From IMG/VR virus record IMGVR_UViG_3300044267_004763, positions 1 to 47,062 of that record: 47,062 bases of DNA; one strand, given 5' to 3'. A program made the position numbers and the translations under genes. The notes under the pieces were generated by a model. That model searched no databases. It saw only the letters and a list, made by a program, of their open reading frames with translations, and was not told where the DNA came from. The stretch comes from a virus. Lineage: Duplodnaviria; Caudoviricetes. Within the stretch, counting starts at the first letter, position 1. Every line of letters begins with the position of its first letter. Shown one piece after another: positions 1 to 47,062 of the stretch.

Positions 1-186
1 TCCTGCTATATTCGCATTTTCAGTAGCATCTGGAACTACAGGAATAGATCTATCATTATCAGTATTTCTAAACAGTTCGGATGCATTTACATATCCAGAT
101 GTCCTACCAGTAAAAGTATCTCTTAGAACACTGAATTTAATCTCACCACTCGTAAAATGAGCAGTTGCAGTTTTTGTAACAGTCAT
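1..186 (-). CDS. 5' part of a virion-cluster protein, runs off the window edge (MTVTKTATAHFTSGEIKFSVLRDTF...VPDATENANIAG)
   Basis: Hand-translated: ATG at 186, 3 nt after the upstream stop, open to base 1; not in the ORF track. Confidence 0.75.
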   Translation of the reverse strand, partial: MTVTKTATAHFTSGEIKFSVLRDTFTGRTSGYVNASELFRNTDNDRSIPVVPDATENANIAG

Positions 187-189
187 ATC

Positions 190-2214
190 TTAACTTAGAG
201 TAAGAGTAGCAGTTTTAGTACCAACAGTAAATGTTAATGTGGTACCCGATACAGTAATCTTTACAGGATTAGTATCATCTGGACTACTAATAAATCCACC
301 TGTCGCAGTCACTATACCACTAACATTAACACCAGTAGATGTGATTGTAGTAACACCTACAATCGTAACACCTGTTCCAACAACGGTTAATATATCAGTA
401 TGATCGTGCTGTAATGTTACACCTTCACTATTTACTCCTTCTTTTGACCATCCACTGAGTCTGTTCACCTTCATGTTACCACGAACAGAAAGAGGGAACT
501 CCGAATCTACTTTATTGGTATTAATACCAACTCCAGTATCAGGGAATACTGCTCCACCCTGTATCTCAGCTTTAGCACCAGCAGTAACCGTATAAGTACC
601 AATACCAAGAGTATTACTAGAACCGCCAACAATATGAAGACCACCAACGGTACTTATTCCTGTCGAATTAATATTGGATGTAATAGGATTCTGTAATGTG
701 AAACTTCCTGTAATAACACCTTCACAATTTATATTACTCTTTACATTTAAATTTGCACCAAACCATGCGTTACCTGTAATAGTGGAACTACCACCAACAT
801 GTAATGGATGTATAGGGTCTTCTTGGTTAATACCCAAACTACCACCAATACCAGTAAGAGTCATTAAGTTTTTAGTAGTTCTCCTAGTCCACTTAAAGTC
901 TCCAGTATTAATACCAGCAATAGGGCCAGAATGTAATCCAAAAACAAAATCACCTATATCATTATTAAGAACTTCAAAAGTTCTATCGGAAGATCCAAAT
1001 CTTAATATACCTGTACTCTTACCAACTCCTACTGATTGACCAATACTTACGGTTGAAATACCACTACTCTTAACAACCTCATTATAACCACCATCAAGAT
1101 ATAATGTATCACCTTCTATTGCATTATGGAATGTGGATACACCTACTACAGTAAGACCTGCACCAATTTTTGCATTACCAGTTAGGAATATATTTCTCCA
1201 ATAATACATGGATTGGAATCCATCCCAACCTATATCCCATTGTGGAACTTGACTATCATCAGGATTAGGTATCAACCTAGAATTTATAGCACCACCAACA
1301 ACTATTTTATCAGCAAGAGTATCACCAAGATATACATGCTTTTTAAATGTAGCTAGACCAACAACAGATAAATCTTCACTAATATTAACTGTATCACTAA
1401 ACGTAGAAACACCAGTTACAGTCAAACCAGTATTAAATCCTACATGTTGCTCAAAACTAGAAGTTTTTGTTACTGCTAATTCTTCGGTTCTTAATGTTCC
1501 AATAACATCTAAAGGTTGACCAGGTACTGTAGTTCCTATACCAACATAGCCGTCTGGGTTAATGCGAAGTTTTTCAGTATAAGTATCATCTGTATTTCTT
1601 GATTGAATTATAAGACTACCTTTTCTAGCAGTAGCTTCACTAACACAAGCAATATTATAAACTGCTTCTTGTTGAGCAGTATTTAATGAACTTAATGTTA
1701 GTCCTGCAAATGTATCATTTTTTGTCTTATCAACATTGTATATTTGTACAAGATTAGTAATATTTGCATTTGGGGTATAAGAAGCAGTATCATTATGCCA
1801 TACCTGTAATTTAGTTTCAGGATTTGTGGTTCCTATACCAACCGAAGATGTAGTACCAGCTAAACCAGCATTAATTTCCCATCCAGAAACAGCTATGGAT
1901 GTTACATTATCTAATGTACTACCATCACCATAAAACTTAGCAGCAGTTATTATACCCGAACTCGCTTCAATATCAATATTAGAACCAATCGTAACATTAT
2001 TAAAGGTAGACATTCCACTCACATATGCCTGTGTGGAAGTAACCAGTCCAGTTATATTTACATCACCTCGAAGTTTTGACCCTCCATACAAATCAAATGT
2101 GGCAGTTGGAATGGAAGTTCCAATTCCTACTGCTCCAGATGCGTTGACGATAAAATTATCACTATCAACTTGTACACCATTCCTGAAGTTAAATGACTTA
2201 TTATAATTTGCCAT
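190..2214 (-). CDS. Tail-fibre-like virion structural protein (674 aa)
   Basis: GIGT/GVSTF/GIVTAT fibre repeats, EKLRI motif, cyanophage-type N-terminus KSFNFRNGVQVD; late promoter upstream. Confidence 0.75.
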   Translation of the reverse strand: MANYNKSFNFRNGVQVDSDNFIVNASGAVGIGTSIPTATFDLYGGSKLRGDVNITGLVTSTQAYVSGMSTFNNVTIGSNIDIEASSGIITAAKFYGDGSTLDNVTSIAVSGWEINAGLAGTTSSVGIGTTNPETKLQVWHNDTASYTPNANITNLVQIYNVDKTKNDTFAGLTLSSLNTAQQEAVYNIACVSEATARKGSLIIQSRNTDDTYTEKLRINPDGYVGIGTTVPGQPLDVIGTLRTEELAVTKTSSFEQHVGFNTGLTVTGVSTFSDTVNISEDLSVVGLATFKKHVYLGDTLADKIVVGGAINSRLIPNPDDSQVPQWDIGWDGFQSMYYWRNIFLTGNAKIGAGLTVVGVSTFHNAIEGDTLYLDGGYNEVVKSSGISTVSIGQSVGVGKSTGILRFGSSDRTFEVLNNDIGDFVFGLHSGPIAGINTGDFKWTRRTTKNLMTLTGIGGSLGINQEDPIHPLHVGGSSTITGNAWFGANLNVKSNINCEGVITGSFTLQNPITSNINSTGISTVGGLHIVGGSSNTLGIGTYTVTAGAKAEIQGGAVFPDTGVGINTNKVDSEFPLSVRGNMKVNRLSGWSKEGVNSEGVTLQHDHTDILTVVGTGVTIVGVTTITSTGVNVSGIVTATGGFISSPDDTNPVKITVSGTTLTFTVGTKTATLTLS

Positions 2215-2232
2215 TGAAGCCTACATTTTTAG

Positions 2233-5200
2233 TTATTTATCTGATAATTTTTGTTCAAGGTTATCAACCTTCGCAGACAATTCTTTAATTGCCTCAATAA
2301 GAACGGGAACCAATTTCTCGTATCTTACTGCCTTAAATCCATCCTCTCGTGTAGTAGTCACTCCAGGAAGACCAAGTGCCTCAATTTCTTGTGCTATAAC
2401 ACCAGTATCACCCTTACCTTCATATTGAGATGATCCATTCCAATTAAATGTGTTACCACTAATTGATTTAACTTTATCTAATGCTTGTTTGATTGGTGAA
2501 ATGTTATCCTTCAATCTCTTATCAGAAGAAGAATATGCAATAATATCATTAGTAACATCTAATTTACCATGAATTTTAGCACCACCTGGAAGACTAGATG
2601 CTGCCTTTGGAGCAATCAATTCAAGTCTTAATCCAATTCCACCCAGACCACCAGCAGTATTATTAGGATAATCATCCCGATCTGCAATAGTATAGAAATG
2701 TAAATCTCCTGCATTACCTACTTTCTCAGTCCAAGTTCCACTAACCTGCATTTGGATACGAGCATCCATATCAGCAACAAATGCAGATCCTCCCTCAGAT
2801 ACTGGTAACCTCTCACTAAAATCAAGATAAGGGCCACCAACAGTCTCACTTTGATCTGATCTTACTAATTCAAGTCCACCATCAGTATTTAACTGCTCAT
2901 AATTTCTATCGTCACTATCAACTTTAGTACTAAAATTAGTTGCCGTAACAGTACCTGGAGATGTAATATTACCAGCAAAGAGTGTACCAACAATACCAGC
3001 ACCACCAGTAACTTGTAAAGCACCTGATGATGTACTGCTTGATGCAGTAGGTGAATTAATTTTTAAATCTGTAGATAAATCTACACCACCATTAAATCTA
3101 GCATTGTTATTAAATGTTACTGGGCCGTCAAACTTAGATGGAATGTCTGTACCATCACCACCCTCAACAACTATTCTTTCCTTAACAGTAACTTCATCAA
3201 ATATAGCACTCAATCTTGAAGGAGTCTCTCCTGTTACTGTTGGAATTGGAGTATCAAAAGTAGTCTCTTCACCAGTAGCAGATGATTTCTTCAAGTTTCC
3301 AATATAGAAATCACCTTTATTATTCATACCAGTATATACAACTATACCACCAGCCTTCTCTTGAGACTGAACCAAGAATTCTTCTCTATCTGTGAGGGTT
3401 CTGTCTTGAACCTGTGGTAATGCTGTTGAATAGTTACCAGGCCCATAACCAAGATATTCAAATGTATGACCTGATGCACGTAATATAGAAGGTCTATGAA
3501 ACTCAATAGGAAGAGGTTTTATTGCTTTAACTAATGAACCATTTAAATGTGCAACTGAATTAGTTGCTAATGCTCCTCTAATTACCTTTAATATATTATT
3601 AGAACCACCTGTTGCAAGAGGACTTGCAATTCTCATAATCTCAGAACCTACTTCAACATAAGAACCATATTGGAATCTTGAAGTAACAATACCAACAACA
3701 TCCAACTGCATAGAAGTTCCATCTGAAGTCATTTCAGCAGAAAGATAAGCATGATTATTTTCAAAGACTGTAGTAGACCTTGCACCAAGATTTTCATTAC
3801 TCTTATCAGATACTTCACCATTCGCAGCATAACCATATTTCAATACAACTGAAACATTTGATAATTCAGTATTGGTTACTGCTTTAAATTTAGTAACACC
3901 ATCTGCACCAGTTGGTACATCACTAACAAGGCCATCAAATATAAGAGTATTACTACTATTCAATACTCTAAAACCATTACCCTTGACTAATCCATGAGCT
4001 TTAGTGGAAGTAAATGTAGTTGTTTTTGTAGTAGCATCAAAAACTTGTGATACACTTAAAGCAGGTGCTGTTGGAAATACATACTGATTTGATATAGTAA
4101 TAACATCTGTTGCTGTCTTAGTAATGGTAATAGATTTATCAGTAGGTACACTTGCTATTTGATAAAATCCACTAGAAGTGGTTCCAATACCAGTAATCTG
4201 AATTCCATTACCAACAGCAGATGAAATACCAGTTTGATGTACTTCAAATCTACCTGCACCATTTCCAGCAATAAATGTCTGATCAAAATATAAATCTGTA
4301 GGAGCATATCCAGAACCATGAGACTGAATTTCAGCACTTTGAATAGCATTACCAACTATACTAACTTTTGCTGTTGCTCCTTTCCATGTAGTTGCTGAAG
4401 GATTAGCACTTCCATCTAAAAGTTTTATATTATAAAATGTACCATTATTATAACTTGCACCAGCAGCATCTATCCTACCAGTTAAAATACCAGCAAATCC
4501 GTGTGGTTTAGCAAAGTTAAGAGTAGCAGATGTTCCACTATCAACAACAGATGAAATAGTAACACCAATTCCTATAACCTTACTAAAGTCATCTAATGCT
4601 TCTCTAGTAATACTCTTTTTAAGATCATTAGTTACAACTTCACCAAGTGGAGATCTTTTAGCAAAAGATGAACTAGCTCTTGGGTTACCCAGAACATTAT
4701 CCCTATCCATTTGTGGATATAAATCCACAATATTTTGACTATAATTATAATCTGTAAATTCTAAAGGTGTCGTTTTATCTGCGGATAATACATAAAGATG
4801 ATATATACCATCTTGAACACCCTCACTATAATTTCTTATAGTTTCACTTCTATAGATGTATAGATTTGATTGTAAATCATTTCTTTCAAATCTAGGCAAA
4901 TCAGTATTTCTAGTTGAGGTATTACTAGTAAAATTAGCACTTACAGTTGGTGATGGTTGATATGTAAACTCCATATCATTAGGAACTGATAATACAGGAT
5001 ATGTTCCATTATATCCACTATTACCAACACCCGTACTATTAGTATTATCCCTTACGTTTTTAATAATAACACTATCACCAATATTTAATTTATGTGGTAA
5101 CTCAGTTCTTACTGTTTTAACAGCACCAGCTCCACCACAGGTACTAATAAATCCAGGATTTCTCTTAAATTCATAATCATCAACTGTTAAATCTGTTGAT

Positions 5201-7743
5201 AAAGTAAAGTCAAGTAAATTTCTAGCACCTGTTGTGCTTGACTCTTGAATTACAAATCCATTTTCTGGATTTTTTGCATTTTTAAGTTCTTTTGGAATAA
5301 CAACTCTAAGTTTATAAACCTTTTCATCTAAACTTCTAGTATCAGCCTTTCTTTTAATATAGGTATTATTTGTAGTGTGATCAACAAAGTTTGCCTTTAA
5401 ATTATTGTAAATGTTATTATCAGCACCAACAGTATTTACATACCACTGTTTAACCTCAACACCGTTATAAGTTGAATCATCCCATTGAACTGGGTGTTTT
5501 GCTTCTCCAGCCTCTTTATCAGTAACTCTCGAAACAATTTTTAAATTCGTTCCACCAGAAACTGTAATTATTTTTCCACTTGTAGAATCAGACTCAGAAG
5601 CTGCTAATTTAATTTTATCAGTACCTTCTTTTATTACATAATATACAGTATCAGTTTCAATATTTTCAGGTAAGTCACCATCATCACTAATAACAATTAC
5701 CTTTTCACCTGCCTCTAAATTATTTGTTCCGATTGTAAATTCATTAGATGCAGCAGTGGGTGAAGTTGTTACAACATATTCCTTAGAATTCGACACATTA
5801 TATGTCGGCATCACTATTGGAGATGTATAAGTAACAATACCAGTAGCACCTCCTTTATCAATCTCAACACTTAATAACTCACCACTTTTTGCTCCTGGTT
5901 TGAATCCTTGAATTGATATTGGTGGTTTATTATCTTTAGATTTATATGTGGCAAAATATAATCTACTTGTATTACCTACTACACTAACCGTAGTGGTTGT
6001 ATCAATACCTACCCACTGCAATTCATCTTCATCAGTTTCTATTTGTCTTGGTGAAATAATAGAGGTTATAAATGCTTTATTATCTTTCTCAAATGCTTCC
6101 TTTTTAAATCCATCAGCAACCAATGATAACTGACCAAAGTTTGAGTTTGAGTTTGTGATAGAAGCATCAGCACCAGTATCACCAAAGAAATGTCTTGCAT
6201 ACCCAATAGCAAATACAGAAACTATTTGAAGTATTGCATCATTAGTTATAGTAATATGAGTTGATTCCCATCCTTGTCTATAAATTGCTCCAGAGTCTAA
6301 ATGATATGCAGTACCATCTGCAGTATTTGAAGATCCACTAGAAAGAGTAGATGCATCTGACTGTTCTATTGAAGTACCACTATAGGATCTAGAATCACTA
6401 TCATATTTTACAAAAGCACGATCATCTTTTTGAAGTGAGACACCAGTAAATTGTGCAACAACCATAGATTTAAATCCAGTTGCATTATTACCATTTGCCT
6501 TCATACCATTCATACCATAAACTGAACGTAATGAACAGTTAAAGATATATGGAGATGCACCTTGTACAGTATCAGTTTCTACGGTTACATTACCACCAAA
6601 ATCTTCTGCATCTCCTACTCCATCACCTAATGCATCCGTACTAGCACCCGGTAAAGAATATGTGAATACTTTATCATCAGTGTTACTTATAGTTAAAACA
6701 ATAGAAGATGCATTAAATGCTGATGGATTAACTCCACGTATCTTAATTGGAGTACCAACTTGAAGTCCATGAGGTGTTTTAGTAGTAACAGTAACAATAG
6801 GTGTTACACCACCAGCATCACCAGCTTGAATATCATCAATTAATATTGGATCAGTATCAAAAGCACCAACGATTTCATATTCTTCTCTTCGTTTTTCAAA
6901 AGCAAGAGGATTTGTTGGCCATTTCTCTGATGATTTTATCTCTCTTGTTGATGCTCCCTCATTATATGCGTTACCAATTTTCGCATAGTACATATCAAGA
7001 TCAGTTAGATCATACCTCTGATCTTTATATACAGCCTTATTAACACCATCCGCATATTCAAATACTGTTAGTTTATGGTGAGAGAATGTGGGTGTTGCTT
7101 TTTTACTAATTGTAAAATCATCTGGATTTGTATATACCTCCTCCAAATCATTTCCATCAAAAATAGAGAATTGCCAAAAATAACAACCACCAGTTACTCT
7201 AAAGATAGCAGATCTTGGTACTTCTACATCAGAATATGTTGGGTTTGGTACATACTTTGGACGTAATTTTGTCTTTCTTAAATCTAATCCAACTACAGAA
7301 GTTCCTCTTGGAACTACAACACCACCATGAATACTATTGAATTTATAAAGTATATTATCGTTTTGTGTTATATCAAACTTTGAATTTAAATCTAAATTTA
7401 ATTCAGTTCCTGCTGCAACATCAGATCCACTTCCACCTTGATGTGGTCTTCTAACTTTCGCAGTACCACCACTATTGTATATTGCTAATCCTGGCCTATT
7501 ATCTATAACATGGTCTCCAGGCATTAAAAGAATAGTAGTTTTTTCTACTAAATCATTACTTCTCCCTTTAATGTATGAAAATCTCGCAGACTCAATTAAT
7601 GCTCTTTGAAGAGTCTTAAATGGTCTAGCAAGAGAATTACCTTCATTACTAATACTATCTGTAGAGTCTAAGTCATCTGGACTCACATAAAGAATACGAC
7701 CTTCAGTATTCTTGATAAAATTATCTAATTTATTCAGTGGCAT
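2233..7743 (-). CDS. Large virion structural/tailspike-like protein (1836 aa) with C-terminal intramolecular chaperone (peptidase S74) domain
   Basis: C-terminal SSDKRLKDNI...FNW...GVIAQEIE...VRYEKLVPVLIEAIKEL coiled coil; N-terminal ILYVSP...PFKTLQRA and SPYIFNCS motifs of cyanophage virion proteins. Confidence 0.8.
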   Translation of the reverse strand: MPLNKLDNFIKNTEGRILYVSPDDLDSTDSISNEGNSLARPFKTLQRALIESARFSYIKGRSNDLVEKTTILLMPGDHVIDNRPGLAIYNSGGTAKVRRPHQGGSGSDVAAGTELNLDLNSKFDITQNDNILYKFNSIHGGVVVPRGTSVVGLDLRKTKLRPKYVPNPTYSDVEVPRSAIFRVTGGCYFWQFSIFDGNDLEEVYTNPDDFTISKKATPTFSHHKLTVFEYADGVNKAVYKDQRYDLTDLDMYYAKIGNAYNEGASTREIKSSEKWPTNPLAFEKRREEYEIVGAFDTDPILIDDIQAGDAGGVTPIVTVTTKTPHGLQVGTPIKIRGVNPSAFNASSIVLTISNTDDKVFTYSLPGASTDALGDGVGDAEDFGGNVTVETDTVQGASPYIFNCSLRSVYGMNGMKANGNNATGFKSMVVAQFTGVSLQKDDRAFVKYDSDSRSYSGTSIEQSDASTLSSGSSNTADGTAYHLDSGAIYRQGWESTHITITNDAILQIVSVFAIGYARHFFGDTGADASITNSNSNFGQLSLVADGFKKEAFEKDNKAFITSIISPRQIETDEDELQWVGIDTTTTVSVVGNTSRLYFATYKSKDNKPPISIQGFKPGAKSGELLSVEIDKGGATGIVTYTSPIVMPTYNVSNSKEYVVTTSPTAASNEFTIGTNNLEAGEKVIVISDDGDLPENIETDTVYYVIKEGTDKIKLAASESDSTSGKIITVSGGTNLKIVSRVTDKEAGEAKHPVQWDDSTYNGVEVKQWYVNTVGADNNIYNNLKANFVDHTTNNTYIKRKADTRSLDEKVYKLRVVIPKELKNAKNPENGFVIQESSTTGARNLLDFTLSTDLTVDDYEFKRNPGFISTCGGAGAVKTVRTELPHKLNIGDSVIIKNVRDNTNSTGVGNSGYNGTYPVLSVPNDMEFTYQPSPTVSANFTSNTSTRNTDLPRFERNDLQSNLYIYRSETIRNYSEGVQDGIYHLYVLSADKTTPLEFTDYNYSQNIVDLYPQMDRDNVLGNPRASSSFAKRSPLGEVVTNDLKKSITREALDDFSKVIGIGVTISSVVDSGTSATLNFAKPHGFAGILTGRIDAAGASYNNGTFYNIKLLDGSANPSATTWKGATAKVSIVGNAIQSAEIQSHGSGYAPTDLYFDQTFIAGNGAGRFEVHQTGISSAVGNGIQITGIGTTSSGFYQIASVPTDKSITITKTATDVITISNQYVFPTAPALSVSQVFDATTKTTTFTSTKAHGLVKGNGFRVLNSSNTLIFDGLVSDVPTGADGVTKFKAVTNTELSNVSVVLKYGYAANGEVSDKSNENLGARSTTVFENNHAYLSAEMTSDGTSMQLDVVGIVTSRFQYGSYVEVGSEIMRIASPLATGGSNNILKVIRGALATNSVAHLNGSLVKAIKPLPIEFHRPSILRASGHTFEYLGYGPGNYSTALPQVQDRTLTDREEFLVQSQEKAGGIVVYTGMNNKGDFYIGNLKKSSATGEETTFDTPIPTVTGETPSRLSAIFDEVTVKERIVVEGGDGTDIPSKFDGPVTFNNNARFNGGVDLSTDLKINSPTASSSTSSGALQVTGGAGIVGTLFAGNITSPGTVTATNFSTKVDSDDRNYEQLNTDGGLELVRSDQSETVGGPYLDFSERLPVSEGGSAFVADMDARIQMQVSGTWTEKVGNAGDLHFYTIADRDDYPNNTAGGLGGIGLRLELIAPKAASSLPGGAKIHGKLDVTNDIIAYSSSDKRLKDNISPIKQALDKVKSISGNTFNWNGSSQYEGKGDTGVIAQEIEALGLPGVTTTREDGFKAVRYEKLVPVLIEAIKELSAKVDNLEQKLSDK
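2234..2240 (-). promoter_or_regulatory. T4-type late promoter (ATAAATA)
   Basis: TAAATA core overlapping the upstream stop, about 20 nt before ATG 2214. Confidence 0.6.
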
Positions 7744-7776
7744 GAGATTATGACTACTAAAATTATTGCTATATCT

Positions 7777-7783
7777 TATTTAG
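7777..7783 (-). promoter_or_regulatory. T4-type late promoter (CTAAATA)
   Basis: TAAATA core about 34 nt before ATG 7743. Confidence 0.6.
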
Positions 7784-8094
7784 TTAGCCAGATCTTCCTC
7801 AATTTCAGCATCGTCTGGAAGGTCTTCAGGATTCTCTAAATCCATATCAAATATTAGAGGATGCATCTGTTCTTCTAACAAATAAGTATAATAATTATAC
7901 AAATCTTCAGTGTTATACTTCTTTTCGTAATCTGCAATAATCTTAATCATTGGTAAATCTTCTTCAGTCTGATTAAGATCTTCTAATTCATCATGTGTAA
8001 ATGGAATTCCATTAATAAAATACATTAAAACAATTCTTTCATGTTTGTTAGTCCAATCACTATACCAACAATAAGTAGAATCTATAACATACAT
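7780..8094 (-). CDS. Acidic hypothetical protein (104 aa)
   Basis: ORF tightly packed in operon; resembles cyanophage conserved hypotheticals (MYFINGIPFT). Confidence 0.75.
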   Translation of the reverse strand: MYVIDSTYCWYSDWTNKHERIVLMYFINGIPFTHDELEDLNQTEEDLPMIKIIADYEKKYNTEDLYNYYTYLLEEQMHPLIFDMDLENPEDLPDDAEIEEDLAN

Positions 8095-8097
8095 TAT

Positions 8098-8220
8098 TCA
8101 TGGCCCATCATTATGTGTAGTATGTATTCTAATTATCTCATCATCTTCATCGTTCTCTTCAATCAACTCTTTTCTATAGTCATCATGTAACCTTTTTAAA
8201 GGTATAAGATCCTTTTCCAC
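8098..8220 (-). CDS. Small acidic hypothetical protein (40 aa, GTG start: VEKDLIPLKRLHDDYRKELIEENDEDDEIIRIHTTHNDGP)
   Basis: Hand-translated; fills the gap between two genes, stop 3 nt before the next ATG. Confidence 0.55.
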   Translation of the reverse strand: MEKDLIPLKRLHDDYRKELIEENDEDDEIIRIHTTHNDGP

Positions 8221-8233
8221 AATTCACTCTGCA

Positions 8234-8428
8234 TTACTCTCCGATATTTATACTATCATATCTTATCTGATCTTCTTCTAACCTATCCGTACAAACTTTT
8301 AATACTCTCATGAATTGTTCGGTATTATCACAGGTTACGACTCTTTCTTGTCCTTCATCACTTAAAAGTAAAAAAGTACGAGAACACAAGTCAATCACGA
8401 CTTCCATCAACGTATCATCATCCATCAT
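8234..8428 (-). CDS. Small hypothetical protein (64 aa)
   Basis: Track ORF 8234-8479 trimmed to ATG 8428 because its 5' part is a promoter. Confidence 0.7.
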   Translation of the reverse strand: MMDDDTLMEVVIDLCSRTFLLLSDEGQERVVTCDNTEQFMRVLKVCTDRLEEDQIRYDSINIGE

Positions 8429-8450
8429 AATAATCTCGTACCATTTTTTA

Positions 8451-8479
8451 ACTATAACACATAATAATAATTTTGTCAA
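8451..8479 (-). promoter_or_regulatory. Sigma70-type (early) promoter
   Basis: TTGACA-17 nt-TATAGT with TGn extension. Confidence 0.7.
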
Positions 8480-9685
8480 TCAAGATTCAGCATTTTTTGG
8501 ATTTGGAATATTAATCAATTTACATTTAGGATCATCACCTACAACATAACCCCATACTCTCCATTGAAGATTTGGATGAATACCTAATAAAGCACCTCCT
8601 GGAGCAACTCCAGCAGTAACAGTAACATTGGTAAATGAATACCCGTCACTCAAATCCGACTGTGGCCCTAGAGTACAATCATTTCTAACGAATTGATAAA
8701 CCTTATGACTATAAGTACCATCAACACATTTAGTATATGATATTAAAAATCCAGAATTTTCAGCTGATTCACGACTAAGAAAAAAAGTAAGGTTTTTTGT
8801 TGGTGATGTTGTTCCTGGAACAGGTGGTATGAATTCTATTACACAGTCACCCCAATCTTCACTTCCTGAAGAACCTCCATTTGATAATAAATTAATATTG
8901 GATGCAATTACTTCATATGAATAGAGAAATCTATTATTAAAAAGATTACCATTATCACTATCACTTATAATATTACAATACATATATTTTTTTTCACCAC
9001 TCCAAGGGCCATAACTAGAAGTTTTATTCAGACTCGTTATTTTAATATAATAAGAAGTTGCAGCTGGACTAGATGAATTATCAAGATTATCAAAAAAATC
9101 ATATAAACTATTTCCATTGGCATCAGTCTTATTGATATAAATTCTAGTTTTACTATCACCAACACCAAAATGAAATTTACCAGCACCCTCTGCATTAGTT
9201 GTAGCATCAGTATTATATTCATATTTTGCTAATGTATCAGAATCTACACTATACATATAAGTAAGATTGGTTAATCTTTTCCAATTATTATCAATACCTA
9301 CCCCACCTGAAGATGCAGCTGCATTTCCTGTGGTACCATCACCACCAAAAATATGAGGAACATTTCCAGTTTGATACATAGAAACTGGTTGACCATAAAA
9401 AGCACCGACATTTGTGTATTTCACATCAGTAACTACTGCACTAGAAGGATTTATTCCATAATCATTAAACACAGCCTCATAACATCTCAATATTAAATCA
9501 TCATAGTCACCTGCTAATTCTCCATTATCATTCAAGCAAATTGCTCCTCTATAATTTGCACGAAGACTTGTAATAGTTTTATATGTTAAAACACCAAAAT
9601 TCTGCTCTTGATGTGATTCAGTATAAACAGACTTTTCTGTGGTTCCAACACCGACAGCTGTCGGTGAAGTTATAATAGCAACCAT
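8480..9685 (-). CDS. Hypothetical virion/fibre-associated protein (401 aa)
   Basis: Long ORF coupled (TAATG) to the upstream fibre-like gene; VGVGT motif; aromatic/Asn/Ser-rich. Confidence 0.65.
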   Translation of the reverse strand: MVAIITSPTAVGVGTTEKSVYTESHQEQNFGVLTYKTITSLRANYRGAICLNDNGELAGDYDDLILRCYEAVFNDYGINPSSAVVTDVKYTNVGAFYGQPVSMYQTGNVPHIFGGDGTTGNAAASSGGVGIDNNWKRLTNLTYMYSVDSDTLAKYEYNTDATTNAEGAGKFHFGVGDSKTRIYINKTDANGNSLYDFFDNLDNSSSPAATSYYIKITSLNKTSSYGPWSGEKKYMYCNIISDSDNGNLFNNRFLYSYEVIASNINLLSNGGSSGSEDWGDCVIEFIPPVPGTTSPTKNLTFFLSRESAENSGFLISYTKCVDGTYSHKVYQFVRNDCTLGPQSDLSDGYSFTNVTVTAGVAPGGALLGIHPNLQWRVWGYVVGDDPKCKLINIPNPKNAES

Positions 9686-10899
9686 TAGACGTATACTCCT
9701 CCACCAGTGATTACAAACTCATCAACACTTATGTTTTTATGTACATAAGTAAGAGTTGCCATTGCATGAGAAGATAAATGAATCAAACCATCATTTACAC
9801 CTGCAGCAGCTTGAACATTAGTACCAGCAAGCCATATTCTTACATTACCACCATTAACATCAAGATTATTAACAATAGCACTAGCATTATAAAAACTTAT
9901 TGAATCCCCATAACCAAAAATATTAGGATTTATTCTAAAACTACTTGTTGTAGTAACATCAATATCAAATACCATCATTTTTGATCTATGATCACGAGTT
10001 AAAACAAACTGATCAGCATCAGCTTCTCTCATAAAATAAGTACCAATACCAGCCTGAATATATGCGTCTGTACTACCAGCACTGACTGCACCTTGACCGA
10101 CTGTCATTATACCAGATACTACAGTACCCGTTCTTGTAACTGCAAATCTTTCTTGAACTTTTTCAATATCACCAGGAAGTGATGCACCTGGTCTCATTGT
10201 ATGAAATCTTATAGCTGCATCATCAGTATTCAAACTATGTAATTGTATCCGAGCATCAAAATCCCATGGATGTGTTTTGTTCTTTGTAAAATCTATATAA
10301 GGACCACCAGCAGTATTATCATGATTATTTCTAATTAGTTCTAAACCACCATCGAAACTGAGAATTGCATGATTTTTTTTAGTGGTGGCATCAGTAGGAT
10401 CAATGGCATGTACCGATTTAGCATAGATGTCATTATCATGTACTGTAATAGCAGTTCCAACATATACAGTTTTATTATTACCACTACCTTGAGTAAAAGT
10501 TAAATTATATTGAGTAGTTGCACTTGGACTACCATTTACATTAAGTGTACCTGCACCACTACCTCCACCTGGATTTACTTCCCACCCAACATTACCACCA
10601 CCATCACTGGTTAATACATACCCATCAGTACCATTTTGATGAGGATAAGTTAAACCATTAACTTTACCAAATATACTATTACATGTTACTACACCAACAT
10701 TAAGAACTACATTATTACCAGTATCTACATGTGATGGTGATGGTGAACTAAAATCAGAATCCTTAGAACCCATTACAACAGTACTACCAATACCAGTTGC
10801 TGAATGGCCAGTTCTAATATTTAATTGCTCCACACTTTCTATCTGTGGAGTACCCGAAGAGGCTAAAATATTTAATTCATTAACACCAAAATCAGCCAT
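9685..10899 (-). CDS. Short tail-fibre-like protein (404 aa)
   Basis: GVVTC, DGYVLTSDGGGNVGW and GGPYIDF...DFDARI fibre motifs. Confidence 0.7.
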   Translation of the reverse strand: MADFGVNELNILASSGTPQIESVEQLNIRTGHSATGIGSTVVMGSKDSDFSSPSPSHVDTGNNVVLNVGVVTCNSIFGKVNGLTYPHQNGTDGYVLTSDGGGNVGWEVNPGGGSGAGTLNVNGSPSATTQYNLTFTQGSGNNKTVYVGTAITVHDNDIYAKSVHAIDPTDATTKKNHAILSFDGGLELIRNNHDNTAGGPYIDFTKNKTHPWDFDARIQLHSLNTDDAAIRFHTMRPGASLPGDIEKVQERFAVTRTGTVVSGIMTVGQGAVSAGSTDAYIQAGIGTYFMREADADQFVLTRDHRSKMMVFDIDVTTTSSFRINPNIFGYGDSISFYNASAIVNNLDVNGGNVRIWLAGTNVQAAAGVNDGLIHLSSHAMATLTYVHKNISVDEFVITGGGVYV

Positions 10900-10912
10900 T
10901 TGTTTTTTTAGA

Positions 10913-10919
10913 TATTTAT
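10913..10919 (-). promoter_or_regulatory. T4-type late promoter (ATAAATA)
   Basis: TAAATA core immediately upstream of ATG 10899. Confidence 0.55.
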
Positions 10920-13231
10920 TAAGCTTGAGTTATTTTTAATCCGTCACCACTAAAAGTCAGTCCATTACATTCATTGACTCTTAAAACACTTTCTTTAGGG
11001 AATGGTGATGCATCCCAAAGAATTTTTCTTTTGGTATCATCTTGAACATTCCAAGGAGTATTCCATTTTGTATCAGTAGCAGTGGTTGCTTCACTATAAA
11101 GACTAAAAAAAGCACCACTAACAATAGTTCCATTTGCTATAGAGGGATTAGTGACATCATTTTTCAACCATTCTTTAATATCCCTCCATGTCCAATCTCT
11201 ATGATATTCTAATAAAGTTGCAAACATTCCTGCCGCAACAGGACATGCGGCACTCGTTCCTCCAAATAAAGTATCTTCACATTCATCTGATAATGTACCA
11301 CCACTAGTTACTATAACATAATTTGATAATCTGTATTCATCATCATAACGATTATGTCTAGTACTCGAATTATCGTCACAGCCTGCAATAACTTGTGATC
11401 CACTACACCAACAATCTATTGCCTCACCCATATTACTATATGAAGCCTTATATTCCATATTATTATACATATCCGAATTCAATACTCCAATATTAAAAGC
11501 AGGATATACATCTTTATTATCTTGATCAATAAATTTTCCAATTTGAGCTGGCATTCCAATACGATTAGTTAAACAACTATAACCAGTTCCAAAATACCAG
11601 TTGCCGTCTCTATAAAATCTTCCAGTCATTGTAGTTGATGCCGTTTCCAATGTCATACTGGAATTGGAATGATGCTGAAAGTTATCATAATCAGCATGTC
11701 CATCTAAGACCTGTTTTGCATTACGATTTCCTGCAGAACAAACCCAAATTACACCAGCCTCAATTAAATCATCTCCCAGTGCAACTGTACTATTACTTGG
11801 TATAAAAGTAGCACCAGTTTTCCAAGGAGTGTCAAGATTATTAAGATATGCAGGAGTACTATCCTTATCATAACTCACTCCATTATTTGATACACTTGGT
11901 GTAGCATTTGGATGGTAATAATAATAACCACTACTACTACCATCAGTTGGAGGCAAGTTTTGAATATAGCTCCAACTATTAGAAACTACAGTTGGATTTA
12001 CTCTACCATCAGGTTGTATTGGTTTATTTTGGTGAAAGATTTTTACTATTTTGAAATATTCATCTACACCAATATATCTATCAATATGCCATTTATATGC
12101 ATTGTATGCCCATCCTTGTGTTTTTCCATATGCCAAGCACATACAAGGAGTACCATGATAACCTCCTCCAGTATGTTGAGTGGTATTGCTTCCATTCATG
12201 GCAGCTCTTGTATAAGCATCATCACCAGAAATAGGTATTGATACCGTACCAAAATCCTCTTTACTTCCTATAACAGCAGTTCCACCAGTTATATTTGTAC
12301 TAACAAACTTAGCAGATCTTGCTGTTGTAGATTCATTATTCCACCAAGCTCTTGCATAGTATTCGAGAGGGACTTTTGTTCCATCCCAACGAGTCTCTAA
12401 TCTATTACCAGGATCTGCTTCAAACCAATCTGGGTCAAGATAATATGGTAAATCTAAAACCAAATCCAGAACACCACATACTCCAGTAAGAGAAGATGTA
12501 GCAGATTCGGAAAAACCCTTCCTCAATGCATTTTCACCTATAAAATCTTCAGGTTCCATTCCACCAGCTGCTCCACCAGTTTTTATAAATTCTATATGTC
12601 CATACCATGCATCAGTATCAGCAACAATAACATCAACATTTTTTCCACTACCTCTACGTACAGGTGACACATATTGCAGAGCAGAATCAACTTCACCAAC
12701 AAAAGGATTATCTTTATATGCTTGTCTATAGATATTTGGTGTAGCTCTTGATCTTAATGTAACTCCTGGAGCTGCTGGAGTAAACGAAGAAGCAGGATCA
12801 TATACTGCCCTAATGGTACCCCTATACCTTGGAGATTGACTTACATCACTCTCAGATTGACTAAGAATAGAACCCCCATAATAAGATTCATCTATATTAA
12901 CACCAAAAACTTTTGGATGATTTTTTAATTGTTCTGCCTCTGCATCCGACATTTCATAGGAGGCCATTCTATTACAAACTTTATATTCGTCAGTACAATC
13001 TATCTTTCTATTCGGAATACCATCTATTTCATTCTCATTAATAATATAATTATGAATCTCATTCCAATCTGAAGCATTTTTACAAACCACACAATAAACT
13101 TTTGGCCCAGTTCCTTCAGGAACACGTGGTAAGTCCTTTATTTCTTCTAATCTTTTTTTCTGGTATTCTTTTTCCTCTTCTACAAATGGAAGCTCATTAC
13201 GTTTAAGAAGATTTGTGTTGATTCCAACCAT
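10919..13231 (-). CDS. Subtilisin-like serine protease (peptidase S8, 770 aa)
   Basis: Ordered catalytic motifs VDVIVAD (Asp), HGTPC (His), SAGN (oxyanion Asn), FGGTSAACPVAAG (Ser); N-terminal propeptide-like region. Confidence 0.85.
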   Translation of the reverse strand: MVGINTNLLKRNELPFVEEEKEYQKKRLEEIKDLPRVPEGTGPKVYCVVCKNASDWNEIHNYIINENEIDGIPNRKIDCTDEYKVCNRMASYEMSDAEAEQLKNHPKVFGVNIDESYYGGSILSQSESDVSQSPRYRGTIRAVYDPASSFTPAAPGVTLRSRATPNIYRQAYKDNPFVGEVDSALQYVSPVRRGSGKNVDVIVADTDAWYGHIEFIKTGGAAGGMEPEDFIGENALRKGFSESATSSLTGVCGVLDLVLDLPYYLDPDWFEADPGNRLETRWDGTKVPLEYYARAWWNNESTTARSAKFVSTNITGGTAVIGSKEDFGTVSIPISGDDAYTRAAMNGSNTTQHTGGGYHGTPCMCLAYGKTQGWAYNAYKWHIDRYIGVDEYFKIVKIFHQNKPIQPDGRVNPTVVSNSWSYIQNLPPTDGSSSGYYYYHPNATPSVSNNGVSYDKDSTPAYLNNLDTPWKTGATFIPSNSTVALGDDLIEAGVIWVCSAGNRNAKQVLDGHADYDNFQHHSNSSMTLETASTTMTGRFYRDGNWYFGTGYSCLTNRIGMPAQIGKFIDQDNKDVYPAFNIGVLNSDMYNNMEYKASYSNMGEAIDCWCSGSQVIAGCDDNSSTRHNRYDDEYRLSNYVIVTSGGTLSDECEDTLFGGTSAACPVAAGMFATLLEYHRDWTWRDIKEWLKNDVTNPSIANGTIVSGAFFSLYSEATTATDTKWNTPWNVQDDTKRKILWDASPFPKESVLRVNECNGLTFSGDGLKITQA

Positions 13232-13233
13232 AA

Positions 13234-16200
13234 TTATGTAATAGTTCTCCTTGATAATTTATATGTAACCTGTGATACTAAAGTAGTACCTCTAAGTTCT
13301 GTTTTATTAGCACCACCAGTATTTACAACAGATAAAGTAACCAATCTTTTATCATTAAACATAATAGCATACTCTTGCATATAAGCATTAGTACCATTAG
13401 ACATAATTAATATTTTTTGAGATTGCATATATGTTGGAGTAGCATCTAATGAGAAGAATATCGTATATTCAAGTAATGAATTAGTATCAGCAGTATCATC
13501 AATTTTTTGATCATTTCCATTAATACTACCAGTACTGGTAAAGACTGAATCTGTAGGAGAAGTACCACCACCTGAACTTAGATTTTCGGCATAAACATTC
13601 TTCGCATAGATATTGTTCCAGCGTAATTCTGTAGTAGATTTTCCTATATTATAAGTATCATCAACTCCAGGATATAAATGACCTTCACGTGTGATGCGAA
13701 GTTTTTCAATATTATTCGTAAGTACCAATAAATCATCATCATTAGTTCCAATACTTCCAACAATTCCTTGAGTATTCTTAAATAGAACGTGATTGATACT
13801 ATTATTAGTATCAGCCTGAGAACAAGCACCTATATGATTACCATCTTTAGTATTAAATTGTAATTTTGCTTCACCATATGTTCCATCCGAAAATGTAGTA
13901 GTACCAGCAATAATTAAAGCACCATTCTCGTTGATACGCATTCTTTCTTTTGGTACAGCAGTACCCTCATTAGTAGTCCAGAATGATAATCTACCAGGCA
14001 TATCATCTGTACCTACACCTCCATCTACATATGCATCAATTCTTGCTGCTGAACTAAAGTTGGTACCATCATTTCCTTTAAATTCAATTGATCCTATTAA
14101 ATCATCGTCAGCAACAGCAGTATTAGTAGTTCCGTCAGTAGACCTAGCTCTGTTTAACTGTATTTTTGCACCTCTTGTAGTAGGATTTGAAGTTCCTGAA
14201 TATGCAAATATACCAACACAATGATTAACATCATCTGTCGTTCCTACAAACTGTGCAAGTTGTCCAGATGTATCTGCAGAAGAGTTTAAGTTTTGTTTAT
14301 ATGCGGTTGTTCCTAATAATAATCTTTGACCCGAATCTATACGAAGTGCTTCAGTAGCAGCAGTCTCTACTGTAAATGTATTATCCGCAGGGAATCCAAA
14401 TTTAGTATTAGTATTACCTATATGTCTAATCCATTGTTCTATATCAATATCACCAGTAGGAGTAAGAGCACCTTCTATAGGGCCATAGAACTTCTCGGCA
14501 TACATGTTATAGGCAGTCACAATACCTGATACTGCTAAGATAGCTCCTCTATCAACAGAACTTTGTGGGTCTGAAGGAACTGAGGTTCCTATTCCGACTG
14601 CAGACATAATTGAGACTACAGTACCAACTTCAACACTTAATCCATCATCTTTTAGATCACTTCCATAATAATTTATACCATCTGTTAAGAAATTAGTACT
14701 ATAACCATCTGAGTGAGCTGTGTAATTGAACTGCCATCTAATTCCATCGGCAGTTGAAGTTACTTCATTATAATTAGTTATTGAATTATCATATAATGCA
14801 CATTTACCAGTTGTAGGAAAGAATCCAGCATCATACTCCCAAACAAATGTTCTGGTTTCTTTACCAGATTGGGTAAAGGTAAATCTTATTAATTCACCAG
14901 CTACAGGTTTATAACTACCCTTCACAGGATTCTGGGGTTTCCAAATACTGATACCAACATTAGAACCACCTGATGTATAAGGATTAGAATTACTAAAATC
15001 ACCAGTAATACAACTAGCCGCAGTTGTTGAATCTTGTAATCTTAAAATATTACCACCATTTGTAGCACCAATAGATACTGTCTCAATACCCTTATGTACT
15101 ATAGCAGTACCACTTGAGGTGATACACATTCTTTCTGTTCCAGTTACTGTATTAACAGCAGGAGCAGTTAAGAACCTTATATTTGTTGCTGCATTTAATT
15201 CCGAAGTTCCTCCACCAAAACTAATCTGGTTAAATGTAGATTCATTTTCAACCTGAACCAAATTTACATCTTCTTCATCTATGTCATAAGAAGGTGCTGT
15301 TAGATTAACACTCTTATTTGTATTATCTGTAAGATTAGTTCCAGCAAATCTTACATCTCCCGTTGAGTTGATACGCATCTTCTCACTACCACCTATTTCC
15401 CATATATGAGCACCAGAAGCAGCGTTATACATGAGATCTGCATTTTGTCCTCTTACCCAGTTAGAAGTATTCTGTCCTGCTGTACCTTGACTTCCAAGAG
15501 TTAATCGAACATCTGAAGCACCTGCAAATTGTGCATATCCAGTTGATACAATGCGAAATCTTTCTGAACCTGCTGTTTCTACTGCAAATGCATTATCTTC
15601 AGGGAATCCAAATTTAGTATCATCATCACCTACATGTCGAATCCATTCTTCTATATCAAAATCACCAGTAGGAGTAAGAGCACCTTCTATAGGGCCATAA
15701 AACTTACTAGCATACATCTCATGAGCAGTTACAATACCTGATACTGCTAAAAGTGCTTTTTCATCACTTACTGCATCCATTGGAACAGAAGTTCCTATTC
15801 CGACTGCAGACTTCATTGAAACTATAGCATTACCAACTCGAATTTTAAAACTAGAATGGGAATCTCCAGAATTATTAGTATAATAATCATAAGCAAGTGT
15901 TTTAAAATCGGTACCATGACTACCAGAAATGGCTAGATGGCTAAACCGCCAACTTCCCTGAGAAGGTGTTATTTGATTAAATTCTTTTGGAGCTCCACCA
16001 GGCAAGTTAGATAAAGCACACTTATTTTGAAAATTATTATTAGAATACGATGGAACATCAGCATATTCAAAAACAAAAGTTCTAGTTTCTTTATCATTCT
16101 CACTAAGGGTAATTGTTATTAATTGCCCATCTATGGGTATATAATTTTCTATTGGAGAAGTATTTGGTTCCCCATAAGTTATTGAACCATAAGTACTACT

Positions 16201-19200
16201 TGGTAAATTAGCAGTACTCACATCACCAAATGGACCAGCTAAACAATATTGTTCTCCTAATTTTAATATTCTACTACCAGTAGTAGAACCAATAGATACT
16301 GTCTCAACACCGTCTTTAAATGTAGAAACACCAGACTTTACATCAATACCATTCTCAAGAACATGTAATCCCGTCCTTGCCGTAATAATACCAAGTGAAT
16401 CTACATTGGTTACATCTTCATATGTGACCGTACCACCTATAGATAAATTACCAGTAATAGTTAAAGTACCACGATCTGTATCATCATCCCAAACATCAGG
16501 TACGTATGAAATACCAGTATTAACATACACATCTTTATAACCAGTTCCTGTAGAATTTACAAATGTTAGATAATGTGCAGCATTAGAAGAAGTTGTCTGT
16601 GCCTTAATTTTGTTTGCCTTATCTGCCGTGTCTAGGGTTACATCATCACCAATAGTTCCTTCAAAAGTACCAAAATAATAATTCGCACTAACTATACCAG
16701 CATTGACCGTTGCTACATTGTCTGGATGAACAGCTTCATATGGTGCTGTTGTTCCTATTCCAACACCCTGAAGATTGGATCTACCACCAATAGCTTCCGT
16801 ACTATTAAAAACTGTAAACCAAGTATTACCAGCACCGACTGCACGAAATTCCTTTATTTGTTTCCCATCTCTCCAAAAATCAAAATGATCTCCACCACCA
16901 GCACCATGTCCAGCATTATCACTGGAATCATCTATTCCTTGTATTCTAAGATGTCCATCAAGATTAGCAGATAATTCCCAATGTCTTTCATTTGTTGGTG
17001 CTTCATGTTTTGTAATCCTAAACCTTGCATCAGAATAAGGGACAGAAGGATCATCATATATGTGCAATCTAGCTTTTACATCATAAGTTCCAATCCCAAC
17101 ATTACCTTTTGATGTGATGCGAAGTCTTTCTGCATTTGAACCACCAGTATCTCTAGTCTTTATTGTAAAATGAGCATCATCTGTATTTGTATCTCTATAA
17201 AAACCAAGTTTTCCTATCTCAGTATTATCACCACTCGTTACCTTTAATTCAAACCAACCATCTCCATTATTTGAATTAGTATCAGTTCTCTTAGAGGTAA
17301 TGGATGTCATTCCACTTGGTGCTGAATATAATAATTTTCCTTCTGATTCAATACGAAGTCTTTCTGCAATTGGAGAACCATCTGCCTTAGTAGCAAATTT
17401 TATGTATGCATCAGCATTAGAAGACTCTTCTGCTGCTAATACATAAGCAACCTGATTGGTTGTATTATATGCCGTCCAACCACCTATTGTTTCGTCAACT
17501 GATGTTGTTCCATTCTTAAATAAAATTGCTGGAACCTGTCCTGTTCCACCTGCTCCTTCCATTTGGAGCATCCAATCATCAACTGCAGTGATATTATTCA
17601 TCAATAGACGACCACCTGAGTCGATGCGAAGTCTTTCTACATTCGCAGTAGTTACTGTGAATGTATCATCCGTAGGGAATCCAAATTTAGTATTAGTATC
17701 ACCTACATGTCGAATCCATTCTTCTATATCAAGATCACCAGTAGGAATAAGAGAACCTTCTATAGGGCCATAAAACTTATCAGCATACATGTTATATGCA
17801 GTCACAATACCTGCTACTGCTAAAAATCCTCCTCTATCAGTACCTTGTGGATCTGAAGGAACTGAGGTTCCTATTCCTACTCTATGTGAAATATCTACCT
17901 GATCTGAAAATGTAACACGGAAACTAGGTTGACCAAAACTATAAATATCCAGTGCTCCACTAGTAGTATCTGCATCAAATAAAGTAGTATTATAACTACC
18001 TGGAAGTGCTGTCTTATTAAATGTAAGTGTTGCATTAGTATCTTGAAAATCAAGTCCTGTGGCGTTGTTAGATTGGTTATATGAACCCATTTTACCAACA
18101 CCTGGATTAGTGGTATTAGCATCATACTCATAGATAAGTTGTCTAGTGGGTTTCCCATCCTCACTGAATTCAATTTTTATAATCTCACCATGTTTTGGTT
18201 TATAAGAACCTGTACGAACCACTGCATTATATAATGTGAATGGAGAGGTATTACTATTAGGGTTTCCTGTATTACTAAAATCTCCTATTTCAAGATAATG
18301 ATTGATATCATTAATAAATCTTGTTTCAAGATTGTGAAGTGTAGAGATACCAAGAGGATTGACATCTAATCCACCAACAGCAATACTTACACCAACACCA
18401 GTAACATGAGCACCACCAACAAAGGTTGATATACCAGTTGCAGCAGATACTATAAAATTACCAATTGAATCTATTGTAACTCTTTCATTTTGTCCAGCAG
18501 TCTTAATTATCATGGCATCTGATCCATGATTATAAATTATACTTCCAGCTCTAGCGTCACCAGCATCAGCAAACGCAATAGCAGACTCATCTGTTGAACC
18601 AAGAGTTATACCTGTCTGAGTAGCAGAGTTATTGTTTCCAACTTGTAAATCATCAATAGATGCATTAGCGTAAGATGCCTGTACACCAATTAGAACACGA
18701 CCACTTGCGTCGATGCGAAATGCCTCTGTTCCTCCTGATGGAGCCCATCTAAAATCTTGTGAATTGATTGTAAGTGGAATATAACTAGTTGTTTTTCTAT
18801 TATAAAGATTTAAAGATCCACCATTAGCACTATCACCAGGGAAAAACTCAAATCCCTCTTCTCCCTCATTAGATACAACCAATTTACGTTGTGGATTACT
18901 GGTTCCAATACCAACAGAACCTATACCAATACCATTAGTATAAGAAAGACTATAAGTTAATCCTATATCTGAATATAAAAATTCATTCTCTCTAGATTGA
19001 TTATTATTAGAATTAACAAAAGTAGGATAATAACTTACAGTAGAAGGAACATCCTCAACTACTGAATTAGTAGTACCAACACCAACTTTAGTAGCATTTT
19101 GTACTGTTAAATCTCCAGCATTTACCCAGTTTGTCTTACTATCTCTTGATTCTAAAAGTTGTCCATTCTCACCCAAATCACCGTCTTTATCTTTTAACCC

Positions 19201-22119
19201 TCCTTTTAAATGAACAGTATCATGAAAAGTTGAAACACCAAGAACATTTAACTCCTTTGAGAATAAGGTATCATTAACTGTTGTAATACCGACAAAAGTT
19301 GAAAACCCAAGAACACCAAGTTCATTTGAAAATAAAGTATCATTAACTGTTGTAATACCAACAAAGGTCGAAAACCCAAGAACACCCAACTCCTTTGAAA
19401 ATAAGGTATCATGAACTGTTGTAATACCTCCAAAAGTAGATACACCAAGTACATTTAATTGTTTTGAGAATAATGTTTGGCCTTTTGATGTTACTATACC
19501 CGTTGATTCTATCGTTAAATATTCACCAGTATTAACAGTAAATTTTAGAGAATTCTCACCATGATCATATTCAATTATTCCAACATCATCATCATCATTA
19601 TCACCAAAGTAAATATAGTTTGAAGCAGAAACACTATCTATCTTATTTCTTATAGCAGTATGGTCTGAAGATTGTGTGCCATCATTTCTTAATTGAAGAG
19701 TAGCATTACCACCAGTTTTACCTTTTATATCTAAAATATAACTTGGGTTTTCTTCACCAATACCAATATAACCATCTTGTTTTATTACAAAGAATTTATC
19801 ATTAGTACCACCATCTCCCATAATCTCCAACTGATGAGTATTAGAAGTATCATTGGATATAGTCCATTTTGCATTATTTCTATGAAAGAGTTTTATTTGA
19901 GTATCTTTATTATTTTCATAAGATTCAAGTTTAAGTGTAACATCACCATGTTGATTAAATAAATGAAGTTCATCGGATGGAACTGAAGTTCCTATACCAA
20001 CTCTACTCAGACCAGCATCAATAAATGCAGCTGTATTACCAACACCTACATTAATATCTCCCCAGAATGTAGAAACTCCTGTACCTGGAGGGCCAGGTTT
20101 TACAATAAGTTTCTGAAAATTACCTTCATCCAAGAATATATCATCTTGTACAAATAAATCTCCACCAATATATAAATCACCACCAGTTGTTGTTATACCA
20201 CCAGCAGAAGCAAGACTAACACTACCTTCTCCCACTTGATCGATAACAACATCTACGTCAGTCCCTTGTAATGCTTCAGACCAAGTTCCTTCTAGGTATG
20301 ATATAGGAAATGTATATACATCACCACTAACAGTACTATCACCTGTAAGTTTATAAAGTATTGACTTGCTGGTATCAGTATCATTAATAATTTTAATTGT
20401 ATCACCTAATCGAAGAACAGCATAAATTGCTGGATGATCATTATTAGTCCTATCTGTTTTATGAATCTTTAACGTAGTAGCAGTTGTATAACTACCTTGG
20501 TCAAATTGAACTTGTCCTGAAGGAGGATTTCCAGAAGTTCTAAAATCATACGGATAAGTAACTATGTCTGCTGCAGGATATCCAAGAATCCTTAATGATC
20601 CACCACCATGTATATTTTTGTTTATTCCGATACCACCATCAACTTGTAGTGCTCCACTATCAACACTGGTTGAATCTGTTGAATCTGTAATAGTAAATTT
20701 ATCTGGAGTTGTTATGGTTCCAGAATTAGAATCTAAAGTTAAAGCACCGACTGTAGTATTAACAGTATTTCCAGATATCTTAACATTTCCAATCGTACCA
20801 ATACCACTGGGATTGATATAAAGTTCTGGTGAAATAAATGATTGAGATGCTGACATAATGCCAACTGCACTCGCACCTACACCCGTAGTTGTAAATCTTT
20901 CATTAGCACCATAAGCTAACCTTACATATTGACCACCTTCTGCTATTAATAATTCATTACCATCAGTATCTTGAATATCAATACGACTTCCTTTTAAAAC
21001 TAAATTACCTGTTCCCGTATCTTCTATAAAACTATGTGTTCCTGAATGATATATTTGTAAATCCCCTGAATCACCAAATGATGCCTTTGAACCATCATAA
21101 AACTTTAATTCATTAGCAGACTTATCCCAGAAAACAGATGTAATACCAACAGCATCACCAATAAAGTCTACATCACCACCAGTAAATGTAGTTACTCCAG
21201 TAAGTATAGAATTACCTAAAACTTCAAATAATACAATAGGTTGAGTACTTCCAATACCAACAGAACCAGCAGCACCTACTACTTTTGGTTCAACCCATAC
21301 AAAATTAGATGCTCCTTCAACAAGTCCAGTATCATCATGATATTGAACATTGCTTATATATCCACCAGCACCTGATTGTACTGTTTTAGGTTCTTTCCAT
21401 TCAAGTGTGCCATCATTAGCTTTTACTATTAAATCTCCAGCAGTTCCTGGTTCATTATCACCATCATAAATCGTTCCTTCTAATCTAAGACCACCTTTTA
21501 CATGAAGAGTTGCTGTAGGGTCTGAAGTTCCTATACCAACAGATGCAACACCAACTCCCCCACTAGTTCCACTAAAGGCACTAAAAATACTTCCACCAAG
21601 TCCTACATGTGAATGAGTTTTACTTGTAAATATTCCAACATTTGGATCAAATACTAAGTTATTTGATGAAGAAAAATCAGTTATACCAGTTCCAACTTTT
21701 AAATTAAATAATAATTGTCCACTATGTCCTGGAGGAGCAACAGTAATTGTTGCGGCAACACCAGTTCCAGGAGGTGTTGATGTTGCTGCAATTGCTACTC
21801 CTTCAAAATTAAGAGAAGTGATACTATTAGCACCACCTATTACAGTACCTTCATCAAATACAGAAATAGATCCAGGTATTATTCCACCACCAACTGGTTG
21901 CCAATATCTAGTTCCAGGATTAGGATCACCATATACACTAAAAACTTGATATTTAGTTCCTACAGGAAAATCAGTACTCGATGAACCATCAGCAATACCC
22001 AGAGTCTGTGGATCACTGGGATTTGGTTCTGCTTGTTCTAAACTAAGATATGTATACCTATCAGATTTTAACTCTGAATTAGCACTTCTTTTAACTCTAC
22101 CACTAAGATACTTAGGCAT
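13234..22119 (-). CDS. Giant modular tail fibre protein (2961 aa)
   Basis: Many GIGT...E(R/K)LRI shaft repeats, three repeated cassettes, 23-aa tandem repeat. Confidence 0.85.
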   Translation of the reverse strand: MPKYLSGRVKRSANSELKSDRYTYLSLEQAEPNPSDPQTLGIADGSSSTDFPVGTKYQVFSVYGDPNPGTRYWQPVGGGIIPGSISVFDEGTVIGGANSITSLNFEGVAIAATSTPPGTGVAATITVAPPGHSGQLLFNLKVGTGITDFSSSNNLVFDPNVGIFTSKTHSHVGLGGSIFSAFSGTSGGVGVASVGIGTSDPTATLHVKGGLRLEGTIYDGDNEPGTAGDLIVKANDGTLEWKEPKTVQSGAGGYISNVQYHDDTGLVEGASNFVWVEPKVVGAAGSVGIGSTQPIVLFEVLGNSILTGVTTFTGGDVDFIGDAVGITSVFWDKSANELKFYDGSKASFGDSGDLQIYHSGTHSFIEDTGTGNLVLKGSRIDIQDTDGNELLIAEGGQYVRLAYGANERFTTTGVGASAVGIMSASQSFISPELYINPSGIGTIGNVKISGNTVNTTVGALTLDSNSGTITTPDKFTITDSTDSTSVDSGALQVDGGIGINKNIHGGGSLRILGYPAADIVTYPYDFRTSGNPPSGQVQFDQGSYTTATTLKIHKTDRTNNDHPAIYAVLRLGDTIKIINDTDTSKSILYKLTGDSTVSGDVYTFPISYLEGTWSEALQGTDVDVVIDQVGEGSVSLASAGGITTTGGDLYIGGDLFVQDDIFLDEGNFQKLIVKPGPPGTGVSTFWGDINVGVGNTAAFIDAGLSRVGIGTSVPSDELHLFNQHGDVTLKLESYENNKDTQIKLFHRNNAKWTISNDTSNTHQLEIMGDGGTNDKFFVIKQDGYIGIGEENPSYILDIKGKTGGNATLQLRNDGTQSSDHTAIRNKIDSVSASNYIYFGDNDDDDVGIIEYDHGENSLKFTVNTGEYLTIESTGIVTSKGQTLFSKQLNVLGVSTFGGITTVHDTLFSKELGVLGFSTFVGITTVNDTLFSNELGVLGFSTFVGITTVNDTLFSKELNVLGVSTFHDTVHLKGGLKDKDGDLGENGQLLESRDSKTNWVNAGDLTVQNATKVGVGTTNSVVEDVPSTVSYYPTFVNSNNNQSRENEFLYSDIGLTYSLSYTNGIGIGSVGIGTSNPQRKLVVSNEGEEGFEFFPGDSANGGSLNLYNRKTTSYIPLTINSQDFRWAPSGGTEAFRIDASGRVLIGVQASYANASIDDLQVGNNNSATQTGITLGSTDESAIAFADAGDARAGSIIYNHGSDAMIIKTAGQNERVTIDSIGNFIVSAATGISTFVGGAHVTGVGVSIAVGGLDVNPLGISTLHNLETRFINDINHYLEIGDFSNTGNPNSNTSPFTLYNAVVRTGSYKPKHGEIIKIEFSEDGKPTRQLIYEYDANTTNPGVGKMGSYNQSNNATGLDFQDTNATLTFNKTALPGSYNTTLFDADTTSGALDIYSFGQPSFRVTFSDQVDISHRVGIGTSVPSDPQGTDRGGFLAVAGIVTAYNMYADKFYGPIEGSLIPTGDLDIEEWIRHVGDTNTKFGFPTDDTFTVTTANVERLRIDSGGRLLMNNITAVDDWMLQMEGAGGTGQVPAILFKNGTTSVDETIGGWTAYNTTNQVAYVLAAEESSNADAYIKFATKADGSPIAERLRIESEGKLLYSAPSGMTSITSKRTDTNSNNGDGWFELKVTSGDNTEIGKLGFYRDTNTDDAHFTIKTRDTGGSNAERLRITSKGNVGIGTYDVKARLHIYDDPSVPYSDARFRITKHEAPTNERHWELSANLDGHLRIQGIDDSSDNAGHGAGGGDHFDFWRDGKQIKEFRAVGAGNTWFTVFNSTEAIGGRSNLQGVGIGTTAPYEAVHPDNVATVNAGIVSANYYFGTFEGTIGDDVTLDTADKANKIKAQTTSSNAAHYLTFVNSTGTGYKDVYVNTGISYVPDVWDDDTDRGTLTITGNLSIGGTVTYEDVTNVDSLGIITARTGLHVLENGIDVKSGVSTFKDGVETVSIGSTTGSRILKLGEQYCLAGPFGDVSTANLPSSTYGSITYGEPNTSPIENYIPIDGQLITITLSENDKETRTFVFEYADVPSYSNNNFQNKCALSNLPGGAPKEFNQITPSQGSWRFSHLAISGSHGTDFKTLAYDYYTNNSGDSHSSFKIRVGNAIVSMKSAVGIGTSVPMDAVSDEKALLAVSGIVTAHEMYASKFYGPIEGALTPTGDFDIEEWIRHVGDDDTKFGFPEDNAFAVETAGSERFRIVSTGYAQFAGASDVRLTLGSQGTAGQNTSNWVRGQNADLMYNAASGAHIWEIGGSEKMRINSTGDVRFAGTNLTDNTNKSVNLTAPSYDIDEEDVNLVQVENESTFNQISFGGGTSELNAATNIRFLTAPAVNTVTGTERMCITSSGTAIVHKGIETVSIGATNGGNILRLQDSTTAASCITGDFSNSNPYTSGGSNVGISIWKPQNPVKGSYKPVAGELIRFTFTQSGKETRTFVWEYDAGFFPTTGKCALYDNSITNYNEVTSTADGIRWQFNYTAHSDGYSTNFLTDGINYYGSDLKDDGLSVEVGTVVSIMSAVGIGTSVPSDPQSSVDRGAILAVSGIVTAYNMYAEKFYGPIEGALTPTGDIDIEQWIRHIGNTNTKFGFPADNTFTVETAATEALRIDSGQRLLLGTTAYKQNLNSSADTSGQLAQFVGTTDDVNHCVGIFAYSGTSNPTTRGAKIQLNRARSTDGTTNTAVADDDLIGSIEFKGNDGTNFSSAARIDAYVDGGVGTDDMPGRLSFWTTNEGTAVPKERMRINENGALIIAGTTTFSDGTYGEAKLQFNTKDGNHIGACSQADTNNSINHVLFKNTQGIVGSIGTNDDDLLVLTNNIEKLRITREGHLYPGVDDTYNIGKSTTELRWNNIYAKNVYAENLSSGGGTSPTDSVFTSTGSINGNDQKIDDTADTNSLLEYTIFFSLDATPTYMQSQKILIMSNGTNAYMQEYAIMFNDKRLVTLSVVNTGGANKTELRGTTLVSQVTYKLSRRTIT
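14389..14607. repeat. Dispersed intragenic repeat (about 210 bp), copy A
   Basis: Encodes AVGIGTSVP...VSGIVTAY.MYA.KFYGPIEG.L.PTGD.DIE.WIRH.G...TKFGFP; high DNA identity to copies B and C. Confidence 0.9.
15601..15812. repeat. Dispersed intragenic repeat, copy B
   Basis: 39-nt identical run with copy A; 35-nt identical run with copy C. Confidence 0.9.
17674..17881. repeat. Dispersed intragenic repeat, copy C
   Basis: Two 26-nt identical runs with copy A; 35-nt run with copy B. Confidence 0.9.
19225..19476. repeat. In-frame 69-bp tandem repeat (about 3.5-4 copies; TLFSKELGVLGFSTFVGITTVND)
   Basis: gtatcat.aactgttgtaatacc recurs at 19268, 19337 and 19406. Confidence 0.9.
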
Positions 22120-24037
22120 TACTGTTCTCTAGAATACTTGCAAGAAATTCCATCTGAAGTGGAGCGACCATTCCACCAGCTGTCGATATACCAACATAGA
22201 AACTAATATTGTTACAGTCTACTTCCGTAGGACCAGTTTGCAATCCTACAACAGGATCACCAATACGAGGATAAGCATGTTCTGTCTTAAATCCATCTTG
22301 ACTACAAGAGAATATTAATGATTCTGTAGCAATTCCAACTTTTGTTGTTGATTTTCTAACACCACTAGTTGCCGACACAAATGTATGTGTATAAGCACCA
22401 CCAAGTTTAACGACACTTCTAGTTATACCAGCAGTTGCCGATACAAAACTATGTTCTGAAGTATCTGGTGAAGCACCTACATTCACCGTAAAATTATTAG
22501 CATCGTTTTTAGTAGCAATTAACCACTTTCCACTCGCAGGGTCAGTTGATCTAGGATAAGCTCTATATGAAGCAACTCCTACTTGACATCCATAATCACA
22601 ACTAAGAGTTATAGAACCATCATCAATCTTAATAGCATCTCCAGTTTGTATTAAGTGATTAGCAACCGTAAGTTTTAATGCTCCAGTACCTGGAGTATAC
22701 TCAACATCAGTTGGTTGTAATTTTGTTGCTGCCACAAAAGTATGTGGAGTTGTATTTGAAGAGGTACCAACCTCTAAACTAATTGTGGTATCTGTTGTTG
22801 CAGCAACTCCAACCGCATCATTATATGCTTTATCAGCAATACCTGAGTTTCCACCTTCACCACTTGCACGAGGATAAAGCTTTGTGCCTGAACCTTCAGT
22901 ACAAGTAAATCCTAATGATTGTGTCCCTAATCTAACGCTAGTAACTCCTGCTACAATATCATGAGTTCCAACGGTTAATGTTGCAATTCCAGCAGTAGGA
23001 TCATATAGGGCTTCACTTACATCATAAAAATCAAAAGTTGATCTTCCTACAAAAACTTCAAAATTATTAGCATCAAGTTTAGTAACCTTTTTCCATACAC
23101 CACTCATTGGGTCTTGACCATAACGTGGATATGCTTTCTCATTAACATTACCATCCATAGTACATTTAAATGTTAATGCACCATCATCAAATTTTACCAA
23201 ATCCCAATCATTAAATCCATGAGTACTTTTAGTAATTGTTAAAATTCCAGCATTACCATCATATGCTGCTCCAGTTGGAGTAATAGATCCAGCAGTCTGT
23301 ATAATATCAAGTGCTTTATCTTTAACAGTTAATTTTACAATACCAGTTTTTCCATCATAAGAACCAGCAGTAGGAGTATACTTACTTGCCCCATCATCCC
23401 ATGTGTCTCTTGAAAGAGCATTTTGATTAGCACGAATAAATTTATGTACAGCAGGATTATATACGTGCTTATATCCTTTAGCACCTCCAATTACTGATGA
23501 AAATCTATGAGTATCAACAACAGTATCTACAAAATATGATTTCTGTGGGTCTGGAAATATATTTGTTGTTATACCTGCGGTTTTATCTGGACATGTAAAA
23601 GCAATACCTGCTAATGTAACCTGATCACCCACACTAAAACCATGAGTGGCCATTGTAGTAGCAGTAATAATTCCAGTAGGTTCATCATAAACTACATTAC
23701 TAATAGTAGTAACACCCGTTTGAGTTCCATTAACATATAAACTATCAATAACAAGTGCGGTTTTTTCCAAAACCATTCTACCATCGACCAAGATTACAGC
23801 ATCATTTGGTGGAATTTCTACATCCTTTATAACTCTAATATCTCTATCAAGTCCCGTGCTTCTTTGTAATCTTCTTTGAATAAAACTAACAGTTGGAAAT
23901 GTGCCGACACCAACATTAGCTACTTGAGCATACAAAACAAGAGCAGAGGTTCCTGTCGGTACCTCATACAACTTTTGCTCTCCAGGTGCTACAGGAACGG
24001 CAATGTTTATAAACTTATTAACTGGTGCTATTGCCAT
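22112..24037 (-). CDS. Virion structural protein with about five ~100-aa beta repeats (641 aa)
   Basis: Repeated YD..TG..T.T...H....GD...FTC...YPR..DP...HTFVSA units; 8-nt overlap with the fibre gene. Confidence 0.75.
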   Translation of the reverse strand: MAIAPVNKFINIAVPVAPGEQKLYEVPTGTSALVLYAQVANVGVGTFPTVSFIQRRLQRSTGLDRDIRVIKDVEIPPNDAVILVDGRMVLEKTALVIDSLYVNGTQTGVTTISNVVYDEPTGIITATTMATHGFSVGDQVTLAGIAFTCPDKTAGITTNIFPDPQKSYFVDTVVDTHRFSSVIGGAKGYKHVYNPAVHKFIRANQNALSRDTWDDGASKYTPTAGSYDGKTGIVKLTVKDKALDIIQTAGSITPTGAAYDGNAGILTITKSTHGFNDWDLVKFDDGALTFKCTMDGNVNEKAYPRYGQDPMSGVWKKVTKLDANNFEVFVGRSTFDFYDVSEALYDPTAGIATLTVGTHDIVAGVTSVRLGTQSLGFTCTEGSGTKLYPRASGEGGNSGIADKAYNDAVGVAATTDTTISLEVGTSSNTTPHTFVAATKLQPTDVEYTPGTGALKLTVANHLIQTGDAIKIDDGSITLSCDYGCQVGVASYRAYPRSTDPASGKWLIATKNDANNFTVNVGASPDTSEHSFVSATAGITRSVVKLGGAYTHTFVSATSGVRKSTTKVGIATESLIFSCSQDGFKTEHAYPRIGDPVVGLQTGPTEVDCNNISFYVGISTAGGMVAPLQMEFLASILENSNA

Positions 24038-24038
24038 A

Positions 24039-27000
24039 TTATCTCAATGCTAGTATTAATGGTGTTAATTGTGCTTGTATTGCTCTATTAAAGTCTCTTC
24101 CTCTAATAGTTGATGTAGTTTGGTCAATCGTAAGACCGTCACCGATTCTAAAGTTACCTTTTTGGTCAGTACTAGTAAATGGAACTTGTCCTCCATTTAT
24201 AGCTATAATTTCATTTTCAGGTATAGGTTCACCGCCTTGGAAGGGGTTTGCTATATTTAGGTCAGTACCAGCACCAACATATTCAAACGAATGTGAACTG
24301 GTAATAATACGACTCAATCTTACAAACTCACAACTTACTCCAGCACCAACACTATATGGAATAAATTCATTAAATGTTACTGTTGATAATCCAGTAATTG
24401 ATGGTTCTTCTGCAGAATCAACTGTAAATAATATTGGGTCAGTATTAACTTTAGCAGTAGCATTTCCACTTGAAAAAGTAACAGTAAGTTCTTGGTCTGG
24501 TAAGAAGTTTCTTCCACTAGCAATCACATCAATAGAACTAATACTACCAGCAGCACTTACATTAGCAGAAAATTCTGGTATTATTGATTCTGGGCCTTGG
24601 GGTGCATTAACAGTAATATTCGGTGGACTACCAGGATTATATCCACTTCCACCATCAATAATATCAATACTTCGAATAAATTGAAGTGGTTTATTTACAA
24701 CACCACTAGCAATACTATCAGCATAATCATCCATATTAATATAGAAATATGCACCCTGACCATCAAATGGTTTTCTTATATTGTCTTCCACATCTCTAAC
24801 ATTAGCTAATTCAATTACATCTTGACCACCAATAGAAGAAGTATTAGTTTTACTGGTAAATTCTACAGCTCCGACACCATCTGCCTTTAATCCAACATTA
24901 CCAAAAGATGAGTTGGAGTTTGTAAGGTCACACTGACCACCACTACCAGCAAAAATAGCAATATCACATCCAATAGTAAATATAGAAACTAACTGAGCAT
25001 ATGCATTATTAGTGAGTGATACACCGATTCCATTTTCATTATATTGAGTGAATGAATCACAAACCATCGATTTCAAATCTTGTCCTATGTCATTAGTTCC
25101 TGTAAATGCAGCATTAACATAATCACCGTTAATTTTCATACCAATACTACCAGTCATAAAGTTAGTACAGTTCCTAACATAAGGACTTCTATATCTACCA
25201 TTAGGGCCTTCATTTGCAGGACCAAGTTCTGTATATCCAGTAACTGCCTGAAAATCTACACCACCAGAAATACCAACAGCAGTTGGTGGAAATGCGACTG
25301 CACCACAATTTGCATGATTAGTAGAAGTACTTTGACCTGCAAAGTTCATATTTTGGATCAAACATCCTCTTCTTACTTGGAATACATCTTTATTTGTAGT
25401 ATTGGGAACAACGGTTACAAGTCTCAAATCTTCTCCAGAAACTGTAACATCAGTCCTAAGACCAATTGGATTATTTTCATTATAAACTCCTGAACGAACA
25501 ATAATAGTATCTCCTGCCAATGCAATTGCTGCAGCTGCTCCAATTGTTCTTTTAGAATCTCCTTCTAACAATCCAGTATTATTATCATCACCATTTATCG
25601 AAACCCAAATAGTATTCTTGGTTTGTACACCAGATGGTCTCCATGATACACCAGTACCAACAGATGCTAACCTATAATCAGTTTTAGCAGCACCTACACC
25701 AATATCCTGATTTACATCTGATATATGCCAACCTAAATCTAATGTGCTTCCAATTCCTACCGCATCTTTAAATGTAGATATACCAACATGTGTGGAAACA
25801 CCAGATACATTTAATGTATCTGTTTCTGTATGACCAGTTATATCAATTCCAGCTGATGTAGTTGCGAATTTCTTACCAGGATTACTAGTACCTCTCCAAT
25901 GTAAATCTACAGCACCATCAGCATTATATACTGCTAAATTAGCACCATCACTACTCCTTTCAAATACTATATCATGATTTCCAGAAGGCACTTGGAATCG
26001 CATATCATGATCCCCAGAGTGTTTAAATACACTACCTCCATTAGATCCATCACCATCCGTATAATATATTTGTAAATCAGGATTATCTGAAGTATTACCA
26101 AAGGTTGCCTCCGCATTGTCATTAAAGTGGAGTGCATTTTCCGACTTATCCCATTGTGCATTGTATGAAGAACCCGTAAAAGTTACATCATCATTAAACG
26201 TAGAAACACCAGTAACCTTGAAATTACCACCTACATTTAAATTTTCACCAATACCAGTCCCACCAACAACTTGTAAAGCACCACTTGTCGTATTGATTGA
26301 AGTTGTATTAGATTCTACTTTAGTATCACCACCAACAAATAATTTCCCAACAATACCAGTTCCACCAGCAACTTGTAAAGCTCCACTTGTAGTATTACTT
26401 GCTGCTTGATTGGTTTCTATTTGAGTAACACCAGCAACATTTAAGGTACCTTCAATATCAGTATTACCAGTATTTGAAGCAACCTTAAATTTATCAGTTC
26501 CATCTTCTGTCTCAATAGTAAAGGTCTTATTATCAGCATTAATGGTTACATCATCTTGGAATGTAGCAGCACCATCTACATTCAAAGTTAGATTCAATTC
26601 TGTATGCTTATCAACTGTTACTTTATCTCTAAAGTAAGCTTCTTTATAAACATCCAATCCATATACAGGATTTGTAGAACCAATACCTACAGAACCAATT
26701 CCAGTAACAGCAAAGGCAGTTGAAGCAACACCTACTTGAAAAAGAGCCTCAGGTACTGAAGTTCCAATACCAACATTAGTTAATCTGTAAATACCAGTAT
26801 CTAACCCAACATGACCATCAACAACTCCCCAGAAATCATTCGTGAATATTGTTGCTAAACCAGTTGATGCATTACCAAGTGTAGGTACAAGAGTATCAGT
26901 ACCAGTACCATAACTATTAACTTGTGAGAAATTAACAATTGAGAATGTTTGTGCCACACCAGTATTAACAGGTACAAATACACCTTCATCCTGTATTAAA

Positions 27001-27866
27001 ATACCTTCCTGAAGACTTGGTTCATAGGCAGTCCAACGAATACCATCTCCATCTCTCTGAAGGAACATTCCATTGACACCAGCTGAGTCTCCAGAGTCAT
27101 AGATATTTCTAGAAATTCTTATACTGCCATCAACTGAAAGTCTTAATGTACCTTGACCAGAATCACTAAAACCACCATCACCAGTATTATCAGTCCAAGT
27201 ACCATATGGTGTAGTTGAACCAATGGCCATTGTACCACCAGCAGTAACAACGACAGATTTTGTATTTTGATTAGCCTGAAATACTCCATATGGAATAGTG
27301 GTTCCTATACCAATCGAACCAGCAATAGAAAGAGTTTGATTTTCATTATAAAATTTTAAATCAGGACTATCTGTTAATGTGCTACCTGTACCAACAAAAA
27401 CAACACGGTCTTCTGTTAAATCTGGAATAGATACTTCATCTTTAAAAGTAGCAATACCACTAAAAATAGAACTTTCTTCTACAAATAACTTGGTTGTACT
27501 CGTAACACCTAAAACATCTAAAATTTCAGTTGGTTGCGTACTTCCAATACCAACTTTACCAGGATCTAAAAGAGAACTTGCCGTAAGAACTGTTCCACCA
27601 ATACCTACAGTTAATTTTTCTCTAACTTCTAAATCAATAAAAGATAAAGTTTCAGTAAAATTAACCTTATCATAAAAAGTGGTAATACCACTAAAGGTTG
27701 CTCCATCACTTACGGTTAAATTCCCAGTACTGGTAAGACCAGATATAGTAGCATTATCTAAAGTAATACTATCAAGTTCAAAATTTGGGTAATGTAATCT
27801 TCCATAGATATAGACATTCTCAAATACAGAATTTCCAGATTGTGAAAAATTAGCATTAACAGTCAT
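24039..27866 (-). CDS. Tail fibre/tailspike-like protein (1275 aa): N-terminal fibre shaft plus C-terminal putative beta-helix
   Basis: GIGST repeats; WVSINGDDNN...TIGAAAA...SGVYNE, SPYVRNCT and SHSFEYVGAG motifs. Confidence 0.75.
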   Translation of the reverse strand: MTVNANFSQSGNSVFENVYIYGRLHYPNFELDSITLDNATISGLTSTGNLTVSDGATFSGITTFYDKVNFTETLSFIDLEVREKLTVGIGGTVLTASSLLDPGKVGIGSTQPTEILDVLGVTSTTKLFVEESSIFSGIATFKDEVSIPDLTEDRVVFVGTGSTLTDSPDLKFYNENQTLSIAGSIGIGTTIPYGVFQANQNTKSVVVTAGGTMAIGSTTPYGTWTDNTGDGGFSDSGQGTLRLSVDGSIRISRNIYDSGDSAGVNGMFLQRDGDGIRWTAYEPSLQEGILIQDEGVFVPVNTGVAQTFSIVNFSQVNSYGTGTDTLVPTLGNASTGLATIFTNDFWGVVDGHVGLDTGIYRLTNVGIGTSVPEALFQVGVASTAFAVTGIGSVGIGSTNPVYGLDVYKEAYFRDKVTVDKHTELNLTLNVDGAATFQDDVTINADNKTFTIETEDGTDKFKVASNTGNTDIEGTLNVAGVTQIETNQAASNTTSGALQVAGGTGIVGKLFVGGDTKVESNTTSINTTSGALQVVGGTGIGENLNVGGNFKVTGVSTFNDDVTFTGSSYNAQWDKSENALHFNDNAEATFGNTSDNPDLQIYYTDGDGSNGGSVFKHSGDHDMRFQVPSGNHDIVFERSSDGANLAVYNADGAVDLHWRGTSNPGKKFATTSAGIDITGHTETDTLNVSGVSTHVGISTFKDAVGIGSTLDLGWHISDVNQDIGVGAAKTDYRLASVGTGVSWRPSGVQTKNTIWVSINGDDNNTGLLEGDSKRTIGAAAAIALAGDTIIVRSGVYNENNPIGLRTDVTVSGEDLRLVTVVPNTTNKDVFQVRRGCLIQNMNFAGQSTSTNHANCGAVAFPPTAVGISGGVDFQAVTGYTELGPANEGPNGRYRSPYVRNCTNFMTGSIGMKINGDYVNAAFTGTNDIGQDLKSMVCDSFTQYNENGIGVSLTNNAYAQLVSIFTIGCDIAIFAGSGGQCDLTNSNSSFGNVGLKADGVGAVEFTSKTNTSSIGGQDVIELANVRDVEDNIRKPFDGQGAYFYINMDDYADSIASGVVNKPLQFIRSIDIIDGGSGYNPGSPPNITVNAPQGPESIIPEFSANVSAAGSISSIDVIASGRNFLPDQELTVTFSSGNATAKVNTDPILFTVDSAEEPSITGLSTVTFNEFIPYSVGAGVSCEFVRLSRIITSSHSFEYVGAGTDLNIANPFQGGEPIPENEIIAINGGQVPFTSTDQKGNFRIGDGLTIDQTTSTIRGRDFNRAIQAQLTPLILALR

Positions 27867-28408
27867 TATCCCATCCCCTTTATAGCAGCCGTCATATTAT
27901 TAACAAAATTCTTACCAATTGATTTTATAGAACCACTTAAACCATGAATAGAAAGAAGTACTCCTGTATTTCCACCATTACTAGAAATATTCACAATAGA
28001 TCCATTAATAGCAACATCACTTGTGCCACCATCACCAATTTGAATAGCATTGGCTTTAATAATAATATTATCAGCTTCTAAAGTAATATTCTTATCTGCC
28101 CTTATCCTAACATTACCGTCATCAGCAACTACATCCACATCTCCAGTGTGAGTGACTAATACAAAATCAGAAGTACCAGAAGGAGTTTTCTCACCACAAT
28201 TCAAATGCATTGAACCTTCAGTTTCTACTCTAGTAATTCCCGAATGATGATGTGCCATTAAGAACCTTTGACCTTCATCATTGGTCATTTTTATACCACC
28301 AGCTTCAGGCCCACATATACTATCTGCAGGATTTCCTGTTTCTGTATAAAGATAAGCACTTTCTACATTACATTGTCTTACTGCTTCTGAATCTTTATCA
28401 ATAGTCAT
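27866..28408 (-). CDS. gp5 C-terminal-like beta-strand (spike/needle) protein (180 aa)
   Basis: Short beta-strand periodicity (GDVDVVADDGNVRIRADKNITLEADNIIIKAN); follows gp5-like genes. Confidence 0.5.
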   Translation of the reverse strand: MTIDKDSEAVRQCNVESAYLYTETGNPADSICGPEAGGIKMTNDEGQRFLMAHHHSGITRVETEGSMHLNCGEKTPSGTSDFVLVTHTGDVDVVADDGNVRIRADKNITLEADNIIIKANAIQIGDGGTSDVAINGSIVNISSNGGNTGVLLSIHGLSGSIKSIGKNFVNNMTAAIKGMG

Positions 28409-30204
28409 TATAACTTACCTACACAATCAATTACGTCAATTACTTCACCTTGAGGAGGTCTAAATTTAGACATTATTGGTCTCAAAATAGCTCCAACTCC
28501 AGTGTCACTATTAATATTTAGATCAGGTAAATCATCATAAGAAATTGGATTAACCACATTAAGACATGTAATGCCACCATTAGAATCTACACCACAAATT
28601 TCAAAATTCTCTAAAGTATCAAATTTACTATAACCACTACCTGGATTTACGATAACAACTCCCTTTACATATAATGGTTCTTCATCAACTTCTGCAGGGT
28701 AATTTACACCCGTAGAAGTCATTGTTATACTGGTAACTTGTCCGTAAGTAGGAGAATTTACATTCTGGTCTATTGTTGCTCTAGCAAAAGCACCATATCC
28801 CTGACTGCAAGTATCATCAATATATATCTGTGGTTCGCTAGTATAACCAGACCCAGATTTTGTAATATTAATTCCAACAATACTTGCTGTTCTATTTACA
28901 CCAGCATATGGATCGTCTACATCAATTTTATCAATATATCTACCCAAAAGAACTTCACCAGTGGCACCAGATCCACCTCCACCAATTATCGATACCATGC
29001 AGCTACATATTGTTATAGGCCCTGTGTAACACGGACCTAAAGTAGATGCCTCTGCTAAAGGACTACCAAAAACATTCCAAGCACCATATGTTTTTTCAAA
29101 ATCTGATGATAAATCTGTTGCTGCCTGACTAATTGCAGTACCACTAAAAATTTTATCAAAACTCATTTTATCTTGTAATTGTGAAGGAGATGGCATTGCA
29201 CCTACACCAATTTTTATTTTTGTACTTGGAGGACATTTACCTGCTGCTCCTCCAGCACCACCTCCAGAACCAATAGCACCAGCACATTTTGATACGGTAT
29301 CAAGTTTCTTAAAAAGATCTACTCCACCACCAAGAAAACTTTTTGTATCAAAATCAAAATCCAATACCGAAGATATTGGTTCTAAAAGTGGAGCTATAAT
29401 CTCATCCATATCATTAATCATCTTATAATTTGCCGCACCCATAATTTCTTCCACAGCACATGCAGGAACATTAGTTGTATTTTTTAATGCTGCTGATAAC
29501 AAATCATTCATAGTATCATTTAATTTTGCAGATATATTTGGAGCAAGACATTCTAAAGCAGCACCTAAAGGTTCCAATTTACTAGGAATAGCTGGTAATA
29601 AATTACCAGCAGCATCTACTGGTGCCGAATTACCTATAAGTCTTTCCTGTATCTCTTTAATTGATTTCATTGCTGCTGTTGTAGGAAAAGTATCAGATAC
29701 TTTAGCAAATTCCTTTGCAGCTACAGCATCAACTGCTTGTGTAATTTGACCCATTATTTCATCATTCAGAGCTCCACTCATTTTATTCACAAATCCCGTC
29801 ATACTACCACTCAATGACGCTGCAGCATTTTTAATTTCATTAGGTAAATTTAATGAGGCATTAGGAAGTGTAACCTTATTAAAGAAATTACCAAGTTTTG
29901 ATGACATCTTATCAAGAGTAGTATCCTTACAAGGACTTGCTGTTACTACAGTCTTACCCATAGTATCAGTATCAGACTTATTTAATTCCTTTGCTGCTCT
30001 AATAAACTTACTTCTTGCCTTTTGTGCAGTTTCTGAAAGTTGATTTAATGGTATAGGATTTACATTAGAAAAATCTCTGGGAAACTTATCCTTAACATCT
30101 GAAATAATACCTTGTAATTTTGCTGTTGGAGGATTTGCCTCTATTAATTTAGTAAAATAATCTTTCTGAGCTTGATCTAATTCTTTAGGTGCTGGTGTTT
30201 TCAT
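28408..30204 (-). CDS. Baseplate hub gp5-like protein, middle/C-terminal part (598 aa)
   Basis: GGGGSGA, GSGYTSEP, GYGA, PGSGY repeats and terminal VIDCV typical of cyanophage gp5. Confidence 0.6.
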   Translation of the reverse strand: MKTPAPKELDQAQKDYFTKLIEANPPTAKLQGIISDVKDKFPRDFSNVNPIPLNQLSETAQKARSKFIRAAKELNKSDTDTMGKTVVTASPCKDTTLDKMSSKLGNFFNKVTLPNASLNLPNEIKNAAASLSGSMTGFVNKMSGALNDEIMGQITQAVDAVAAKEFAKVSDTFPTTAAMKSIKEIQERLIGNSAPVDAAGNLLPAIPSKLEPLGAALECLAPNISAKLNDTMNDLLSAALKNTTNVPACAVEEIMGAANYKMINDMDEIIAPLLEPISSVLDFDFDTKSFLGGGVDLFKKLDTVSKCAGAIGSGGGAGGAAGKCPPSTKIKIGVGAMPSPSQLQDKMSFDKIFSGTAISQAATDLSSDFEKTYGAWNVFGSPLAEASTLGPCYTGPITICSCMVSIIGGGGSGATGEVLLGRYIDKIDVDDPYAGVNRTASIVGINITKSGSGYTSEPQIYIDDTCSQGYGAFARATIDQNVNSPTYGQVTSITMTSTGVNYPAEVDEEPLYVKGVVIVNPGSGYSKFDTLENFEICGVDSNGGITCLNVVNPISYDDLPDLNINSDTGVGAILRPIMSKFRPPQGEVIDVIDCVGKL

Positions 30205-30225
30205 ATAAGTATATCCTCGTATTGA

Positions 30226-30232
30226 TATTTAT
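30226..30232 (-). promoter_or_regulatory. T4-type late promoter (ATAAATA)
   Basis: TAAATA at the preceding stop; GAGG RBS then ATG 30204. Confidence 0.55.
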
Positions 30233-31269
30233 TAGCTATGGTGATCCATAGGCATCCCAAAATCAGTTGGAACAGGATGCGATCCACCAGCAGCTGAAAA
30301 TGGTGTTCTTCTAAATTCTTGAGTAGATATATTAATTTCAGAAGCAACTTGTTCTGCTTGATATGATGATGTACCTTCCAGATTTTTATTAATATCGTGT
30401 GCTACATTATCTTTCCAATTAGGATCTGATTTCAATTCATCAATATACCCTTGTAATTCTGGAGGAGCTCCTGCCTCCTTTAACAAGGCTTCCCCTTTAG
30501 TTATTTTTGCATCACCAAGTTCAACAACATATCTACCAATATCTGGTACATCTCCATCCATATGCATTTTTACACCTTCATAAACATCACTAGATGGCAT
30601 AATTTCATTGTTATATTTATCAACAAAATCTTGCATCTTTCTTTTCAATACAATCTCATCTTTCACATCACCAGTAGGAGTAAATACACTTTTTTTAGGT
30701 TGAGGAACCGCACCGACTTTATTAGGTTGAATACCTGCCTTTTCTAAACTCTCTGTTGGTTGTTCTCTATTAGACTGACTACCTCCAATTCTAGCAGAAG
30801 GAGTCTGAATACCTTCATTCTCACTTGATTCTTGACCATCTAACAAATTTCCTTTCTTTACTGGCCCAACAAATCCAGTTTTAGATTGAAATCTTCCAGG
30901 CCCATAAAAAGTACTTGAAGTTCTCCCCAATACATTCATTATAAGAGGATTTTGTTTATTATCTCCATCTAAAAATTTTCCCAAAACAACATCACCTTGT
31001 GATAATGCTGGTTTCTTTTGTCTACCAGCAGCACCACTTCCATCACTAACACCTAAAGCTGTAGTAGCAAAAACAATTTCCTCATCTTTTATAGAATTAT
31101 CACTGGGATGATTACCCATAATAGCAACTCTATACCTATGACCAAATCCAGCATTACCATCAATCTGATCTTTTTGAGACGCATACGGTAAGATTATACC
31201 AATAAACTCATGAGTCGCAGTCCCATAAGAGTTAAAATCAGCCATTGAATTAAATTTTTTCATTATCAA
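30232..31269 (-). CDS. Baseplate hub gp5-like protein, N-terminal OB-fold part (345 aa; true start may be a downstream ATG)
   Basis: GFGHRYRVAIMGNHP...GDVVLGKFLDGDNKQNPLIMNVLG gp5 OB-fold pattern. Confidence 0.7.
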   Translation of the reverse strand: MIMKKFNSMADFNSYGTATHEFIGIILPYASQKDQIDGNAGFGHRYRVAIMGNHPSDNSIKDEEIVFATTALGVSDGSGAAGRQKKPALSQGDVVLGKFLDGDNKQNPLIMNVLGRTSSTFYGPGRFQSKTGFVGPVKKGNLLDGQESSENEGIQTPSARIGGSQSNREQPTESLEKAGIQPNKVGAVPQPKKSVFTPTGDVKDEIVLKRKMQDFVDKYNNEIMPSSDVYEGVKMHMDGDVPDIGRYVVELGDAKITKGEALLKEAGAPPELQGYIDELKSDPNWKDNVAHDINKNLEGTSSYQAEQVASEINISTQEFRRTPFSAAGGSHPVPTDFGMPMDHHS

Positions 31270-32816
31270 TTACCTCTATTTCTTTCAGCTTTTCTTGCAA
31301 GAAAGGCTGCATACTCTGCATCATATGCTGCTTGTCCTTCTGCAGTGGTACTATCAGCAGTTGTTCTAGTTGTTACTGTGGTTCTATTTCCAGATGTTTC
31401 AACAGTTCTTGTAGTCTTAACTCCAGGACGACTATCCTCAGAACTAACTAATTGTGCTGATGGTTTAGATGTATTTTTAGAACTATGCATTCCATAAGAA
31501 TCCCGTATTAGAGTAAGAGAAGTTACAGACTTTTCTGCTTCAAAATAATGACAAAGTGCTTGAATAACATAGTTACCACTTGATTTTTGATCAGGGCCCT
31601 GTTCCTTTTTATCAGTTATTTCCTCAATCTCAAGAGACAATACATCTCCTGCCTTTAAGTCAGTATTACATGGAATAGTTATAGAATATCTTTGAGAAAA
31701 TAATATATTATATCTAGTGCTTCCAGCAGCATAATAATATTCTGGGCTGTTATTAGGATCAATATCTTCTCTTTCAGCACCAACATTTAATACAGCAGTC
31801 TGTACTCTATGGTATTTGGTACCTTCCTGAAAATCTTCATCGACAACACTAGGAGTATCTGGTTGTTTTCCAAGAGTAGAGAACTTTGGATCTTTATATA
31901 ATTTTCCATCCTTTACGTTAATATCAATTTCAGTAAACGCATATGTTTGAGGATTAAAAAATACAGTTTTATTCGCATACACTCCAGATTGAATCTGGTT
32001 CATTAAATTTTGATCTTGGTTTACTTTCAATGATGCGATTTTATAATCATTTCCATCATTCTGCAATTGTTGTGTTGATTGTACCTTTCCATCATAATGA
32101 TATGTTTTTTTATATGGATCACTATTAATAATATTATCAATAGACTTAAAATTGAATCCGTCTTTAGTTTGATAAGCAAAATAACCAGGATTTGCCGTAT
32201 TTGTTGGGATTGTTTGTTTTGCCAACATCAAAATCAAATCAAATGGTCGTTTAGACATTCCAGCAAATGAATAAGAATTACTAGCAGTATCAGAATTTAT
32301 ATCATCGATAGGTACTTTCAGTTCATTTATAAGAATATTTCTCACTGAATGTACAATATTACCCTTATAATGTCTAGTAAGTTTTTTTACATTATTTGTC
32401 AGGCCTAATTTGGATATAAATCTCACCTGAAGAATTTCCATTGTGGAAGATTTTTCTATTACCTGCACCTCATTCACATAAAATCTCTTATGCTTATTCC
32501 ATTTTGATGAAAAATCAATCCCTTTTCCTATAGGATCTTTAATTTTCATAAAAATTTCACAACCAGCTTCTAATGGTAATGAAGTATGTAAAGAACCCTT
32601 TCTTCCCTGTGTATCATCCTGTGATTCAGCAGCACCAGATGTACTTATTATAGTAACCACTCCTGTAATATAAGGAGATAGAAGATTTTCATAATAAAAA
32701 ATGTTTCCAATCCTAAACTGTCCCTTTGCTAAATCAACTTCATTCTTTCTATCTAGACCGTCTCTCTTAGCAGCTCTAATTTTAAATATTTCGTATTTTG
32801 ATGCTTGTACTGACAT
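31266..32816 (-). CDS. Baseplate hub protein, gp27-like (516 aa)
   Basis: YYENLLSP, GYFAYQTKDGFNFKSID, LKAGD...SGNYVIQALCH...LIRDS; directly upstream of gp5. Confidence 0.6.
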   Translation of the reverse strand: MSVQASKYEIFKIRAAKRDGLDRKNEVDLAKGQFRIGNIFYYENLLSPYITGVVTIISTSGAAESQDDTQGRKGSLHTSLPLEAGCEIFMKIKDPIGKGIDFSSKWNKHKRFYVNEVQVIEKSSTMEILQVRFISKLGLTNNVKKLTRHYKGNIVHSVRNILINELKVPIDDINSDTASNSYSFAGMSKRPFDLILMLAKQTIPTNTANPGYFAYQTKDGFNFKSIDNIINSDPYKKTYHYDGKVQSTQQLQNDGNDYKIASLKVNQDQNLMNQIQSGVYANKTVFFNPQTYAFTEIDINVKDGKLYKDPKFSTLGKQPDTPSVVDEDFQEGTKYHRVQTAVLNVGAEREDIDPNNSPEYYYAAGSTRYNILFSQRYSITIPCNTDLKAGDVLSLEIEEITDKKEQGPDQKSSGNYVIQALCHYFEAEKSVTSLTLIRDSYGMHSSKNTSKPSAQLVSSEDSRPGVKTTRTVETSGNRTTVTTRTTADSTTAEGQAAYDAEYAAFLARKAERNRGN

Positions 32817-32821
32817 TATAT

Positions 32822-33829
32822 TTAAGAGATATTAGATGGAACAGGTTCAGGAGTTGATATTGAAGGGCTAGAACCATTTTGTACAGAACCCACCATTTTT
32901 TCTACTTCAATAGGCATTACAATTGTGTTAGTATTTATTTCCTCAAGATTACCTTTTAAATCACCAGCATATCTATCAACTTTACTAATAATATTTTCTG
33001 TTAATGATTTTGTATTAGGTGAAAGTGATGAAACCTCTTCTGGCATCTTTCCAGACATTCCACTTCCACCACCACCACTCTTTCCTAAAAGTTTAGAAGG
33101 ATCCATACTCAAAAGAGAATCAAAAGTACCTACTAATGAATTAGTTTCTGTTTCATCAGAAGTTTCCTTTGTAAATTCAACTTCTTTTTCATCAGTTCTT
33201 CCATCTCTCGTTTCTTGAGCACTTTCAGATGATTTTATTTTTCCGATTTCGGTATTAGTGTTTGACTTACTAATATCCATTTTTTTAGTTGATTCTTGCG
33301 AATTATCCCCATTCCCATCAAGTTCAGGAACTTTAATAGAATCTAATTCTTTTCCAATAACATCTCCACCTTCAGATAAAGCAGCAACATTCTTTTCTGC
33401 CTGATTCTTATTAAACAACCCAATGACCCAACCTCCAAATTTCCATAATGCATTAGCAATGAACTTTATTACATTCCATGTAATTTTTATAAGAGGTTCA
33501 AAAAAATTATAAACACCCTTTAACTTCTCTATAATAACAGGTAACTTTGTCGTAATCCATCCCATCAAAAGATAACCAAAGAAATTTAATATCTTATCCT
33601 TCAAACTCATAACAGATCCAGACACGCTTGATAATACACTTTTTATAGGCCCACCTGATTTCTTTTTCTCTATATTTTTCTCCGCAACCTGTCTTTCTGC
33701 TTTTAATCTCTGCCTACGAACCAAAGATAATTTTTTAGCATCTAATTTTGCTACTTTCTTATTATTATTAATCAACGAACTTCTAATATTAGAAGCAGTG
33801 AGTTTTAGTTTTTCTGCTGAATTTGCCAT
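32822..33829 (-). CDS. Putative tail/baseplate structural protein (335 aa; coiled coil plus amphipathic helices)
   Basis: Operon position; KILNFFG segment similar to the upstream gene. Confidence 0.55.
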   Translation of the reverse strand: MANSAEKLKLTASNIRSSLINNNKKVAKLDAKKLSLVRRQRLKAERQVAEKNIEKKKSGGPIKSVLSSVSGSVMSLKDKILNFFGYLLMGWITTKLPVIIEKLKGVYNFFEPLIKITWNVIKFIANALWKFGGWVIGLFNKNQAEKNVAALSEGGDVIGKELDSIKVPELDGNGDNSQESTKKMDISKSNTNTEIGKIKSSESAQETRDGRTDEKEVEFTKETSDETETNSLVGTFDSLLSMDPSKLLGKSGGGGSGMSGKMPEEVSSLSPNTKSLTENIISKVDRYAGDLKGNLEEINTNTIVMPIEVEKMVGSVQNGSSPSISTPEPVPSNIS

Positions 33830-35625
33830 TATACAATAATACCTAATAAGTCTTTCGCAACATCGACAACATAAGAGTTAGAAGCATCCTGTGAATTAAT
33901 CATTGGCATTGAATCTCCACCACCGCTACTATCAAGACCAGGTTGTTGTCTTGCTGAATCTGATAATTTAATAGCATCCATAACTGTTACACCACCTTTT
34001 GAAGGTAATTGAAGATTGGAAGAACTTCTCACACTCCGTGAAAAATTCATACTGGTAGCAGTATTTACTACACTCTTATAATCTTTCTCAACAGCATCAA
34101 CCTCACCTGCTGCCTGATTGCCCTTCATATCTCTCACCATACTACCAGCATCAAGAGCAACACTAAGAGCAGTTCCTGCACCAGGAATCATAGATGCTGC
34201 TCCAGAACCTAATTCTAATGCTGCACCCATCCAATCAGGAGGACTTTGTAAAAGTCTTCCTACTGCAAATGCTGCACCCATACCTAATCCAACAATTGGA
34301 ATCTTCTTAAGTAATCCCTTTCCTCCTGCTTTACCCAATCCTTTAAGCAATCCCTTTCCACCGCCCTTTACTAATGCTTTTGCACCTTTAGCAGCACCTT
34401 TAATACCCTTTATTCCAGATTTTCCTAAATTTATTGCACCCTTACCAGCACCTTTAAGACCCTTCCATAAACCCTTACCAAGACTTCCTAATCTTTTTAT
34501 TATGGCCAGTGCTTGTTTTAATAATCTTGGAAGAGTTCGTTTAACAAAAACTCTACCTATTCTAAATGCTCTATGTACTGCCCTAACAACACCTTTAACA
34601 AATCTAACAACTTTTATAATAGCCCTAACAATTTTAACAACGATTACACCCCCAATAAGAACACCCAATCCAATTAAAAGTTTCTGTCCGTGATCTGCTA
34701 AAAACTTAAAGAATCCTGTGACTGCTTCTTTATTATTAGCTAACCATTTAAATGCTTTATCGGCTACAAATCCTGCTGCTAAATTACCAAAGAATCCTAC
34801 AATTTTATCCAGAATATTTTTTGCTGGTGCTGTAACAGCACTAAATGCATTTCCAACTTTAGCACTTATCTTATTAACTGACTCTAATCCAGATTCAATT
34901 CCATCTCTTCTTTTAGATTCTGCAGATGATCTTAAATTTGATATTTCATCCTGTTTTTGTGTAATTCTATTTGAAAAATCTAATGCTAATGCATTTCCAA
35001 TATCTTGTAATATTGAATTTATTTCTACTAATGATTGATCATCCTTTCTTATCTGAAGGATTCTTTTAATAGTACTAATCTTTTTCTCATTACTATCAAC
35101 TCTTTTCTCTAAATTATTATCCTTTCCAGAAGTATCATCTTTTAAAAGTTCATCAGTCTTGGGTTCTTTAGAAGAAAGAGAACCACTCAGAAGACTTCCT
35201 TTTATCTTACTAATCTTTAGTTTTTTCTTATTATCATTATTAGAAGGAAGAGGACTACTTTCAACAATTCCTTGAGCAGTAGCAGTTTTTGTAGGAGTAT
35301 CAAAAGTATCTTCTTCACCAATAGCAGATGATTTTTCAATTGGAGCAAGAAGACTTGAACTTGCATTTAGTTTTCTCTTAGATACTCTAAGTTTAGGTAT
35401 TTTGGATACCTCTAATGCATCAACTCTTTTCTCAAGTCCAAGAACTCTCACTAAAGTTTTCCTCTGCATTGCAAAGGACTTACTTAGTGTCTTATGAATC
35501 TGAGCAACTTCAATACCTAATCCTTTCTCAATCCCTTTAACATTAGACGCTAACTTATAATGAGGATCAAATTTACCCCTTAGATCCCCTATTATATTTT
35601 TATTGTCACCAGTTTCTTTAGGCAT
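33829..35625 (-). CDS. Putative tape-measure-like (gp29 position) structural protein (598 aa)
   Basis: Coiled coils, hydrophobic segment, G/K/A-rich GGKGLLK repeats, KKIP.VG motif; follows gp26/gp51. Confidence 0.5.
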   Translation of the reverse strand: MPKETGDNKNIIGDLRGKFDPHYKLASNVKGIEKGLGIEVAQIHKTLSKSFAMQRKTLVRVLGLEKRVDALEVSKIPKLRVSKRKLNASSSLLAPIEKSSAIGEEDTFDTPTKTATAQGIVESSPLPSNNDNKKKLKISKIKGSLLSGSLSSKEPKTDELLKDDTSGKDNNLEKRVDSNEKKISTIKRILQIRKDDQSLVEINSILQDIGNALALDFSNRITQKQDEISNLRSSAESKRRDGIESGLESVNKISAKVGNAFSAVTAPAKNILDKIVGFFGNLAAGFVADKAFKWLANNKEAVTGFFKFLADHGQKLLIGLGVLIGGVIVVKIVRAIIKVVRFVKGVVRAVHRAFRIGRVFVKRTLPRLLKQALAIIKRLGSLGKGLWKGLKGAGKGAINLGKSGIKGIKGAAKGAKALVKGGGKGLLKGLGKAGGKGLLKKIPIVGLGMGAAFAVGRLLQSPPDWMGAALELGSGAASMIPGAGTALSVALDAGSMVRDMKGNQAAGEVDAVEKDYKSVVNTATSMNFSRSVRSSSNLQLPSKGGVTVMDAIKLSDSARQQPGLDSSGGGDSMPMINSQDASNSYVVDVAKDLLGIIV

Positions 35626-35809
35626 TCCGTTGTTGTTGCTTTAGGTTTTCTTCCTCAATATACTGTTGGAGAAGTGAGACATATATTTCCCTTTCCCAAG
35701 GTATCATATTTTCAAGCTCTGTTAAGCTATATTTATGGTGCTGTATGAGAGCAAAATTCGTACGATAATAATTTTCCAAACTCTCGTGTGCCAGAGCTAA
35801 CTGAAAAAA
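35618..35809 (-). CDS. gp51: gp51-like baseplate hub assembly ORF with no ATG start (..LAHESLENYYRTNFALIQHHKYSLTELENMIPWEREIYVSLLQQYIEEEN..)
   Basis: Hand-translated; HHKYSLTELENMIPWER.IY motif; lies in the -1 frame of gp26; not in the ORF track. Confidence 0.8.
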   Translation of the reverse strand, partial: FFQLALAHESLENYYRTNFALIQHHKYSLTELENMIPWEREIYVSLLQQYIEEENLKQQQRNA

Positions 35810-36516
35810 GATGCTAACCCCTCAATTACCACCTCACTTTCAACTTTTGTGTTTGGATTCATTACTTTGACTTTATGGGATAACTTTGGCATTGTTTCAA
35901 AGAAATTTTCAACTTCTTTAAATTGCTTAGAATTCATAGATTCGACAAAATCTCTCAATTCTTTTTTTGTACAATTTGAAGCTTCCCACGCTTCTTCTTC
36001 ATTATATACTTGTTTAATACAAGACATAATCACATTCAATGATTCATCGACCTGACTATTATTACTAGTATCAAAGTTACTTTCAATAAATTGATCTAAT
36101 GATGGATAATTCATTTGAACTGATAAATTATCATCCAACCTAATAATATCAGAGTGATTAGAATCTTTCTGAATTTTTATTGAATCAATATCAATTAACA
36201 TTTCCACTTTAGTTTGTCCGTCATCTGGACAAGTCACATTCACTTCAACAGTTTCTCCAACAGATTTTCCACGAATATTTAAAAACAAATATTCAATATC
36301 AAATGTTGCTAGTTTATCAATCTTTATACCTCTACTTAAAATACAATCAGAAAGAACTGATTTTATAGCAGAAGTAATTTGTTTGGTATCTTCAGATTCT
36401 AAAGCCATAATTAGAATCTTTTCCTCTTTAACTAAAAAAGGTCTATATTTAACTTTTTTCCCACTAGATGGTAATACCAACTCATAAGTCGGGGTCGAAA
36501 TCTTCGGTAAAGGCAT
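35797..36516 (-). CDS. gp26: Baseplate hub assembly protein gp26-like
   Basis: MPLPKISTPTYEL...YRPFLVKEEKIL...FDIEYLFLNIRGKSVGE...EGLASFF. Confidence 0.85.
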   Translation of the reverse strand: MPLPKISTPTYELVLPSSGKKVKYRPFLVKEEKILIMALESEDTKQITSAIKSVLSDCILSRGIKIDKLATFDIEYLFLNIRGKSVGETVEVNVTCPDDGQTKVEMLIDIDSIKIQKDSNHSDIIRLDDNLSVQMNYPSLDQFIESNFDTSNNSQVDESLNVIMSCIKQVYNEEEAWEASNCTKKELRDFVESMNSKQFKEVENFFETMPKLSHKVKVMNPNTKVESEVVIEGLASFFS

Positions 36517-36540
36517 AATGTTTTCACACTTCAGTAAATT

Positions 36541-36548
36541 TATTTATA
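36541..36548 (-). promoter_or_regulatory. T4 late promoter (TATAAATA)
   Basis: Perfect consensus about 25 nt before the gp26 ATG. Confidence 0.75.
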
Positions 36549-36563
36549 GGGGTTTATTCAATT

Positions 36564-37271
36564 TCAAGCCACAGGGTCTTCAATGAAAGGAGTCTTTTGT
36601 GGTTCACCTACATTTGTAGATTTGGAACGATCAGATGAATCTATGTAATAACGATCATAAGCAAATTGAACATTAACCTTTAAAAGGTCTGCACCGCCAT
36701 ATTGAACAGGTATTGATGTCATTCCTTTGGGGAATGCATTAATAAATTTATAACAAAGTTCACTACTACCAGGTGTCCTTTCAAATTTAGTTATTGTTAA
36801 ACTACCAGTTTTATATCCAACCTTTTTATCATTATTCATAGGATAATTAAATCTTTTATAATAATTCTGATCATCTTCTTTGGTGTATCCTCTATAATTA
36901 TTATCACCTGAAATATAATCCATCCAGCCTTCAAAAAATTTAAGAACATTATAATTTTGATCAACATAAAAAGCAAAGTCACTCTCAATATAAATTCGTG
37001 TATGAGCAAACTGCTGATTTATTCCGTGAAAATTATCCTTGACTTCTGATGTTGCAAAAGAACTGGTTGGAAGTGTTGCTTCACAGCACATTATACCAAC
37101 ATCACCACCAGTAGCATAATTATTAGGTAGACTATAATAATCTCCCAAATATTCTTTGAGGTCAGCATTAAAACCTGATACATTAACCTGATATTGATTA
37201 TTCAAAGATAACTTACTAAGATCCATTTTAGTAAGTGCATTCATCTTAAATCTTGAAATAGTTCCTGCCAC
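36564..37271 (-). CDS. Tail-tube-fold protein (gp54/gp19-like tube initiator), probable GTG start at 37271
   Basis: MCCEATLP, FYVD, FFEGWMDYI, YKFINAFP, V.FAYDRY tube-family pattern; position next to gp4. Confidence 0.7.
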   Translation of the reverse strand: MAGTISRFKMNALTKMDLSKLSLNNQYQVNVSGFNADLKEYLGDYYSLPNNYATGGDVGIMCCEATLPTSSFATSEVKDNFHGINQQFAHTRIYIESDFAFYVDQNYNVLKFFEGWMDYISGDNNYRGYTKEDDQNYYKRFNYPMNNDKKVGYKTGSLTITKFERTPGSSELCYKFINAFPKGMTSIPVQYGGADLLKVNVQFAYDRYYIDSSDRSKSTNVGEPQKTPFIEDPVA

Positions 37272-37272
37272 T

Positions 37273-37304
37273 CTAAATATACTTATATTATTATTTCTAT
37301 TTAG
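37273..37304. promoter_or_regulatory. Pair of facing late promoters (CTAAATA on + at 37273-37279; CTAAATA on - at 37298-37304)
   Basis: Both cores lie in the 33-bp gap between divergent genes. Confidence 0.65.
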
Positions 37305-37745
37305 ATGTCTTATAAGGGTCGATATCAACCAAAGAATCCTTTGAAATATAAAGGAAACTATAGAAACATCATCTATCGTTCCTTATGGGAGTTAAAATTT
37401 ATGAAATATTGTGATAATAATCAAAATATTTTAGAATGGGGAAGTGAAGAGTTTTGGCTTCCATATCGTTCACCATTAGATAATAAGGTTCATAGATACT
37501 TTCCAGATTTCTATATTAAGGTAAGAGAGAATAATGGTATGGTTAAAAAATATGTGATTGAAATCAAACCAAAAAAACAGTGTATTGAACCAAAACCACA
37601 GAAAAAGAAAACACGAACCTATATTTACGAAGTTCGTGAGTATGCTAAAAATCAGGCAAAATGGAAGGCAGCTGAAGAGTATTGTCTTGATAGAGGATTA
37701 CAATTTAAAGTATTAACCGAAAACGAACTAGGTATAACCCGATGA
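37305..37745 (+). CDS. gp4: Head completion nuclease gp4
   Basis: YKG...KYKG...IIYRSLWE...WGSEE...RYFPDF...IEIKP...NQAKWKAA...FKVLTE. Confidence 0.9.
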   Translation: MSYKGRYQPKNPLKYKGNYRNIIYRSLWELKFMKYCDNNQNILEWGSEEFWLPYRSPLDNKVHRYFPDFYIKVRENNGMVKKYVIEIKPKKQCIEPKPQKKKTRTYIYEVREYAKNQAKWKAAEEYCLDRGLQFKVLTENELGITR

Positions 37746-38122
37746 CAGATAGTTACCCCACAGATGATAAACACAATAGAATTCGTGGTGTTATTGATAA
37801 TGTAATAGGAACAGAAGACCCAGATGATTTAATGTTAGAATTAATGGATGCTGTTAGTAATACAGAAGTATCAGTTCCAGAAGCTGGAAGATACTATGCT
37901 TTTGTATATAATCCAAAAACTCCCAATATTCAATATGATGCACATCCATTAGTTGCGGTTACTAATATACTTGAATGGGGGTTTAAAGGATTCAATTATC
38001 ACTGGGGTCAAATGAGACAATATACTTGGCAAGAAGTGGTTGGTAGAGTGTATGAAATCTATCCAGAGGAACTTTCTGATGCTCAAGAAATACCTTTTCA
38101 AAAAATACGTCTAAATAGTTAA
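37742..38122 (+). CDS. Conserved phage protein, possibly gp2 (DNA end protector)-like, short form
   Basis: YYAFVYNPKTP..YD.HPLV...GFNYHWG; ATGA-coupled to gp4. Confidence 0.55.
   Translation: MTDSYPTDDKHNRIRGVIDNVIGTEDPDDLMLELMDAVSNTEVSVPEAGRYYAFVYNPKTPNIQYDAHPLVAVTNILEWGFKGFNYHWGQMRQYTWQEVVGRVYEIYPEELSDAQEIPFQKIRLNS
38111..38117 (+). promoter_or_regulatory. T4-type late promoter (CTAAATA)
   Basis: About 25 nt before ATG 38143. Confidence 0.55.
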
Positions 38123-38142
38123 AAATATAGGTCGATACAAAT

Positions 38143-39204
38143 ATGGGATATCGTAGCAAGAGAAAGGCAGAGAAAGAAAGATTAGCTCAAATAAGAGAAA
38201 GTAGAGAAGCACGTGCAGCTTTAAAAAAGAAATATGGTAGTGGTGGTCTTCCTTCAAGTTATAAGCAAAGTGAAGAGAAGGCATTTGAAAAAGCAAAAGA
38301 ATGGAAAGCAGCAAACCCAGAAGTAACACATCTAAACGCTTTTGGTCTAACCAGAGATGGTAAAGATAGACATGGTAGGAGAGAAGAATTACCAAAGAAT
38401 TTAAGATATCCTTATAGTACAATTGATAGTACTCAAGACTTTATAAAATTTTCAATTTTTAAATACCGTAGAGGAGCATTAGTAACAAGAAGTGATGATG
38501 ATTTAAAATCGAAATTATTAGGTTCTATACTTCTTCCTATTCCTGCTAATCTTGTTGATTCTAATAATGCAAATTATAAGCAAGGGGATATGAACTTCTT
38601 GCAAGAAGCAGGAATGAAATTTGGGGCAGAAGCTTTGTCAGGCCAAATGGAAAAAGCAGGAGGAACAGTTAATGACCTTGTTGGTAGCATAGCAGGTAAT
38701 AAAAATTTAATTAAAAATTATTTTGCTACACAAGCAATGAATAGTATTGGTGGCAATTTATCTCTAGACCAAATATTAGCAAGAAGTAGTGGTCAAATTA
38801 TAAATCCAAATATGGAATTATTATTTTCTGGCCCTTCATTAAGAAATTTTAGTTATCAATTTAAATTTACACCAAGATTTCAAAAAGAAGCAGAATCTGT
38901 TAGAACCATCATTAAAGCATTTAAAAGAAATATGGCTCCAAAAGGTGCTGGTAGTAATTTCTTAAAGACTCCAAATATATTTGAAATTCAATATGTTGGT
39001 GATGCAGCAGATTACTTAAATAGAATAAAATTATGTGCTCTTAAAAATGTTGCTATGAATTATACGGGTGATGGAACTTGGGCAACCTATAGTGATGGTT
39101 CACCAATTTCAATGACTATGACACTTGCATTTACAGAATTAACACCAATTTATAATGAAGATTATCTTGATTATGATAATCACGACGACGGAGTAGGTTA
39201 CTAA
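38143..39204 (+). CDS. gp48: Baseplate tail tube cap gp48
   Basis: LRYP, ILLPIP, NPNMELLFSGPSLRNFSYQFKFTPR, FTELTPIY...GVGY. Confidence 0.85.
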   Translation: MGYRSKRKAEKERLAQIRESREARAALKKKYGSGGLPSSYKQSEEKAFEKAKEWKAANPEVTHLNAFGLTRDGKDRHGRREELPKNLRYPYSTIDSTQDFIKFSIFKYRRGALVTRSDDDLKSKLLGSILLPIPANLVDSNNANYKQGDMNFLQEAGMKFGAEALSGQMEKAGGTVNDLVGSIAGNKNLIKNYFATQAMNSIGGNLSLDQILARSSGQIINPNMELLFSGPSLRNFSYQFKFTPRFQKEAESVRTIIKAFKRNMAPKGAGSNFLKTPNIFEIQYVGDAADYLNRIKLCALKNVAMNYTGDGTWATYSDGSPISMTMTLAFTELTPIYNEDYLDYDNHDDGVGY

Positions 39205-39205
39205 A

Positions 39206-39874
39206 ATGGGATATTTCAGAGAGTTACCAAATTTAGAATATCAGAATTTTTTATCTGATAGCATTTCTTCTCAAAGTTACTTAGAAGTTAAAAACCTATT
39301 CAGAAGAAATAAAATACGTGACGACCTACAAGATGTCTTCACCTTATTCGACAAATATCAAATAAGAGAAGGAGCACGACCTGATACGATTGCCGAAGAA
39401 ATATATGGAGATGCTGAATTAGATTGGGTTGTATTAATTACTGCTGGTATTATTAATGTTAGAGATGAATGGCCTTTGTCGGATAGAGACCTATATTACT
39501 TTGTAGAGAATAAGTATGGTCTTACTGAGATGAATAACACTAAGTATTATGAAACCAAAGAGGTTAAGGATTCATTGGGAAGATTAATTCTCCCTAAAGG
39601 TAAGGTTGTAGATAATAACTTTACAATGACTTATTATGACAGCAAACTGGCAAATAATGTAACCACTGCTTCAACTGATATTCAAGGTATTACTAACTAC
39701 GAATATGAAGTTGACTTAAACAATAAGAAAAGAAATATATATCTCTTAAAACGAATGTATCTACAACAGTTCCTTAATGATATGAGGGACATAATGATTT
39801 ATCAACAGTCTTCAGAACGTATTAATGACCGACTGATAAGAACTGAAAATACAAAGGTCACAATGCCGACATAA
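39206..39874 (+). CDS. gp53: Baseplate wedge protein gp53
   Basis: YFRELP, KNLFRR, GARPDTIAEEIYGD..LDWVVL...EWP, NYEYE...N..KR.I. Confidence 0.9.
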   Translation: MGYFRELPNLEYQNFLSDSISSQSYLEVKNLFRRNKIRDDLQDVFTLFDKYQIREGARPDTIAEEIYGDAELDWVVLITAGIINVRDEWPLSDRDLYYFVENKYGLTEMNNTKYYETKEVKDSLGRLILPKGKVVDNNFTMTYYDSKLANNVTTASTDIQGITNYEYEVDLNNKKRNIYLLKRMYLQQFLNDMRDIMIYQQSSERINDRLIRTENTKVTMPT

Positions 39875-39906
39875 AAAAAGACCCCCGAAAGGGGGGTCTT
39901 TTTATT
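39873..39906. terminator. Bidirectional rho-independent terminator
   Basis: AAAAAGACCCCC-gaaag-GGGGGTCTTTTT hairpin between convergent gp53 and gp32. Confidence 0.9.
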
Positions 39907-40794
39907 TTAACCTTCTGCTAATTTAGCAAAATATGATAACGTATCATCATCATCTTCAGTAGCAGGTGATGCTGTTGTAGTAGCAGTAACTAATTGCTCT
40001 GCTGAACCACGATCATTATCTTCATCAATGGTTTCTGCATCTTGACGAGCAGGAGCTTTATTACCAAGAACATAACCAAGACGCTTCTTCAAATCTTCAT
40101 AAGACTTAAACTGGTCTGGTGCTACGAAATCTTGGAGAGAATTCTCTTTCTTCCATAGTGCTTCCATTGCATCATCGTCATCCAATATTGGAGTGACGGC
40201 AGTAAACTCAGAAGAGTCATAGTTACGATATCCAGCAACGTTCTTAGCTTTAAGTTTAAAGTTAGCACCCTGCCAGAAATCAAATGGATCAATTGCTTCC
40301 TCATCCTCAAACTCAGGCTGCATTGCTGCAGTTAGTTTGTCAAAGATTTTCTTCCCATACTTATATAAGAATACTTTACCTTCGTTTTCAGGATTAGCAG
40401 GATCCTTCACAACATAGATGTTACTGATGTATGTAAGTTTACGCTTCTGCTTACGAGCAGCATCTTTACCTGCATCTGTTCCATTGTTCCATAGAGTAGT
40501 ATTAAACTCAGAAACTGGATCTTTCTGCCCTAAAGTGGTAAGAGAGTTCTCAATATACCAACCGCCAGGCCCTTGGAAGGCATGGGAGTATAGTTTTACA
40601 AATGGTAAATCTTCACCATCTGGTGCAGGAAGAAAACGGATAACGGCATAACCATTACCTGATTTATCACATTCTAATTTCCACAAACGGTCATCACCGT
40701 TTCCATTAGTGTTATTCATTTTTTCAACTTCTTTCACAAGTTTCTGTGTAAGAGAGCCAAGTTTTGATTGCTTTTTAAGATTAGCAAACGACAT
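39907..40794 (-). CDS. gp32: Single-stranded DNA-binding protein gp32
   Basis: DKSGNGYAVIRFLP, GGWYIENSLTT, YGKKIFDK, GANFKLK, NYDSSEF, acidic tail. Confidence 0.95.
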   Translation of the reverse strand: MSFANLKKQSKLGSLTQKLVKEVEKMNNTNGNGDDRLWKLECDKSGNGYAVIRFLPAPDGEDLPFVKLYSHAFQGPGGWYIENSLTTLGQKDPVSEFNTTLWNNGTDAGKDAARKQKRKLTYISNIYVVKDPANPENEGKVFLYKYGKKIFDKLTAAMQPEFEDEEAIDPFDFWQGANFKLKAKNVAGYRNYDSSEFTAVTPILDDDDAMEALWKKENSLQDFVAPDQFKSYEDLKKRLGYVLGNKAPARQDAETIDEDNDRGSAEQLVTATTTASPATEDDDDTLSYFAKLAEG

Positions 40795-40833
40795 AGATTA
40801 CCTCGGATTAATTGGATTCGTTGGATTGGTTTT

Positions 40834-40862
40834 ATTATAACAAAAAAATCAATATCAGTCAA
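40834..40862 (-). promoter_or_regulatory. Sigma70-type promoter of gp32
   Basis: TTGACT-17 nt-TATAAT with TGn extension. Confidence 0.8.
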
Positions 40863-41184
40863 TAGACCCTTCTAATGTCTGGATTGTTTGACGCATAGTG
40901 TCAAATAATACATCCATACTAGTGCCAGGTTTAAATCCCATAACTGTAACAGATTTCTCTATTTGGGATTTTAATTCCTTAGCTGTTGGGTCATCAGATA
41001 AAGCTAGTCTTGTATACATAACTCTTTGTTTATCGAGTAGTACTTTTAGACTTTCAATATGTTCCTTTCTACCTTCACGAGAAAGTGATGGAAATGTAAA
41101 GGCATCTTTATAGATGTCTTGTTGCATTTTATTAATTTCCTCCAGTTCTTCCTGGACGATTTCAGAATCAAAAAAATCACTCAT
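40855..41184 (-). CDS. DUF1825-like conserved cyanobacterial/cyanophage protein
   Basis: FFDSEIVQEE N-terminus; RLALSDDP. Confidence 0.7.
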   Translation of the reverse strand: MSDFFDSEIVQEELEEINKMQQDIYKDAFTFPSLSREGRKEHIESLKVLLDKQRVMYTRLALSDDPTAKELKSQIEKSVTVMGFKPGTSMDVLFDTMRQTIQTLEGSID

Positions 41185-41773
41185 TGATTAAATCCCGTAA
41201 AATTTTTTTATATTGGAACACATTAATATTTATGAAAGGAATGTACTTTTTTAACTTTAAACTGACGGATTCCCACACTGGATCTTTTAACTTTTTATCA
41301 AAATTTTGTACGAAAGAAAAAATCCTTTCCAGTATTGTAAGTGTTTCTAACGACATCTCCCCACCCAAATATTTTTTCAATATTGGAGGATGGCCTTTCG
41401 AGCAATCGAATACTTCGTTCAAGTTGTTGTCCGATAGCAATTCGTTGCTTTGTTCTTTGAATAAGTAAGTCAAACTCTGCTTTCTTTTCATCCATTGTGA
41501 ATAATTTCGTTCTCCTGAATTAATAATTTCACCAATCCATAAGTTTTGTGGATTGTCTGTTGATACAAAATTTGCTAAAAGAAAATTCTGTATCTCTTCA
41601 TCAGAATATTTTCTGGAAGTTTTCTCAAACCAATATTTGTCCTTTCGTCTATTGAAAGATGCTATAGTAGCTCTTGACTTACCTCCATATTTAAAAAAGT
41701 CATACTTACGATTTGTAAAATGACTCTTCATAGAGAGATAAGTTTGATATGTCTCATAAGGAGTCACGTTCAT
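41177..41773 (-). CDS. gp59: Helicase loader gp59
   Basis: YLSMKSHFT..YDFFKYGGK...RKDKYWFEK; T4 gene order 33-59-32. Confidence 0.85.
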   Translation of the reverse strand: MNVTPYETYQTYLSMKSHFTNRKYDFFKYGGKSRATIASFNRRKDKYWFEKTSRKYSDEEIQNFLLANFVSTDNPQNLWIGEIINSGERNYSQWMKRKQSLTYLFKEQSNELLSDNNLNEVFDCSKGHPPILKKYLGGEMSLETLTILERIFSFVQNFDKKLKDPVWESVSLKLKKYIPFININVFQYKKILRDLINE

Positions 41774-42030
41774 ATAGGAAGTTTAGCCCTTGATGTCTTT
41801 TTCATAAAGTTAAGTTCTTGTGCATCCCATTTTAATTTTTCTTTGAGTGGTTTAGAGATTAACTTTGTAACAGATTCGATTTCAAGACCATTAATTTCAC
41901 AATAATGACAAATAGCGTCAATATAATTCATTTCTTCCTTTGCGACTATCCCTTCTATTTCAAGGGCAAATTTAGATGGTGTAAGAAATTTACTTTCTAT
42001 TACTTTTTCTAGTTCTTTATTTGGTTCCAT
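41770..42030 (-). CDS. gp33: Late transcription coactivator gp33 (86 aa; start trimmed to ATG 42030)
   Basis: YIDAICHYCE...KLISKPLKEKLKWDAQELNF. Confidence 0.85.
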   Translation of the reverse strand: MEPNKELEKVIESKFLTPSKFALEIEGIVAKEEMNYIDAICHYCEINGLEIESVTKLISKPLKEKLKWDAQELNFMKKTSRAKLPI

Positions 42031-42700
42031 AGAGCTCCATTTTATCTCCAACAAACTTTCTAATATATTCTCCGAGGAGTTTGATATACTTTGATTTGTC
42101 GGATTCTTCGTAGACGACACATTCTCCATTTTCACAAGCCATAATGATTACAAGTTTTTTTATCGAAATATCTTTCATCTCATACAACATACATCCATAT
42201 GCCATTGCTTGAACAAAATAATGTTCAATCCAATTTCTTGGTTTAGGTTTTTTAGATGTTTTAAAATCTATTATTGATAACTCTCCATCATATTCTGCAA
42301 TACAATCAACAGTTCCAGCAATACCTAGTTGCCTACTATATAGCGGGCCTTCTAGGGCATAGATATTATCAATTTTATTCAATTCTCCCTTTGATATCTT
42401 AAATAAGAAATCAGATATTGGTGGAACTTTAGGAAGGACTTCATCATTTTTTAGATAATGTTCTGTAAGAGTATGCATATCAGTTCCACGGGTTGTAGCC
42501 GCTTTCGTGATTTTATCTGCTGTCTCATTACCTACCTTTTTTCTCCAGTTAACAAAAATCTCTTTATTAAAGTGACTGGTTACAGAAGTGATAGAAACCA
42601 ACTTGATTAATTCATCTTCCTCTGGAATAGAATAATAACGAACTCCATCTATAGTCTCTCTTTTGAGAGGTTCAAGATTCAAATCAACATGATTAAACAT
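42017..42700 (-). CDS. PD-(D/E)XK / RecB-family exonuclease
   Basis: SITSV, RGT.MH, AGTVDC...IIDFKTS...Q..AY. Confidence 0.85.
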   Translation of the reverse strand: MFNHVDLNLEPLKRETIDGVRYYSIPEEDELIKLVSITSVTSHFNKEIFVNWRKKVGNETADKITKAATTRGTDMHTLTEHYLKNDEVLPKVPPISDFLFKISKGELNKIDNIYALEGPLYSRQLGIAGTVDCIAEYDGELSIIDFKTSKKPKPRNWIEHYFVQAMAYGCMLYEMKDISIKKLVIIMACENGECVVYEESDKSKYIKLLGEYIRKFVGDKMELYGTK

Positions 42701-43458
42701 TAAAGACCCATTTCAATTTTGGCGGTAAGATATTCTTTAACAAGTCCAGAACGAACTATGTCGCCAATACCAAACTCTATTATATCAAAAGATGGCATTT
42801 TACGCAAGACGTTCATAAAATCAACAATACCATTACGATCATTAGTTTTAACTAAATCAGACTGACTGGCATCACCACAAAACATAATTCTGGTATTTTC
42901 ACCGACTCTGGTAATAATACTATCCAATTCGTGGAAATTTAAGTTCTGAAACTCATCTACTATTACAATCGAATTATCTAATGTAGTTCCACGTAAAAAC
43001 GATGTACTCCAAAACTTGATACTATCCTGTGATTTAAGATTACCATAAAGCATCTCAAAATCAGCATCAGAGGGCATCTGAAACATATACTTCACCATAT
43101 TCTTATAAGGAATTTGGTAGATATCTGCCTTATCTTCGTGGTCACCAGGTAAGAAACCAATCTCTCTGGTAGCAACTAATGAACGAACCAAATAGATATG
43201 CTCATAAGGTGTACTTTCATTCAAAACATCCTTAACAGCATTATATAATGAAATAAAGGTTTTTCCAGTTCCAGCACAACCATAAGCAACCAAATGCTTA
43301 CCATCTTTATAGGATTTAAATAAGTTTTTTTGATTATCATTGAGTGGTTCAATATCCACCAAATAATCAGCACTCAGAGGTTTTTTCCTCTTCATCTGCT
43401 TGGCAGTTAAACCAACACCAATAGGTTGTTCACTATTAGCTCTTTTTCTTCTTGCCAT
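42700..43458 (-). CDS. phoH: PhoH-family ATPase
   Basis: GCAGTGKT, GFLPG, FLRGTT, IVDEFQN, CGD..QSD, DIVRSGLV. Confidence 0.95.
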   Translation of the reverse strand: MARRKRANSEQPIGVGLTAKQMKRKKPLSADYLVDIEPLNDNQKNLFKSYKDGKHLVAYGCAGTGKTFISLYNAVKDVLNESTPYEHIYLVRSLVATREIGFLPGDHEDKADIYQIPYKNMVKYMFQMPSDADFEMLYGNLKSQDSIKFWSTSFLRGTTLDNSIVIVDEFQNLNFHELDSIITRVGENTRIMFCGDASQSDLVKTNDRNGIVDFMNVLRKMPSFDIIEFGIGDIVRSGLVKEYLTAKIEMGL

Positions 43459-43459
43459 T

Positions 43460-43711
43460 TTAGGTGAGTTTTTTTACTTTAGAACCAGGTGCTTTAGATG
43501 CTTTATGAAGAACCTCATTCCATCCTGGTTTTGTCTTACGTAATGTATCTCTCCAATCTCCGACTTCGGCAGCCATTGGACAGGTGGATGGATCACTCCA
43601 ATCCCTCTTCCAATCTGGATTATCTTCACACCATTTACTCCACTCTGTTATACTCATTTTTACTTCTTTCTGTTCACCAGTTTCTTTGTGAACCACAGGA
43701 TATGTTGCCAT
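43460..43711 (-). CDS. Conserved hypothetical protein (83 aa)
   Basis: MATYPV..TGEQKEV...NPDW...PGW.EVL...PGS pattern usually found before phoH in T4-like cyanophages. Confidence 0.8.
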   Translation of the reverse strand: MATYPVVHKETGEQKEVKMSITEWSKWCEDNPDWKRDWSDPSTCPMAAEVGDWRDTLRKTKPGWNEVLHKASKAPGSKVKKLT

Positions 43712-43732
43712 AACTATAATATATTGTAAATT

Positions 43733-43739
43733 TATTTAG
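43733..43739 (-). promoter_or_regulatory. T4-type late promoter (CTAAATA)
   Basis: Overlaps the thyX stop, about 22 nt before the next ATG. Confidence 0.5.
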
Positions 43740-44368
43740 ACCCACTCAAGAGCTTCTGATACTGCAGGGAATTGTTCGGTAAATACCTTTCTACATCCCT
43801 CTGCTATCTCCATATGCTCTTTTTGTGTTCCGTGTGCTGAACGTAGATTTATGTAATGTATCCAAGAACGGCAAGAACCAGTCATATAGATTCTGGTAGG
43901 AGTGCAGAGAGGTAATACCATTCTTGCACATTCCTTAGCCACACCCTGACTCAACATTTGCTCATAAAGTGCCTTTGAAGAGCTAAACAGGGTAATCATC
44001 TGTTTTTCGAATTTTTCAACTAATTCAGGTTCCAAGTCATTTGTAGAATTTTGACGATTCTTCAAATCTTGCTTACGAAGCTCTGGAAGGTCAATATCAC
44101 CCAATGCAGTGCTTGCGGCATATCTTTGTGAAAACTCCTGAAAAGTGAAACTCCTATGTCTTAGGATTTGTGCCGCAATAGCACGAGTAGTCTCAATTTC
44201 CAAAGTCATGGAAGATTGCTCAAAAACACTCCAATGGTTATGTTTGATACAATATTTCAAAAGTCCTGCATATTTCTCATTATCCTGATTTGATGGATTC
44301 GACACTCTGGCAATATATGCTATTGTCTGCTCTGCGTCAGGAGTGATGCTTATAAGTTTTACAGTCAT
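43736..44368 (-). CDS. thyX: FAD-dependent thymidylate synthase
   Basis: HWSVFE, RHRSFTFQEFSQRY signature, E.ARMVLP, TQKEH. Confidence 0.95.
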   Translation of the reverse strand: MTVKLISITPDAEQTIAYIARVSNPSNQDNEKYAGLLKYCIKHNHWSVFEQSSMTLEIETTRAIAAQILRHRSFTFQEFSQRYAASTALGDIDLPELRKQDLKNRQNSTNDLEPELVEKFEKQMITLFSSSKALYEQMLSQGVAKECARMVLPLCTPTRIYMTGSCRSWIHYINLRSAHGTQKEHMEIAEGCRKVFTEQFPAVSEALEWV

Positions 44369-44526
44369 TTTTTACCAAATCCTTCAGGTTTTGTTTTTTT
44401 AGTTTTTGCCACTTCTTCCTCCAAAATAGCAAGTTGCTCTTTCATAAAATTCAACTCTTCAACATCATATAAGTGATCCTGCCGAAGTGCTTTTCTGAGA
44501 CTTTTCAATAAATGCTTAGACCTCAT
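44365..44526 (-). CDS. Small hypothetical protein (53 aa, MRSKHLLKSLRKALRQDHLY...PEGFGKK)
   Basis: Hand-translated; ATGA overlaps at both ends; not in the ORF track. Confidence 0.75.
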   Translation of the reverse strand: MRSKHLLKSLRKALRQDHLYDVEELNFMKEQLAILEEEVAKTKKTKPEGFGKK

Positions 44527-44708
44527 CCGTCATCATCCTCAAAAACTTCATCATAATCTCCAAATCCTGGATATTTTGTTCTATCGAAAGATGTTTCGTA
44601 GGATGTTTTATAAGCATCTACATCAGAATAGACTTCTGCTTTAAGAGCATCAACCAATAGTTCTAAATTGCGAACAATCAATTTTAGTTTTTCTCTTTGT
44701 GGTTCCAT
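44523..44708 (-). CDS. Small conserved hypothetical protein (61 aa; KLKLIVRNLELLVDALKAEVYSD)
   Basis: Start trimmed to ATG 44708 downstream of the promoters. Confidence 0.75.
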   Translation of the reverse strand: MEPQREKLKLIVRNLELLVDALKAEVYSDVDAYKTSYETSFDRTKYPGFGDYDEVFEDDDG

Positions 44709-44721
44709 AATTTTTATATGG

Positions 44722-44759
44722 TATTTATATATTTTACATAAAAAAAGGAGGACTGTCAA
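44722..44759 (-). promoter_or_regulatory. Stacked sigma70 promoter (TTGACA-17-TAAAAT) and late promoter (TATAAATA)
   Basis: -35 at 44754-44759, -10 at 44731-44736, late box at 44722-44729. Confidence 0.65.
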
Positions 44760-44771
44760 TAGCCCTCCTTT
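44740..44771 (-). terminator. Rho-independent terminator after the DUF4278 gene
   Basis: AAAGGAGGGCT-attgac-AGTCCTCCTTTTTTT. Confidence 0.8.
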
Positions 44772-44789
44772 AAACTTATTCAGTTGTAA

Positions 44790-44945
44790 TTAAGCAACAG
44801 TAAGCCCAGCGTCTAGATATGAAGGTAAAACTTCATCTGCTTTGCTGTGCTTAACACCACGGTAAGTCAATTCAGACTTTTGTGATTGTGTTTGCTTACG
44901 CTCGTTAGTGTCGTACTGGACACCACGATAAGTGACTTTTGCCAT
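44790..44945 (-). CDS. DUF4278-family small protein (51 aa, MAKVTYRGVQYDT...ELTYRGVKH...)
   Basis: Hand-translated; two TYRGV motifs, GGAGA RBS; not in the ORF track. Confidence 0.85.
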   Translation of the reverse strand: MAKVTYRGVQYDTNERKQTQSQKSELTYRGVKHSKADEVLPSYLDAGLTVA

Positions 44946-44975
44946 TGGCTTTCTCCAAAGTAGTGGGATTTTACT

Positions 44976-45153
44976 CCGTTCCTTTAGTCGGCTTTTGCGT
45001 CCTCAAAGCATCCCTTCTCAGTACTCTCTGCCACAATCTGAATAAGTTCAGATTTAGGGGTTTCAGTATGTTGCTGGTATATTGCGTCAACAAGACCAGT
45101 AGCATATTCACATGTTAAGAGACTAGCGAGAAGTAATTCCATAAGGATGAACG
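44976..45153 (-). ncRNA. Second glutamine-riboswitch-like motif with an ORF-sized P2 loop
   Basis: CGTTC-A-TCCTT[...]GAGGA-CGCA-aaa-GCCGACT-aaa-GGAACGG; same skeleton as the adjacent compact copy. Confidence 0.55.
44984..45142 (-). CDS. Small two-Cys protein (52 aa, MELLLASLLTCEYATG...GCFEDAKAD) nested in the RNA motif
   Basis: ATG 45142 to TAA 44984; track ORF 44984-45223 trimmed. Confidence 0.7.
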   Translation of the reverse strand: MELLLASLLTCEYATGLVDAIYQQHTETPKSELIQIVAESTEKGCFEDAKAD

Positions 45154-45156
45154 ATT

Positions 45157-45204
45157 CCGTTCCGAGTCGGCTTACTTGCGACCTGAAATGTATCAGGTTG
45201 AACG
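45157..45204 (-). ncRNA. Glutamine-riboswitch-like RNA (Downstream-peptide/glnA class)
   Basis: P1 CGTTC/GAACG, P2 ACCTGA/TCAGGT, CGCA junction; upstream of DUF4278, the known context for this class. Confidence 0.7.
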
Positions 45205-45213
45205 ATTGTGTTA

Positions 45214-45242
45214 ATACTAACACATGTATAGTATATAGTCAA
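45214..45242 (-). promoter_or_regulatory. Sigma70-type promoter of the riboswitch/DUF4278 unit
   Basis: TTGACT-17 nt-TAGTAT; predicted start just before the first RNA motif. Confidence 0.65.
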
Positions 45243-45249
45243 GTACTTA

Positions 45250-45265
45250 TGTATTTTCTGTTACA
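45250..45265. promoter_or_regulatory. Putative NtcA box
   Basis: TGTA-ttttctgt-TACA matches tGTA-N8-TACa, just upstream of the -35. Confidence 0.55.
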
Positions 45266-45339
45266 AAATCCTGTGGCTTGAAAAAATGTCGGCGTTTTTT
45301 TCCCGAATATATGGGAATTGAAAGCTGATTTTGGTGGCC

Positions 45340-45687
45340 CTAACCTTTTCTTTTCTTCTTAGTCGGTGCCTGATAACCCCAGAGGTTTGGTTTAATGGTT
45401 CCATTTCCATAACCAATAGTCTTTAAATCACCTTTAAACTTATCCCAATACATATCAAACAAAGTAACTTTACTTCCCCGTGAAAGGTCATAATGAATTT
45501 CATCATCACAAACGTACTTTATGATATAACAATCAGTCGGTGCTTTTCGGGTAGAAACCTCCTGCAAAGAACCATTCTCTACGACAATTTCAGTTCCGTA
45601 TTTGGTTTTTAAGTTATCAAGTTCTTCTGTAGTCCAAAAAGACTTTTTCTTTTCTGGTGCTTTTGGTGCTGTTGTCGTTGTAGTCAT
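45340..45687 (-). CDS. Conserved hypothetical protein (115 aa)
   Basis: TAATG-coupled ORF; LFDMYWDK...GTIKPNLWG. Confidence 0.75.
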   Translation of the reverse strand: MTTTTTAPKAPEKKKSFWTTEELDNLKTKYGTEIVVENGSLQEVSTRKAPTDCYIIKYVCDDEIHYDLSRGSKVTLFDMYWDKFKGDLKTIGYGNGTIKPNLWGYQAPTKKKRKG

Positions 45688-46277
45688 TATCTACCACCCC
45701 ATTTAATATCAGGATATGCTTCTGCAACAAGCTCTTTAGTAATCTTATAGACATCAGATAATTTCTTATCCTTAACAAGAATAATAATCTCTGCTTCTAA
45801 TGGATGAAGACCTTCAAGAATGTTTATAAACATAGTTTCACGACGAATACCACTCATCATATCATTACCACCCTTAACAAAATTATAAAAGTGCTTTGAT
45901 TCACGACGAATAGTAGTGTGTCCTTGATTGTCACTAGCTCCTAGTGAGAAGTTTTCTTGTTCGTGCATTCTACGAATCTGTTCGGATACTTTAGTTGATA
46001 AGGTTCCACTATAAGTATTCTGCTCATCATAACCCTGATAAGGTACTTCACCTTGTGGGAGATTAGATTTTACAGACTCATCAAAGTTCCAAATAAAAAC
46101 AGTTCTTAATGCTTTGTGGTCATACTTTCTAAGAACTTCTATTTTTTTAGCCTTACTTCTTTGTTTTGAAATTAAATCTAAAATTTCAAATATAAAAGGA
46201 TTGTTTGGTAAATTGGGAGTAGTTTTAACAGTAACCTTTCTTGGTTTACTGGTATTCTTCGGAGTCGTTTTCGTCAT
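45687..46277 (-). CDS. Conserved T4-like phage hypothetical protein (196 aa)
   Basis: IWNFDESV.S.LP.GEVPY, RRETMFINILEGLHP.EA; start trimmed to ATG 46277. Confidence 0.8.
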   Translation of the reverse strand: MTKTTPKNTSKPRKVTVKTTPNLPNNPFIFEILDLISKQRSKAKKIEVLRKYDHKALRTVFIWNFDESVKSNLPQGEVPYQGYDEQNTYSGTLSTKVSEQIRRMHEQENFSLGASDNQGHTTIRRESKHFYNFVKGGNDMMSGIRRETMFINILEGLHPLEAEIIILVKDKKLSDVYKITKELVAEAYPDIKWGGR

Positions 46278-46470
46278 AATTTTCAAATCTAAATGCAACA
46301 ATTTCATCGGGAACTAAATTCCCATTTGTATCAAACATTTCAGGATGTGGTCGTGGTATCTCCTGATAGTTCATCATATATTCTCTTGCCGTCCATCCTA
46401 TTATTCCACCAACTAATAGAAATAATATTGATCCTGGCAATGCTAAAGCTAATACGATATCAAGATTCAT
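46246..46470 (-). CDS. Small single-pass membrane protein (74 aa)
   Basis: GGAGG RBS, hydrophobic N-terminus, HPEMFD.NGNLVPDEI.A.RFE. Confidence 0.7.
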   Translation of the reverse strand: MNLDIVLALALPGSILFLLVGGIIGWTAREYMMNYQEIPRPHPEMFDTNGNLVPDEIVAFRFENYDENDSEEYQ

Positions 46471-46562
46471 TTTTATACCTCCTTCGGGAATCGGTTTGTT
46501 TGAGTTTTTCTTCCCTCCATTAAGTATAAAATTAAACCCACGATCAACATTATCTTTGGATT

Positions 46563-46570
46563 TATTTATA
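46563..46570 (-). promoter_or_regulatory. T4 late promoter (TATAAATA)
   Basis: Perfect consensus immediately after the glutaredoxin stop. Confidence 0.55.
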
Positions 46571-46813
46571 TCATTGTTTAATGATTGATTCTTCTTTGAG
46601 GAATTTGATTGTGTCAATACACCCTCCTAACTTTTTACCATCTACAACAACTTGAGGAAAAGTAGAATCTTGGCCAAATTCACCATAGAACTCTTTCTTT
46701 TCAAAATGTTCTCCTAAATTATACACCACAAACCTACTCCCTGTCAACTCTAATACTTGTTTAACCTTATCACAATACGGGCAACCATCTTTAGTATAGA
46801 CTGCAAAATTCAT
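46571..46813 (-). CDS. nrdC: Glutaredoxin
   Basis: CPYC active site, TFPQV, LGGC. Confidence 0.92.
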   Translation of the reverse strand: MNFAVYTKDGCPYCDKVKQVLELTGSRFVVYNLGEHFEKKEFYGEFGQDSTFPQVVVDGKKLGGCIDTIKFLKEESIIKQ

Positions 46814-46820
46814 TTTTAAT

Positions 46821-47051
46821 TTAAACCTCTGAGTTTTTATTTATAATGTAACTACCGATACATAAGTAATCTAAATCAATATTATTGAATGTGTCAATCG
46901 CATGTTTTGGTGTCTCAACAATTGGTTGGCCATTATCATTGAAAGATGTATTTAGAAGAATAGGGCATCCTGTTTCTTCATTATACTTTTGTAGAAGTGT
47001 GGTGACTTCTGGATGCAAATCCTTATTTACCGTTTGTATTCTACAGGTTCC
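46821..47051 (-). CDS. Carbamoyltransferase (NodU/CmcH family), C-terminal fragment
   Basis: GTCRIQTV...TGCPILLNTSFNDNGQPIVETP...LDYL; truncated near the window end. Confidence 0.85.
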   Translation of the reverse strand, partial: GTCRIQTVNKDLHPEVTTLLQKYNEETGCPILLNTSFNDNGQPIVETPKHAIDTFNNIDLDYLCIGSYIINKNSEV

Positions 47052-47062
47052 TCATCCTCTCC

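Follow-up and report, generated by a model that had tools for sequence, protein, structure and literature searches.

Analysis of the window (the whole stretch of viral DNA that was analysed, 47,062 nt long) indicated that its minus strand carries what we read, with a probability of about 0.6, as a glutamine sensor leading a short cyanophage operon, an RNA in which two riboswitch cores are interlocked, a complete gene is nested within them and switching would be coupled. Helices P2b and P3, a long-range pair joining the two copies of the core motifs, the conservation of the ligand-contact bases and the coding constraint on the nested open reading frame (ORF) were seen by comparison of sequences. 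The outer core would be formed by the 5' half of copy 1 and the 3' end of copy 2, and the inner core by the 3' end of copy 1, a 3-nt linker and the 5' half of copy 2, with its P2 closing around the ORF.

Layout of the element

The whole element lies on the minus strand. Two sets of core motifs separated by 3 nt and a 52-aa ORF with two Cys residues in the second loop are all present, as the sequence-only reading had described, and the ORF indeed ends in EDAKAD-stop, the 3' half of the RNA motif encoding its last residues. The two copies, the predicted fold and the surrounding transcription unit are laid out as follows.

45204-45199 (-), CGTTCA of copy 1
45198-45181 (-), hairpin of copy 1, followed by CGCAAGTAA, GCCGACT and GGAACGG (45163-45157)
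3 nt (-), linker from copy 1 to copy 2
45153-45148 (-), CGTTCA of copy 2, followed by TCCTT (45147-45143) and 138 nt
45004-45000 (-), GAGGA of the 3' half of copy 2, followed by CGCA, GCCGACT and GGAACGG (44982-44976)
45199..45204 (-), outer core 5' strand CGUUCA, C1-A6 in type-II numbering; CGTTC invariant in the alignment
45199..45204 (-), P1a, predicted to pair with 44977-44981, the partner being deduced from the cross-copy long-range pair
45181..45198 (-), P2a, a local hairpin; all 3 counted pairs show two-sided changes in the 42-row set
45173..45180 (-), outer core linker, C17 G18 C19 and AAGUA
45178 (-), C19 of the outer core, predicted to form the outer long-range pair with G at 44976 (cross-copy counts)
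45165..45172 (-), 5' strand of the shared P3, AGCCGACU (cross-copy pairing counts)
44986..44993 (-), 3' strand of the shared P3, AGCCGACU; codons K50-D52 and the first base of the stop codon
45148..45163 (-), inner, circularly permuted core, GGAACGG (G35-G41), 3-nt linker and CGUUCA; predicted short hairpin P1b
45142..45147 (-), 5' arm of P2b, UCCUUA; its terminal A opens the nested start codon
45000..45005 (-), 3' arm of P2b, UGAGGA, within nested codons F46-D48
44997..44999 (-), inner core linker C17 G18 C19, nested codons D48-A49
44997 (-), C19 of the inner core, predicted to form the inner long-range pair with G at 45157
44976..44985 (-), (A/G)AA strand opposite AGUA, then outer core 3' strand GGAACGG (G35-G41), from the Rfam type-I consensus
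44984..45142 (-), nested 52-codon ORF of phrog_504, with its stop codon at the P3 end
44946..44975 (-), putative expression platform, with SD-like GGAG at 44953-44956
44790..44945 (-), DUF4278 (IF17-like) gene, 51 aa
45237..45242 (-), -35-like hexamer TTGACT, from a consensus scan, 17-nt spacer
45214..45219 (-), -10-like hexamer TAGTAT, within the palindrome 45207-45224
a few nt upstream of 45204 (-), transcription start predicted from promoter spacing
44744..44771 (-), intrinsic-terminator-like hairpin, ending a unit of ~460 nt

Setting and distribution

The source DNA is a 47-kb linear virus record in which thymidylate synthase, PhoH-like and thioredoxin-domain genes lie near the element. 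DNA relatives of the element were detected in 39 of 50,697 phage records, every one of them named Prochlorococcus, Synechococcus, Cyanophage or Marine virus, and the virus is, judging from its sequence, likely a T4-like marine cyanophage.

The copy-1 pattern occurred once in the window and in none of 100 shuffles, which excludes a chance origin. At 76 of 80 viral loci found by protein search alone, two GGAACG motifs were spaced 171-181 nt apart, and at the remaining four the layout was cut by contig ends. A wider DNA pattern search left both P2 arms unspecified and so reached more distant members; the junction was present in 52 of the 80 matches listed, and the 28 listed matches without it were removed before counting. 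Of these, 27 were aligned (all except L124) and were rejected as unrelated chance matches. The long-form junction was estimated at ~2300 viral stretches from 4 of the 64 parts of the collection, and a related pattern at ~1400 metagenome stretches; 119 metagenome loci enter here as a count only.

The C-form pattern was found in 13 stretches among 185,579 host genomes. In the picocyanobacterial order the element was present in 2 of 301 genomes, both times on contigs of ~190 kb, one of which equals a record of the viral collection in length (L215, L352), and we read these provisionally as phage DNA inside cell assemblies. RNA-library contigs from four studies cover the element; they are unstranded, come from relatives of the window sequence and may include DNA carry-over. 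One of them, 198 nt long, covers 44965-45162 with five differences and two gaps relative to the window, and ORF-less forms appear in such contigs as joints. The element is real and widespread among viruses.

The nested ORF and the cassette-like loops

A profile search with the 52-aa nested protein, which has two Cys residues, matched phrog_504 over residues 2-50 (E 3.6e-6), a family of unknown function; the ORF has relatives in 13 phage records. No Pfam family was matched, no PDB match was obtained at E 0.001, and the Atlas matches were unnamed clusters only. Its viral look-alikes are uncharacterised cyanophage proteins. The structure was modelled as a hairpin of two helices (pLDDT 72.8), and a resemblance to NblA or CP12, considered as well, found no support.

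Coding constraint was read by hand from alignment A4, which holds 56 rows picked by hand for diversity from ~150 junction-bearing loci, 55 of them distinct ORF-bearing rows. All 16 invariant or near-invariant positions in codons 3-44 fell on the first (3) or the second (13) base of a codon. The 52 true pattern matches were all in frame, with lengths of 168, 171, 177, 180 or 183 nt, the search pattern having imposed the ATG and not the reading frame. Each of the 32 ORFs chosen for the protein alignment was open and the first Cys was invariant. The nested ORF is conserved and likely translated.

The six P2b pairs that close around the ORF were 96.6% paired in A4, and three of the six change on both sides; one of them was U-A in 28 rows, C-G in 19, U-G in 5 and broken in 3. 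Since one arm of P2b is non-coding and the other coding, this covariation is not explicable by constraint on the protein. In L027 one base is lost on each P2b arm, altering the reading frame of the last codons, which indicates that the conserved C-terminal residues reflect the RNA and not the protein. The earlier reading of a long-range P2 around an ORF is supported, P2 being a real covarying helix and the ORF a conserved coding one.

Comparison of relatives revealed that the loops are occupied in different ways. The ORF is in the second loop only in the window and in P-SSM2, in both loops in P-HM2, AG-345-L05 and L121, in the first loop only in L215 and L338, and in neither loop in S-PM2; S-CREM1 has a short second loop. 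The first-loop ORF of the both-loop phages starts at the first P2 arm and has its stop inside AAGUAA. In L121 it is phrog_6471, the family of the 67-codon ORF that occupies the P2a loop in other phages. The first-loop ORF at L338:171-378 has a long hydrophobic N-terminus and two Cys, stops just 5' of the P2 3' arm and appeared by eye to be closer to the second-loop family than to phrog_6471. Short second loops were estimated at ~520 viral stretches and the ORF pattern gave an estimated ~190 raw viral matches, one third of them by chance, and these two figures give no ratio, as the patterns differ in strictness. The many relatives without a nested ORF indicate that the ORF is dispensable for the RNA.

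Such ORF-less forms, S-PM2 among them, are common enough to suit a reading that we consider rather unlikely, namely that the interlocked riboswitch is real but has simply taken up a small gene, as a passenger, in a peripheral loop that tolerates it; the gene would be co-transcribed and perhaps co-regulated, without ribosome feedback on the switch. That either loop can carry an ORF, from two different PHROG families, points the same way, and glutamine binding and translation may alternate across molecules or times. However, in both loops and in both families the start codon lies at the P2 stem and the stop codon in or beside the core, so that the folded and the translated state cannot coexist on one molecule. 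Moreover, protein searches would reveal ORF copies without the RNA; of the 80 loci found with the nested protein, 76 have the RNA layout and the other four are cut off. The earlier proposal that translation and folding are mutually exclusive thus follows from the anatomy of the predicted fold, with the start at the P2b arm and the stop at the P3 end.

Riboswitch class and ligand

At gathering thresholds Rfam gave no matches in the window. The glnA and Downstream-peptide models, proposed earlier for copy 1, both match it but remain below gathering, at 34.2 bits for RF01739 (gathering 35, E 2.7e-5) and 29.3 bits for RF01704 (gathering 33). Natural short-loop relatives, standing in for a loop-deleted copy 2, scored 30.9-33.9 bits with RF01739 in six of seven cases, and L201 gave no match to this model at E 0.01. 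In L395 the type-I model threads a single aptamer with a 49-nt insert in P3; this threading is the interlocked path and agrees with an outer core that encloses the second core.

The core motifs are present twice and with conserved contact bases, as expected of the glutamine-riboswitch-like RNA proposed from the sequence. The glutamine contacts described in the type-II crystal structure are C1, G18, C39 and G40 (PMC6698751), and in our alignments these bases are invariant or nearly so in both cores. The critical long-range pair is given as G23-C60 in type I (PMC6212724) and as C19:G41 in type II (PMC6698751); C19:G41, a type-II feature, is found in both cores, and the Watson-Crick pair at the type-I G23-C60 site is C-G in the window. 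The type-II pseudoknot helix 3' of G41 is absent, as had already been noticed: the Rfam alignment has gaps and non-pairs there, and the strand 3' of G41 is engaged instead in the cross-copy P3. A three-way P1/P2/P3 junction is formed by the cross-copy arrangement only, in which P2 and P3 covary and P1 is invariant. AGUA of the outer core faces AAA in the window and GAA in many relatives, and the inner core is without an AGUA/GAA motif. In the Rfam type-I consensus AGUA/GAA stands at the base of P3, a motif known as an E-loop. In the first core of L030, L072 and L073, A6 is changed to G jointly with C17 to U, at a position that is coplanar in the type-II structure.

We class the element as a glutamine-riboswitch variant with a new architecture; by a strict test it belongs to neither Rfam type. 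Glutamine is probably the ligand. We regard it as very unlikely that the RNA was derived from a glutamine aptamer and now serves another ligand or a protein binder, or that only one core binds. The scores below the Rfam thresholds, the incomplete architecture with respect to either type, the missing AGUA/GAA motif of the inner core and the near-absence from host genomes (2 of 301) would be compatible with a changed ligand, but both cores retain every glutamine contact defined in the crystal, and the genes under control belong to the family usual for these riboswitches.

Covariation and topology

Topology was assessed in A4 and in an independent alignment, A5, whose 42 rows have a short second loop and comprise 41 of 120 listed loci, hand-picked for diversity, and the window. 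The rows of both alignments are related, and the counts are of sequences, not events; L030 is misaligned at its 3' end in A4, and the P1a 5' columns of A5 are off in rows with a long first loop. For the whole interlocked structure 92.6% of the A4 cells were paired, against 88.8% after shuffling, and 44 cells were changed on both sides against 13.6, a value reached by none of 500 shuffles; slid registers were 26-49% paired. The interlocked structures of A4 and A5 beat all 500 shuffles in cells paired and covariation score, and also all slid registers. Tandem versions likewise beat the shuffles on cells paired and covariation score because the P2 helices are common to both topologies, so that discrimination rests on the counts for individual pairs.

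The end pair of the cross-copy P3 was U-A in 29 rows, A-U in 8, G-C in 2, broken in none and gapped in 16 in A4, and G-C in 17, U-A in 17, A-U in 7, broken in none and gapped in 1 in A5. The short P3 form, seen in 16 A4 rows, has lost 2-3 nt on the 5' strand together with 3 nt on the 3' strand. Overall P3 was 82.7% (A4) and 77.7% (A5) paired, with two A-C mismatches in the long form. When taken from copy 1 to copy 2, the outer long-range pair was G-C in 23 and C-G in 18 rows of A5, broken in none and gapped in 1, a flip that may represent one or few events among related phages. The inner long-range pair was G-C in 53 rows, G-U in 1 and other in 1 (the misaligned L030) in A4, and an invariant G-C in 41 rows of A5.

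Pairing within each copy showed the opposite. The within-copy long-range pair is broken in 23 of 42 A5 rows for each copy, and the local P3, just two pairs with zero compensatory changes, loses its end pair in 10 of 40 rows and, in A5, in 24 of 42. The tandem aptamers of the sequence-only reading, that is, two self-contained aptamers in series, were therefore rejected in view of broken within-copy pairs set against intact, compensated cross-copy pairs, and we give this arrangement hardly any credence although the P1 strands are identical between copies, so that either pairing is possible on paper, Rfam gives single copies 33-34 bits, glutamine riboswitch doublets have been reported (PMC9481103), and such a fold could occur as a co-transcriptional intermediate. 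A dimer, in which the cross-copy pairs join two mRNA molecules, is just as improbable: covariation is blind to intra- versus intermolecular pairing, and a type-II aptamer is described as having crystallised as a strand-exchanged dimer and as working in two pieces (PMC6698751), but the nested intramolecular fold accounts for all pairs without a high RNA concentration, and a linker of just 3 nt makes P1b more likely to form as a local hairpin.

Cross-copy pairing places the nested gene within both cores, and the comparative evidence makes it very probable that the element adopts one fold, with an outer type-I-like core, an inner circularly permuted core and a P3 common to both. The long-range P1/P2 covariation sought across phages was thus recovered in part, as P2 covaries (three of six pairs in A4) but P1 is invariant. 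P1b does not vary in either alignment and so is without covariation support, and since neither P1a nor P1b varies we infer their partners. The minimum-energy fold of the window predicted P2a, P1b and P2b (z -2.2) and did not predict P3 or P1a, and RNAalifold on the ORF-bearing alignment returned P1b only and zero long-range helices. A weak P3 would fit a fold stabilised by its ligand.

Downstream gene, platform and transcription signals

The gene 3' of the element matches DUF4278 with 29.5 bits (cut-off 25.3), confirming the earlier assignment, and the position 5' of a DUF4278 gene is the one expected of both glutamine riboswitch types. The protein (44790-44945) contains the motif (V/L)TYRGV twice, ~22 residues apart. 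In L119, L126, L155 and L158 the gene 3' of the RNA has a MNTL-like start instead of the usual DUF4278 start, and the regulated gene may differ there.

Single-sequence folds of the expression platform in the window were weak and ambiguous (z -0.35 and -0.15) and pointed both ways, so the direction of control for DUF4278 is a guess by analogy; RNAalifold on the region 5' of DUF4278 returned no pairs and no consensus fold. In the G-form L336, the base of the long-range pair begins an 8-bp helix that covers the SD, as in gifB. Phages of the G-C form (L336:461-484 and other A5 rows) have a downstream region unlike that of the C-G form, with a clear anti-SD helix, and the two forms may rely on distinct expression platforms, perhaps even with outputs of opposite sign.

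A promoter-like TTGACT-17-TAGTAT lies 5' of the element and a terminator-like hairpin 3' of DUF4278. The scan had a background of 1.9 promoter-like sites per shuffled region, so that support for the promoter comes mainly from conservation: in 21 aligned leaders both boxes are conserved, the TG of the -35 box is invariant and the preceding T nearly so. The palindrome 45207-45224 (-) surrounds the -10 box; its arm sequences vary between phages and their complementarity tends to persist. In alignment A8 the pairing was 68.6% and 15 cells had changes on both sides, values equalled by 3-5 of 500 shuffles, with a register that varies between rows. The position of the palindrome, 5' of the predicted start, would allow a role at the DNA level, as an operator or a hairpin, or in RNA from read-through. 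The region 44731-44771 (-) holds a further promoter-like site, TTGACA-17-TAAAAT (11 of 12), which overlaps the terminator hairpin and would drive the next genes, thymidylate synthase included.

Proposed mechanism

Host riboswitches of both types are reported to control DUF4278 genes in a nitrogen-dependent manner, and the proposal for gifB is that glutamine melts a helix sequestering the ribosome binding site (an anti-RBS helix) beside the long-range pair and so frees that site (PMC6212724). For the glutamine-sensing, coupled leader that we favour, both cores would fold at high glutamine, P1b and P2b would cover the nested start codon and the nested gene would be turned down. The 3' core strand would at the same time be locked and expression of the DUF4278 (IF17-like) gene would probably go up, by analogy with the host riboswitches. 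When glutamine is low, ribosomes translating the nested ORF would traverse P2b and P3 up to a stop inside the core, which would stay unfolded, and unfolding held by ribosomes would sharpen or delay the switch. Two small proteins would in this way be tied to the nitrogen state of the host, likely in opposite directions.

We propose more tentatively, and with somewhat less than even confidence, a general form of this leader: a strand-swapped double glutamine sensor in a single chain, whose loops serve as cassettes for genes (neither loop filled, the first or the second one, or both) and which acts as a cooperative, ribosome-coupled toggle reading host nitrogen. The ligand would close the RNA over up to two genes and open a third, and ribosomes would hold the sensor open.

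Comparison with known systems

Riboswitch aptamers are normally compact and non-coding. Coding sequence within structured RNA is known from the ORFs in peripheral loops of group I and II introns and from the reading frame inside tmRNA, and the element resembles these in that respect. It differs from them in that the gene is hosted by a predicted metabolite sensor of a 5' leader, with the start and stop codons placed within helices of that sensor.

The element shares with the glutamine-I riboswitch (RF01739, the Synechocystis gifB leader described in PMC6212724) the P1/P2/P3 junction of the outer core, the long-range pair and the position 5' of a DUF4278 gene; P3 of the outer core is flanked by AGUA and (G/A)AA, against AGUA/GAA in type I. 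Where glutamine-I has a P3 hairpin, the P3 here is a helix that runs over ~170 nt and has another core and a gene inside it; the long-range pair of the window is C-G (G-C in 23 of 41 relatives) and the score of 34.2 bits is below gathering. With glutamine-II (RF01704, as described in PMC6698751) it has in common C1-A6, C17-C19, G35-G41 and the C19:G41 pair, all of them here twice, and a short DUF4278 ORF downstream, whereas the pseudoknot helix 3' of G41 is missing and the inner core is circularly permuted.

Glutamine riboswitches have been annotated in T4-like cyanophages, and Rfam annotations of them are reported for the marine phages S-CREM1 (PMC9964418) and Melnitz (PMC9004378). The 99-nt glnA element annotated in S-CREM1 contains the same junction as the window; as far as the accessible text of the two reports goes, they are at the level of annotation, without structure or nested ORF. 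Our literature search, which covered few subscription journals, came across neither cross-paired cores nor a gene within the loop of an aptamer; the glnA alignment in the supplements of PMC2864571 may contain these sequences.

Double glutamine aptamers are usually taken as independent tandem copies. The tandem, pseudo-cooperative glutamine riboswitches (PMC9481103; PMC2864571) are alike in carrying two sets of core motifs per leader, while here the copies pair with each other and not each with itself; the accessible parts of these two papers make no mention of phage, a nested gene or cross-pairing. If the leader works as we infer, one RNA could regulate neighbouring genes oppositely, the sensing of host nitrogen by cyanophages would become directly accessible through an IF17-like protein, and it would be explained why standard Rfam scans miss an element estimated at ~2300 viral stretches. 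Every layout is found in cultured phages, P-SSM2, P-HM2 and S-PM2. The layout resembles the strand-exchanged dimer of the glutamine-II crystal (PMC6698751), here in one chain, and the covariation points to a natural counterpart of that strand-swapped dimer made of a single chain, one of whose cores is circularly permuted and whose loops hold whole genes.
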